Source of the DNA: Trichormus sp. ATA11-4-KO1
Lineage (GTDB): Bacteria; Cyanobacteriota; Cyanobacteriia; Cyanobacteriales; Nostocaceae
NCBI GenBank assembly: GCA_019358915.1
Contig: JAHHIM010000035.1
Span: forward strand, 1-45,386
Length of the DNA stretch: 45,386 nucleotides
Direction: 5' to 3'
The notes beneath the pieces are model-generated. The model saw nothing but the letters and a program-made list of their open reading frames with translations. It was not told the origin of the DNA and searched no databases. Positions 1 to 45,386 of the stretch are shown here, piece by piece. The stretch's first letter is position 1, and each line of letters opens with the position of its first letter. A program made the translations under genes and the position numbers.

Positions 1-37
1 GGTCACGGGTCAGATTGCTGGGGTAAGCTTTACTCAT
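1..37 (-). CDS. IS5-family transposase, N-terminal 12 codons (partial)
   Basis: ATG at 37-35 reads MSKAYPSNLTRD, the typical N-terminus of cyanobacterial IS5/IS1031 transposases. Confidence 0.75.
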   Translation of the reverse strand, partial: MSKAYPSNLTRD

Positions 38-124
38 GTCACTCTCTCGGTGCTGTTTACTATTCATTCACAGCTTATACTGAGAGAGCTTTTTTACAAC
101 CTTTCTGACTTTTCAAACACCCTC
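1..124 (-). mobile_element. Left end of IS5-family (IS1031-like) insertion sequence, truncated by window edge
   Basis: Minus-strand terminus GAGGGTGTTTGAAAAGT (108-124) flanked by TAA (125-127, read on minus); transposase start lies inside. Confidence 0.8.
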
Positions 125-140
125 TTAGGCATATTTTCAT

Positions 141-635
141 CTAAACCATCTCAAACGCTAACTGCTGACTCTGTAAAAAATCATGAGTGAAATGATCCAC
201 AGTATTTGTATCAGCAAGCTCTAAATTATAAAAATCTACAACTTCATGGTCAAAATATGGCCCAGCGTGCCAAGTTCCCTCATGCAATTTGATAAAACAA
301 TTTCCTGGTATGCGGAAAGCTGCAATCTCCTCTATTACTGGTTCATTCACATCATTATGAGGAGGACAAACCGCAATCAACCAATCTTTTCCCTCCAAGG
401 AACCCAAACATTGAGTACATTGCAAATGACGAGTAATTTTATGAAACTTCCGCCCGCGTTTTTCTAGCCTCATAATATAAAAGCGTGGAGTCCCATTTTG
501 TAAATTTAATTGAGCATCTTCCACATCAAAAGCCTTACCATCTGAACTTGCAAAAATTACCTGTCCATAACGGCGAAAAGTTTCTGGTGTGATCCATTCA
601 GATTGTAATTGTTGCACTGTTTGTGATGTACTCAT
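141..635 (-). CDS. Ureidoglycolate lyase/hydrolase-family (cupin) protein
   Basis: 164 aa; ITPETFRRYGQVI, TRH..CTQCL and GTWHAGPYF motifs. Confidence 0.8.
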   Translation of the reverse strand: MSTSQTVQQLQSEWITPETFRRYGQVIFASSDGKAFDVEDAQLNLQNGTPRFYIMRLEKRGRKFHKITRHLQCTQCLGSLEGKDWLIAVCPPHNDVNEPVIEEIAAFRIPGNCFIKLHEGTWHAGPYFDHEVVDFYNLELADTNTVDHFTHDFLQSQQLAFEMV

Positions 636-725
636 AAATCTGACTGCTTGTATTAATATCGAGATGGTTCTAGGATATTATCTTTTTCTGTCTACTCGCA
701 CCCGCATCTGCTATGAGGTTTAGCT

Positions 726-1721
726 ATGCCAGTTTATGTTTATTGGGGTGAGGATGATTTTGCTATGGAAAAAGCGGTTGCTGTGTTGCGCGATCGCGTC
801 CTTGATCCTCTCTGGACAAGTTTTAACTACACATCGCTACCTCCAGATCAACATGACGCTGCAATTGCGGGTTTAAATCAAGTGATGACACCAGCCTTTG
901 GCGCGGGTGGACGTTTGGTGTGGCTAGTGAACACCACTCTTTGCCAAAATTGTCCAGAAAATGTCTTAGCCGAACTAACACGCACCCTACCAGTCATTCC
1001 CGAAAACTCATTTTTATTACTCACCAGCCGCAACAAACCCGATGAACGCCTGAAATCCACAAAATTGCTGAAAAAATTAGCCAATGAGTTTCGGGAATTT
1101 CCCCTCATCCCACCCTGGAAGACAGAATTGCTGGTACAGTCCGTCAATCAAGTGGCTCAAACTGTGGGAGTGAAACTGACTCCCCAGACTGCGGAAATCA
1201 TCGCAGAAGCTGTAGGTAATGATACACGACTTCTTTACAATGAAATTGAGAAACTACGACTTTATTCTTCGGATAGCCGTAAGTCTTTAGACGTAGATAC
1301 AGTTACGCAATTAGTCAGAAATACTACCCAAAATAGCTTACAATTGGCCGCAGCCATTAGAATGGGAGATACAGCAAAAGCCTTAACTATTTTGGCTGGT
1401 CTCATCAATGCTGCCGAACCAGGATTGCGGATAGCGGCGACTTTAATTGGTCAATTTCGTACCTGGTTGCTGGTAAGGATGGCGATGGAAAGTGGTGAAC
1501 GCAATCCCCAAGCGATCGCTCAAGCTGCCGAGGTTAGCAACCCCAAGCGGATTTACTTTTTACAGCAAGAAGTCAAATCACTTTCTGTGCAGCAACTAAT
1601 CTCTTGTTTACCACTACTACTAAAGTTAGAAGTCAGTCTTAAGCAAGGATCTGAGGAAATATCTGTACTTCAGACAAAAGTAATAGAACTTTGTCAAGTC
1701 TGCCAAACTAACAGACATTAA
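726..1721 (+). CDS. holA: DNA polymerase III subunit delta
   Basis: 331 aa; MPVYVYWGEDDF, TPAFGAGGRLV and VGNDTRLLYNEIEKL motifs. Confidence 0.93.
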   Translation: MPVYVYWGEDDFAMEKAVAVLRDRVLDPLWTSFNYTSLPPDQHDAAIAGLNQVMTPAFGAGGRLVWLVNTTLCQNCPENVLAELTRTLPVIPENSFLLLTSRNKPDERLKSTKLLKKLANEFREFPLIPPWKTELLVQSVNQVAQTVGVKLTPQTAEIIAEAVGNDTRLLYNEIEKLRLYSSDSRKSLDVDTVTQLVRNTTQNSLQLAAAIRMGDTAKALTILAGLINAAEPGLRIAATLIGQFRTWLLVRMAMESGERNPQAIAQAAEVSNPKRIYFLQQEVKSLSVQQLISCLPLLLKLEVSLKQGSEEISVLQTKVIELCQVCQTNRH

Positions 1722-1823
1722 ATATAAAAATTTAATTGACAGATAATTCTCTGGAACTTCTCACTCCTAAAATAATTCAAAGCCATTAACATCTCCCTAC
1801 TATGGTTCTGTGTCACACACCTT

Positions 1824-2300
1824 ATGAAGCGAATTCCTCATTTGTTTGCCCGAACTAACCTAAAACATATACTTTCTCAGAGCTTATTTTTCGGCGTTTT
1901 TGCCACTGCTAGTTTGGTTACCAGCAGTTTTTCCTTCGGTTCCAAAGCTAATGCTCAAACGCCATCAGTTAACAATACTGATATTATTAGCTATGCCCAA
2001 GCAGTGTTAGCGATGGAGACACCACGTCAACAAGCCTTTGACGAAATTAAAAAACTAATTGGAGGTGGAGAAATACCCAAGATAGTTTGTAATGATCCTA
2101 ACAGTATGAACGGTCTACCCCGAAAGGCTCAAGATATCGCAGTAAATTACTGTAACCGCTCGCAAAAAATAGTCGAAGATAATGGTCTCAGTATTGATAA
2201 ATTTAATATTATTACTGTAGAACTCCAAAACAACAATAACTTAAAACGCCAAGTTTACAATACATTAATCCGCCTGCAAAAGGCTCCCGAATCTCGATAG
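1824..2300 (+). CDS. DUF4168-like secreted protein
   Basis: 158 aa; signal-peptide-like N-terminus ending ANA-Q; YAQAVLAME and IVEDNGLSIDKFN motifs. Confidence 0.75.
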   Translation: MKRIPHLFARTNLKHILSQSLFFGVFATASLVTSSFSFGSKANAQTPSVNNTDIISYAQAVLAMETPRQQAFDEIKKLIGGGEIPKIVCNDPNSMNGLPRKAQDIAVNYCNRSQKIVEDNGLSIDKFNIITVELQNNNNLKRQVYNTLIRLQKAPESR

Positions 2301-2378
2301 ACCCAAACATAAAAAACAATACCCCCGGATCAAGCCGAGGGTAAAGATTAGTTATTGATGATGAAAAACTAATAACTA

Positions 2379-4046
2379 TTAATCATTTTCACTTTCACTC
2401 ATTAAGTGTTTCACTTCGTCACGAGAGATTTTAATTTTCGTACCATCGAATTTATTCAATGTGAAAAAGTTATCTTCGTTATAGGTAAGTGACTGCTCTT
2501 GCAGAAGTCCAATTGCTATTTGTTCACCTAGTTTTACTGACTCAGTATAGTCAGTGCGCCAGTGAACACCAGCACCATCGCGACCTAGTGAAATGTTAGC
2601 CGCAACTTTGTTCAATTCACCACCTACAGTCAGTTTGCCGACATCATTACCAGTGTATGCAATTAGCTCAGTGCCTTCACTATTGGGAACCACTGGTTTA
2701 GGAATCACCCATGATTCATCGAACCAAGCTTTGAGAATTGTCACACAAGCACCAGCTACTGTAGCGTGTCCAGCGCCATAGGCAGGATGGGTGGGGGAAC
2801 CTTCAGGGAATGCCATTGGTAGTAGATAAGTACCATAACGGCTGTGGACTTTTTTCAGGGCACTGGAGCCAAAAATCTCCTCATCAATGGGATATTTTGC
2901 CCGTCCGGTGAGTTGGTTGTGAACTAGTCCACCAAATGCTTCTGGGCGTAGGCGGCGATGGACAAACCACTTTTGGAACCACACAGCTTTTAGTGCGCGG
3001 GTTGCTACTTCAGTTACCAAGCTGAGAACGTGGGGGCCACCGAAGGTGCCGAACCCGATTTGATTTTTAGAATTCTTATAAGGATTACCCTCATCTACTG
3101 GCGCTCCTAATCCTAACAGAATCAAACAAGCATTCAGGTAAGCTTCATAGAGAGCATCAACGTGGACATACTGACCAATGTCTCGAATGTTGCGGATATA
3201 GCGGCGTTGTGGATCAAATTTATCTTGACCTACTGAACCGCCATTTTGCACATTCAGCCACTCATCGTATTCAGTCATGTAATCAACATTTGCGACTACA
3301 GTTTCCTGTCTTTGAGAAATTGTTAGGGAACCGTAGGGAATATCCTTGAGCAAAAACTGGGAAATGTAAGGGCCAACTAAGTCACCAGCATAATTACCTC
3401 GGAAAAGGGTTTCTGGGGTAATCTTCCCTTCTACCTTGGGCCCGCGAAAATCAGAGAATTTGGACAAATCTTCAATTGCTTCTTTGACTAAGGCGTGATT
3501 GTTAAAGTCAGTGAAGTTAATATCCCGTAACAACGCCATCCAGTAAATCTCAGCCATTTCCCCTGAGTTTAGCGGTGAGTCAATGCGGGGTGCGGGAGGC
3601 ATGACGAGTGAACGACCGTCAGGGCCTTGTAGGTCAAAACCTAGTCCAGCTTGCGGATTGGTCAACTTGCGACCTTTACCCAGAGGAATAGCTTCAAAGT
3701 CCTGTGGTTTGCCACTTTTAAGAGCTTTGAGCAGAGCATTGTAAGCTTTGGCATCCACTTCGCCAAGTTCATTGTGTGGCAAACCTTTAGAGAAGTTGGC
3801 AATAAAGTTAGGAGACCCATCTGCACCCAGATAGTCCTGTTCTTCACCATTACAAACATGGTCTTCAATTCCTCGGTTAAAGGCAATTTGTGCTGCCTGA
3901 CGGCGGATTGTGCGAGATGATCTTTGTCGTTGTTTATTGTTTTCTGGGCCAAGTTCTTGACACTCTGGATGTGTGGGACGTGCTGGACGATCCGGACGTT
4001 CTGGGCGCTCTGGACGTTCTGGACGTGCTGGACGATCGCTCTTCAT
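2379..4046 (-). CDS. Vanadium-dependent haloperoxidase (bromoperoxidase-like)
   Basis: Vanadate-binding motifs KWFVHRRLRPE, HPAYGAGHA and SLGRDGAGVHWRTD; start placed at ATG 4046 (AAGGA upstream) rather than ORF-track 4214. Confidence 0.9.
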   Translation of the reverse strand: MKSDRPARPERPERPERPDRPARPTHPECQELGPENNKQRQRSSRTIRRQAAQIAFNRGIEDHVCNGEEQDYLGADGSPNFIANFSKGLPHNELGEVDAKAYNALLKALKSGKPQDFEAIPLGKGRKLTNPQAGLGFDLQGPDGRSLVMPPAPRIDSPLNSGEMAEIYWMALLRDINFTDFNNHALVKEAIEDLSKFSDFRGPKVEGKITPETLFRGNYAGDLVGPYISQFLLKDIPYGSLTISQRQETVVANVDYMTEYDEWLNVQNGGSVGQDKFDPQRRYIRNIRDIGQYVHVDALYEAYLNACLILLGLGAPVDEGNPYKNSKNQIGFGTFGGPHVLSLVTEVATRALKAVWFQKWFVHRRLRPEAFGGLVHNQLTGRAKYPIDEEIFGSSALKKVHSRYGTYLLPMAFPEGSPTHPAYGAGHATVAGACVTILKAWFDESWVIPKPVVPNSEGTELIAYTGNDVGKLTVGGELNKVAANISLGRDGAGVHWRTDYTESVKLGEQIAIGLLQEQSLTYNEDNFFTLNKFDGTKIKISRDEVKHLMSESEND

Positions 4047-4402
4047 GATGTAAAAATTCCTTGATAATTTTAATAGATTGAGAAAACCAAATGAGTAGCT
4101 AAAGTTTTTGTTAGCTATTCCTTCATCCTTCTTTTTCCTAAATCCTTCCTTCGGTTTCAAGTTTGAAAAGCCTGCGCTTCCCCAACCTGAATAACTTGTG
4201 TTGTTTGAACACATCCTTGTCTACTTACTACCGTCCCAACATTTCGGAAAAGTGGGGATATTTTCCCAAAATTCCTAAAAACCGCACCATAAAGGGCGGA
4301 CACCACGACTACATCAAAGATTAAGACACCTTAATATTCCGTTACAATAAGGACATTGAGAGGAAGCAAACCTCTCGCAACATGAATTCAAAGGTGTACG
4401 GC

Positions 4403-5527
4403 ATGAATGGCACAATTCGCGTTGGTAATCTCTTCGGGATTCCCTTCTATATCCATCCGTCGTGGTTTTTAGTTCTGGGCTTGGTAGCTTGGAGTTATAG
4501 CAGTGGACTAGCGGCGCAATTTCCCTGGTTATCGGGGGGATTAACTTTACTACTGGGATTGATGACAGCGTTGTTATTGTTTGCTTCTGTCGTCGCCCAT
4601 GAATTAGGACACAGCTTTGTGGCAATTCGCCAAGGAATTGATGTCAAGTCAATCACACTATTTATCTTTGGTGGCTTGGCAAGCTTAGAAAAAGAGTCAG
4701 AAACTCCATCTGAGGCATTTTGGGTAGCGATCGCCGGGCCTTTAGTGAGTTTACTGCTCTGTGGGATCTTTACAGTAATTGGTGTGACTACCGCAGCTTC
4801 AGGCGCAGCCGCAGCGATTCTTGGTGTCCTAGCTTCTGTTAACTTGGCATTAGCGTTATTTAATCTGATTCCTGGTTTGCCTTTGGATGGTGGTAATATC
4901 CTTAAGGCTGCTGTGTGGAAGATTACAGGTAATCCTTATAGAGGTGTAGCTTTTGCCAGTCGAGTTGGACAAATATTTGGTTGGGTGGCGATCGCCTCTG
5001 GTTTAATTCCCCTACTATTCTTTGGTAGCTTCGCCAACTTCTGGAACTTATTAATCGGTTTCTTCTTGTTACAAAATGCAGGTAACGCCGCGCAATTTGC
5101 CAGAGTACAGGAAAAATTCACAGGTTTGACCGCAGCCGATGCTGTAACCCTCAACAGCCCCATTGTATCTGCGAATCTCAGCCTGAGAGAGTTTGCCGAC
5201 CAACGAATTTTGCATAATCAAGACTGGCGGCGGTTCTTAGTTACCGATGACGATGGAAAATTAATTGGTGCGATCGCGATTGATGATTTGCGAACTATTC
5301 CCACAACCCTGTGGTCAGCAACTCAAGTCCGAGAAGTCATGAAACCCAATACACAATCCACTACAGTAAAATCTGATCAACCTCTGTTGGAAGTAGTGCA
5401 GCTACTTGAACAACAAAAGTTATCGGCATTACCTGTAATTCGAGAAAATGGTGTATTGGTGGGAATATTAGAAAAAACTGCGATTATCCAGCTATTACAA
5501 AATAGAACCCAACCCCATCCTGCATAA
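4403..5527 (+). CDS. Site-2 protease (M50 zinc metallopeptidase) with CBS domains
   Basis: HELGH and NLIPGLPLDGG motifs, TM helices, C-terminal CBS pair; AAGGTG RBS before ATG 4403. Confidence 0.92.
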   Translation: MNGTIRVGNLFGIPFYIHPSWFLVLGLVAWSYSSGLAAQFPWLSGGLTLLLGLMTALLLFASVVAHELGHSFVAIRQGIDVKSITLFIFGGLASLEKESETPSEAFWVAIAGPLVSLLLCGIFTVIGVTTAASGAAAAILGVLASVNLALALFNLIPGLPLDGGNILKAAVWKITGNPYRGVAFASRVGQIFGWVAIASGLIPLLFFGSFANFWNLLIGFFLLQNAGNAAQFARVQEKFTGLTAADAVTLNSPIVSANLSLREFADQRILHNQDWRRFLVTDDDGKLIGAIAIDDLRTIPTTLWSATQVREVMKPNTQSTTVKSDQPLLEVVQLLEQQKLSALPVIRENGVLVGILEKTAIIQLLQNRTQPHPA

Positions 5528-5556
5528 CTATTTTGTTGAAAGATATTCCTCCTCAG

Positions 5557-5583
5557 AACTCTCCCAGACTGGGGGAGTTTTTT
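5557..5583 (+). terminator. Rho-independent terminator after S2P gene
   Basis: AACTCTCCCAG/CTGGGGGAGTT stem followed by T-run. Confidence 0.65.
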
Positions 5584-5711
5584 ATGCTCAAAGATGTGCT
5601 GGAAATATGACAATTTAGCCAAAACTGCGATCGCTACACTGACTTACAGTAACACGCAATATTCATACCATTGTGATTAGATTGTCACATTCACTTGATA
5701 AACTAAAATTA

Positions 5712-5781
5712 AGCAAACAAATTGTTTGCTCCTCACATCATACCACTGCCCCATTACTGTTCAACAGCAATGGGGCTTTTT
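5712..5781 (+). ncRNA. Candidate Yfr1-like small RNA
   Basis: 5' hairpin AGCAAACAA/TTGTTTGCT, central CTCCTCACATCATACCACT, terminator GCCCCATT..AATGGGGC-TTTTT; TAAACT -10 box at 5699-5704. Confidence 0.55.
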
Positions 5782-6018
5782 CAGCTATTATCTAGCAATA
5801 CTTCCAGGATTCTCTAAACTATAAAAAGAGTATTTATCTATCTCTAGGAGGAATTAAAGTATAGGTGATTAATACTAAATAAATAGCTATTCCGATCACC
5901 TGACGAACTTTAACTATAAATCTCCTGTCTGCTATTTTTTTAGTAGTGGGAGATTTTTTCACTAAATAATCTACTCCAAGAGGGCAGAAAAAAGGATTGG
6001 GGAAGTCTTTTCCCCTAA

Positions 6019-6288
6019 GAGGATGTTTGTAAAGTCTAATTTACTACTAGCCCTGGCGACTAGAAGTCGCGGCTATACAAACTAAACCCGCACTTCGACA
6101 AGAGTTCGGCGAAGGCTACTTCGACAAGGCTCAGTACAAGTCACTCGAGCCGCTCAGTAACCACCTGCGCGGGTTAAAAACCTCACTTTTTCATTAGTCC
6201 ACGGAGGTGGACTTTGCTTGTGTAGTAGCGTACAGCCTGCGACATCGGAGGCTCTATTATATTCGCCCAAAACTTTTAAAACATCCTC
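6019..6288. mobile_element. 270-bp MITE with IS5-family termini
   Basis: TIRs GAGGATGTTTGTAAAGT / GAGGATGTTTTAAAAGT (15/17), TAA direct repeat at 6016-6018 and 6289-6291, no ORF. Confidence 0.85.
6094..6150. repeat. Short dispersed repeat, copy 1 (57 bp, identical to 26586-26642)
   Basis: TTCGACAAGAGTTCGGCGAAGGCTACTTCGACAAGGCTCAGTACAAGTCACTCGAGC at both loci. Confidence 0.9.
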
Positions 6289-6343
6289 TAATACCCAGTT
6301 CCTGGAAAAATTTCAATTTGGCTGATATCCCAGGTATTTTTCT

Positions 6344-6928
6344 CTAACTTTGTTCTTGGACAACTTGTCCTATTTGTCCTATCAGTTTCTCTTTATCTCG
6401 TCTGCGTTTTTTGGCGTAAAGCTGAATAGTAACTGCCATAAAAATAATCAAGGCAAAAATACCCCAGGCTGTAATATCTGTAGGGAGATTATTTTTGAAC
6501 ACAGCTAGCAGGACAATCACCACCAACATCACTGTAGGGGCTTCGTTTAAAGCACGCAACTGCTGACCGCTCCAGCGACATTCATCTGTCGCTAACTGTT
6601 TCATCAGACGACTACAATAATGATGATAAGCAAGTAAAAGGGCAACAAACAACAGTTTGATGTGCAACCAACCCTGTTTTAAAACTTCCGGTTCAGTACT
6701 TACTAAACCTATGGCCATTGCTACCGTCACCAACATCCCTGGAGTAGTGATGATATGATAGAGGCGCTTTTCCATAATTTGATACTGATTTTTTAGTATC
6801 GTCCGTGCTGGTTCTGGTTCTTGGTTAGCTTCAGCATGATAAATAAACAGACGTACTAAGTAAAATAACCCCGCAAACCAAACTACAATGCCAATAATAT
6901 GAAATGCTTTAAACCAGGAATAAGCCAT
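6344..6928 (-). CDS. hemJ: Protoporphyrinogen IX oxidase HemJ
   Basis: 194 aa; WFKAFHII..VWFAGLFYL.RLFIYH, MEKRL, WLHIKL and RALNEAPT motifs. Confidence 0.95.
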   Translation of the reverse strand: MAYSWFKAFHIIGIVVWFAGLFYLVRLFIYHAEANQEPEPARTILKNQYQIMEKRLYHIITTPGMLVTVAMAIGLVSTEPEVLKQGWLHIKLLFVALLLAYHHYCSRLMKQLATDECRWSGQQLRALNEAPTVMLVVIVLLAVFKNNLPTDITAWGIFALIIFMAVTIQLYAKKRRRDKEKLIGQIGQVVQEQS

Positions 6929-7150
6929 GAACTCAAATCTCCATCAGTGTGATTTTGATACCTTTTCAGTTGTAATAAAAAGTTTACTAATGCAGTCTTA
7001 CATAATATTATAAATCCGCGCCAAACCCATAATTTCTTAACCTTAACCTTACTTAAAGTTAGAGAAACACTCATCATTTTTCAGTGTTTCTCTGCGTTTA
7101 TCTGTTGTTTCTTTTTTAGAATATCGATTTTTGCCCGATTTATATGATCA

Positions 7151-7999
7151 TTAGTCATTTGTGCGTCGCACAAAGGGCAAAAGGTCTTCCAGAATCGTCT
7201 TGTGATAGTGTTCTTGAGGATAATGCCCGACGTTATTAAGTTTTATTAATTCGGTATTCGGTACAGAGTTCACAAACTTTTCTGCTATGTCTATTGGCAA
7301 CCAAGGGTCAATCATACCCCATTGAATAAGAATAGGCTGCTGCCATTGCTGAAAGCCAGATGCTATTTCTGTCATTGCTGAGTCGAGTTGCAAATTGCGG
7401 ATACTTGCTAGAAGACTTCGCCCTGTAGCCGAAGCTTTCAAAAATGGTTGGCGATAAACATCTAAATCTTGATCTTCAATGCGGTAACGACTACCACCTT
7501 CTAGAGTCCGATCAACTAAGAGGGGGTCTTGGGTAATCATTTCACCTGCCAAAGGTAAACCCATTTGTTTAATTTTCCAAGGTAATTTGGCAGTTGTGGA
7601 AATCGGTGTATTTAAGATAGCAATGTTAGCAATTTGTTCAGGGTGACGTAAGGCGTATTGTAAACCTACAGAACCTAAAAACCCTTGGACAACTAAAGAA
7701 AACCGTTCTAATTCTAACGCTTTGATAAATCCTGCTAAGGCGGTAATAAATGTATCTGGAGTGTAAGCAAAATCTCGTTTTTCTGGCTTGGCAGAAAAGC
7801 CATAACCAATCCAATCAGGTGCGATCGCTCTGGTTCCCTGCTGTGCTAAAGCAGGCATAATATTACGCCAACTGTAACTTTGTGAGACTAAACCGTGTAG
7901 TAATACTACAGGTAGCAAGTCACTTCTGCCAATTGGTGCAGATTCACGATAAAACCATTCTAGAGAATCTACTGTAATTTTATGTTCTGTTAAAGACAC
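7151..7999 (-). CDS. Alpha/beta hydrolase fold protein (haloalkane dehalogenase-like)
   Basis: 282 aa, GTG start; LLHG..SQSYSWR, APDWIGYGFS.KP, WGMIDPW and GHYPQE motifs. Confidence 0.85.
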   Translation of the reverse strand: MSLTEHKITVDSLEWFYRESAPIGRSDLLPVVLLHGLVSQSYSWRNIMPALAQQGTRAIAPDWIGYGFSAKPEKRDFAYTPDTFITALAGFIKALELERFSLVVQGFLGSVGLQYALRHPEQIANIAILNTPISTTAKLPWKIKQMGLPLAGEMITQDPLLVDRTLEGGSRYRIEDQDLDVYRQPFLKASATGRSLLASIRNLQLDSAMTEIASGFQQWQQPILIQWGMIDPWLPIDIAEKFVNSVPNTELIKLNNVGHYPQEHYHKTILEDLLPFVRRTND

Positions 8000-8054
8000 G
8001 CTATTTTCCTATGAATTTTTACTGCCAAAGCTCAAATTTATGAAAAGCTATTTT

Positions 8055-9143
8055 TTAGGGAAAATCATTAGAAGTAATCATCTCACGAATCGCGACAGCT
8101 GTTGCTGGTGCTAGTAAAACGCCATTGCGGTAGTGTCCGGTAGCTAAAAGGATATTACTAAACCTTGGTAGCTGCCCAATAACTGGTGCAGGGCGACCTT
8201 CAGGACGGGGACGTAAACCCGACCAAGTGCGGATAATCGTGGCTGTAGCTAAATCTGGGCAAAAGGCGATCGCTTGCTGCCAAACTTGATTTAATAATTC
8301 CTGATTTGGTGGGATTTCGTCGCCATTACTAGGAAACTCCACCGTTGCACCCACCCAATAATCACAGCCGCCTATAGGAACAATATGCACATCATTACCC
8401 GTAATCACTGGCTGAAAGTCTGGATTACCTAATGGTTGCCCTAAACGGACTTGTAAAGCTTGCCCTAATACTGGACGGATATCAACCTTCTGGTTTAACT
8501 GCGCCGTCAGTGGCGTGGAACCCAGTCCCGCAGATATGACAATCCTATCGGCGGTAATTTTGCCCTCTGTCGTTTCCACTACACTACAGTTGTTAGCCTG
8601 TTCAATCCCCAAAACAGTCACACCAAATTTAAACGTCACCTCATTGTGTTGGGCAGCCTCAACTAAAGCTAAAGTGAGGGCAGTGGGATCAAGTTGGCGG
8701 TCTTGGGGAGAATAGACAGCACCCGTAATTTTGGCATTAGCGATTTGAGGACAAAGATTTTGGAGTTTCGCCGTGTCCCAAATTTCTAATCTCCAGCCTT
8801 GAGATTGGCGGATTTCTACTAGGTTTTCCCACCCTGCAACATTTTCTGCTTCCCAAAAAAGACCAAGAATACCTTGGCTGTTAAACGGGATTTGACGCTT
8901 GGTCACAGCCTCTAATTCGGGAATTAAAGTTTCGTAGCGTTGAATGCTAGTTTCTCGCCTTTGCCAAGCCTGACCCTTAACTTTATGACTAATGATACCC
9001 ATTAAAACGCCCAGTGCTGCCCCTGTGGCAGCTTGGGCGGGCGGTTGACGGTCAATAACTGTAATTTTTAGCCCTGGAATTTGGCTAAGTTCATAAGCGA
9101 TCGCCGCCCCCACGACACCACAACCGATAATGACTATATGCAT
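8055..9143 (-). CDS. FAD-dependent oxidoreductase (glycine oxidase/DAO family)
   Basis: IIGCGVVG Rossmann motif, WSGLRP, ATGHYRNGVLLAP; start placed at MHIVIIG. Confidence 0.88.
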   Translation of the reverse strand: MHIVIIGCGVVGAAIAYELSQIPGLKITVIDRQPPAQAATGAALGVLMGIISHKVKGQAWQRRETSIQRYETLIPELEAVTKRQIPFNSQGILGLFWEAENVAGWENLVEIRQSQGWRLEIWDTAKLQNLCPQIANAKITGAVYSPQDRQLDPTALTLALVEAAQHNEVTFKFGVTVLGIEQANNCSVVETTEGKITADRIVISAGLGSTPLTAQLNQKVDIRPVLGQALQVRLGQPLGNPDFQPVITGNDVHIVPIGGCDYWVGATVEFPSNGDEIPPNQELLNQVWQQAIAFCPDLATATIIRTWSGLRPRPEGRPAPVIGQLPRFSNILLATGHYRNGVLLAPATAVAIREMITSNDFP

Positions 9144-9326
9144 TTTTTTTTGAGATTGGTCTTTATTGAACAATAAGGAAGAAGTTTGGAGTCAGGAGGC
9201 TTGTACTGAGCGTGGCCGAAGTGAAGAAGGATGAATAAGTATGGGGATTCCCACACCACCCAAAATAGGTGCTGCTGAACAAGAAGGAGGATCATTCTTC
9301 TTCACTGTGATTTCTGACTTCGTTGA

Positions 9327-9428
9327 CTATTGCGAGGGAATTTGGGGGACATCAGTATTTGTGGCTGGAAAAAATTCCTGCTTCTCAAACCCAATAGTAT
9401 TAGCTACCAGCGAGTTAGGAAAACTTTG
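9327..9428 (-). pseudogene. LemA-family C-terminal fragment
   Basis: Reads QSFPNSLVANTIGFEKQEFFPATNTDVPQIPSQ*, resembling the LemA tail; no LemA body upstream. Confidence 0.55.
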
Positions 9429-9670
9429 GCTTTTTGTTTCTGTTGTTAGCTCGTAATTTTTAGTACTTTCTTTCCCAGAATTAACCAACCATGAATATCG
9501 TAACGATTTATCCCTGTCATGGTTTTTAGTATCAGGTTCGGATCACTAAAACCGAACCTGAACACCAATTTACAAGAAAATAGGAATTTAGGTAATGTGG
9601 CAGAGTTAAAAGACTTGCACAAAGTTTTTTCTTCTGCTTATCTGCTATCGGTGCCCATTTTACCTTGTGC

Positions 9671-10138
9671 CTAACCTACCTCTGCTGAACTGTTTATTTC
9701 AGGAAGCAATTGGAAGAATTTGTCAATGTCTGCGACAGCAGCTTGGTAGTTACTCAAAGCAAGTTGAGTATTACCAAGTCCAGCAGCTTGATCGATTTTA
9801 ACCAGGTGGTTAAGCAAATCTCGCGTTATTTGACGTGCTGTAGGTTGGTCTTTAGGTAGAAGGTTGGGAGTGACATAAGTCATGCTCAACCTAGCTTCTG
9901 TAATGGGACCATGGATAAAATTACTGACATTAATCCAATCCTTCTTTTGGATCAGGGTTTCCAGTTCGTCTGCGCGATCGCGCACAGCTTGAATTTGCGG
10001 AACATATTCCTGAATTCTCTCCAGTTGAACTGCGGTGTAAGTTGGAGGTGCAACTGCGACGCTAGGGCCACCACAACTGATGAGGAATGTGGCCAATAAT
10101 ACGAGAATTAATGAAAAAATTGAGCGTTGACGCGCCAT
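9671..10138 (-). CDS. psbQ: Photosystem II lipoprotein PsbQ (CyanoQ)
   Basis: Lipobox LISC; NFIHGP and LLPKDQ motifs. Confidence 0.93.
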   Translation of the reverse strand: MARQRSIFSLILVLLATFLISCGGPSVAVAPPTYTAVQLERIQEYVPQIQAVRDRADELETLIQKKDWINVSNFIHGPITEARLSMTYVTPNLLPKDQPTARQITRDLLNHLVKIDQAAGLGNTQLALSNYQAAVADIDKFFQLLPEINSSAEVG

Positions 10139-10509
10139 AAACTGAACTTAATTTGTTTTGTGTGTGCCAATTAACAGTGTCATTTTAGATCGCTGGGGTG
10201 ATTTATCGTTCTGCTTAGGAAGGGATTTTGCCAAAAATCCTCTTTCCTCCGTTGAGATTTTTGATTAAAGACGCAGTTACCGCATGTTTATGGAAAAAAA
10301 ATTAAGTATAATTACTCAAGATAGACTTGCTTAATCCAAAAATATTTAATTAGCAGTTTTTTGTAATCGTAATTGTTAGGAAAGCATAATTTCAAAGTTG
10401 CTAAATCTAAAAGGTATTGATAAGCTGAAACACCAGTATTATAAACCTTCTGGCGATTTTTCTGTTGTAACATTCCCCATAGCTCGGCAAAATATAGGAG
10501 TGTTTTTTC

Positions 10510-10938
10510 GTGAATGCAGCTGAACAAGCAACAAACCTTGAACTCGCCAGCAAGATTGCGACGGTAGTGAATTTGTTCAAATTTGAGTTCCCCGATGCTA
10601 AATCGGATCTCAAGCCTTGGAAGGATGATCCAGAAACCAGAGAGTTGATCGATCCAGATTCTATAGATATCGGTTTTCACTTTCCTGGGATCAGCAAATC
10701 TTGGCGCAGTCGCAGTATCTTGATTCAAATCCGTTTTCATCAAGATCCCATAAATCATTCACGTCGTGCCATTGGTTTGGAGGTAGCTGGATTTGACCAT
10801 CGAGGTGAGGCGTGGCGACTGTCTACAGTGGAAAACTGGAGTTTTGTAGGTATGTCTGAACCGTCACCACAAGTCGGGGACAAACTCAAACAAATTTGCC
10901 GACATATTTTAGAGGTGTTTAATAAACCCAGTGATTGA
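10510..10938 (+). CDS. Conserved cyanobacterial hypothetical protein
   Basis: 142 aa; GTG start with AGGAG RBS; DPDSIDIGFHFPG motif. Confidence 0.8.
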   Translation: MNAAEQATNLELASKIATVVNLFKFEFPDAKSDLKPWKDDPETRELIDPDSIDIGFHFPGISKSWRSRSILIQIRFHQDPINHSRRAIGLEVAGFDHRGEAWRLSTVENWSFVGMSEPSPQVGDKLKQICRHILEVFNKPSD

Positions 10939-10951
10939 GAAATAATCAGCC

Positions 10952-11237
10952 TTACTGCTCATCTAATGACCATTCCCATCTTTGCTTCAGGTCGTTGCAA
11001 TGGCTAGGTGGTAGAACCTTGTCATGCTGAAGTCTTCCAACTACAATCCCTGGTGCGATGCCTATTTCAGTAGCAAACTGCTCTTGCTCCATATGTGCTT
11101 TACTGAATTGTTGCACTGATGTTAGAAATCGCTTTAAATCAAGCAGGCGGAATAAGTATATCCTCAGAGAATTTGTTTGCTTCTTTAAGAGTTTCCCCTG
11201 GAGGAGAAATGTAATCGGGCGTGTATTGATTGCTCAA
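10952..11237 (-). pseudogene. Internally deleted, frameshifted HigA-HTH/ImmA-IrrE family gene relic
   Basis: NQYTPDYISPPGETL joined directly to KEANKFSEDILIPP; frameshift near 11140; then FATEIGIAPGIVVGRLQHD...*. Confidence 0.7.
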
Positions 11238-11268
11238 AGCACTGAAGCAACTGGGTTTATACTCAGCA

Positions 11269-11329
11269 CGGGCTATAAGCGCAGCCATCCATGCCCGCAG
11301 GGCTTTACGCCCCGCTACCGCTAACAGCA
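11269..11329. repeat. Short dispersed repeat(s) inserted in a CTCAGCA repeat
   Basis: GGGCT...ACGCCCCGCTACCGCTAACAGCAC interrupts CTCAGCAC-TTTGCTATAA, which occurs uninterrupted near 27508-27525. Confidence 0.6.
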
Positions 11330-12472
11330 CTTTGCTATAAGCCCCTCTAGTTGAGCTTCAATAGCAGTTAAAAGTTGAGGTTGTTGCCAATTTTGGCTGA
11401 GATAAGCAGCTATACAAGCGGCTCCAGCGCCTATACCTTCTTTGACAAATCCCTGCTCATAAGCTTGGAGTTGAGGATAACGAGAATTAGCAAAACTTAA
11501 CTCAGTTGCAAATAAAGGAGGAATAATTTTACCTAGATTGAGGGCTAAATCAACAGTGCCACCAGTCGAGTCTTCTGCTACCCAACGGGTTGTACCTACA
11601 ACTACTGCTGCTGGTTGCCAAGATAAATCATAGGCATCAGCGATCGCACTCATCAAAGCATAAACTGCCAGCATTTGTGTACCACCTGCCAGCAAGATAC
11701 CACAACTACGACTAGCGGCGATCGCCATTCCTGCTACCACCACTTGCATCGGATCACCCACAGCCGCCACAAGTTCTAGGGGATCTATCAGGGGAGATGA
11801 GGGAGATAATTTCTCTGTCCCCTTCTCCCCTTGTCCCCCTCTCCCCCTCATCCTTTCCAACCCAGCTTGCACCACTGCCCATTTTTGTGCGTGATTACAA
11901 ACAGGGTGGCTACTGTTGACTTTTCCCACTGCGTCTATACCCAAGCCCGTTAAAATTGCTAGGGCAGTTGTCGTACCACCAACCACGCATTCACTTAAAA
12001 TTAAATACCCGTTTGGGATATTGGCAGCTAAACGTTCTCCCCAAAGTAACCCTTGCTTAAACAAATGGTGTACCGTTGTCATCTCCATCGCTGCACCTCC
12101 ACTTAAGCACTTAGCTGGATAGCCACCTAAATCAATCGCTGGGACAGCAGGCGATTGAGGTAAACCAGCATTAAACAAATAAACTGGAATGTTTAGTGCC
12201 TCAACTACAGCACGAGAAATAAGTACAGGTGATGCACCCGCAGTTAGTGGTGGTAGGGGATATAGAGGCTTTTGTTGTGGGCCGGAATATAAAAATTCAG
12301 CATCAGCACAAGCAGTATATTTCCGAGCCTTTGGGGTGCTACCAGCTGCCGAAATTCCGGGAATTAACCCAGTGTCAGTAAAACCTAATACACAAGCAAA
12401 CACGGGTAAACAACCACGATACTTAGCAATCCATTCTTTACCCTGCTCTATTTGAGTATAAATACGAATCAA
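11321..12472 (-). CDS. cobT: Nicotinate-nucleotide-dependent phosphoribosyltransferase CobT (archaeal/cyanobacterial type)
   Basis: TTG start; IPGISAAG, ECVVGGTTTA, LAGGTQM and YEQGFVKEGIGAG motifs. Confidence 0.88.
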   Translation of the reverse strand: MIRIYTQIEQGKEWIAKYRGCLPVFACVLGFTDTGLIPGISAAGSTPKARKYTACADAEFLYSGPQQKPLYPLPPLTAGASPVLISRAVVEALNIPVYLFNAGLPQSPAVPAIDLGGYPAKCLSGGAAMEMTTVHHLFKQGLLWGERLAANIPNGYLILSECVVGGTTTALAILTGLGIDAVGKVNSSHPVCNHAQKWAVVQAGLERMRGRGGQGEKGTEKLSPSSPLIDPLELVAAVGDPMQVVVAGMAIAASRSCGILLAGGTQMLAVYALMSAIADAYDLSWQPAAVVVGTTRWVAEDSTGGTVDLALNLGKIIPPLFATELSFANSRYPQLQAYEQGFVKEGIGAGAACIAAYLSQNWQQPQLLTAIEAQLEGLIAKCC

Positions 12473-12476
12473 TTAC

Positions 12477-13202
12477 TTACCCTTCATAATCCATAAGAAC
12501 CTGCACCCATTGTGGCGGACGGGGAATGGGATTTCCCAAGCGATCCAGTAACAGCCACGCTGCCAGATGTACCATAAACAGATAGATAAAGTTATTAATC
12601 ACAATTAAAGCTACTGCTCCCACTTGGATCAAAAACACACTAGGACTAGCTAATAATTGCAGCCTCAAAAATGCCCATTCTATTAGTTCTGTTACCTGGT
12701 TAATCACATAAATCCACAGGTCTTCGCCCGATAAAACAGACAGCAACCACAGCCGAAAAAACACTCCTAATGTACCCAAAAGTGTACCCAAGGTGATGGA
12801 TACAACCCAAGGAACCCGACGATGCCACGTTGCCCCTAAAAGCACGCCCATAAAAGCAAAGGGCATGACAAATAATAAACTCCGGACTGGCCCCATCAGC
12901 ACTGATAGTAGTAACCCGGAAGTAACAGCTGCCATCCATGCTGCTCTTTTGCCCCAGCGCAGGTAAACTAGAGCAATGGGGACAGGGAAAAATATCCGCA
13001 AAACTGGTCCCAAAGGAAAGTAGAAATTAATAAACCAAATCAGGCTAGCCGTACTGGCTAAAAATGCTGTTTCCACCATCCGCAAAGGTGCATCAACTTT
13101 GAGTCTAGGTCGCCTTAACTGCTCTTGATTTAACTGTTTCTGTAGGGGGTTTTGAGCTTCAGGGGATGGATTTTCATCTGGCAGAGAATCTAAAATGCTC
13201 AT
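12477..13202 (-). CDS. DUF2232-family membrane protein
   Basis: 241 aa, multiple TM helices; MVETAFLAS and FPVPIALVYLRWG motifs. Confidence 0.82.
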   Translation of the reverse strand: MSILDSLPDENPSPEAQNPLQKQLNQEQLRRPRLKVDAPLRMVETAFLASTASLIWFINFYFPLGPVLRIFFPVPIALVYLRWGKRAAWMAAVTSGLLLSVLMGPVRSLLFVMPFAFMGVLLGATWHRRVPWVVSITLGTLLGTLGVFFRLWLLSVLSGEDLWIYVINQVTELIEWAFLRLQLLASPSVFLIQVGAVALIVINNFIYLFMVHLAAWLLLDRLGNPIPRPPQWVQVLMDYEG

Positions 13203-13215
13203 CTTGGAAAAATTG

Positions 13216-13914
13216 TTAAACGATTATTCCTTCCAAGGCTGACAAATCGGGAATACAAATTGTGTCTTGATCCCGTTTAATCAGCCCTTTTTTTTCTAGC
13301 CTTGTTAATACTCTTGTAACTGTTTCCCGCGCCAGTCCACTGAGACTACTCAGCTCGCGGTGGGGTAAATTAGGAATTTCGGTTCCAGTTTGCCCTTGCT
13401 TTCCCTGCCCATCTGCCAAAAATAACAAAGTATCTGCCACCCGTGACTGACTATCAGATTCCCGCAATCTCAGCCGCCGATTTACTTGCCGCAAGCGTCG
13501 CGCCATCAGTTGTGACAATCGGACACCCGCCAAGGGTTCTGTATGAAGTAACTTGACAAAATCTTGAGATGGCATACTGCCAATAATTGTTGGAGTCAAA
13601 GTAATCACATCGGTGGAGCGAGGCACTTCATCTAGCGCCGCCATTTCACCAAATAATTCCCCTTTGCCAATAATATTTAGCGTTACCTCTTTACCTTCCA
13701 TATTGTAAGTACGTATTTTAACCCATCCATCTACAATAAAATATACAGACCCACCCCAGTCATTTTCCAGCAGAATCACTTGATTTGCTGGGTGTGTGCG
13801 AGTCACAAGATGGGTGAGAGCCAGTTCCACGGCAGCATCTGGCAACCCTTGAAAGAAGGGAGCCGAGGTGATCCAGGGATTGGTGGGTGCTTGCAAGCTA
13901 TATCGGTCTTCCAT
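13216..13914 (-). CDS. Crp/Fnr-family transcriptional regulator
   Basis: cNMP domain FGEMAALD..PRS and HTH ELSSLSGLARETVTRVL. Confidence 0.93.
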   Translation of the reverse strand: MEDRYSLQAPTNPWITSAPFFQGLPDAAVELALTHLVTRTHPANQVILLENDWGGSVYFIVDGWVKIRTYNMEGKEVTLNIIGKGELFGEMAALDEVPRSTDVITLTPTIIGSMPSQDFVKLLHTEPLAGVRLSQLMARRLRQVNRRLRLRESDSQSRVADTLLFLADGQGKQGQTGTEIPNLPHRELSSLSGLARETVTRVLTRLEKKGLIKRDQDTICIPDLSALEGIIV

Positions 13915-14688
13915 TACGACATGTTTATTAAAGCTGCTATGTATAAAACAAACAAGAGCGCTATCTTCAGCCTAAGCTATCAAAGCACAACCCCTTTAAA
14001 TAAGAAAATTAAACTATGTTACGCAAGCAAGCTACAAGTGTATTTTTTCTAAACAATTTTTTCCTATGGGTTAGAATTGCCTAAACCTTTTGCACAGAGC
14101 ATTTGCTCACCTCTGGGAGTATTCTTTGAGGGGCAACTACATTGCAAACATGATTACTTAAAAACATGCCAGATAAGATCAATGATACTCAACGTGGTTA
14201 ATTTTTGCTAACGTAAAATTTTTAGCCATTGACAGAGATCAAAAATCAAGTTAAAAGATGCCCTCTTGCCATTCAGTTACTGGTTGGCTACATTAATTGC
14301 TCGTATGGGTGCAAAGTGAAGAAAATTAGCTTTGTAGGACTGATGTCCTGGTCAAGGCATTCGTCTATCCAAAACTATTTGCTTAACTGTTGCATTTTTG
14401 GATGTTTTTTATAATATGAAGCTCGTGAAGCCTTAACATCATTTGTTTGGTGAGAAGGCACAGCACCGGGTATAAACCAAATTCGGAATATTTTTTGTAT
14501 TTCTAGACTTCAACTAGTTGTCAAGTTAATCTTCTAAAACGGGTGCTGATTGATGACCACTAAGTCTCTTAGTAATCCATAACATAATTTCTGTGAGAAA
14601 TCCGCATGATTCCCACCTTTGTAACTTTCATAATTGTCAAGTAATTCCCATACCAGTTAAAGTACAGTTCTAGCTAAGGTAATTTAAA

Positions 14689-17600
14689 GTGACTTCCCGC
14701 GCAAATGAAATTCAAAAATTGATTGCAGACATTGACAACTTACTCAATAGTAGTGGCAAGCGCCTGTCTAGGCTGTTGTCTAGTCAGGCGCCAGAACCTA
14801 GAGAGGTTTTAGAAAGAATTCGTAACTTCCTGCTCCAGCTAGAAGAAAGTGAGGTTTTAAAAAGTGATGACCACAAATATCTGAGTGGACAGGCGCAAAG
14901 ATCACCTTTATTGGTGAAATTTGTTAAACAAGGTAACGATTCATCTCCAACACAGCACAACCAACTTGACCAAGAACAAAGTAATTTTTTATCTCAACAA
15001 TTAAAAAGTGAATTATCGGTATTAATCCAGCCCCTGCAAGCAGAATTAGCCGCAATGATGCAAGAGCGAGCAACTCTTGTACAGGAAATTAGGCAGCTAG
15101 AGCAAAGGCGATTGCATAATTACTCCTTAAGCCAGCAATGGGCAAACCAGGAGCAGATAATTGCTGATTTCTTACAGGTACTGATGAGCCGTCTTGTACC
15201 TAATTTAACACCACACATAGCGCAGAATGTCGCTAATTCCTCTACTGCTAGTAGTGTTAGTAATTACAGCAATATGGAACTAGCAAGCTCTACAACTCAA
15301 CCTGTTTGGGAATCATCAGCACAGGCTGAGCGATTAACACATCTGGCCAGGGAGTTGGATCAACGTTTATTATCGCTAGATGGAACTGTGAATGTCGTCT
15401 TTGAAGCACTACAGCGTAATATCAACACTTATCACGAGTCCTTATGTCAATCGCTGACAAGAATGCACAGTACGGGAGTGCAGGGCGAACAGTTGATGAT
15501 GAATTTTCTTAATAATTTAACGCAGCAGTTGCAGCAACAATCCCCTAATACTTTGGCATCTTTCCTGGGGGTAGAAAAAAATGAGCTATTAACTTCATCG
15601 TCATTATTATCAACCACAGCGAATACTGTTACTCCAAGTTCTGAGATGGCGAGTCAGTCTGGGGAATTTATAGAGCCAGAACCTTCATCTGCACTCACAT
15701 TTAATGACGAAGATGAGAATGTTGCTGTCACGGATGATTTGGATGCAATGCTTTTAGAGCTTGGTATAGATGAGTTGCTATCATTAGATGCTACTGTAAG
15801 CGAATTACAGCCAGATAATTTGGAATTAATTAGTGATGAAGTAGATCAAATTTATGCCAGCTTGTTGGGTACTGATAATTTTACTAATTCAAGTCTTGAT
15901 GTCATTCCAGAAGAGTTATCATCGTCATCAAATATTGCAGATACTACACCTGCATCTCTAACTCAACCAGTAGAACCAGGGGTTGTTACAGAAGAGTTAT
16001 CATCGTCATCAAATATTGCAGATACTACACCTGCATCTCCAACTCAACCAGTAGAACAGTTGCCAGATCCTTGGTTTGAGCAAACAAATGCAGATTTTTT
16101 AGGACTGAGCAACACTAATCTACAACAAACACCAGATAATCCCCTAAAACCACAAGACTCATCATCAGAATTGTGGCAAGAATTGTTTTTTGAGGAAGAT
16201 ACCAAATCAGGTAAATCTTTATTGTCTGGGGTTTCGCAAGCAGAAATTGTAGCTATTGATAATTTCCTTATTCAGCCCAGCAATGCTGATACAATTACAG
16301 CGCTGAGTGACTTATTTGCTGAGATTAGTGACGAGGAGCAGTGGTTGGGAGTCTCTACTGTTTCGGAAACCACAGTCGTTACACCAAGTATGACGACTGT
16401 TACCCACACACCGGAAGTAGTAGTTAATGATGACGAGCAGGAAAAATTGGTAGATAAATACATTCCGGCTTCGCCACAGGAAAATTTACTGTCACCAGAA
16501 GAGAACCAGTCTGCAAACGTACCTGATATTTCTCTGGATGAAGTACAGTGGCAGCAATTGAATCAGGATTTAGCCAACTTTGATGAGCTGCTTGAGCCTG
16601 ATTTTAACTGGGATATTTTTGCAGGCTTAGAGGATGGCATTGACCAGCAAAGTTTAACTGACCCCAGTATGCCAAATTTGGCTTTCTCTAGTTTAGAGAT
16701 ATCACAGGTTGCGCCAATATCTTGGCCACAAACGGAAGCCGACTTAGACTTTAGCCCCACAACTGAAAAAAAAACGGAAGTGACAACTTCTGGACAAGAC
16801 ATCTCTTTAGTTTCAAGTTCCAGTCCTGTAAATAATCTAGAAACTACGTTTAATATTCTCGACTCAGTTTGGTATTTGGGAATTGATGTAGGCACAACTG
16901 GCATTTCTGCGGCACTACTGAATCGCTCCATATCTGTTGTGTATCCTATCTATTGGTCAGCAGAAAATCAACAGGAAGTTACTTCTTTTCAGCAATCATT
17001 TCGGTTACCAGCAGAGGTTTATTTGCCGTCTGCTTCTGTACCTCAGGGAGAGACTGAAGGTAAAGAAACCGAGCCTCATGAGCTAACTAAATCAGGAAAC
17101 AATCCCAAAAATAATTTTTACTCAGCCCAGTTAAAACCGTATTTACAGGTAGCAATCCCTTACAAGAGTGCACAACAAAAATGGGAACCTGTGTTGCAAT
17201 TCAATGAATTTTCTGCCGGGCCTTTAATCTGGGTTGTGCGATCGCTCTCTAAACTCCTATTAACCCTCAAGTCAGATCGCCACAGTACAACTCAAGGTTT
17301 AATTGCGGCTGCTGTTGGTTTAAATGAAAAAAATTTCCATAGCATTATTAATAATATTACGGGGGTGATCTGCACCTGCCCAGCTAGCTGGTCAGAACAA
17401 TATCGCTTTAATGTCCGAGAAGCTTTACTGACGAGCAAATTAGTGCAACATCCCCAGCAAGTATTTTTTGTGGAAGAAGCGATCGCTAGTCTACTGAGCA
17501 CCCTCGATAGTGCGAATGGGGAAACAGTGCAATTAAGCGAAAACCAAGGCTTACGTCCCGCTAAAACTAGTGATCAGCCTTTAGAAGGAAACACTTTTGT

Positions 17601-18741
17601 CATGAATATTGGGGCAACTGCCACCGAAATGGCTTTGGTAGATTTGCCAAATAACCTGCTGCAATTAAATCACAATGATTTCATGCTCCATAGTTTTGCC
17701 TATGCGAGTAAGGGAATTGAGCAAGACATTATCTGTCAGTTGCTGTTGCCCACAAAATACCGTCAAACACGGTTGGAAAACCAAGGCGAAAGCAAAACAA
17801 TTACCAGTAACCCTTGGCAATGGCAACCTGCTTTTCCTGGTTTAGATCAGATGCATTGGCAAAGTTTAGCATTGGAGGAATTAGAGTTACCGCGAGTAGG
17901 GGAACCAGATATCACGGCTCGGATTCGTCTCCAACAGCGTTTAGAAAGTTCTTTGTTGGGACAGGCCGTACTAGATGCAGCACTAGCCTTGAAGCTAATT
18001 TTGCAACATCAAGACTCTTTTACCCTAGATTTAGCTGATCAACGCTGGGTATTACAGCGACGAGACTTAGAAAATCAGGTGTTTGTCCCCTTTGTGCGCC
18101 GCTTGAACCGAGAACTTAACAAGTTGTTAGTAGCTCGTGGTATACCCACAGAAGCAATTAATCAAGTTCTTTTAACTGGTGGGGTGGCTTCTTTAGAAGT
18201 TGTGCACAATTGGCTGCGGCAAAAACTCCCCAACGCCAAAATTATTCAAGATTTGTATCTTGGTGACAACGGCGCTCCCAATTGTAGCCGAGTTGCTTAT
18301 GGTCTAGCGATGTTGCCGTTATATCCCCAGGTGTTAGAAGAACCCAGGCAACAGTATACCGACTATTTCCTGTTTACCGAATTACTGGGACTTTTGCCAG
18401 ATAGAACTTTATCTTTTAGCGATATTCTCCAGTTATTTGAGGAAAGAGGCATTAATACCAGTATTTGTCAGCAACGGTTGTTGGCTTTCTTAGAAGGTGA
18501 ATTACCACCGGGTTTAATACCTGTAACTCCAGATGCTACTTGGTTAGCCCAAAGTTCTCAAGAAAATTCTGACTATCAGGCGATCGCAGCTGCACCATTA
18601 TTTGCCAAGCAAGGAAATCTTACTTATCGTCCTAATTTCCCCCAATTGCTAGTTTTGCGTCGCTATCTAGATGCGATTAAAGCGAGTACGCAGCAACCAA
18701 TGGAGGAGCCTTATACGGTTAATTTTGACTCATTAGTCTGA
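14689..18741 (+). CDS. Large protein: N-terminal coiled coil, acidic linker, C-terminal Hsp70/actin-like fold
   Basis: 1350 aa, GTG start; LGIDVGTTG, FVEEAIA, NIGATATEMA and LLTGGVA motifs. Confidence 0.8.
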   Translation: MTSRANEIQKLIADIDNLLNSSGKRLSRLLSSQAPEPREVLERIRNFLLQLEESEVLKSDDHKYLSGQAQRSPLLVKFVKQGNDSSPTQHNQLDQEQSNFLSQQLKSELSVLIQPLQAELAAMMQERATLVQEIRQLEQRRLHNYSLSQQWANQEQIIADFLQVLMSRLVPNLTPHIAQNVANSSTASSVSNYSNMELASSTTQPVWESSAQAERLTHLARELDQRLLSLDGTVNVVFEALQRNINTYHESLCQSLTRMHSTGVQGEQLMMNFLNNLTQQLQQQSPNTLASFLGVEKNELLTSSSLLSTTANTVTPSSEMASQSGEFIEPEPSSALTFNDEDENVAVTDDLDAMLLELGIDELLSLDATVSELQPDNLELISDEVDQIYASLLGTDNFTNSSLDVIPEELSSSSNIADTTPASLTQPVEPGVVTEELSSSSNIADTTPASPTQPVEQLPDPWFEQTNADFLGLSNTNLQQTPDNPLKPQDSSSELWQELFFEEDTKSGKSLLSGVSQAEIVAIDNFLIQPSNADTITALSDLFAEISDEEQWLGVSTVSETTVVTPSMTTVTHTPEVVVNDDEQEKLVDKYIPASPQENLLSPEENQSANVPDISLDEVQWQQLNQDLANFDELLEPDFNWDIFAGLEDGIDQQSLTDPSMPNLAFSSLEISQVAPISWPQTEADLDFSPTTEKKTEVTTSGQDISLVSSSSPVNNLETTFNILDSVWYLGIDVGTTGISAALLNRSISVVYPIYWSAENQQEVTSFQQSFRLPAEVYLPSASVPQGETEGKETEPHELTKSGNNPKNNFYSAQLKPYLQVAIPYKSAQQKWEPVLQFNEFSAGPLIWVVRSLSKLLLTLKSDRHSTTQGLIAAAVGLNEKNFHSIINNITGVICTCPASWSEQYRFNVREALLTSKLVQHPQQVFFVEEAIASLLSTLDSANGETVQLSENQGLRPAKTSDQPLEGNTFVMNIGATATEMALVDLPNNLLQLNHNDFMLHSFAYASKGIEQDIICQLLLPTKYRQTRLENQGESKTITSNPWQWQPAFPGLDQMHWQSLALEELELPRVGEPDITARIRLQQRLESSLLGQAVLDAALALKLILQHQDSFTLDLADQRWVLQRRDLENQVFVPFVRRLNRELNKLLVARGIPTEAINQVLLTGGVASLEVVHNWLRQKLPNAKIIQDLYLGDNGAPNCSRVAYGLAMLPLYPQVLEEPRQQYTDYFLFTELLGLLPDRTLSFSDILQLFEERGINTSICQQRLLAFLEGELPPGLIPVTPDATWLAQSSQENSDYQAIAAAPLFAKQGNLTYRPNFPQLLVLRRYLDAIKASTQQPMEEPYTVNFDSLV
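15908..16057 (+). repeat. In-frame direct duplication (69 bp x2, period 81)
   Basis: 15908-15976 vs 15989-16057, one mismatch; encodes EELSSSSNIADTTPAS(L/P)TQPVE twice. Confidence 0.92.
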
Positions 18742-18854
18742 GTTAAAAATCACGCAAAGACGCAAAATGACTCTTTGCCACAGCAATCGCTGCAACTGGG
18801 AAAACCAAAGCAACACACTGTCTGGCCTTTGCGTGAAATAATTAAACCGTATTT

Positions 18855-19349
18855 CTACTTACATTCCAAAGACTCGCGAGTATCCACACCAGTCTGGGAA
18901 TTCACTCCACTGGCTTGAGCGCAGAGTTTTTTGATCTGCGGCCCATCTAAAATTGCATTCGTAAAATCAGCCCCTGTAATGTCAACATCATTAAAAACAG
19001 AACGTAACATCATGGCATTTGTCAAGATCGCATCACTTAAATCAGCGCGCTTAAACTGTGTCAAATAGGCTATGCCATCACTAAAATCTACACCATGTAG
19101 ATTCACTCCCTCCAGCAGAGAGCCATTAAACACGCCACCACGAAAATCAGCATTGCTAAAATTAGTATTCTCTAAAATTACATTGGTAAACTCAGTTCCT
19201 ACCAAATTTTGACCAGAGTAATCCTGAGCCTCAAGTTCCTCACCCACAGAACGGGTAATGCTAGAAGAACTAGCGGCTTGCGCTGATAGGGGAAACAAAA
19301 AAAGAACCATAGCTAAAACAAAGCTAGCCAGTAGTTGCCAATACTTCAT
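18855..19349 (-). CDS. Pentapeptide repeat protein, secreted/lumenal
   Basis: Signal peptide ending AQA; A(D/N)(F/L)xx repeats; C-terminal LC..ASGVN..TGVDTRESLEC. Confidence 0.92.
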   Translation of the reverse strand: MKYWQLLASFVLAMVLFLFPLSAQAASSSSITRSVGEELEAQDYSGQNLVGTEFTNVILENTNFSNADFRGGVFNGSLLEGVNLHGVDFSDGIAYLTQFKRADLSDAILTNAMMLRSVFNDVDITGADFTNAILDGPQIKKLCAQASGVNSQTGVDTRESLECK

Positions 19350-19523
19350 AATCTCTTGTTAACAAATCTCAACACTTGCACTATTAACTATTAAACCTTA
19401 CGGCAAAGTCCAACAGTTCTGATTTGGGAGAGATTTGTTAATTACCTAAAGATACCCGCCTGTCAAACCATAAACCATCCCGTAGGATATATAGATATTG
19501 ACGTGCGATCGCAAAAAATACCC

Positions 19524-20660
19524 GTGGTTAATCAAGAAGATATCACCCCATCCCTAGCACGAACCCCTTTATATCAAATGGGTGCAGAACTCAAAGCCCG
19601 CTTTACCAGCTTCGGTGGTTGGGAAATGCCTATACAATTTGTCGGCATAAATCGCGAACATGAAGCTGTGAGAAATGCCGCCGGGATGTTTGATATTTCC
19701 CATATGGGCAAATTTACCCTCCAAGGTCAGCACCTGATTGACCAACTTCAGCGTTTAGTGCCTTCAGACTTAAATCGGTTGCAATCAGGTCAAGCACAAT
19801 ACACTGTATTGTTAAATCCCCAAGGGGGAATTATTGATGACATCATTGTCTATGATCAGGGAGAAGATACTACTGGTACACAACGAGCTGCGATCGTTGT
19901 CAATGCGGCAACCACTGATAAAGACAAAGCGTGGCTATTACAAAATCTTGACCTAGATGAGGTACAATTCCAAGACCTGTCGCTGGAAAAAGTTTTAATT
20001 GCCGTGCAAGGGCCAAAAGCGGTTAAATATCTTCAGCCCTTAGTAAAAGAAGACCTACAACCAATCAAAGCCTTCGGTCACCTCCAAGCCACAATACTAG
20101 GTAAACCTGCTTTTATTGCCCGCACAGGTTACACCGGAGAAGATGGCTTTGAAGTCATGCTAGATCCAGATGTCGGTAGAGAATTGTGGCGAAAACTTTA
20201 TCAAGCTGGTGTTATTCCCTGCGGACTTGGTGCTAGAGACACCCTGCGGCTAGAAGCAGCAATGGCACTTTATGGGCAAGATATTGATGAGACTACTACT
20301 CCCTTAGAAGCAGGTTTGAGTTGGCTGGTTCACCTCGATACCAAAGATGATTTTATTGGTCGAGGAGTATTGGCACAGCAAAAAGCCAATGGAGTGCAGC
20401 GCCGATTAGTCGGCTTGCAAATGCCAGGACGTAACATTGCCCGTCACGGTTATCCAGTTGTGTCAGCAGGTCAAGTCGTGGGAGAAGTTACTAGTGGGAC
20501 TTTATCACCTACACTTGGTTATCCTATTGCCTTAGCCTATGTTCCCACTCAGCTAGCAACAGTTGGTGCACAACTGGAAGTAGAAATTCGTAACAAAGTT
20601 TACCCGGCCGTTGTTGTGAAACGTCCCTTTTATCGCTCAAAAAATCGTGTTATTAACTGA
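19524..20660 (+). CDS. gcvT: Glycine cleavage system aminomethyltransferase T
   Basis: [26 protein letters not shown] and [12 protein letters not shown]; start uncertain (GTG 19503 or 19524). Confidence 0.95.
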
Positions 20661-20784
20661 TAACCGCCCATGTTTTTAAGGAATAATGTGTTTTGAGTTA
20701 CTAAATCTACAGTATGGTTAATTACCAACCATCACTTGGATGACTTTGGGGCGCTAACTATTTTGATATCGAAGGGGAAGTAAT

Positions 20785-21174
20785 ATGTCTTTTGAATATC
20801 CTCAGGATTTCCGATACCTGGATACTCATGAATACGTGCGGCTAGATGGTGAAATTGCCACTATTGGCATTACTGAGTTTGCTGTAGACCAAATGGGTGA
20901 TGTCGTCTTTTTGGAACTACCAGAAATTGGTGACTTAGTTACCAAGGGAGAAACTTTTGGCACAATTGAATCTGTGAAAGCCGTTGAAGACCTGAGTTCA
21001 CCAATCACCGGCACAGTTATAGAACGCAATGAAGCTTTGATTGAATCTCCTGAAGAAGTGGCAGACGACCCCTATGGTGAAGGCTGGTTCTTAAAGGTGC
21101 GTATTAATGACCCCGATGAAGTGTTGGATGCCTTGACTGCGGATGAGTATCGCGCCCAGGTAGAGGGAGAGTAA
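20785..21174 (+). CDS. gcvH: Glycine cleavage system H protein
   Basis: Lipoyl motif IESVKAV; DPYGEGW. Confidence 0.97.
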
Positions 21175-21406
21175 GGGGATGAGGGGGATGAGGGGGGGGA
21201 TGAGGGGGAATAATTCTTAATTGGCTTCCTCATCTTCCCCTGCTTCCTCATCTTCCCTTACGAATCAGTAATGAAATATAAAACGCCTTATGTGAGATGG
21301 GGTAGCAAAAAAGAAAGGGAAACCACAAGATAAAGGTAACGACACCAAAGCTTGAGGTCTGCCAATGAATATGGTAGACGGTTCGACGCCCGGAGATGAA
21401 TTAGCT

Positions 21407-22195
21407 CTACTTCAATCCTGATACAATTCCACCACCTCTGTAAACGGCGGGATAACTGTTTCCATACACTTCAGGGTTAAGTAGCACTTGTGCACCTACA
21501 ATCATATCTGTAGTACTGGGTGTTAATGGTGCATCACAGGCAATGCGCTGGTAGATTGCGACTCTTTGTTCATTAGCTGTTGTTATGACACTCAAGGCAA
21601 TAGTTCCATCCGATGGTGTCACAATTTCTATACCAGCAGTTGGACGACGTGTACCTAAGCTGCTAGGGGCAACTCCTGCAAGGCTCCTGCTGGCTACATC
21701 AACATAGCCAATAATTTGATGCTGAAATGAGCTTAGATAAATCGGACCTCTATGAAACTTCACTTCAGTAAAAAAGCTTTCAGGGTAAGTCTGAATATAA
21801 GTAATTGCGCCCTTTGTTGAATCGTATTCAGCTACAGTGACTGGACCTACTGCTTCTGGCACAATGTTTCTTTGTACGCCTTCGCTACTGTTTAGAGTTA
21901 CTGCTTCGCGAACTGGGGAGTAATAGGGCTTTGCATTCTTCGGGTATCGAAGGCTATCAAGAGCAAAGTTCTCAAAAGCCGTTCCCATCGTGTTAGCGTC
22001 CAACGCAAATCCCAGTCTTGATCCTCGCAATTCGATATCATTTTTCGTTAAAGAGTTGCCTAAACCAGCGCATGAGCGTGCATTAATTGTACTCTGAGGT
22101 TCTACTGCTAGTGAAGAATAACTCGCGACAACCTGAGAACCTAACATCCCAATAAGCAAAGGCGAAACAATGCGGTAATTCAGAAGCTTCAGCAT
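21407..22195 (-). CDS. Predicted secreted protein with PD-(D/E)XK-like motifs (cargo)
   Basis: 262 aa; hydrophobic N-terminus ending SLA; GTAFENFAL...VPEAV...FTEVK...HQIIGYVD. Confidence 0.7.
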   Translation of the reverse strand: MLKLLNYRIVSPLLIGMLGSQVVASYSSLAVEPQSTINARSCAGLGNSLTKNDIELRGSRLGFALDANTMGTAFENFALDSLRYPKNAKPYYSPVREAVTLNSSEGVQRNIVPEAVGPVTVAEYDSTKGAITYIQTYPESFFTEVKFHRGPIYLSSFQHQIIGYVDVASRSLAGVAPSSLGTRRPTAGIEIVTPSDGTIALSVITTANEQRVAIYQRIACDAPLTPSTTDMIVGAQVLLNPEVYGNSYPAVYRGGGIVSGLK

Positions 22196-22335
22196 CTTAT
22201 GTCTACAATTCTACAGTCAAGGCTTTTGTGATGATAAAGCAATTTGTGCCAAAACCTCTCCCGGCATTTAACACATATCGCCTAATTCAGAGCTTTCCTT
22301 TCACGCAAAGGAAGAGAACGGCTGATTGGTAGACT

Positions 22336-22746
22336 TCACTCACTCTTTTTCTTTGCTTTCAATTCTCTCAACACTTTGATCGCTCTTTCATCTTCTCTCC
22401 TAAGCTCTTCGTCTGTTTTTACTTCTGGAGCCAATTCAACCTCTTTCAATCTCTTTCTTTCTTTTTCTGCTGCTTCTCTCTCTTTTGGTGTCTTTCTTGC
22501 CATGTCACGCGCAAACGCATCGGCTTGTTCTTGCCGAGCTTTTCTCTCCATTTCTTCTATCTGCTTTAATACATTGTCAGGCAATCTAATTTCATTATTG
22601 CTTGAACCTTTGTTTGAGTTTTGTGCCATTAATTTAGCCTCGCTACTTGCTAAGGTGGTTGTGTTTGAAGAATTAGAGTGACAAAATATTACAACTGAAG
22701 CAATGGCTAAGGGCAATGCTAGCTTGCTGGACTCTAAAATCGACAT
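22336..22746 (-). CDS. Predicted secreted, highly charged helical protein (cargo)
   Basis: 136 aa; hydrophobic N-terminus, 'LMAQ' mature-start pattern, E/K/R-rich body. Confidence 0.7.
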   Translation of the reverse strand: MSILESSKLALPLAIASVVIFCHSNSSNTTTLASSEAKLMAQNSNKGSSNNEIRLPDNVLKQIEEMERKARQEQADAFARDMARKTPKEREAAEKERKRLKEVELAPEVKTDEELRREDERAIKVLRELKAKKKSE

Positions 22747-22899
22747 AGATTCTGTCCGTTTGAGGGAATGTGAGCATATTTATCATACTGCATCTATATT
22801 CTTCTGCTTAAGTGAAATTATTCAGTAGGTAAACTTTTCAAAACCTTCCAGTCTGTAACCATTGATAGGGACTTCCAAAAAATAAAATATCCCATACAA

Positions 22900-22918
22900 G
22901 ATAATGATAATCATTGTG
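22900..22918. promoter_or_regulatory. Fur-family (Fur/Zur) box-like site
   Basis: GATAATGATAATCATTGTG matches the classic Fur consensus GATAATGATAATCATTATC at 17/19. Confidence 0.5.
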
Positions 22919-23240
22919 TGGGGGATGTAAGCGGCTGCCATCGGCAGCCGCTTCCTTCCCCCTTTTGTAGTTTCTGAAGTGGTATCTAAAACTTGAGAAA
23001 TCATCTCACCCTCTCTTTGTGAGTGTATGATTTTATGTTACTTGTTTATTTCAGGCGATCGCATAGCTATAGACTTCTTGTTATCAAGGGAAAATCTGAG
23101 CAACGACATCTGTTACTCAGATTTGTTAGTGCTGTTCTCTGTCTGTAAGTAACTACATCGCCAATTATCGAAATTTCGCCAAATCTGCAAACTCAAGTTG
23201 AGCCAAAATTTCAAGTTATACTGAAGTTGACTTAAGGCGT

Positions 23241-23334
23241 ATAACGGTACATAACGATAGCCTTTTTGCTGATACCAGTCATCTACTAGCACAAAAATTG
23301 TGGTCAACAGGGTCGAACCGTCTACCATATTCAT
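23241..23334 (-). pseudogene. IS982-family transposase N-terminal remnant
   Basis: MNMVDGSTLLTTIFVLVDDWYQQKGYRYVPL (I(F/Y)xxVDD motif); similarity ends at an IS-end-like sequence at 23240. Confidence 0.75.
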
Positions 23335-23498
23335 TGGCAGACCTCAAGCTTTGGTGTCGTTACCTTTATCTTGTGGCTTCCCTTTCCTTTTTGCCACCCC
23401 ATCTCACATAGGGCGTATAAATGAATTAATTAAGCGACTGCCACTTGTCAAGAGTATTTGTTGCAAAATATTAAATAGTTACGTCTGGAGTTCAAGCT

Positions 23499-26426
23499 GT
23501 GGTATCTTTCGCCCCTATTCCTCAATCAAGCCATCAACAGATGCTGAGTGAAAGGAGTCTAGAGTCAAGTAATTTCGCACAACGACATATTGGCCCTAAC
23601 TCTGATGAAATCCAGCAAATGCTTGAAGTTTTGGGTTTTCCCAGTCTGGACTCCCTCATCGAGAAAACAGTACCGCAGACTATCCGGCTAAATAAAACGC
23701 TGAAGTTACCGACAGCACAAAGTGAGTATGCAGCACTGGCAAAGTTAAAACAAATTGCTGCTAAAAATCAGGTGTGTCGTTCATATATTGGGATGGGGTA
23801 TTACGATTGCATTACCCCTCCTGTAATTGGACGTAATATCCTGGAAAATCCTGGTTGGTATACAGCCTACACTCCTTATCAGCCAGAAATTGCTCAAGGG
23901 CGACTGGAAGCACTGCTGAATTTCCAGACGATGATTATCGACCTCACAGGTTTGGAAATTGCCAATGCTTCATTACTCGATGAAGCCACAGCAGCAGCAG
24001 AAGCAATGAGTCTCAGTTATGGTGTTTGCAAAACTCAGGCAAATGCTTATTTTGTTGCTCGTGATTGTCATCCCCAAACTATTGATGTGTTGCAGACACG
24101 AGCTAAACCCTTGGGGATTAACATCATTGTCGGCGACCATCAGACATTTGATTTTGCTCAACCGATTTTTGGGGCAGTTCTACAATATCCTGCTAGTGAT
24201 GGCACTATTTACGACTACCGTGCTTTTATTGAAAAAGCCCATGCTGAGGGTGCATTGGTGACGGTAGCAGCAGACCCCTTAAGCTTAACTTTGCTCACAC
24301 CACCCGGCGAATTTGGTGCGGATATTGCTGTAGGTAGTACTCAACGCTTCGGCATTCCCTTGGGGTTTGGAGGGCCTCACGCCGCTTACTTTGCCACGAA
24401 AGAAGAGTATAAACGGCAGGTTCCAGGGCGAATTGTGGGAGTATCTAAAGATGCTCAGGGTAAGCCTGCATTACGTCTGGCTTTGCAAACCCGTGAACAG
24501 CATATCCGCCGTGAAAAAGCTACTAGTAATATTTGTACTGCCCAGGTGTTGTTAGCAGTCATGGCCAGTATGTACGCAGTTTACCATGGTGCTGCTGGAC
24601 TCAAGGCGATCGCCGAAAACATCCATCAACTCACTCTAACTTTAGCAGCAGGATTGCAGCGACTGGGTTATGGCATCAGTTCCGAAAATTTCTTTGATAC
24701 TCTGCGAGTAGAGTTAGGTACACACTCTGTAAAAGCAATCCTTGATGCTTGTCAAGCGCGAAATATTAACTTACGGATTTTTGATGCTACGGCTGTGGGT
24801 ATCTCCCTAGATGAAACTACTACACCAGAAGATTTAATTGACCTCTGGCAAATTTTCGCAGGTACAGATAATCTCCTGTTCACCATAGAAGAGTTAACTT
24901 CACCCTCATCTTCCCACCTCCCCCTTCTCCGCACCAGCAGCTATCTCACCCATCCCGTCTTTAACCGCTACCATTCAGAAACTGAGTTGTTGCGGTATCT
25001 GCATCAGCTAGAAACTAAGGACTTATCCCTAACTACATCCATGATTCCCTTGGGTTCATGCACAATGAAGTTGAATGCAACGGCGGAGATGATTCCTGTT
25101 ACTTGGGAAGAATTTGGCAAGATTCATCCATTTGCCCCATTTTCTCAAACGCGGGGTTATCAAATTCTGTTCCAGCAACTTGAGGCGTGGTTAGCTGAAA
25201 TTACTGGATTTGCGGGAATTTCTCTACAACCAAATGCTGGTTCTCAAGGCGAATACACAGGACTTTTAGTGATTCGGCAATATCACGAAAGTCGTGGGGA
25301 AGGACACCGTAATGTTTGTTTGATTCCTACCTCAGCACACGGAACCAATCCGGCGAGTGCGGTAATGTGTGGGATGAAGGTAGTTACCGTTGCTTGTGAT
25401 GCGGCAGGTAATATTGATGTTGATGATTTAACAGCGAAGGCAGAAAAGCATAAGTTAGAATTGGCAGCCTTGATGGTGACATATCCTTCAACTCACGGTG
25501 TATTTGAGGAAGCAATTCAGGAAATCTGCGCTGTGGTGCATGATCACGGTGGACAAGTTTATCTGGATGGGGCAAATATGAATGCCCAAGTAGGTATTTG
25601 TCGTCCTGGTGATATTGGGGCGGATGTCTGTCATTTAAATTTGCACAAAACTTTTTGTATTCCCCATGGTGGCGGTGGCCCTGGTATGGGGCCCATTGGT
25701 GTAGCTGCTCATTTAGTGCCGTTTCTTCCTAGACACCCAGTTATACGCACAACTCAGCACTCAGCACTCAGCACTCAGCACTCTCATATTGGCGCGATCG
25801 CAGCTGCGCCTTGGGGTAGTGCTAGTATTTTGGTGATTTCTTGGATGTATATTGCCATGATGGGTGCGGCTGGTTTGACCCAAGCAACTAAGGTGGCAAT
25901 TCTCAATGCTAATTACATCGCCCACAGACTAAGTACTTACTATCCTGTTCTGTATAAAGGCAAAAATGATTTAGTTGCCCATGAATGTATTTTAGATTTG
26001 CGATTGCTGAAAAAATCTGCGGGTATCGAAATTGATGATATTGCCAAACGGCTGATAGATTATGGTTTCCATGCACCAACTGTTTCTTGGCCTGTGGCGG
26101 GTACTATCATGGTGGAACCGACAGAAAGCGAATCAAAAGCAGAATTAGATCGTTTTTGTGAGGCGATGATTGCTATTCGTGGGGAAGTTGCGGAAATTGA
26201 ATCTGGCAAGATGGATGTTCAAGATAATGTTTTGAAGAATGCACCTCACACTGCTGAAAGTCTGATTGCTGGGGAATGGAATCATCTTTATTCTCGTGAA
26301 CAAGCTGCTTATCCTGCGCCTTGGACTCGTGAACATAAGTTCTGGCCTAGTGTGGGCAGAATTGATGCGGCTTTTGGTGATCGGAATTTTGTTTGTTCTT
26401 GTCTGCCTATGGATACTTATCAGTAG
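23499..26426 (+). CDS. gcvP: Glycine dehydrogenase (decarboxylating), P protein
   Basis: 975 aa; [24 protein letters not shown] and PLP-lysine HLNLHKTF motifs. Confidence 0.97.
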
Positions 26427-26585
26427 AAAAGTGGGCGATCGCCTTTGGTGGGCTATGTATGTTAGGGGCGATCGCGCATTTTTGCCAAGATTTAAGCATC
26501 AAACCGCAAAAGACGCGCAGGAAGAAATATTCAAGAAGAAGTGCTGTTGAGGTCAGAGAGAAAATTGGTGGTGGTCACTGAGCAG

Positions 26586-26642
26586 TTCGACAAGAGTTCG
26601 GCGAAGGCTACTTCGACAAGGCTCAGTACAAGTCACTCGAGC
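26586..26642. repeat. Short dispersed repeat, copy 2 (identical to 6094-6150)
   Basis: 57-bp identity; local flanks TGAGCAG / CTGCTCA are inverted. Confidence 0.9.
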
Positions 26643-26730
26643 TGCTCACTGTATCACCTGTCGAAGTGGGGATTTAAACCCGTTTGGCAAGAAGAAAGAA
26701 GACTTCTTCCTTCTTCCTTCTGACTTGAAA

Positions 26731-26827
26731 GTGCTGAGTGCTAAGTGCTGAGTGCTGAGTAAAAATCCCAGTCCCCATTGCCCCTTATCCCCAGAGGGGG
26801 CACCGAGTTCCCCAGTCCCTAGTCCCT
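26731..26827. repeat. STRR heptamer arrays (GTGCTGA; TCCCCAG-like) with short insert
   Basis: GTGCT(G/A)A x4, then CCCAGTCCCCATTGCCCC..., with GAGGGGGCACCGAGT embedded. Confidence 0.75.
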
Positions 26828-26913
26828 CTTTCATACTTGGCTGTGAAACTCGTTTCATTGGGACTTCCCTCTTCCTTCCTTAACTCATGCTTCTGCGCCA
26901 AATCATTTCGCGA

Positions 26914-27264
26914 TTATTTTTTTTGTCGGATTCCAGTTTCTGAATCTTTAGGCATCATTGCTCCTGCTCGCTTACCACTTTCGATATAATTACTTTCAGC
27001 TTCTGGTGTCTTGATAATAACTTTTTCTTTCTTTCGGTCTTTAGTTGAATAGTAAGGTTTGGCAGGCTCTTTTTGTACTAAAATTCTCCGTTCCTTAGTA
27101 ATATAATAGGGCTGAGATATTTCTACATTGTGGCTTTTATCTGAATAATAACCAGCCGCTTGAGTTGAACTGGTGGGTAAGCTGATAAACCAAACTAAAC
27201 CAGTTAGCAATATTATCGAGATTTGGCGACGCAATTGATTAAAGATTTTGTTGTTTTCCAACAT
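26914..27264 (-). CDS. Hypothetical secreted protein
   Basis: 116 aa; AGGAG RBS; signal peptide ending TQA; PYY.TK.R motif twice. Confidence 0.75.
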   Translation of the reverse strand: MLENNKIFNQLRRQISIILLTGLVWFISLPTSSTQAAGYYSDKSHNVEISQPYYITKERRILVQKEPAKPYYSTKDRKKEKVIIKTPEAESNYIESGKRAGAMMPKDSETGIRQKK

Positions 27265-27655
27265 GGTAAAAATTGTCTCCTAGGTTTTTAATAAATGCTT
27301 GAATATTAGAAAATTCTTGATTGAACTAACGTCTTCCTCTAGGCTGGTTACCTATATATAAAAAGTACTGGATATGTTGACGGTAATCTTTTTATCACCG
27401 TCAGTGCTGAGTGCTGAGTAAATTAAAAAGTACTCAGTACTTATGTATTTAGTAAAAGCCTGCCCTTTGTAGTCACTGAGCGGCTCGAAGTGTGGATGGT
27501 CTTTCAACTCAGCACTTTGCTATAAATCATTTTTTTGAGAATTCCTGTGAGATTTCAGCTTAAAATAACTAAGTCAAACTTAAAAACCAGCTTAATCTCA
27601 GTATTTAGAGTTATAAATCTTAAAACTTGCCATACTGAGAAAATCGGGCAAAATT

Positions 27656-28696
27656 ATGGCTACAAAAATTCCTGTCACAGTCATCACAGGCTTCTTAGGT
27701 AGTGGTAAAACCAGCCTAATTCGTCATTTACTACAAAACAACCAAGGTCGCCGTATTGCGGTGTTAGTCAACGAGTTTGGCGAACTCGGTATTGATGGTG
27801 AATTATTGAAATCCTGTCAGATTTGCCCCGAAGAAGATGACGGTGGGGGTAATATTTTTGAACTAACTAACGGTTGCTTATGCTGCACCGTACAGGAAGA
27901 GTTTTATCCCACAATGCAACAGTTAATCAAGCGGCGAGATAGCATTGACTGCATTTTGATTGAAACTTCTGGTTTGGCTTTACCAAAACCGTTGGTAAAA
28001 GCTTTTCGCTGGCAAGAAATTCGCGCCGCCGCCACGGTGGATGCCGTGATTACCGTAGTAGACTGTGCAGCAGTAGCAACAGGAACATTTGCCAGTGATC
28101 CTGAAGCGATCGCCGCCCAACGGCAAGCAGATGATAGCCTAGAACACGAAACACCTTTGCAAGAGCTATTTGCAGACCAGCTTGCTTGTGCAGATTTGGT
28201 GGTGTTGAATAAAACTGACCTGGTGGATGCTGAGACAAAAACTCAAGTTGAGGAATGGATTAAGCAAGAGTTGCCTAGAGTTGTGAAGATTGTGGAAAGC
28301 GATCGCGGGACACTTGATACCTCTATCTTATTAGGATTCCAAGCCGCAGTTGAAGATGATTTAGATAGTCGCCCCTGTCATCACGACACTGAAGAAGACC
28401 ACGACCACGACGAAGAAATTACCTCAACTCACCTGATTTTAGATCGTGCCTTTGATCCAGAAAAACTACAACAACAGTTGCAAACACTAGCACATCAACA
28501 AGAAATTTACCGAATTAAAGGTTTTGTCGCAGTACCTAACAAACCTATGCGCCTAGTGATGCAAGGCGTAGGAACCCGATTCGATAAATTCTATGATCGT
28601 CCCTGGCAACCACAAGAAGCAAGACAAACCCGCTTAGTTTTCATTGGGCGTGATTTAAAATCCTTAGAAATAGAATCGCAATTGGTAGCCTTATAA
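27656..28696 (+). CDS. cobW: Cobalamin biosynthesis protein CobW (COG0523 GTPase)
   Basis: GFLGSGKT, NEFG, GCLCCTVQEEF, ETSGLALP, NKTD and His-rich linker. Confidence 0.93.
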   Translation: MATKIPVTVITGFLGSGKTSLIRHLLQNNQGRRIAVLVNEFGELGIDGELLKSCQICPEEDDGGGNIFELTNGCLCCTVQEEFYPTMQQLIKRRDSIDCILIETSGLALPKPLVKAFRWQEIRAAATVDAVITVVDCAAVATGTFASDPEAIAAQRQADDSLEHETPLQELFADQLACADLVVLNKTDLVDAETKTQVEEWIKQELPRVVKIVESDRGTLDTSILLGFQAAVEDDLDSRPCHHDTEEDHDHDEEITSTHLILDRAFDPEKLQQQLQTLAHQQEIYRIKGFVAVPNKPMRLVMQGVGTRFDKFYDRPWQPQEARQTRLVFIGRDLKSLEIESQLVAL

Positions 28697-28733
28697 TTTT
28701 TCTGGATATTTTCAACTCTTCCTGTTCTTTGTA

Positions 28734-28775
28734 TCTTTGTGGTGAAAAGACTTTTGAACCACAAAGGCACAAAGA
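28734..28775. terminator. Hairpin between convergent cobW and downstream gene
   Basis: CTTTGTGGT...ACCACAAAG stem; related hairpin at 42081-42125. Confidence 0.5.
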
Positions 28776-28789
28776 ATGAGCGAGCATTA

Positions 28790-29398
28790 CTAGCGCTGAT
28801 TAACGTTAGCCTCTAGAGTTTTGACCTGGGTTTGTAGTTCTTCAATTCTTTGCATTTGCAGATTTGAACGCTCTAGCGAATAACCAAACCAGAGAAAACT
28901 ACCACCAAACAAGGTAACGACTCCAGCCAAAATACCAGTGAGCAATTTTACCTGGGAGCGAAGATGTTTTACTTCCTGAATTTGATACTGGGTTTTGGCA
29001 AGGGAATTGAAGCTTGTATCTGGATTCTCTAAAACTAATTGTGTTGGTGCTGTTTTGGGTTTCTTTGTGCTTTTGAAAGCCACTTTGCTATGGAGCCAGT
29101 CAGTAATTAACTCAGGACAATTCTTCTTGAACCAGCGCCAAGCTAAAATTTTAAAGACTGGCTTAGATGTCTTGGAAATTAATTTCAGGGTTCTATTAAG
29201 AGTTCGAGAACGAAATCTTTGATTAATCAGATTAATTGACCCTACATCATAGAGATAATCTAAGATGAGTTTAACTGTAATTTCTTCTCTATAAATTAAA
29301 TTTTCTAGCGACAAAAGAACGTCATGCATAAGTTGTTCTTCTCTGCGCTTCTCTTGCACAGATTTTGTCTCATTTGATGTTTTTGTGGGCTTATACAT
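28790..29398 (-). CDS. Conserved hypothetical membrane protein
   Basis: Start placed at ATG 29398; LYDVGSINLINQ and AWRWFKKNCP motifs; C-terminal TM helix. Confidence 0.75.
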   Translation of the reverse strand: MYKPTKTSNETKSVQEKRREEQLMHDVLLSLENLIYREEITVKLILDYLYDVGSINLINQRFRSRTLNRTLKLISKTSKPVFKILAWRWFKKNCPELITDWLHSKVAFKSTKKPKTAPTQLVLENPDTSFNSLAKTQYQIQEVKHLRSQVKLLTGILAGVVTLFGGSFLWFGYSLERSNLQMQRIEELQTQVKTLEANVNQR

Positions 29399-29712
29399 AA
29401 ACTTTTTTTTGTGTGTAAATTTGGATTTTCTAAAAAATTTACATTTAATTGTACAAACTTCAATAAATCCCAATAACAACTAAGAACAGATCAAAGCACA
29501 TAAAGCCGGATTACTGGAAAACCCTTTGTGCTAATCTTCTTGGCAATTTACCTGCGATAGTAAAGGATGTGGGTATGAACGGCAAATTTATGCGATCGCA
29601 TCAACATAAAGAACTATCTAATTTAGCAAGTTCGCTTCTTTGTCGCTGATATGGCTATTATCTCACTTCCAGAATCAATTCTGTATTTATCTTCAATAAA
29701 TACAGTTAACAA

Positions 29713-29751
29713 TAGCAAAAGGCAAAAGTACGTTTCACTTTTGCCTTTTGT
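29713..29751 (-). terminator. Terminator hairpin
   Basis: CAAAAGGCAAAAGT / ACTTTTGCCTTTTG inverted repeat just after stop at 29768. Confidence 0.65.
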
Positions 29752-29767
29752 TTGACAAATTATCGGA

Positions 29768-30529
29768 TTAGAAGCCAGTGAAGTTATAACCAACTCCTAA
29801 CAACAAACCGACATCAGTTTGGTCGAAAAATCCAGCATTTACAGAAGCTGTGGCTGTAAATTGAGGAGTTAGAGGAAAATCAACACCGCCAGATACTAAG
29901 AAGGCGGCTTGTGAGTCATCGCCAGTTTTAATGGCTGCACCTACTCCAATAAAAGGAGCGATCGCTAATGGTTCTGCAAATGGATCTGCTTGCTGTAAGG
30001 AAAAGTCGTAGCTTACGGGAAGCAGAATTGTCGTATTGTTACCAAACACGGCTGATGGTCTTACTGATATGGCATTTGTCAACCCAATTTTGCTGACAAC
30101 CGCAAAGTTGCCGTCACCCAAAGATGAGTCACCACCACCTAAACCAACATTACCAGCAACACCGATATAACTTCTACCGCCACGGGTAGGTCTACCTAGA
30201 TTAATATCCGCTTGTGCGACTTGAGTAGTAGTAGGTTGTTCAGTTGGTTCTGATTCAGCCGCAAGGGCTACCGATAAGGTTGATGCTGTCCCTGGTACAG
30301 GTGTGAGTGTTCGCCTTGCTAATTCCTGGTTAGCAGCGTCGGCAAACTGCTGTGAATCAATCAAATCCGTAGACGTTGCTGTTACCACAGGTTCAGCTAA
30401 CTGCTGATTGTCTACTGTTGTATTTACTGTTTCAGCAACAGCAGATAAACCACTACTTAAAACTGCAAGTGCAGCTAAACTGGGTAAGTAAAAAAAACTT
30501 GGGCGAAGAAAAGTAGTATTCACGTTCAC
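29768..30529 (-). CDS. Outer-membrane beta-barrel protein
   Basis: Signal peptide (AVA-E), alternating beta-strands, C-terminal GVGYNF; GTG start with AGGA. Confidence 0.75.
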   Translation of the reverse strand: MNVNTTFLRPSFFYLPSLAALAVLSSGLSAVAETVNTTVDNQQLAEPVVTATSTDLIDSQQFADAANQELARRTLTPVPGTASTLSVALAAESEPTEQPTTTQVAQADINLGRPTRGGRSYIGVAGNVGLGGGDSSLGDGNFAVVSKIGLTNAISVRPSAVFGNNTTILLPVSYDFSLQQADPFAEPLAIAPFIGVGAAIKTGDDSQAAFLVSGGVDFPLTPQFTATASVNAGFFDQTDVGLLLGVGYNFTGF

Positions 30530-31199
30530 TCCTGAAAGAATATTGCCATAATCGACGTTTTGTGATTATGATTCAACAAATTTGGGCAATATTCAAACTT
30601 TAACACCAGAAAATCAGTTATCACATCCTTAAAGAGACGTAAGTATTTTCCCAAATACTGAATATTCGGTATTAAATACCCAGTAGAAATGAGAGTAGAA
30701 CTAGCGATCGCCACATGTGGGGAATCTGTGCAATCGCACTTGGGGAACAAGATGGGAAGACACAGGCGATATCTCTTAACTCGCCGCTTTGCGTCTGCGT
30801 GCTTCCCCAATCTTGGCTCCTGTAAGATGTAGGTATAAAATCCTGTATGGATATTACCTAAGGAATTCCTTACCACCTAATCTTGCTATTACTGAGATAC
30901 ATCTACTCCGTCTTAGGTCACGTTGATGAAGGGGTGTCATCCTCACCCTCAAAGGCGGGGATAAACTTCAAACTACCAAAGCTCAACCCGAGTTTGATGA
31001 GAATGCTGGAGATAGCTTTTCATTAGAAGAATTGAGCGATCGCGGTTAGTCAATTGGAATTTAAGCTTTTACAAAAAATGTTTGTAGGCAAAAATTACGC
31101 CCTTGCGAGTGAGGTGAGGAAGAACAATCGCCCTACCTGTAATCGGATGGATTGGAGAGATTCGCTAAAATAAATAACACATTCATGAGGCGCGAAGCT

Positions 31200-31442
31200 A
31201 TGAGCATTCAAGAATTAGAACAACAACTCCTCAACCTCGATTTAGCACAAAGGATTCGCATCCTCCAGCTTTTGGCTCAAAGCCTGACAGCACCCTCAGC
31301 ATCACAGCCATCCCGATCCTCTGACGAACTTGATTTAAACCGTGACCGCAGTCCTCAGCATCCCCTACGCAGAATCCCCATTACAATTCCTCCAGATTTT
31401 GACGAACCCATGCCTGAATTATGGGATGCAATGGATCAATGA
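31200..31442 (+). CDS. Putative antitoxin (VapB/DUF2281-like)
   Basis: 80 aa; GAGG RBS; C-terminal IPPDFDEPMPELW; ATGA overlap with PIN gene. Confidence 0.75.
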   Translation: MSIQELEQQLLNLDLAQRIRILQLLAQSLTAPSASQPSRSSDELDLNRDRSPQHPLRRIPITIPPDFDEPMPELWDAMDQ

Positions 31443-31834
31443 TTTTACTGGACACTCATACTTGGCTTTGGTGGCTCCATACTCCAGAACAGCTTTCCGA
31501 TCGTGGACGTACCCTGTTAACCATAGGCGAAAACCAAAACGTGCTCATAGTTTCTGCTATTTCTGCTTGGGAAATTGCACTCAAGCATAGTGTGGGAAAA
31601 CTACCACTTCCCCTGGCCGTAAATGAATGGTTTGCACTGGCTAAAACTCGACCTGGAATCACCATAGAACCACTCGATCCACTAGATGCAATCGCCAGCA
31701 CACAATTACCCGGCGACTTCCACAAAGATCCAGCCGATCGTATGATTGTTGCGATCGCCTACCGCCGCAATATAGAACTCATGACCTGCGATCAAAAAAT
31801 TCTCAACTATCCACATATCAAAACACTTTGGTAA
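31439..31834 (+). CDS. vapC: PIN-domain toxin VapC
   Basis: ILLDTHTWLWW, SAISAWEIALK, HKDPADRMIVA and LMTCD motifs. Confidence 0.9.
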   Translation: MILLDTHTWLWWLHTPEQLSDRGRTLLTIGENQNVLIVSAISAWEIALKHSVGKLPLPLAVNEWFALAKTRPGITIEPLDPLDAIASTQLPGDFHKDPADRMIVAIAYRRNIELMTCDQKILNYPHIKTLW

Positions 31835-32129
31835 GTGTGGAGAATCTCGTTAACTCCATCATCACAAGTGCGTAGAGAGCTACGCTTCTTGTCGCCAGAC
31901 ATCGCTTACTTGATACAGTTGCTCAGAGTGCGAGCGCCCAAATCACCCACTTACCAAGAGATTGGAGTACAAGTATTCAACCGCAGAGTTTTGATATTAT
32001 ACAACATAAATTTATGTTGCAATTAAGACATTTGAAGCGGTAGCGCAAATTGGAAAATTTGGCAATCTTTTATCCTCAATCTAGTTAGCGTATAGTCATA
32101 ATCTGTTAGCAAGCAACAAGAATTGATCT

Positions 32130-33356
32130 ATGGTTCGAGAGTTAGAACGAAAACGTCAGAGTGCAGAGTTTCCAGAAACTGCCCCAGCTGCTAATCCGGT
32201 ATTTTTCAGAACCTATAGCCGTCGGACAAAGGCAGGACTGAGAGAAACATGGGATGAGGTGTGCGATCGCACGCTCCAAGGCATTATTGATCTGGGGAAG
32301 CTTAACCCAGCAGAAATTGCCATTCTCGAGCAAATGCAACGTAACCTCAAAGCCTTACCCAGTGGGCGCTGGTTGTGGGTTGGTGGTACAGACTGGATCG
32401 CTAAACCCAAAAACTTTTCGGGGGCTTACAATTGCACCTCCACCAACCTCCAGGATTGGAGTGCGTTTGGATTGATGATGGATTTGGCAATGATGGGCTG
32501 TGGCACTGGAGCCGTCATTGAACCACAATATATTAATCAGTTGCCTATCATCCGCAATTACCTAAATGTAAATGTACAGGGTGAGCTTGGTAGTACTCCT
32601 CAACAACAGCGTCGTGAATATACTGAAACCCATATAGAAGGTAACAGCGTCACTATCCATGTAGGAGATAGTCGTGAAGGTTGGGTTGAATCATATAAAA
32701 CCTTGTTAGAACTTTCCACAAATGAAAGATTTACTGCACAAGTAGAAGTAGTAGTTGATATCGGTGATGTCCGGAAAGCCGGAGAAACTTTAAGTGGCTT
32801 TGGCGGAGTTGCCAATCCTGTGAAGTTACCCACACTTTACCAAAATTGCGCATCCATCCTCAATAAAGCTGTAGGAAGACAATTAAATTCTGTAGAATGC
32901 TGTTTATTAATTGATCAAGCTGCCGTAACAATTGTTGCAGGCAATATCCGAAGAAGTGCGGGAATGCGTCAATTCACTGCTGACGATCAATTAGCAGCCA
33001 CAGCTAAAGATAACCTATGGCAGCAGGATGAAAATGGCAACTGGCGCATTGACCCAGAGCGTGATGCTTTACGGATGGCAAATCATACTAGAGTATTTCA
33101 CCGCAAGCCCACATTAGAAGAATCTATTGCAGCCGTTCGTAAACAATATTACAGTGGCGAAGGTGCGATTCAATGGGCTGGTGAAGCTGTAGCCAGAGCC
33201 AATTGTGATTTGCTACCAACACAAGCCTTGAAAGTTGATTTCTTGAAATTCTACGCACAAGGAACAGCCAAGCAATGGTTACAAGAACGCCATCCTGATC
33301 TGAATGCTAATGAGCTAGAACATCGTTTGGCTCGCTACGGTTTAAATCCGTGTGGT
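32130..33356 (+). CDS. nrdJ: Class II (AdoCbl-dependent) ribonucleotide reductase, exon 1
   Basis: RTYSR, PSGRWLW, AYNCT, MMGCGTG and GNIRRSA motifs; ends at GLNPCG. Confidence 0.93.
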
Positions 33357-33656
33357 AAGTAATTTTGCCTCACGTTAAACACCGGAGAAAATCGGTGAAC
33401 CCTGCGATGGGAATACCGAGGTAATCAGAGGAATTCAAGCACCTTTGACACCGTACAGACTAGAGAGTGAACCTTTTTAAATTTTGTTGATAATTTAAAA
33501 AGAATATAATCTGGGTTTTACCTCCGTTGTGAACAACGGCTCCACGAGTCTCCGGCTACTAATGCTTTTTTCGTTAGTAGAAAATATAGTCGGATCTATG
33601 AGGAATCAAGAACTCATAGAACTAGAGGATAAAAAGCCTCTAGGGTAACAAAAATG
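33357..33656 (+). ncRNA. Group I intron (300 nt, no homing endonuclease ORF)
   Basis: Exon ends in U, intron ends in G; P1 GGU|AA with UUGCC; P3 CCGGAGA (33382-88)/TCTCCGG (33549-55); P7 GACTA/TAGTC; P8 CTACTAA/TTAGTAG; P9 hairpins; removal restores NPCG-EIIG in frame. Confidence 0.92.
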
Positions 33657-34730
33657 GAAATTATTGGTAGCAACTTCCACTGCAATTTGTCTGAGATTCA
33701 CCTCAATCAAATTGACCCACATAACTATCAAGAACAAGAGGAAGCTTTTACAGCTGGGGCGCTATCTGTAGCAGCGCTTTTGCATCACAAATTTTTAGAA
33801 ACTCGCTACCAAGAAAGCCGAGAACTAGACCCAATTGTTGGGGTTTCCTTCACAGGGTTATTTGATTTCTTTGTCCATGCTTTTGGTATTGACTGGCTGC
33901 GTTGGTGGGAGGAAGGAAGACCCGCAACACCCCAAGGATTGGCCTTTAAGCATCAGGAACAAAAATACTTAAGTTTCTGGAAAGATACAGTGCATCGAGT
34001 TGTGTGGGAATATTGCGATCGCCATAATCTCAAACGTCCCAATCGCTGTACTACAGTCCAACCCAGTGGCACTAAATCTTTATTAACTGGTGCTAGTCCC
34101 GGCTGGCATCCCCCCAAAGCACAAAGATTTATTCGTCGGATCACCTTCGGTAAAAATGACCCAGTAGCCTTAGCTTGTATTGATTACGGTTACAATGTCA
34201 TCCCGTCCCAATCTGACAAAGATGAACAGGGTAATTTGTTAAATGATCCCTTTGATCCCCGCGTCAGTGAATGGCTAGTGGAAATCCCTGTTGCTGTACC
34301 TTGGGCTGATTTACCAGGAGCCGATGAAATAGATGTTTCTCAGTTTTCTGTGTTGGCTCAATTCGATTTCGTTCTGCAAGTTCAGCGCTGGTATGTAACT
34401 CATAATACATCTGCTACTTTGGAGTTACGGTCTGAAGAAATTGAGCCTTTAGGACAAAAGATTTACGAAACTATCCAGAATGATGAAGGATATATCTCAG
34501 CAGCGCTTTTAGCTCGTTTTGATGATCTGCAATCATTCCCCCGTTTACCCTTTGAGCCAATAGACAAAGCAACTTATGAGCGCTTGAGTCAAGAAGTAAA
34601 AGCACGACGCAAAACAGATGATTTCTGTGCAGTCCTCAGCCGCTACGATTCAGGTGAGTTAACAGAGGCTGGGCCGAGTGGCTGTGACTCTGATAAGTGT
34701 ATGTTTCCAGATCAGCAACCAAGTAATTAG
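33657..34730 (+). CDS. nrdJ: Class II ribonucleotide reductase, exon 2
   Basis: EIIGSNFHCNL, TTVQPSGTKSLL, HNTSAT and C-terminal GCDSDKC; spliced product 766 aa. Confidence 0.93.
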   Translation, partial: EIIGSNFHCNLSEIHLNQIDPHNYQEQEEAFTAGALSVAALLHHKFLETRYQESRELDPIVGVSFTGLFDFFVHAFGIDWLRWWEEGRPATPQGLAFKHQEQKYLSFWKDTVHRVVWEYCDRHNLKRPNRCTTVQPSGTKSLLTGASPGWHPPKAQRFIRRITFGKNDPVALACIDYGYNVIPSQSDKDEQGNLLNDPFDPRVSEWLVEIPVAVPWADLPGADEIDVSQFSVLAQFDFVLQVQRWYVTHNTSATLELRSEEIEPLGQKIYETIQNDEGYISAALLARFDDLQSFPRLPFEPIDKATYERLSQEVKARRKTDDFCAVLSRYDSGELTEAGPSGCDSDKCMFPDQQPSN

Positions 34731-34873
34731 GGAGTAGGAAGATGCGGGGGAGCATTTTTGTTCTTGTCCCTTTGTCCCCCCATCCCCTTGTCCCCTTATC
34801 CCATGACCTGCCTTTCCAGGTTACGATCAATTAAGAACTGATAATTTTTTATGACAACACCAGGAGACTTGTA

Positions 34874-35092
34874 ATGTTCATTGATGAATTGTCACCAATA
34901 TTTAAACAGTTGACCAAGCACCCAGTTTCATTTATGGGGGGGTTTTTCTCTGGTGTGCTGCGACTCAACCTTAAGGACGACCCCGTTAAAGGCTGGCTGG
35001 ATCAACAAATCCATTCGACTAGTTATACTACCCCAAATACTGGGGCACACAATGGCAAAGCTACTGGGCCTCAGCAAATTTCGATTGAGTGA
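34874..35092 (+). CDS. Conserved small hypothetical protein
   Basis: 72 aa; AGGAG RBS; FMGGFFSGVLRLNL.DDPV..WL and GPQQISIE motifs. Confidence 0.8.
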   Translation: MFIDELSPIFKQLTKHPVSFMGGFFSGVLRLNLKDDPVKGWLDQQIHSTSYTTPNTGAHNGKATGPQQISIE

Positions 35093-35443
35093 AATTTTGG
35101 TTAATTGCCAAATCGACCACCCCAAACTAGACGGGTGAGTGTAGCGAGTAGAGAGTGGGGAGTAAAAAACAGGTTTGTCTTTTTCTCAGTTTTTTTAATA
35201 TCTGGAAATTTTCTCTTGGTACTTTGCTTCACCTGCGACTCTACTTCCCACAATCAGAGATGCAGGTGAGGTTTAATCATCAGCACAATGAGAGTTTTTA
35301 TATCTGGAATACATAACAGGTTTAAACCCATTGTCCGTTACTAAAAAACCTTACTTAGCAAATTAAAAAGTTACTAATTTTAACACGAAAATTTGTATAG
35401 CAGAAAACATATAAGGACGGCTGATTTTATGTTATTGGAGTTT

Positions 35444-35485
35444 GTAAAATCTCATACTTTGAAAAATGTCACAATCAGTTATTAT
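35444..35485 (+). promoter_or_regulatory. Putative NtcA-activated promoter
   Basis: GTA-N8-TAC (35444-35457), 22-nt spacer, TATTAT -10 (35480-35485). Confidence 0.55.
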
Positions 35486-35671
35486 ATGAGCGTACGCGTG
35501 AGTTCAGCCACATGGCCCATTTAGTTGAAGACGATGCCAGCATCCTCAAATTGCTGTCCTACAACATTCGCCATCGGTGAATCAGAAGAGACCATGCAAT
35601 ATTTGCAGTTTGTTTAAATCTGTTTCCCATGCTGAACTAATCGCTCTTTGTTGAAAATTACGTGATCCCAC

Positions 35672-35956
35672 ATGACTATTTACGTTGGAAACCTCTCCTA
35701 CCGCGCTACTGAAGAAGACTTAAAAGCCGTATTTGCCGACTATGGCGAAGTCAAAAGAGTAGTTTTACCTACTGACCGCGAAACAGGCAGAATGCGTGGC
35801 TTTGCGTTTGTTGAAATGAATGAAGATGCCCAAGAAGATGCTGCTATCACTGAATTAGATGGCGCAGAATGGATGGGTCGTCAACTTAGAGTCAATAAAG
35901 CCAAACCACGAGAGGATAACCGACGAGGTAGTTGGGCAAAAAATCAAGACTTTTAA
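35672..35956 (+). CDS. RRM RNA-binding protein (Rbp family, no Gly-rich tail)
   Basis: RNP2 IYVGNL and RNP1 RGFAFVEM. Confidence 0.95.
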   Translation: MTIYVGNLSYRATEEDLKAVFADYGEVKRVVLPTDRETGRMRGFAFVEMNEDAQEDAAITELDGAEWMGRQLRVNKAKPREDNRRGSWAKNQDF

Positions 35957-36376
35957 TCAGTACGAAAGATCACCATAGCTACATTGTTCTCTAGTTACGC
36001 ACTATATTTAAGTTGCTAGAAACTACTAGAAACAATACTTAATCCTATAAAATTACCACCGACCAGTCGTGACCGTTGCCTGCTAATCACGGCTGGTTGT
36101 CTTTGGCTATTGAGTCAAAATACTTGTAGTAGTTCAGGCTGGGTTGTGTGAACTAACGCCTAGTGGCCGGAGTGCGATCGCCAGTCAACTTAAAGCAAAC
36201 TACTCTGTGCTCATCTACGCCTTGGGCACGAAAGCCACAAAAAATTCATTTCTTTAGTTTATCTAAAATCACATCTAAGTTATCAAATTACCTTTCTAAG
36301 ATAGAGGTAGCAACCATAAAGTTGCCCACAAATTAATCAGCCCAACTAACAGCCAGTCGCTAGGAAGAAGGTCAAA

Positions 36377-37426
36377 ATGACTCAAGCGCCAGAATCTTTG
36401 GATTTATCGATCAACGATTTCACAGACAAAGCTCTAGATCGTGATTGTACAACCTTATCCCGTCACGTTCTACAGCAACTTCACAGTTTTTCTCCAGATG
36501 CACAAGATTTGAGTGCGCTAATGAATCGCATTGCCTTAGCAGGCAAACTAGTTGCTCGTCGCCTCAGCCGCGCTGGTTTAATGGAAGGCGTTCTGGGATT
36601 TACAGGCGATGTCAATGTGCAAGGGGAATCCGTCAAAAAAATGGATGTCTATGCCAATGACGTATTTATCTCAGTATTTAAGCAAAGTGGCTTAGTCTGT
36701 CGCCTAGCTTCCGAAGAAATGGAAGAACCTTACTACATACCCGAAAACTGCCCCATTGGTCGCTATACCCTGTTGTATGACCCCATTGATGGCTCATCAA
36801 ATACAGATACTAATCTCAGTTTGGGTTCCATTTTTGCCATTCGCCAACAGGAAGGCAATGATAGCGATGGTAAGGCAACTGACCTCCTCACCAACGGACG
36901 CAAGCAAATCGCCGCAGGCTACATACTTTATGGACCCAGCACAATGCTGGTTTATACTATAGGCAGTGGCGTTCATTCTTTTACCCTTGATCCTAGCTTG
37001 GGAGAGTTTATTCTCACCGAAGAAAATATCCAAATTCCCGATCATGGCTCTGTTTACAGCGTTAACGAGGGAAACTTTTGGCAGTGGGAAGAATCAATGC
37101 GAGAATACATTCGTTACGTCCATCGCACTGAAGGCTATACCGCTCGATATAGTGGGGCGATGGTTAGTGACATCCATCGAATTTTGGTTCAAGGTGGCGT
37201 GTTTCTTTACCCAGGTACAATTCAAAAACCAGAAGGGAAATTACGCCTGCTTTATGAATCTGCTCCCCTAGCTATGTTGATTGAGCAAGCAGGTGGTCGT
37301 GCTACCACAGGACTGGTAGATATCTTGGATGTAGTTCCCAAAAAACTGCATCAACGCACACCTTTAATTATTGGTAGCAAAAAGGATGTAGCAAAAGTGG
37401 AGTCTTTTATTCAAAATGGACACTAA
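36377..37426 (+). CDS. fbp: Fructose-1,6-bisphosphatase class 1
   Basis: [18 protein letters not shown] and GKLRLLYE motifs. Confidence 0.96.
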
Positions 37427-37698
37427 ATACAACCAGCGTCAGCTAGTCATGAAAAGTTAATTATTGGCTATTTGGGATTGGAGATGCACAATAGCGCTTG
37501 TTGGATGTGAATTAAAGATTACCTCAGCTGGCCGATGTGATAAGTGATTGGCAACGCCACAATTCAAAAGTAACCATCAACAATCAGTGAATAGTCAACA
37601 GTTATCAATCAGGATAACTAACAACTAAATAACTGTTAGATGAGTTTTGCTAACTTCACTTAGAAACATCATTAACAGGAGTGGAAGAAACTACAGCT

Positions 37699-38844
37699 AT
37701 GGCAACCAATCATTTACTAGAAATTAAACAACATGGTCAAAGTATCTGGATGGATAATTTGACCCGTGACATGATTCAATCAGGTGAACTGAAAAACCTG
37801 GTGGAAAATCAAGGAATATCTGGAATTACCTCCAATCCAGCCATTTTTGAGCAAGCAATCGCCGATAATGCGATGTATGATGCCGATATCAAAGCTGGCA
37901 TTCGCGCTGGATTACCCACATACAAAATTTACGAATCCCTAGTTTTTGCAGATATCCGCAATGCCTGTGATATCCTGCACCCTGTATATGAAGCCTCGAA
38001 TAGGCAAGATGGTTATGTGAGCATCGAAGTCCCACCAACCATTGCCCATGACACTCAAGCAACAATAGCCGAAGCCCGTCGCTATTTCCAAGAAATTGGG
38101 CGGGAAAATGTGATGATTAAAATTCCTGGCACAGAAGCGGGTTTACCAGCAGTGGAACAGGCAATATCTGAAGGGATCAATGTCAATATTACACTGTTGT
38201 TCTCGGTAGACAGCTACATTAACACAGCAGCAGCTTATATTCGGGGCTTAGAAAAACGGGTGACACAAGGTCAAGATATTAGCAACATTGCTTCAGTAGC
38301 GAGCTTCTTTCTGAGCCGGATTGATAGCAACATTGATGCCAAAATCGACGAAAAGTTGCAGCGCGGCATTGATGATATTGCCCATGAAGCAAAATTGCAA
38401 GCTGTCAAAGGCAAAGTCGCGATCGCTAACGCCAAAATTGCATACCAAGAATACAAGAAAATTATTGCTAGCGATAGATGGCAAGCCTTAGCAGCAAAAA
38501 GAGCTAAAGTACAGCGCTTACTTTGGGCCAGCACTAGCACCAAAGACCCCAAATACAGCGACGTGATGTATGTTGACGAATTAATTGGCCCCGATACCGT
38601 TAATACCTTACCACCCGCGACAATTAAAGCCTGTGCTGACCACTGTAATGTCGCTAACCGCCTGGAAACAGGCGTTGAAGCAGCTTACCATCTGATGGAA
38701 AGTCTCAAAGATCCAGACATCAACATTGACCTCAAAGTCGTAATGGACGAACTGCTAGTTGAAGGTATTGACAAGTTCGTCAAGCCTTTCCAGTCCTTGA
38801 TGAACTCTTTAGAAAACAAAGTCAAGTTATTGTCACCAGTGTAA
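37699..38844 (+). CDS. tal: Transaldolase
   Basis: QSIWMD, GITSNPAIF, MIKIP, NITLLFS and RLLWASTSTK motifs. Confidence 0.96.
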   Translation: MATNHLLEIKQHGQSIWMDNLTRDMIQSGELKNLVENQGISGITSNPAIFEQAIADNAMYDADIKAGIRAGLPTYKIYESLVFADIRNACDILHPVYEASNRQDGYVSIEVPPTIAHDTQATIAEARRYFQEIGRENVMIKIPGTEAGLPAVEQAISEGINVNITLLFSVDSYINTAAAYIRGLEKRVTQGQDISNIASVASFFLSRIDSNIDAKIDEKLQRGIDDIAHEAKLQAVKGKVAIANAKIAYQEYKKIIASDRWQALAAKRAKVQRLLWASTSTKDPKYSDVMYVDELIGPDTVNTLPPATIKACADHCNVANRLETGVEAAYHLMESLKDPDINIDLKVVMDELLVEGIDKFVKPFQSLMNSLENKVKLLSPV

Positions 38845-38948
38845 ACCTCCAACATTTACCCTGAGCTTGCCGAAGGGCACAACTCCCTTATAAACGCAAT
38901 GAATTGCATCTACGCCACACACCACTCAACACCCCACTGAAAACTTTT

Positions 38949-40478
38949 ATGGTTAGTCTACTAGAAAATCCCTTGCGCGTTGGTCTGCAACAGCAAGGGA
39001 TGCCTGAACCCCAAATTATCGTTATCTTTGGCGCTTCTGGTGACCTTACCTGGCGCAAATTGGTACCAGCACTTTACAAATTGCGGCGAGAACGACGCAT
39101 TGCACCAGAGACCACTATTGTTGGCGTAGCACGTCGAGAGTGGAGCCATGACTACTTCCGCGAACAAATGCAGAAGGGTATGGAAGAGGCTCATGCTAAT
39201 GTCGAATTAGGGGAACTCTGGCAAGACTTCGCTCAAGGTCTGTTCTATTGTCCTGGAGACATAGACAAACCTGAAAGCTACCAAAAACTGAAAGAACTTC
39301 TGAGTGAATTAGACGAAAAACGAGGCACACGGGGAAACCGGATGTTTTACCTCTCCGTGGCTCCTAACTTCTTTCCGGAAGCCATCAGACAGCTAGGGGG
39401 AGCAGGGATGCTAGACGATCCCTACAAACATCGTCTGGTAATTGAAAAACCCTTTGGTCGGGACTTGGCATCTGCCCAAAGCCTCAACGTAGTAGTGCAG
39501 AAATATTGCAAAGAAAATCAAGTCTACCGCATTGATCACTACTTAGGTAAAGAAACAGTTCAAAATCTCCTAGTATTTCGCTTCGCTAATGCGATTTTTG
39601 AACCGTTGTGGAATCGGCAATTTGTTGACCACGTACAAATTACTGTGGCAGAAACCGTAGGTGTGGAAGACCGGGCTGGCTACTATGAACAAGCCGGCGC
39701 CCTACGGGATATGTTACAAAACCACTTGATGCAACTTTACTGTCTCACGGCAATGGAAGCACCCAATGCCATGGATGCCGATAGTATTCGGACAGAAAAA
39801 GTTAAAGTACTACAAGCTACTCGGCTAGCTGATGTTGCCAATCTGTCACGTTCAGCAGTTCGTGGTCAGTATAGTGCTGGCTGGATGAAAGGTCAACAAG
39901 TGCCAGGGTATCATGAAGAACCAGGCGTTGATCCCAACTCCACCACACCCACTTATGTAGCCATGAAGTTTCAGGTGGACAACTGGCGTTGGCAGGGTGT
40001 ACCATTCTACCTGCGTACAGGCAAACGCATGCCGAAAAAAGTCAGTGAAATTTCCATTCACTTTCGTGATGTTCCTTCTCGGATGTTTCAATCCGCCGCG
40101 CAACAGAGAAATGCCAACGTTTTGGCTATGCGGATTCAACCCAATGAAGGAATTTCCTTGCGTTTTGATGTGAAAATGCCAGGAGCAGAATTCCGCACCC
40201 GTTCTGTTGATATGGACTTTAGTTATGGATCATTTGGCATCCAAGCAACTTCTGATGCCTACGATCGCCTTTTCCTTGATTGTATGATGGGCGATCAAAC
40301 ATTATTCACCAGAGCAGATGAAGTAGAAGCAGCTTGGCAGGTAGTCACCCCAGCGCTTTCTGTGTGGGATATACCCGCAGATCCAACCACGATTCCCAAA
40401 TACGAAGCCGGTACTTGGGAACCAGCAGAAGCAGAATTATTGATCAATCAAGATGGTCGTCGCTGGCGCAGACTGTAA
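38949..40478 (+). CDS. zwf: Glucose-6-phosphate dehydrogenase
   Basis: GASGDL, EKPFG and RIDHYLGKE; start at MVSLLENPL. Confidence 0.97.
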
Positions 40479-40480
40479 AA

Positions 40481-40536
40481 GAGTGCTTCCTTCCTGAGTG
40501 CTTCCTTCCTGAGTGCTGAGTGCTGAGTGCTGAGTG
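40481..40536. repeat. STRR array (GAGTGCT) with 15-bp duplication
   Basis: GAGTGCTTCCTTCCT x2, then (GAGTGCT)n. Confidence 0.8.
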
Positions 40537-40634
40537 AAGATAGCATCTATGTGCTTTATCAAAAATGGGTGATGTTTTTTCTTCCTGACTTAGCACTCTT
40601 CATTCAAACTTGGAATTAGTTATTAGTAATAATA

Positions 40635-40685
40635 AATGACCAATGACTAATGACCAATAACCAATAACCAATGACTAATGACTAA
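40635..40685. repeat. STRR heptamer array AAT(G/A)AC(C/T)
   Basis: Seven tandem heptamers directly upstream of opcA. Confidence 0.85.
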
Positions 40686-40691
40686 ACTACT

Positions 40692-42053
40692 ATGATTTCC
40701 CAAGCTCCGACAATTTTTTCACTTCAGGCACCTAAGGATATTTCGCTCAACGAAATCGAAACGGAACTGAATCAAATTTGGCAAAGTTACGGCATTACTG
40801 GTGCAGATGGAGGTCTTCCTGCTGCTACTAGAGCAACAACTTTTACTTTGGTGGTTTACGAACCAGAAGAAACTCAGTATTTGTTAGCTGCTTTAGGATT
40901 TTATAACGGCCCGATTGATGGGATTTTAGGCCCACAAATGGGCGCGGCTCTACGGCAAGTACAAGTAAAATATGGACTGCCGGAAACTGGCACAGCTAAC
41001 CCGGAAACACTGGCTGTATTGCGGGAAGAATTCGCCAAACGTCAGGGAACAGGGGCTTCAGGAGAAAGTGTTGCTTATAACTTTAGTCCCACCAGTCCTA
41101 CCATCGCCGATGAAATTGCCCTCCGCAATCCCTGCCGGATTATTGCTCTATTTCCCATTGCTGGCGAAGATGAAGGTGTGAAAGCTCAAGTTTCTGCTTA
41201 TTGCCCCATCCAAAAGCAATCTTCCAGTACACTCATTTGCTGCGAATATATTACCCTAAGTGGCACCGCCGCCGCCTTAGAACGGGTGGGAGGAATGATT
41301 CCGGCATTGTTAATTGGTGGTTTACCCAAGTTTCTGTGGTGGAAGGCGACACCAGATCCTAACAACCATCTATTTAAGCGACTAGCAGCTGTCTGCAACA
41401 ATGTAATTGTTGATTCGTGCAACTTTAACGAGCCAGAAAGCGATTTACTTAGCCTCCAAGAATTGGTAGAAACTGGTATTCCCTTGGCTGACTTGAACTG
41501 GCGACGTTTAGCAGCCTGGCAAGAATTGACAGCCCAAGCGTACGACTCACCCCATCGCCGTGCAGCCCTCAAAGAAATTGACCGCGTGACGATTGACTAT
41601 GAAAAAGGCAACCCTACCCAAGCATTGCTGTTTTTGGGTTGGTTAGCGAGTCGCTTGCAATGGTTACCAGTTTCCTATAAACGGGAAAATGGAGATTATG
41701 AAATTACGCAAATTCGCTTTGTAGCCCAAGACCAGCGACAAGTAGAAGCCGAGTTAGCCGGAGTACCTGTAGCTGATGTGGGTGAAGTGGTCGGTGACTT
41801 GATTGCCCTACGCCTTAGCTCCACTAATCCCCAGGCAGATTGTGGTACAGTTATCTGTACGGAAACTGGCGGTTGTATGCGAATGGAAACCCACGGTGGT
41901 GCTCAATCTGCTGGTTTATTTCAACAGGTGAGTTCACTTTCTGAACAAAAAGCTGAAGCTTTGCTAAGTCAGCAAGTACAACGCTGGGGACGAGAATCCC
42001 TGTTTGAAGAAAGTCTGGCAGTTATTGGGCAAATTTTGCAGTTAGAAGCGTAA
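40692..42053 (+). CDS. opcA: G6PDH assembly protein OpcA
   Basis: Follows zwf; PG-binding-like YNGPIDGILG, VSAYCP, LICCEYI and DLNWRRL..W motifs. Confidence 0.95.
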   Translation: MISQAPTIFSLQAPKDISLNEIETELNQIWQSYGITGADGGLPAATRATTFTLVVYEPEETQYLLAALGFYNGPIDGILGPQMGAALRQVQVKYGLPETGTANPETLAVLREEFAKRQGTGASGESVAYNFSPTSPTIADEIALRNPCRIIALFPIAGEDEGVKAQVSAYCPIQKQSSSTLICCEYITLSGTAAALERVGGMIPALLIGGLPKFLWWKATPDPNNHLFKRLAAVCNNVIVDSCNFNEPESDLLSLQELVETGIPLADLNWRRLAAWQELTAQAYDSPHRRAALKEIDRVTIDYEKGNPTQALLFLGWLASRLQWLPVSYKRENGDYEITQIRFVAQDQRQVEAELAGVPVADVGEVVGDLIALRLSSTNPQADCGTVICTETGGCMRMETHGGAQSAGLFQQVSSLSEQKAEALLSQQVQRWGRESLFEESLAVIGQILQLEA

Positions 42054-42152
42054 AGTCATTTTTAAAATTGAGTCTTCTTTGTGTCTTTGTGGTGAAAAAA
42101 TGAATTGTATGAACCACAAAGACACCAAGACACCAAATAAAAGCACAAGCTT

Positions 42153-43538
42153 ATGGCTTTAGTCATTGCCGGAGAACGTAGTGGGGTGGGCAAAACAACA
42201 GTTACGCTCACCCTTTTAGCATCTTTACGCCGTCGTGGTGTGGTGGTGCAATCTTTTAAGGTCGGCCCAGACTACATTGACCCGATGTTTCATCAGCACG
42301 TTACTCATCGTGCTTGTCGCAATTTAGATCCGGTGCTAACTTCACAAGCTTATGTTCAACAATGTTTTGCTCTTCATAGTCAAACCAGTGAATATGCTTT
42401 AGTTGAAGGCGTAATGGGGCTATTTGATGGCGTAGGAAATCAAGAAGAAGATTCTCAACTATCCACCGATTTTGCTAGTACGGCACACATTGCACGACTG
42501 TTAGATTTGCCTATACTTTTGGTGATTGATTGTAGTCGCTTGTCTGGTTCTGTAGCGGCGATCGCCCACGGTTATTGCTCGTTTGATTCGAGAATTAAAA
42601 TCGCTGGGCTGGTATTAAATAGAGTCGGGAGCGATCGCCATTTATCTTTACTCAAAGATTCTCTAAAACCATTACAGTTACCCGTTCTTGGTGTATTGCG
42701 TCGTCAAGATAACATCACCATACCTGATCGCCATTTGGGTTTAGTACCAACCGCCGAACTTCCTCAATTGGATGCTGTAATTAATCGTCTTGCTGATTTA
42801 GGCGATACTTGCTTTGACTGGCAGTATTTATTACCCTTATTAAAATCCTCCCATCTCCCACTCCTTAACTCCCCCACTCCCCCCATCTCCCATTCCCCTC
42901 TACGGATTGCAGTTGCCCGCGATCACGCTTTTAATTTCTATTACCAAGATAATCTGGACTTACTGCAACAATTAGGTGCACAATTAGTTTTCTGGAGTCC
43001 TTTAGTAGATGCTGAACTACCAACGGGTGTGCAGGGAATGTATTTTGGTGGCGGTTTTCCAGAAGTTTTTGCCCAGCAACTTGCAGAAAATATCAACGCT
43101 CGTAAGGCAGTAGCAACAGCAATTTTAGACGGAATGCCCACAATTGCCGAATGTGGAGGATTGATGTATTTATGTGAGCAAATTATCGATTTTGACGATA
43201 AACCTTGGTCGATGGTGGGAGTTTTACCCACATCTGCTGTCATGGATGGACGTTTAACTTTAGGATATCGCCGCGCAGTTGCTTGGCAAAATAGCTTACT
43301 AGTAACAGCAGGTACAAATTTTTACGGACATGAGTTTCATCGTTCCCGGTTAACTTCAAATCCCCATCAGCCATTATTTGCAACTTATCGCTATGATGGC
43401 AACGAAAACATGGGATGTGAGGGCTGGGGTTGCCCTGTGAATCTTCACGCCTCTTATATTCATTTACACTGGGGACAAAGTGTACAGATGCCGCAAAAGT
43501 TTCTTAAACAATGTCTAGAAAGATTCCGTAATTCATAA
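42153..43538 (+). CDS. cobB: Cobyrinate a,c-diamide synthase
   Basis: SGVGKTT, KVGPDYIDP, EGVMGLFDG, RHLGL, AECGGLMYL and GHEFH motifs. Confidence 0.93.
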   Translation: MALVIAGERSGVGKTTVTLTLLASLRRRGVVVQSFKVGPDYIDPMFHQHVTHRACRNLDPVLTSQAYVQQCFALHSQTSEYALVEGVMGLFDGVGNQEEDSQLSTDFASTAHIARLLDLPILLVIDCSRLSGSVAAIAHGYCSFDSRIKIAGLVLNRVGSDRHLSLLKDSLKPLQLPVLGVLRRQDNITIPDRHLGLVPTAELPQLDAVINRLADLGDTCFDWQYLLPLLKSSHLPLLNSPTPPISHSPLRIAVARDHAFNFYYQDNLDLLQQLGAQLVFWSPLVDAELPTGVQGMYFGGGFPEVFAQQLAENINARKAVATAILDGMPTIAECGGLMYLCEQIIDFDDKPWSMVGVLPTSAVMDGRLTLGYRRAVAWQNSLLVTAGTNFYGHEFHRSRLTSNPHQPLFATYRYDGNENMGCEGWGCPVNLHASYIHLHWGQSVQMPQKFLKQCLERFRNS

Positions 43539-43597
43539 TTTGGTATGACTATTATTAGCCCCCTAGTAAAATTCAAGTTTTGAAATTAAATAAAAAA

Positions 43598-43618
43598 GGT
43601 GGGCAACGCCCACCCTAC
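43598..43618. repeat. REP-like palindrome between convergent genes
   Basis: GGTGGGC-AAC-GCCCACC-CTAC (GTAG end on minus strand). Confidence 0.55.
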
Positions 43619-43623
43619 AGTAG

Positions 43624-44568
43624 TTAAGCAGCGTTTTGACGATACCACTCAATCGTATTCTTTAGCCCTTGCCTAAAGCTTACCTGAGCCATAAAGTTAA
43701 AGGCTTGCTTAGCCCGTTCAGTATCTAAACAGCGCCGGGGTTGACCGTTCGGTTTGTCGGTTTCCCAAACAATCTCGCCGTCAAACTCCATTAGTTCGCA
43801 GATCAGCATAATTAAATCATGAATGGAGATTTCCGAACCTGTACCCAAATTCACTGGTTCAGAGTCGTTATAAAATTGAGTACCCATAACAATCCCCCGC
43901 GCCGCATCTTCTGAATACAGAAACTCGCGGGTTGGGCTACCATCTCCCCAAACAGGAAGTTGTTTTTCTCCCTTGATTTGGGCTTCGTGAACTTTGCGAA
44001 TTAACGCCGGAATCACATGGGAACTGCTGGGGTCAAAGTTATCTTCAGGCCCATATAAATTTACTGGCAGTAGATAAATGCCATTAAAGTTATACTGCTG
44101 GCGATAAGATTGCAGTTGGACTAAAAGCGCCTTTTTCGCAATCCCGTAGGGAGCGTTAGTTTCCTCCGGGTAGCCATTCCACAGATCATCTTCTTTGAAT
44201 GGTACTGGAGTGAATTTAGGATAAGCACAAATTGTGCCAACACAGACAAATTTTTCTACTCCAGCTTGATGGGCAGCATGAATCAGCTGGGTGCCCATGA
44301 TCAAGTTGTCGTAGAATAACTCTGCGGGTTTTTCGCGGTTGAGACCGATACCACCGACATGAGCCGCTAGGTGAACCACAATGTCTTGATGGTCAACTAC
44401 ACGTTGGCAAACTTCCCAGTTACGCAAATCATGCTCACGCGATCGCGGTACTGTAATTTTTGCCCTATCAGCCCCAGCCTTACACAGCTGATCGATCACC
44501 TGACGACCTAGGAAACCCGCCCCACCAGTGACAAGAATCCGTTTATTTTTTAATTCTAAGGCGGTCAT
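43624..44568 (-). CDS. fcl: GDP-L-fucose synthase
   Basis: [30 protein letters not shown] and SHVIPALI motifs. Confidence 0.93.
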
Positions 44569-44591
44569 AGTTTTATCCTCTGTGATATTTA

Positions 44592-45386
44592 TCAGAAGTG
44601 GAGAGTGCCCAGTTCTTGACGAATAGTAGCAATATCATGAGGAATAGTTGCACCATTGCCATTGGGTGAAGTGTAACCCAATGCTTGTAGGTCGGCTTCC
44701 ACCATGAGGGCGACTAGTTCTTCAAAGGTTACTGACGGTTTCCAACCTAATTTTTGTTTGGCCTTAGTAGGATCGCCAATTAACAAGTCTACTTCTGCCG
44801 GACGGAGATAGCGATCGTCAAACTCAACATAATCTTGCCAATTGAGGTTCACATAGCCAAATGCCTTCTCCAAAAATTCCCGCACAGAGTAGGTTTCACC
44901 AGTAGCAATCACGTAGTCGTCAGGCTGGTCTTGCTGCAACATTAGCCACATTGCCCGGACGTAATCCTTTGCGTAACCCCAATCACGTTTGGAATCTAGA
45001 TTGCCCATGTAGATTTTTTTCTGTTTACCAGCCACAATTTTGGCAACTGCTCTGGTAATTTTGCGGGTCACAAAGGTCTCACCCCGACGCGGAGACTCGT
45101 GGTTAAAAAGTATCCCGTTACAAGCAAACAAATTATAAGACTCACGGTAATTCACCGTTTGCCAGTGGGCATAAACTTTGGCACAAGCATAAGGGCTGCG
45201 GGGATAAAACGGTGTCGTTTCGCTTTGAGGAACCGCTTGTACTAAACCATACATTTCTGAAGAACCCGCTTGATAGAAACGCACTTGCACGCCGGTGCGT
45301 TGTTGGTAGTCGCGGATTGCTTCTAATAGACGCAGCGTTCCCATTCCTACTGCATCAACCGTATATTCCGGTGAGTCAAAGCTTAC
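44592..45386 (-). CDS. gmd: GDP-mannose 4,6-dehydratase (partial; 5' end beyond window)
   Basis: [41 protein letters not shown] and RDWG motifs; frame open to window edge. Confidence 0.96.

Follow-up and report, generated by a model that had tools for sequence, protein, structure and literature searches.

How does a set of foreign genes come to lie between two copies of the same end of one insertion sequence (IS), with no transposase among them, and did the whole arrive as a single unit? The question is raised by a 2134-bp cassette in the cyanobacterium Trichormus sp. ATA11-4-KO1, located between two genes that we take, from their translations, to be gcvH and gcvP. The window, meaning the whole stretch of 45,386 nucleotides that was analysed, is one entire contig of a 5.97 Mb genome. 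A first-pass annotation had described the cassette as a non-autonomous transposon framed by two IS982-like left ends. Here we examine its ends, contents and insertion site, and weigh the histories that could have produced it.

Results

Two left ends of one insertion sequence face inward

The cassette is bounded by inverted arms of 105 nt with 4 mismatches (21283-21387 and 23312-23416), as the first-pass annotation had it, and both arms carry a GAGG ribosome-binding site and the transposase start MNMVDGS. Both also match the left end of one parent IS, which bears out the description of them as the same end facing inward. Arm A (21283..21387, plus strand) corresponds to nt 1-105 of the IS, with 97% identity to the parent copy L061, and contains the 13-bp terminal repeat, the ribosome-binding site and the first 7 transposase codons, which begin at 21365. 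Arm B (23241..23416, minus strand) corresponds to nt 1-176 with 93% identity to the parent over that length, and contains transposase codons 1-31, from 23334. The arms are unequal in how much of the IS they retain (105 vs 176 nt), and the extension of arm B to nt 176 is, together with a third end described below, an addition to what had been observed earlier.

The whole 2134 bp is flanked by the direct repeat ATAAA (21278..21282 and 23417..23421, plus strand), also as first noted. We presume it to be a target duplication; the parent family makes 5-bp AT-rich duplications, and with the local base composition five flanking bases would be identical by chance at a rate of about 0.0012. At the four positions where the arms differ, arm A has the majority allele of relatives, and the differences, all four of them AT-to-GC, are confined to nt 6-40 of arm B, with nt 41-105 identical. 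Both arms have allele A34, found in 3 of 24 relatives, and allele G79, found in none of the 24; because of this shared allele, absent from all 24 relatives, we consider both arms to come from one IS variant.

Sequencing run X1, possibly the source of this DNA, allows the structure to be assessed independently of the assembly. Its flank contigs have depths of 905 and 1054 and the interior has 970, and the 65 bp that are identical in both arms form a single node of depth 1989, i.e. two copies. The contig graph and depth of this possible source run back all four junctions, with the orientation of the interior left unfixed by the contigs. Given these depths and the shared node, we regard the structure as real and the arm as present twice, which answers the earlier concern that the inverted repeat might be an artefact of assembly.

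The parent element is found in relatives

The parent is an IS of 1005 bp with a 302-aa transposase ORF from nt 83, present at several of 29 loci examined. Its transposase scores 175.7 bits against NF033520, with a cut-off of 130, and is IS982 by NCBIfam; the right arm runs into the stretch TIFVLVDDWY, on which the same family had been named earlier, correctly as it proves. The terminal repeat is only 13 bp, a perfect 13-mer common to the left and right ends. IS982 elements are described as having ends that begin 5'-AC, short inverted repeats, a length of about 1 kb and direct repeats of 2-10 bp (PMC7335449, in excerpt), and the parent agrees with all of this, with 1005 bp, a 13-bp terminal repeat and a 5-bp direct repeat. 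Fifteen copies in relatives could be read at both ends and in their flanks: the 5-bp AT-rich duplication is perfect in 6, one base off in 4 and mismatched in 5, and no duplication is longer than 5 bp; ATAAA has the duplication length that is typical for this element. Internally deleted derivatives of 389, 396, 428 and 595 bp are common.

The right-arm sequence matches 65 of 389 family genomes, this genome included. In the present assembly, which is without contigs shorter than 10 kb, DNA and protein searches found no full IS982 copy, and the transposase remnants are a 32-aa stretch in the arm and a distant fragment of 41 aa; run X1, again as the possible source run, has no further IS contig at 80%. 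The genome-wide search for a parent that had been suggested at the outset succeeds in relatives and fails in this assembly, and the remark that no intact transposase is present stands. With 7 and 31 codons left, the cassette is not itself an IS. What the assembly does contain is a MITE of 121 bp, flanked by a 5-bp duplication, and a small number of solitary right ends. At 2134 bp and in one copy, the cassette falls outside the definition of a MITE as an element of about 30-300 bp present in multiple copies (PMC4133298, in excerpt), and it is probably now stranded.

The interior is a foreign mosaic

The contents of the cassette are foreign, and they are composite. On the left, arm A passes into the 3' flank of the cargo over a short shared stretch (21385..21406, plus strand). 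In the corresponding flank of genome G214 the sequence runs on with the same 18 bases and is like the IS at 10 of 12 bases at this joint, and by the same comparison the 19 bases after arm A are the cargo's own 3' flank. A reading of this junction as a fourth, cryptic end was rejected, as it matches the terminal repeat at 8 of 16 bases and the G214 bases are cargo flank. There follow ORF262 (21407..22195, minus strand) and, upstream of it, ORF136 (22336..22746, minus strand), and then the cargo's own upstream region (22747..22867, minus strand), which aligns with G214 to 22839. Because the match of sequencing run X3 to the cargo stops at 22867 and gives way to other sequence, we place the joint at the terminus of an ISAzo13-like left end of 104 bp (22868..22971, plus strand), 77-87% identical to ends in other genomes. 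An ORF behind such an end matches NF033519 at 3.8e-10, below the cut-off as a fragment; the end itself holds a GC hairpin and what we take to be a Fur-box-like motif.

The remainder is derived from the neighbourhood of rplU. A DUF2281 (vapB-like) gene is represented by its first 11 codons (22972..23004, minus strand). They match the start of a gene found upstream of rplU, and divergent from it, in several relatives, where it belongs to Pfam DUF2281 and has a PIN gene downstream. Next to these codons lies an rplU-upstream region (23005..23235, plus strand), which we consider foreign because it is only 83% like the host copy (C3:111371-111587). This piece ends at the conserved -35-like box TTGACT(TAA).

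A third end lies inside the cassette

At 23225..23240 (minus strand) there is a third IS982-like end, with 8 terminal bases exact and 13 of 16 bases matching the right end of the parent. Of 11.94 million genome positions, 24 have a match as good as this, i.e. 2e-6 per position, and the one here begins exactly at the limit of IS homology (parent nt 176, position 23241), beyond which the transposase strand reads the first eight bases of the terminal repeat. What forms the inner part of the end is the rplU promoter's conserved TTGACT-TAA box. The end is nested in polarity, closing a unit that starts at arm A and being joined itself into the second IS copy. The presence of this end inside the cassette shows that the history was a nested one.

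How the end arose has two readings. The native rplU promoters (n=17) match the right end at 7-9 of 16 bases and none has the terminal five bases, and therefore erosion of a real end may have produced the third end. Either a real end was worn down onto a look-alike box, or the end was a makeshift one, native to a donor outside the sample. The target at the inner joint would be ATAAC (23241-23245), which carries little weight because 26% of the 5-mers of the IS are equally AT-rich. A hybrid promoter in which the captured -35 box would drive gcvP was also considered and gained no support: a scan gave no site at that place, and 5 promoter-like sites were found vs 4.0 expected.

The cargo includes a predicted exported nuclease

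ORF262 is a predicted secreted protein with a putative PD-(D/E)xK nuclease fold and belongs to an unnamed family. It has 17 close homologues at 50-92% identity, the named ones from Phormidesmis and Myxacorys, and a profile of the family gathers 301 representatives. Residues P113-E114, E144-x-K146 and Q160 are conserved and form the motif of the PD-(D/E)xK superfamily; across 30 aligned homologues, chosen from 150 listed, the motif has P in 30, D in 24 and E in 6, E in 24 and D in 6, K in 30 and Q in 30, with ORF262 itself having E at the first acidic site. The structural model (pLDDT 84) is closest to MspJI, with a Z of 6.7, which is under 8, an rmsd of 4.4 and 146 aligned residues, and the top nine structural rows are all restriction or nicking enzymes, each at Z below 8. 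Foldseek against the PDB gave no match at E<=0.001, and there was no Pfam family at E<=10 and no NCBIfam match. An assignment to Tox-REase-7 (PF15649) was set aside, as there was no profile match and the Atlas score of 0.90, with 126 of 256 shared features, is a lead only. Among 42 matches scanned, the domain stands at the C-terminus of some large extracellular proteins, or occurs in them with FG-GAP, PA14 or RCC1 repeats.

ORF136 is of a charged helical type with a hydrophobic N-terminus. Such N-termini are conserved in both families, and the two secreted-protein ORFs of the first-pass annotation are upheld to the extent that both have hydrophobic N-termini. The gene has 13 database matches, itself included. 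The order ORF136-ORF262 is kept in Myxacorys and in G214, where ORF262 is broken, in both cases without IS982 ends; ORF136 is also found alone, and because of this a strict partner role for it is weakened. We read ORF262 as a likely exported nuclease, polymorphic-toxin in type and accompanied by a predicted partner. It resembles the Tox-REase and Mrr-like PD-(D/E)xK nucleases in the pattern P(D/E)...(E/D)xK...Q, in its predicted restriction-endonuclease-like fold and in the C-terminal position of the domain in some large extracellular proteins. Unlike them, it has no Pfam match and has a signal-like N-terminus and a conserved Cys pair, and ORF136, with its own hydrophobic N-terminus, lies upstream, with no downstream gene in the cassette.

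Among 388 other family genomes ORF136 occurs in 1 and the ORF262 profile in 10, mostly as distant matches. Pieces of the cargo at 98-100% identity were present in all six other sequencing runs compared (six studies), which were chosen by shared words and show presence only, and in none were they bridged to an IS982 arm. The cassette also points to a nuclease family without a name, with about 300 members predicted to be exported, that is moving between cyanobacteria.

The insertion site and the search for further copies

If 2134+5 bp are removed, the distance from the gcvH stop to the RHIG of gcvP becomes 269 bp; it is 268 bp in a same-genus genome and 216-663 bp in 22 relatives, all with short gcvH-gcvP spacers (30 loci, 24 of them parsed including this genome, and one without a distance). 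The empty site with a single ATAAA that had been anticipated was not seen in the one same-genus genome examined, whose spacer departs in sequence for its first ~110 bp and therefore offers no clean empty site. The contents of the cassette are missing from the gcv locus in the 40 relatives searched, and a resident cargo at this locus without the IS ends, which had been raised as an objection, was accordingly not encountered.

The left end of the IS occurs in 51 of 389 genomes. The search for other paired ends that had been suggested found none in these 389 genomes, and the unit is single-copy: no other facing left-end pair within 10 kb was found among 75 of the 82 places listed, and a shorter pattern found none in the remaining places and the high-copy genomes. 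The lack of a second pair is no proof of absence because draft assemblies break at multicopy IS. Searches for the cassette or its cargo in plasmids returned only pieces of IS ends, in 13 records, and those in phages and viral contigs no match. In a metagenome scan the sole record returned was identical to the window; of the genome-contig scans, one found nothing and another found one Myxacorys locus.

Discussion

How the cassette may have formed

What has to be explained is the observed set of three ends, with their junction positions and polarity, together with the foreign mosaic, the 5-bp repeat and an assembly that holds no helper. We lean towards the view, to which we give slightly better than even credence, that this is a transposase-less cargo cassette with two facing IS982 left ends, which arose in two transposition steps and was inserted as a unit by an outside transposase. 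In the first step, in a donor cyanobacterium, the lone left end now seen as arm A would have used the rplU -35 box as its makeshift right end, and the resulting 1958-bp unit (21283-23240) would have inserted at nt 176 of a sister copy in the opposite orientation. A short-homology deletion where arm A meets the cargo's 3' flank may have cut the arm back to 105 bp. In the second step, the two true left ends would have been used together, leaving the 3' part of the sister copy behind and duplicating ATAAA in the gcvH-gcvP spacer. Both left ends have the 13-bp terminal repeat in common with the normal right end. The clustered AT-to-GC differences between the arms speak against this history, which leaves them unaccounted for. 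The earlier proposal of a single non-autonomous unit is upheld in part: the foreign contents, the lack of a transposase and the family-length duplication agree with it, whereas joint left/left transposition finds no backing in a single-copy unit with no empty site.

Left/left transposition is uncertain because a deletion between 13-bp repeats would give the same sequence. By that route the pair of left ends never moved: an ordinary left/right copy, B, either empty or with the nested cargo unit, made the ATAAA repeat and then lost its 3' ~830 bp by slippage. The right terminal repeat of B and the left terminal repeat of arm A would have been 13-bp direct repeats, each after ATAA, and with the perfect 13-mer common to both ends the deletion should yield exactly what is observed. 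The unit being single-copy and the frequency of internal deletions in the parent IS both fit such a loss, and the ISApl1-mcr-1 transposon decays through loss of IS copies at short joints (PMC5821093, in excerpt). Against this, slippage calls for one event more than the two-step history, or for insertion into a 1-kb target already at the site, and the genome has no remnant of the 3' part of B; we consider it a possible course of events, if a somewhat unlikely one. Decay of a Tn10-type composite, in which two full inverted IS982 copies were moved by their outer left ends and later had their inner parts deleted, would draw on the known inverted-pair layout of Tn5 and Tn10 (PMC2723962, in excerpt), and the 5-bp duplication and the resemblance of the left inner junction to a short-homology deletion agree with it. 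For the inner right end of B one would then expect ACGCC at the left edge, read on the plus strand; the third end is of opposite polarity and lies exactly against nt 176 of the IS, which a plain deletion does not produce, and this makes a decayed composite improbable to our minds. An assembly artefact, or a chance pairing of dispersed repeats around resident genes, we hold to be extremely improbable. Long inverted pairs within 8 kb do occur elsewhere in the genome, about a dozen of them, yet most are repeats with 12-435 matches near ordinary genes and no other has a direct repeat longer than 4 bp; the contents absent from this locus in relatives and the junctions and two arm copies supported in run X1, the possible source run, point the same way.

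Returning to the two-step history, a parallel to its sister-copy insertion may exist in the same genome. When the whole genome was screened for long inverted pairs, 13 distinct ones emerged, of which only the gcv cassette and C69:1164-2116 have two-copy arms. In the latter, an ISL3 left end is followed by a short piece that has a third terminal repeat at its end, and then by the first ~650 bp of the same IS in inverted orientation; the right end of this ISL3 parent was not found. The structure lends support to self-insertion as a source of left/left layouts. It lacks both cargo and a direct repeat, and its flanks are unrelated; because of the last two a left/left layout can evidently arise without clean insertion of a unit, and layouts of this kind are not necessarily mobile. 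A bolder extension, which we offer as speculation and consider unlikely, is that IS982 transposase takes sigma-70 -35 boxes as makeshift ends because its own right end resembles such a box (right end TTCACA-TAA vs TTGACT-TAA) and that insertion into a sister copy upgrades such captures to two left ends. The two steps might then be a general route to portable gene cassettes, by which, in this case, an undescribed secreted-nuclease family would spread through cyanobacteria of soil and rock; the ISL3 structure would be another trace of self-insertion.

Comparison with known systems

The left/left architecture had been thought undescribed in cyanobacteria. Searches of a literature library with few subscription papers found no IS982 left/left cassette, and the architecture as such has precedents, given that inverted identical outer ends are the layout of Tn5, Tn10 and TIME-COMP1. 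The nearest category is that of the mobile insertion cassettes, whose outer ends are typically a left end and a right end of their cognate IS, an arrangement that MIC231 presumably has as well. Here both outer ends are left ends, and the cassette is a variant of this category, not a typical member. It has the defining two inverted repeats, a cargo and no transposase (PMC3913671, in excerpt), together with the target-site duplication ATAAA. MIC231 of Bacillus cereus and mic-qnrD likewise have IS-type inverted ends, cargo, a target duplication and no transposase, and need a helper in trans (same excerpt). Unlike MIC231, the cassette belongs to the IS982 and not the IS4 family, has two left ends with transposase starts and a third end inside, and is single-copy. 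TIME-COMP1 is also non-autonomous and about 2 kb long, with opposed miniature elements around foreign DNA and 5-bp AT-rich repeats; it is a Tn3-family element with complete, two-ended flanking elements of 262 bp and was caught transposing, whereas here the flanks are one-ended IS stumps (excerpt of PMC4133298). As excerpted, the account of Tn5 and Tn10 describes inverted IS copies with the same end type outward on both sides (PMC2723962), and in the cassette too the outermost ends are of one type and flanked by a duplication. Tn5 and Tn10 retain their IS copies whole, with a transposase; of the 1005 bp, the arms here have 105 and 176 in place of two complete inverted copies, and the inner end has nested polarity.

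For the first step the model is ISEcp1, which we take to be a member of the IS1380 family. Its units capture neighbouring genes by means of a true left end and a makeshift right end (PMC6061673, in excerpt); the transposase gene is kept inside the unit, and there is none inside here. Capture of this type is not reported for IS982 in the literature covered, itself partly in excerpt, and our own data give the 13/16 match at the junction on one side and 0/17 rplU promoters with the terminal five bases on the other. Within the family, ISNsp1 of Nostoc (PMC7335449, Table 1, in excerpt) shares family and host group with the parent; by their descriptions, which are all that was compared, it has 1028 bp, 297 aa and a 6-bp repeat vs 1005 bp, 302 aa and 5 bp. 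The same review calls the mechanism of IS982 transposition unresolved, and its excerpt does not contain the words composite, MITE or non-autonomous derivatives.

The PluTI unit of Photorhabdus is an earlier case of a nuclease cargo between IS982 remnants, which are non-functional there and for which composite or non-autonomous transposition was proposed (PMC2875022, in excerpt). It differs in its 16-bp direct repeats, its two IS982 subfamilies and its restriction-modification cargo with a methylase (same excerpt). The junctions of the present cassette make three things testable: the use of two left ends, of a promoter -35 box as an end, and of an element's own copies as targets. A lone, probably stranded copy for which other IS families offer close precedents, the cassette is useful as a case without amounting to a new class.

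Cassette surroundings and contents

Short, lineage-specific tandem repeats make up the first (5') half of the spacer between gcvH and gcvP into which the cassette is inserted (window 21175-21260; likewise in the corresponding spacers of loci L003-L030). In a same-genus genome this half is entirely unlike the window's despite 99% identical flanking genes. Within the cassette, the ISAzo13-like end (window 22868-22971) includes a 20-bp GC hairpin and a near-consensus motif that we take to be Fur-box-like. At positions 22919, 22926 and 22928 of this end, the assembly disagrees with sequencing run X1, which is possibly its source.

Relatives of the cargo also occur elsewhere. The Trichormus genome (G000) encodes a second, solo ORF136 homologue of 102 aa (C36:35664-35969; L124:1483-1791), for which no N-terminal extension was called and near which no nuclease partner was found. 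A related genome, G214, carries ORF136 with a broken ORF262 and a pstS-like fragment between two Ser/Thr kinase genes (L055:7209-8707), and IS982 ends are absent around this locus. In many relatives the region upstream of rplU holds a divergently oriented DUF2281/PIN toxin-antitoxin pair, often with another gene (L095, L099-L101, L113, L115, L116). The pair is absent from this region in G000; the slot upstream of rplU is variable.

IS982-type and three-ended structures elsewhere

G000 contains a 121-bp IS982-type MITE flanked by a 5-bp AATAA duplication (C36:406726-406846; L058), and its end spacing recurs identically in G173 (C2:52874-52994). Solitary IS982-type right ends, for which no partner was found, lie at C16:35378, C36:64353 and C42:31918 of G000. 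The 1094-bp IS982 copy of G386 (L064:1505-2598) has nt 99-186 duplicated internally, near the two positions at which the arms of the cassette break off on the inside (105 and 176). G289 carries the left end of the parent IS twice in direct tandem, with 168 bp between (C83; L073).

A motif scan of G000 also turned up, by chance, a long CRISPR-like array with a period of about 71-73 bp (C68:1046-3336).

At C69:1164-2116 of G000 (L126), adjoining the truncated start of an IS4-type transposase and a PIN-like gene that is also truncated, two ISL3 left ends form perfect 207-bp inverted repeats, and a third terminal repeat lies inside, ending at 1469. Unlike the IS982 cassette, this structure has neither cargo nor a direct repeat, but the three-ended layout is common to both.
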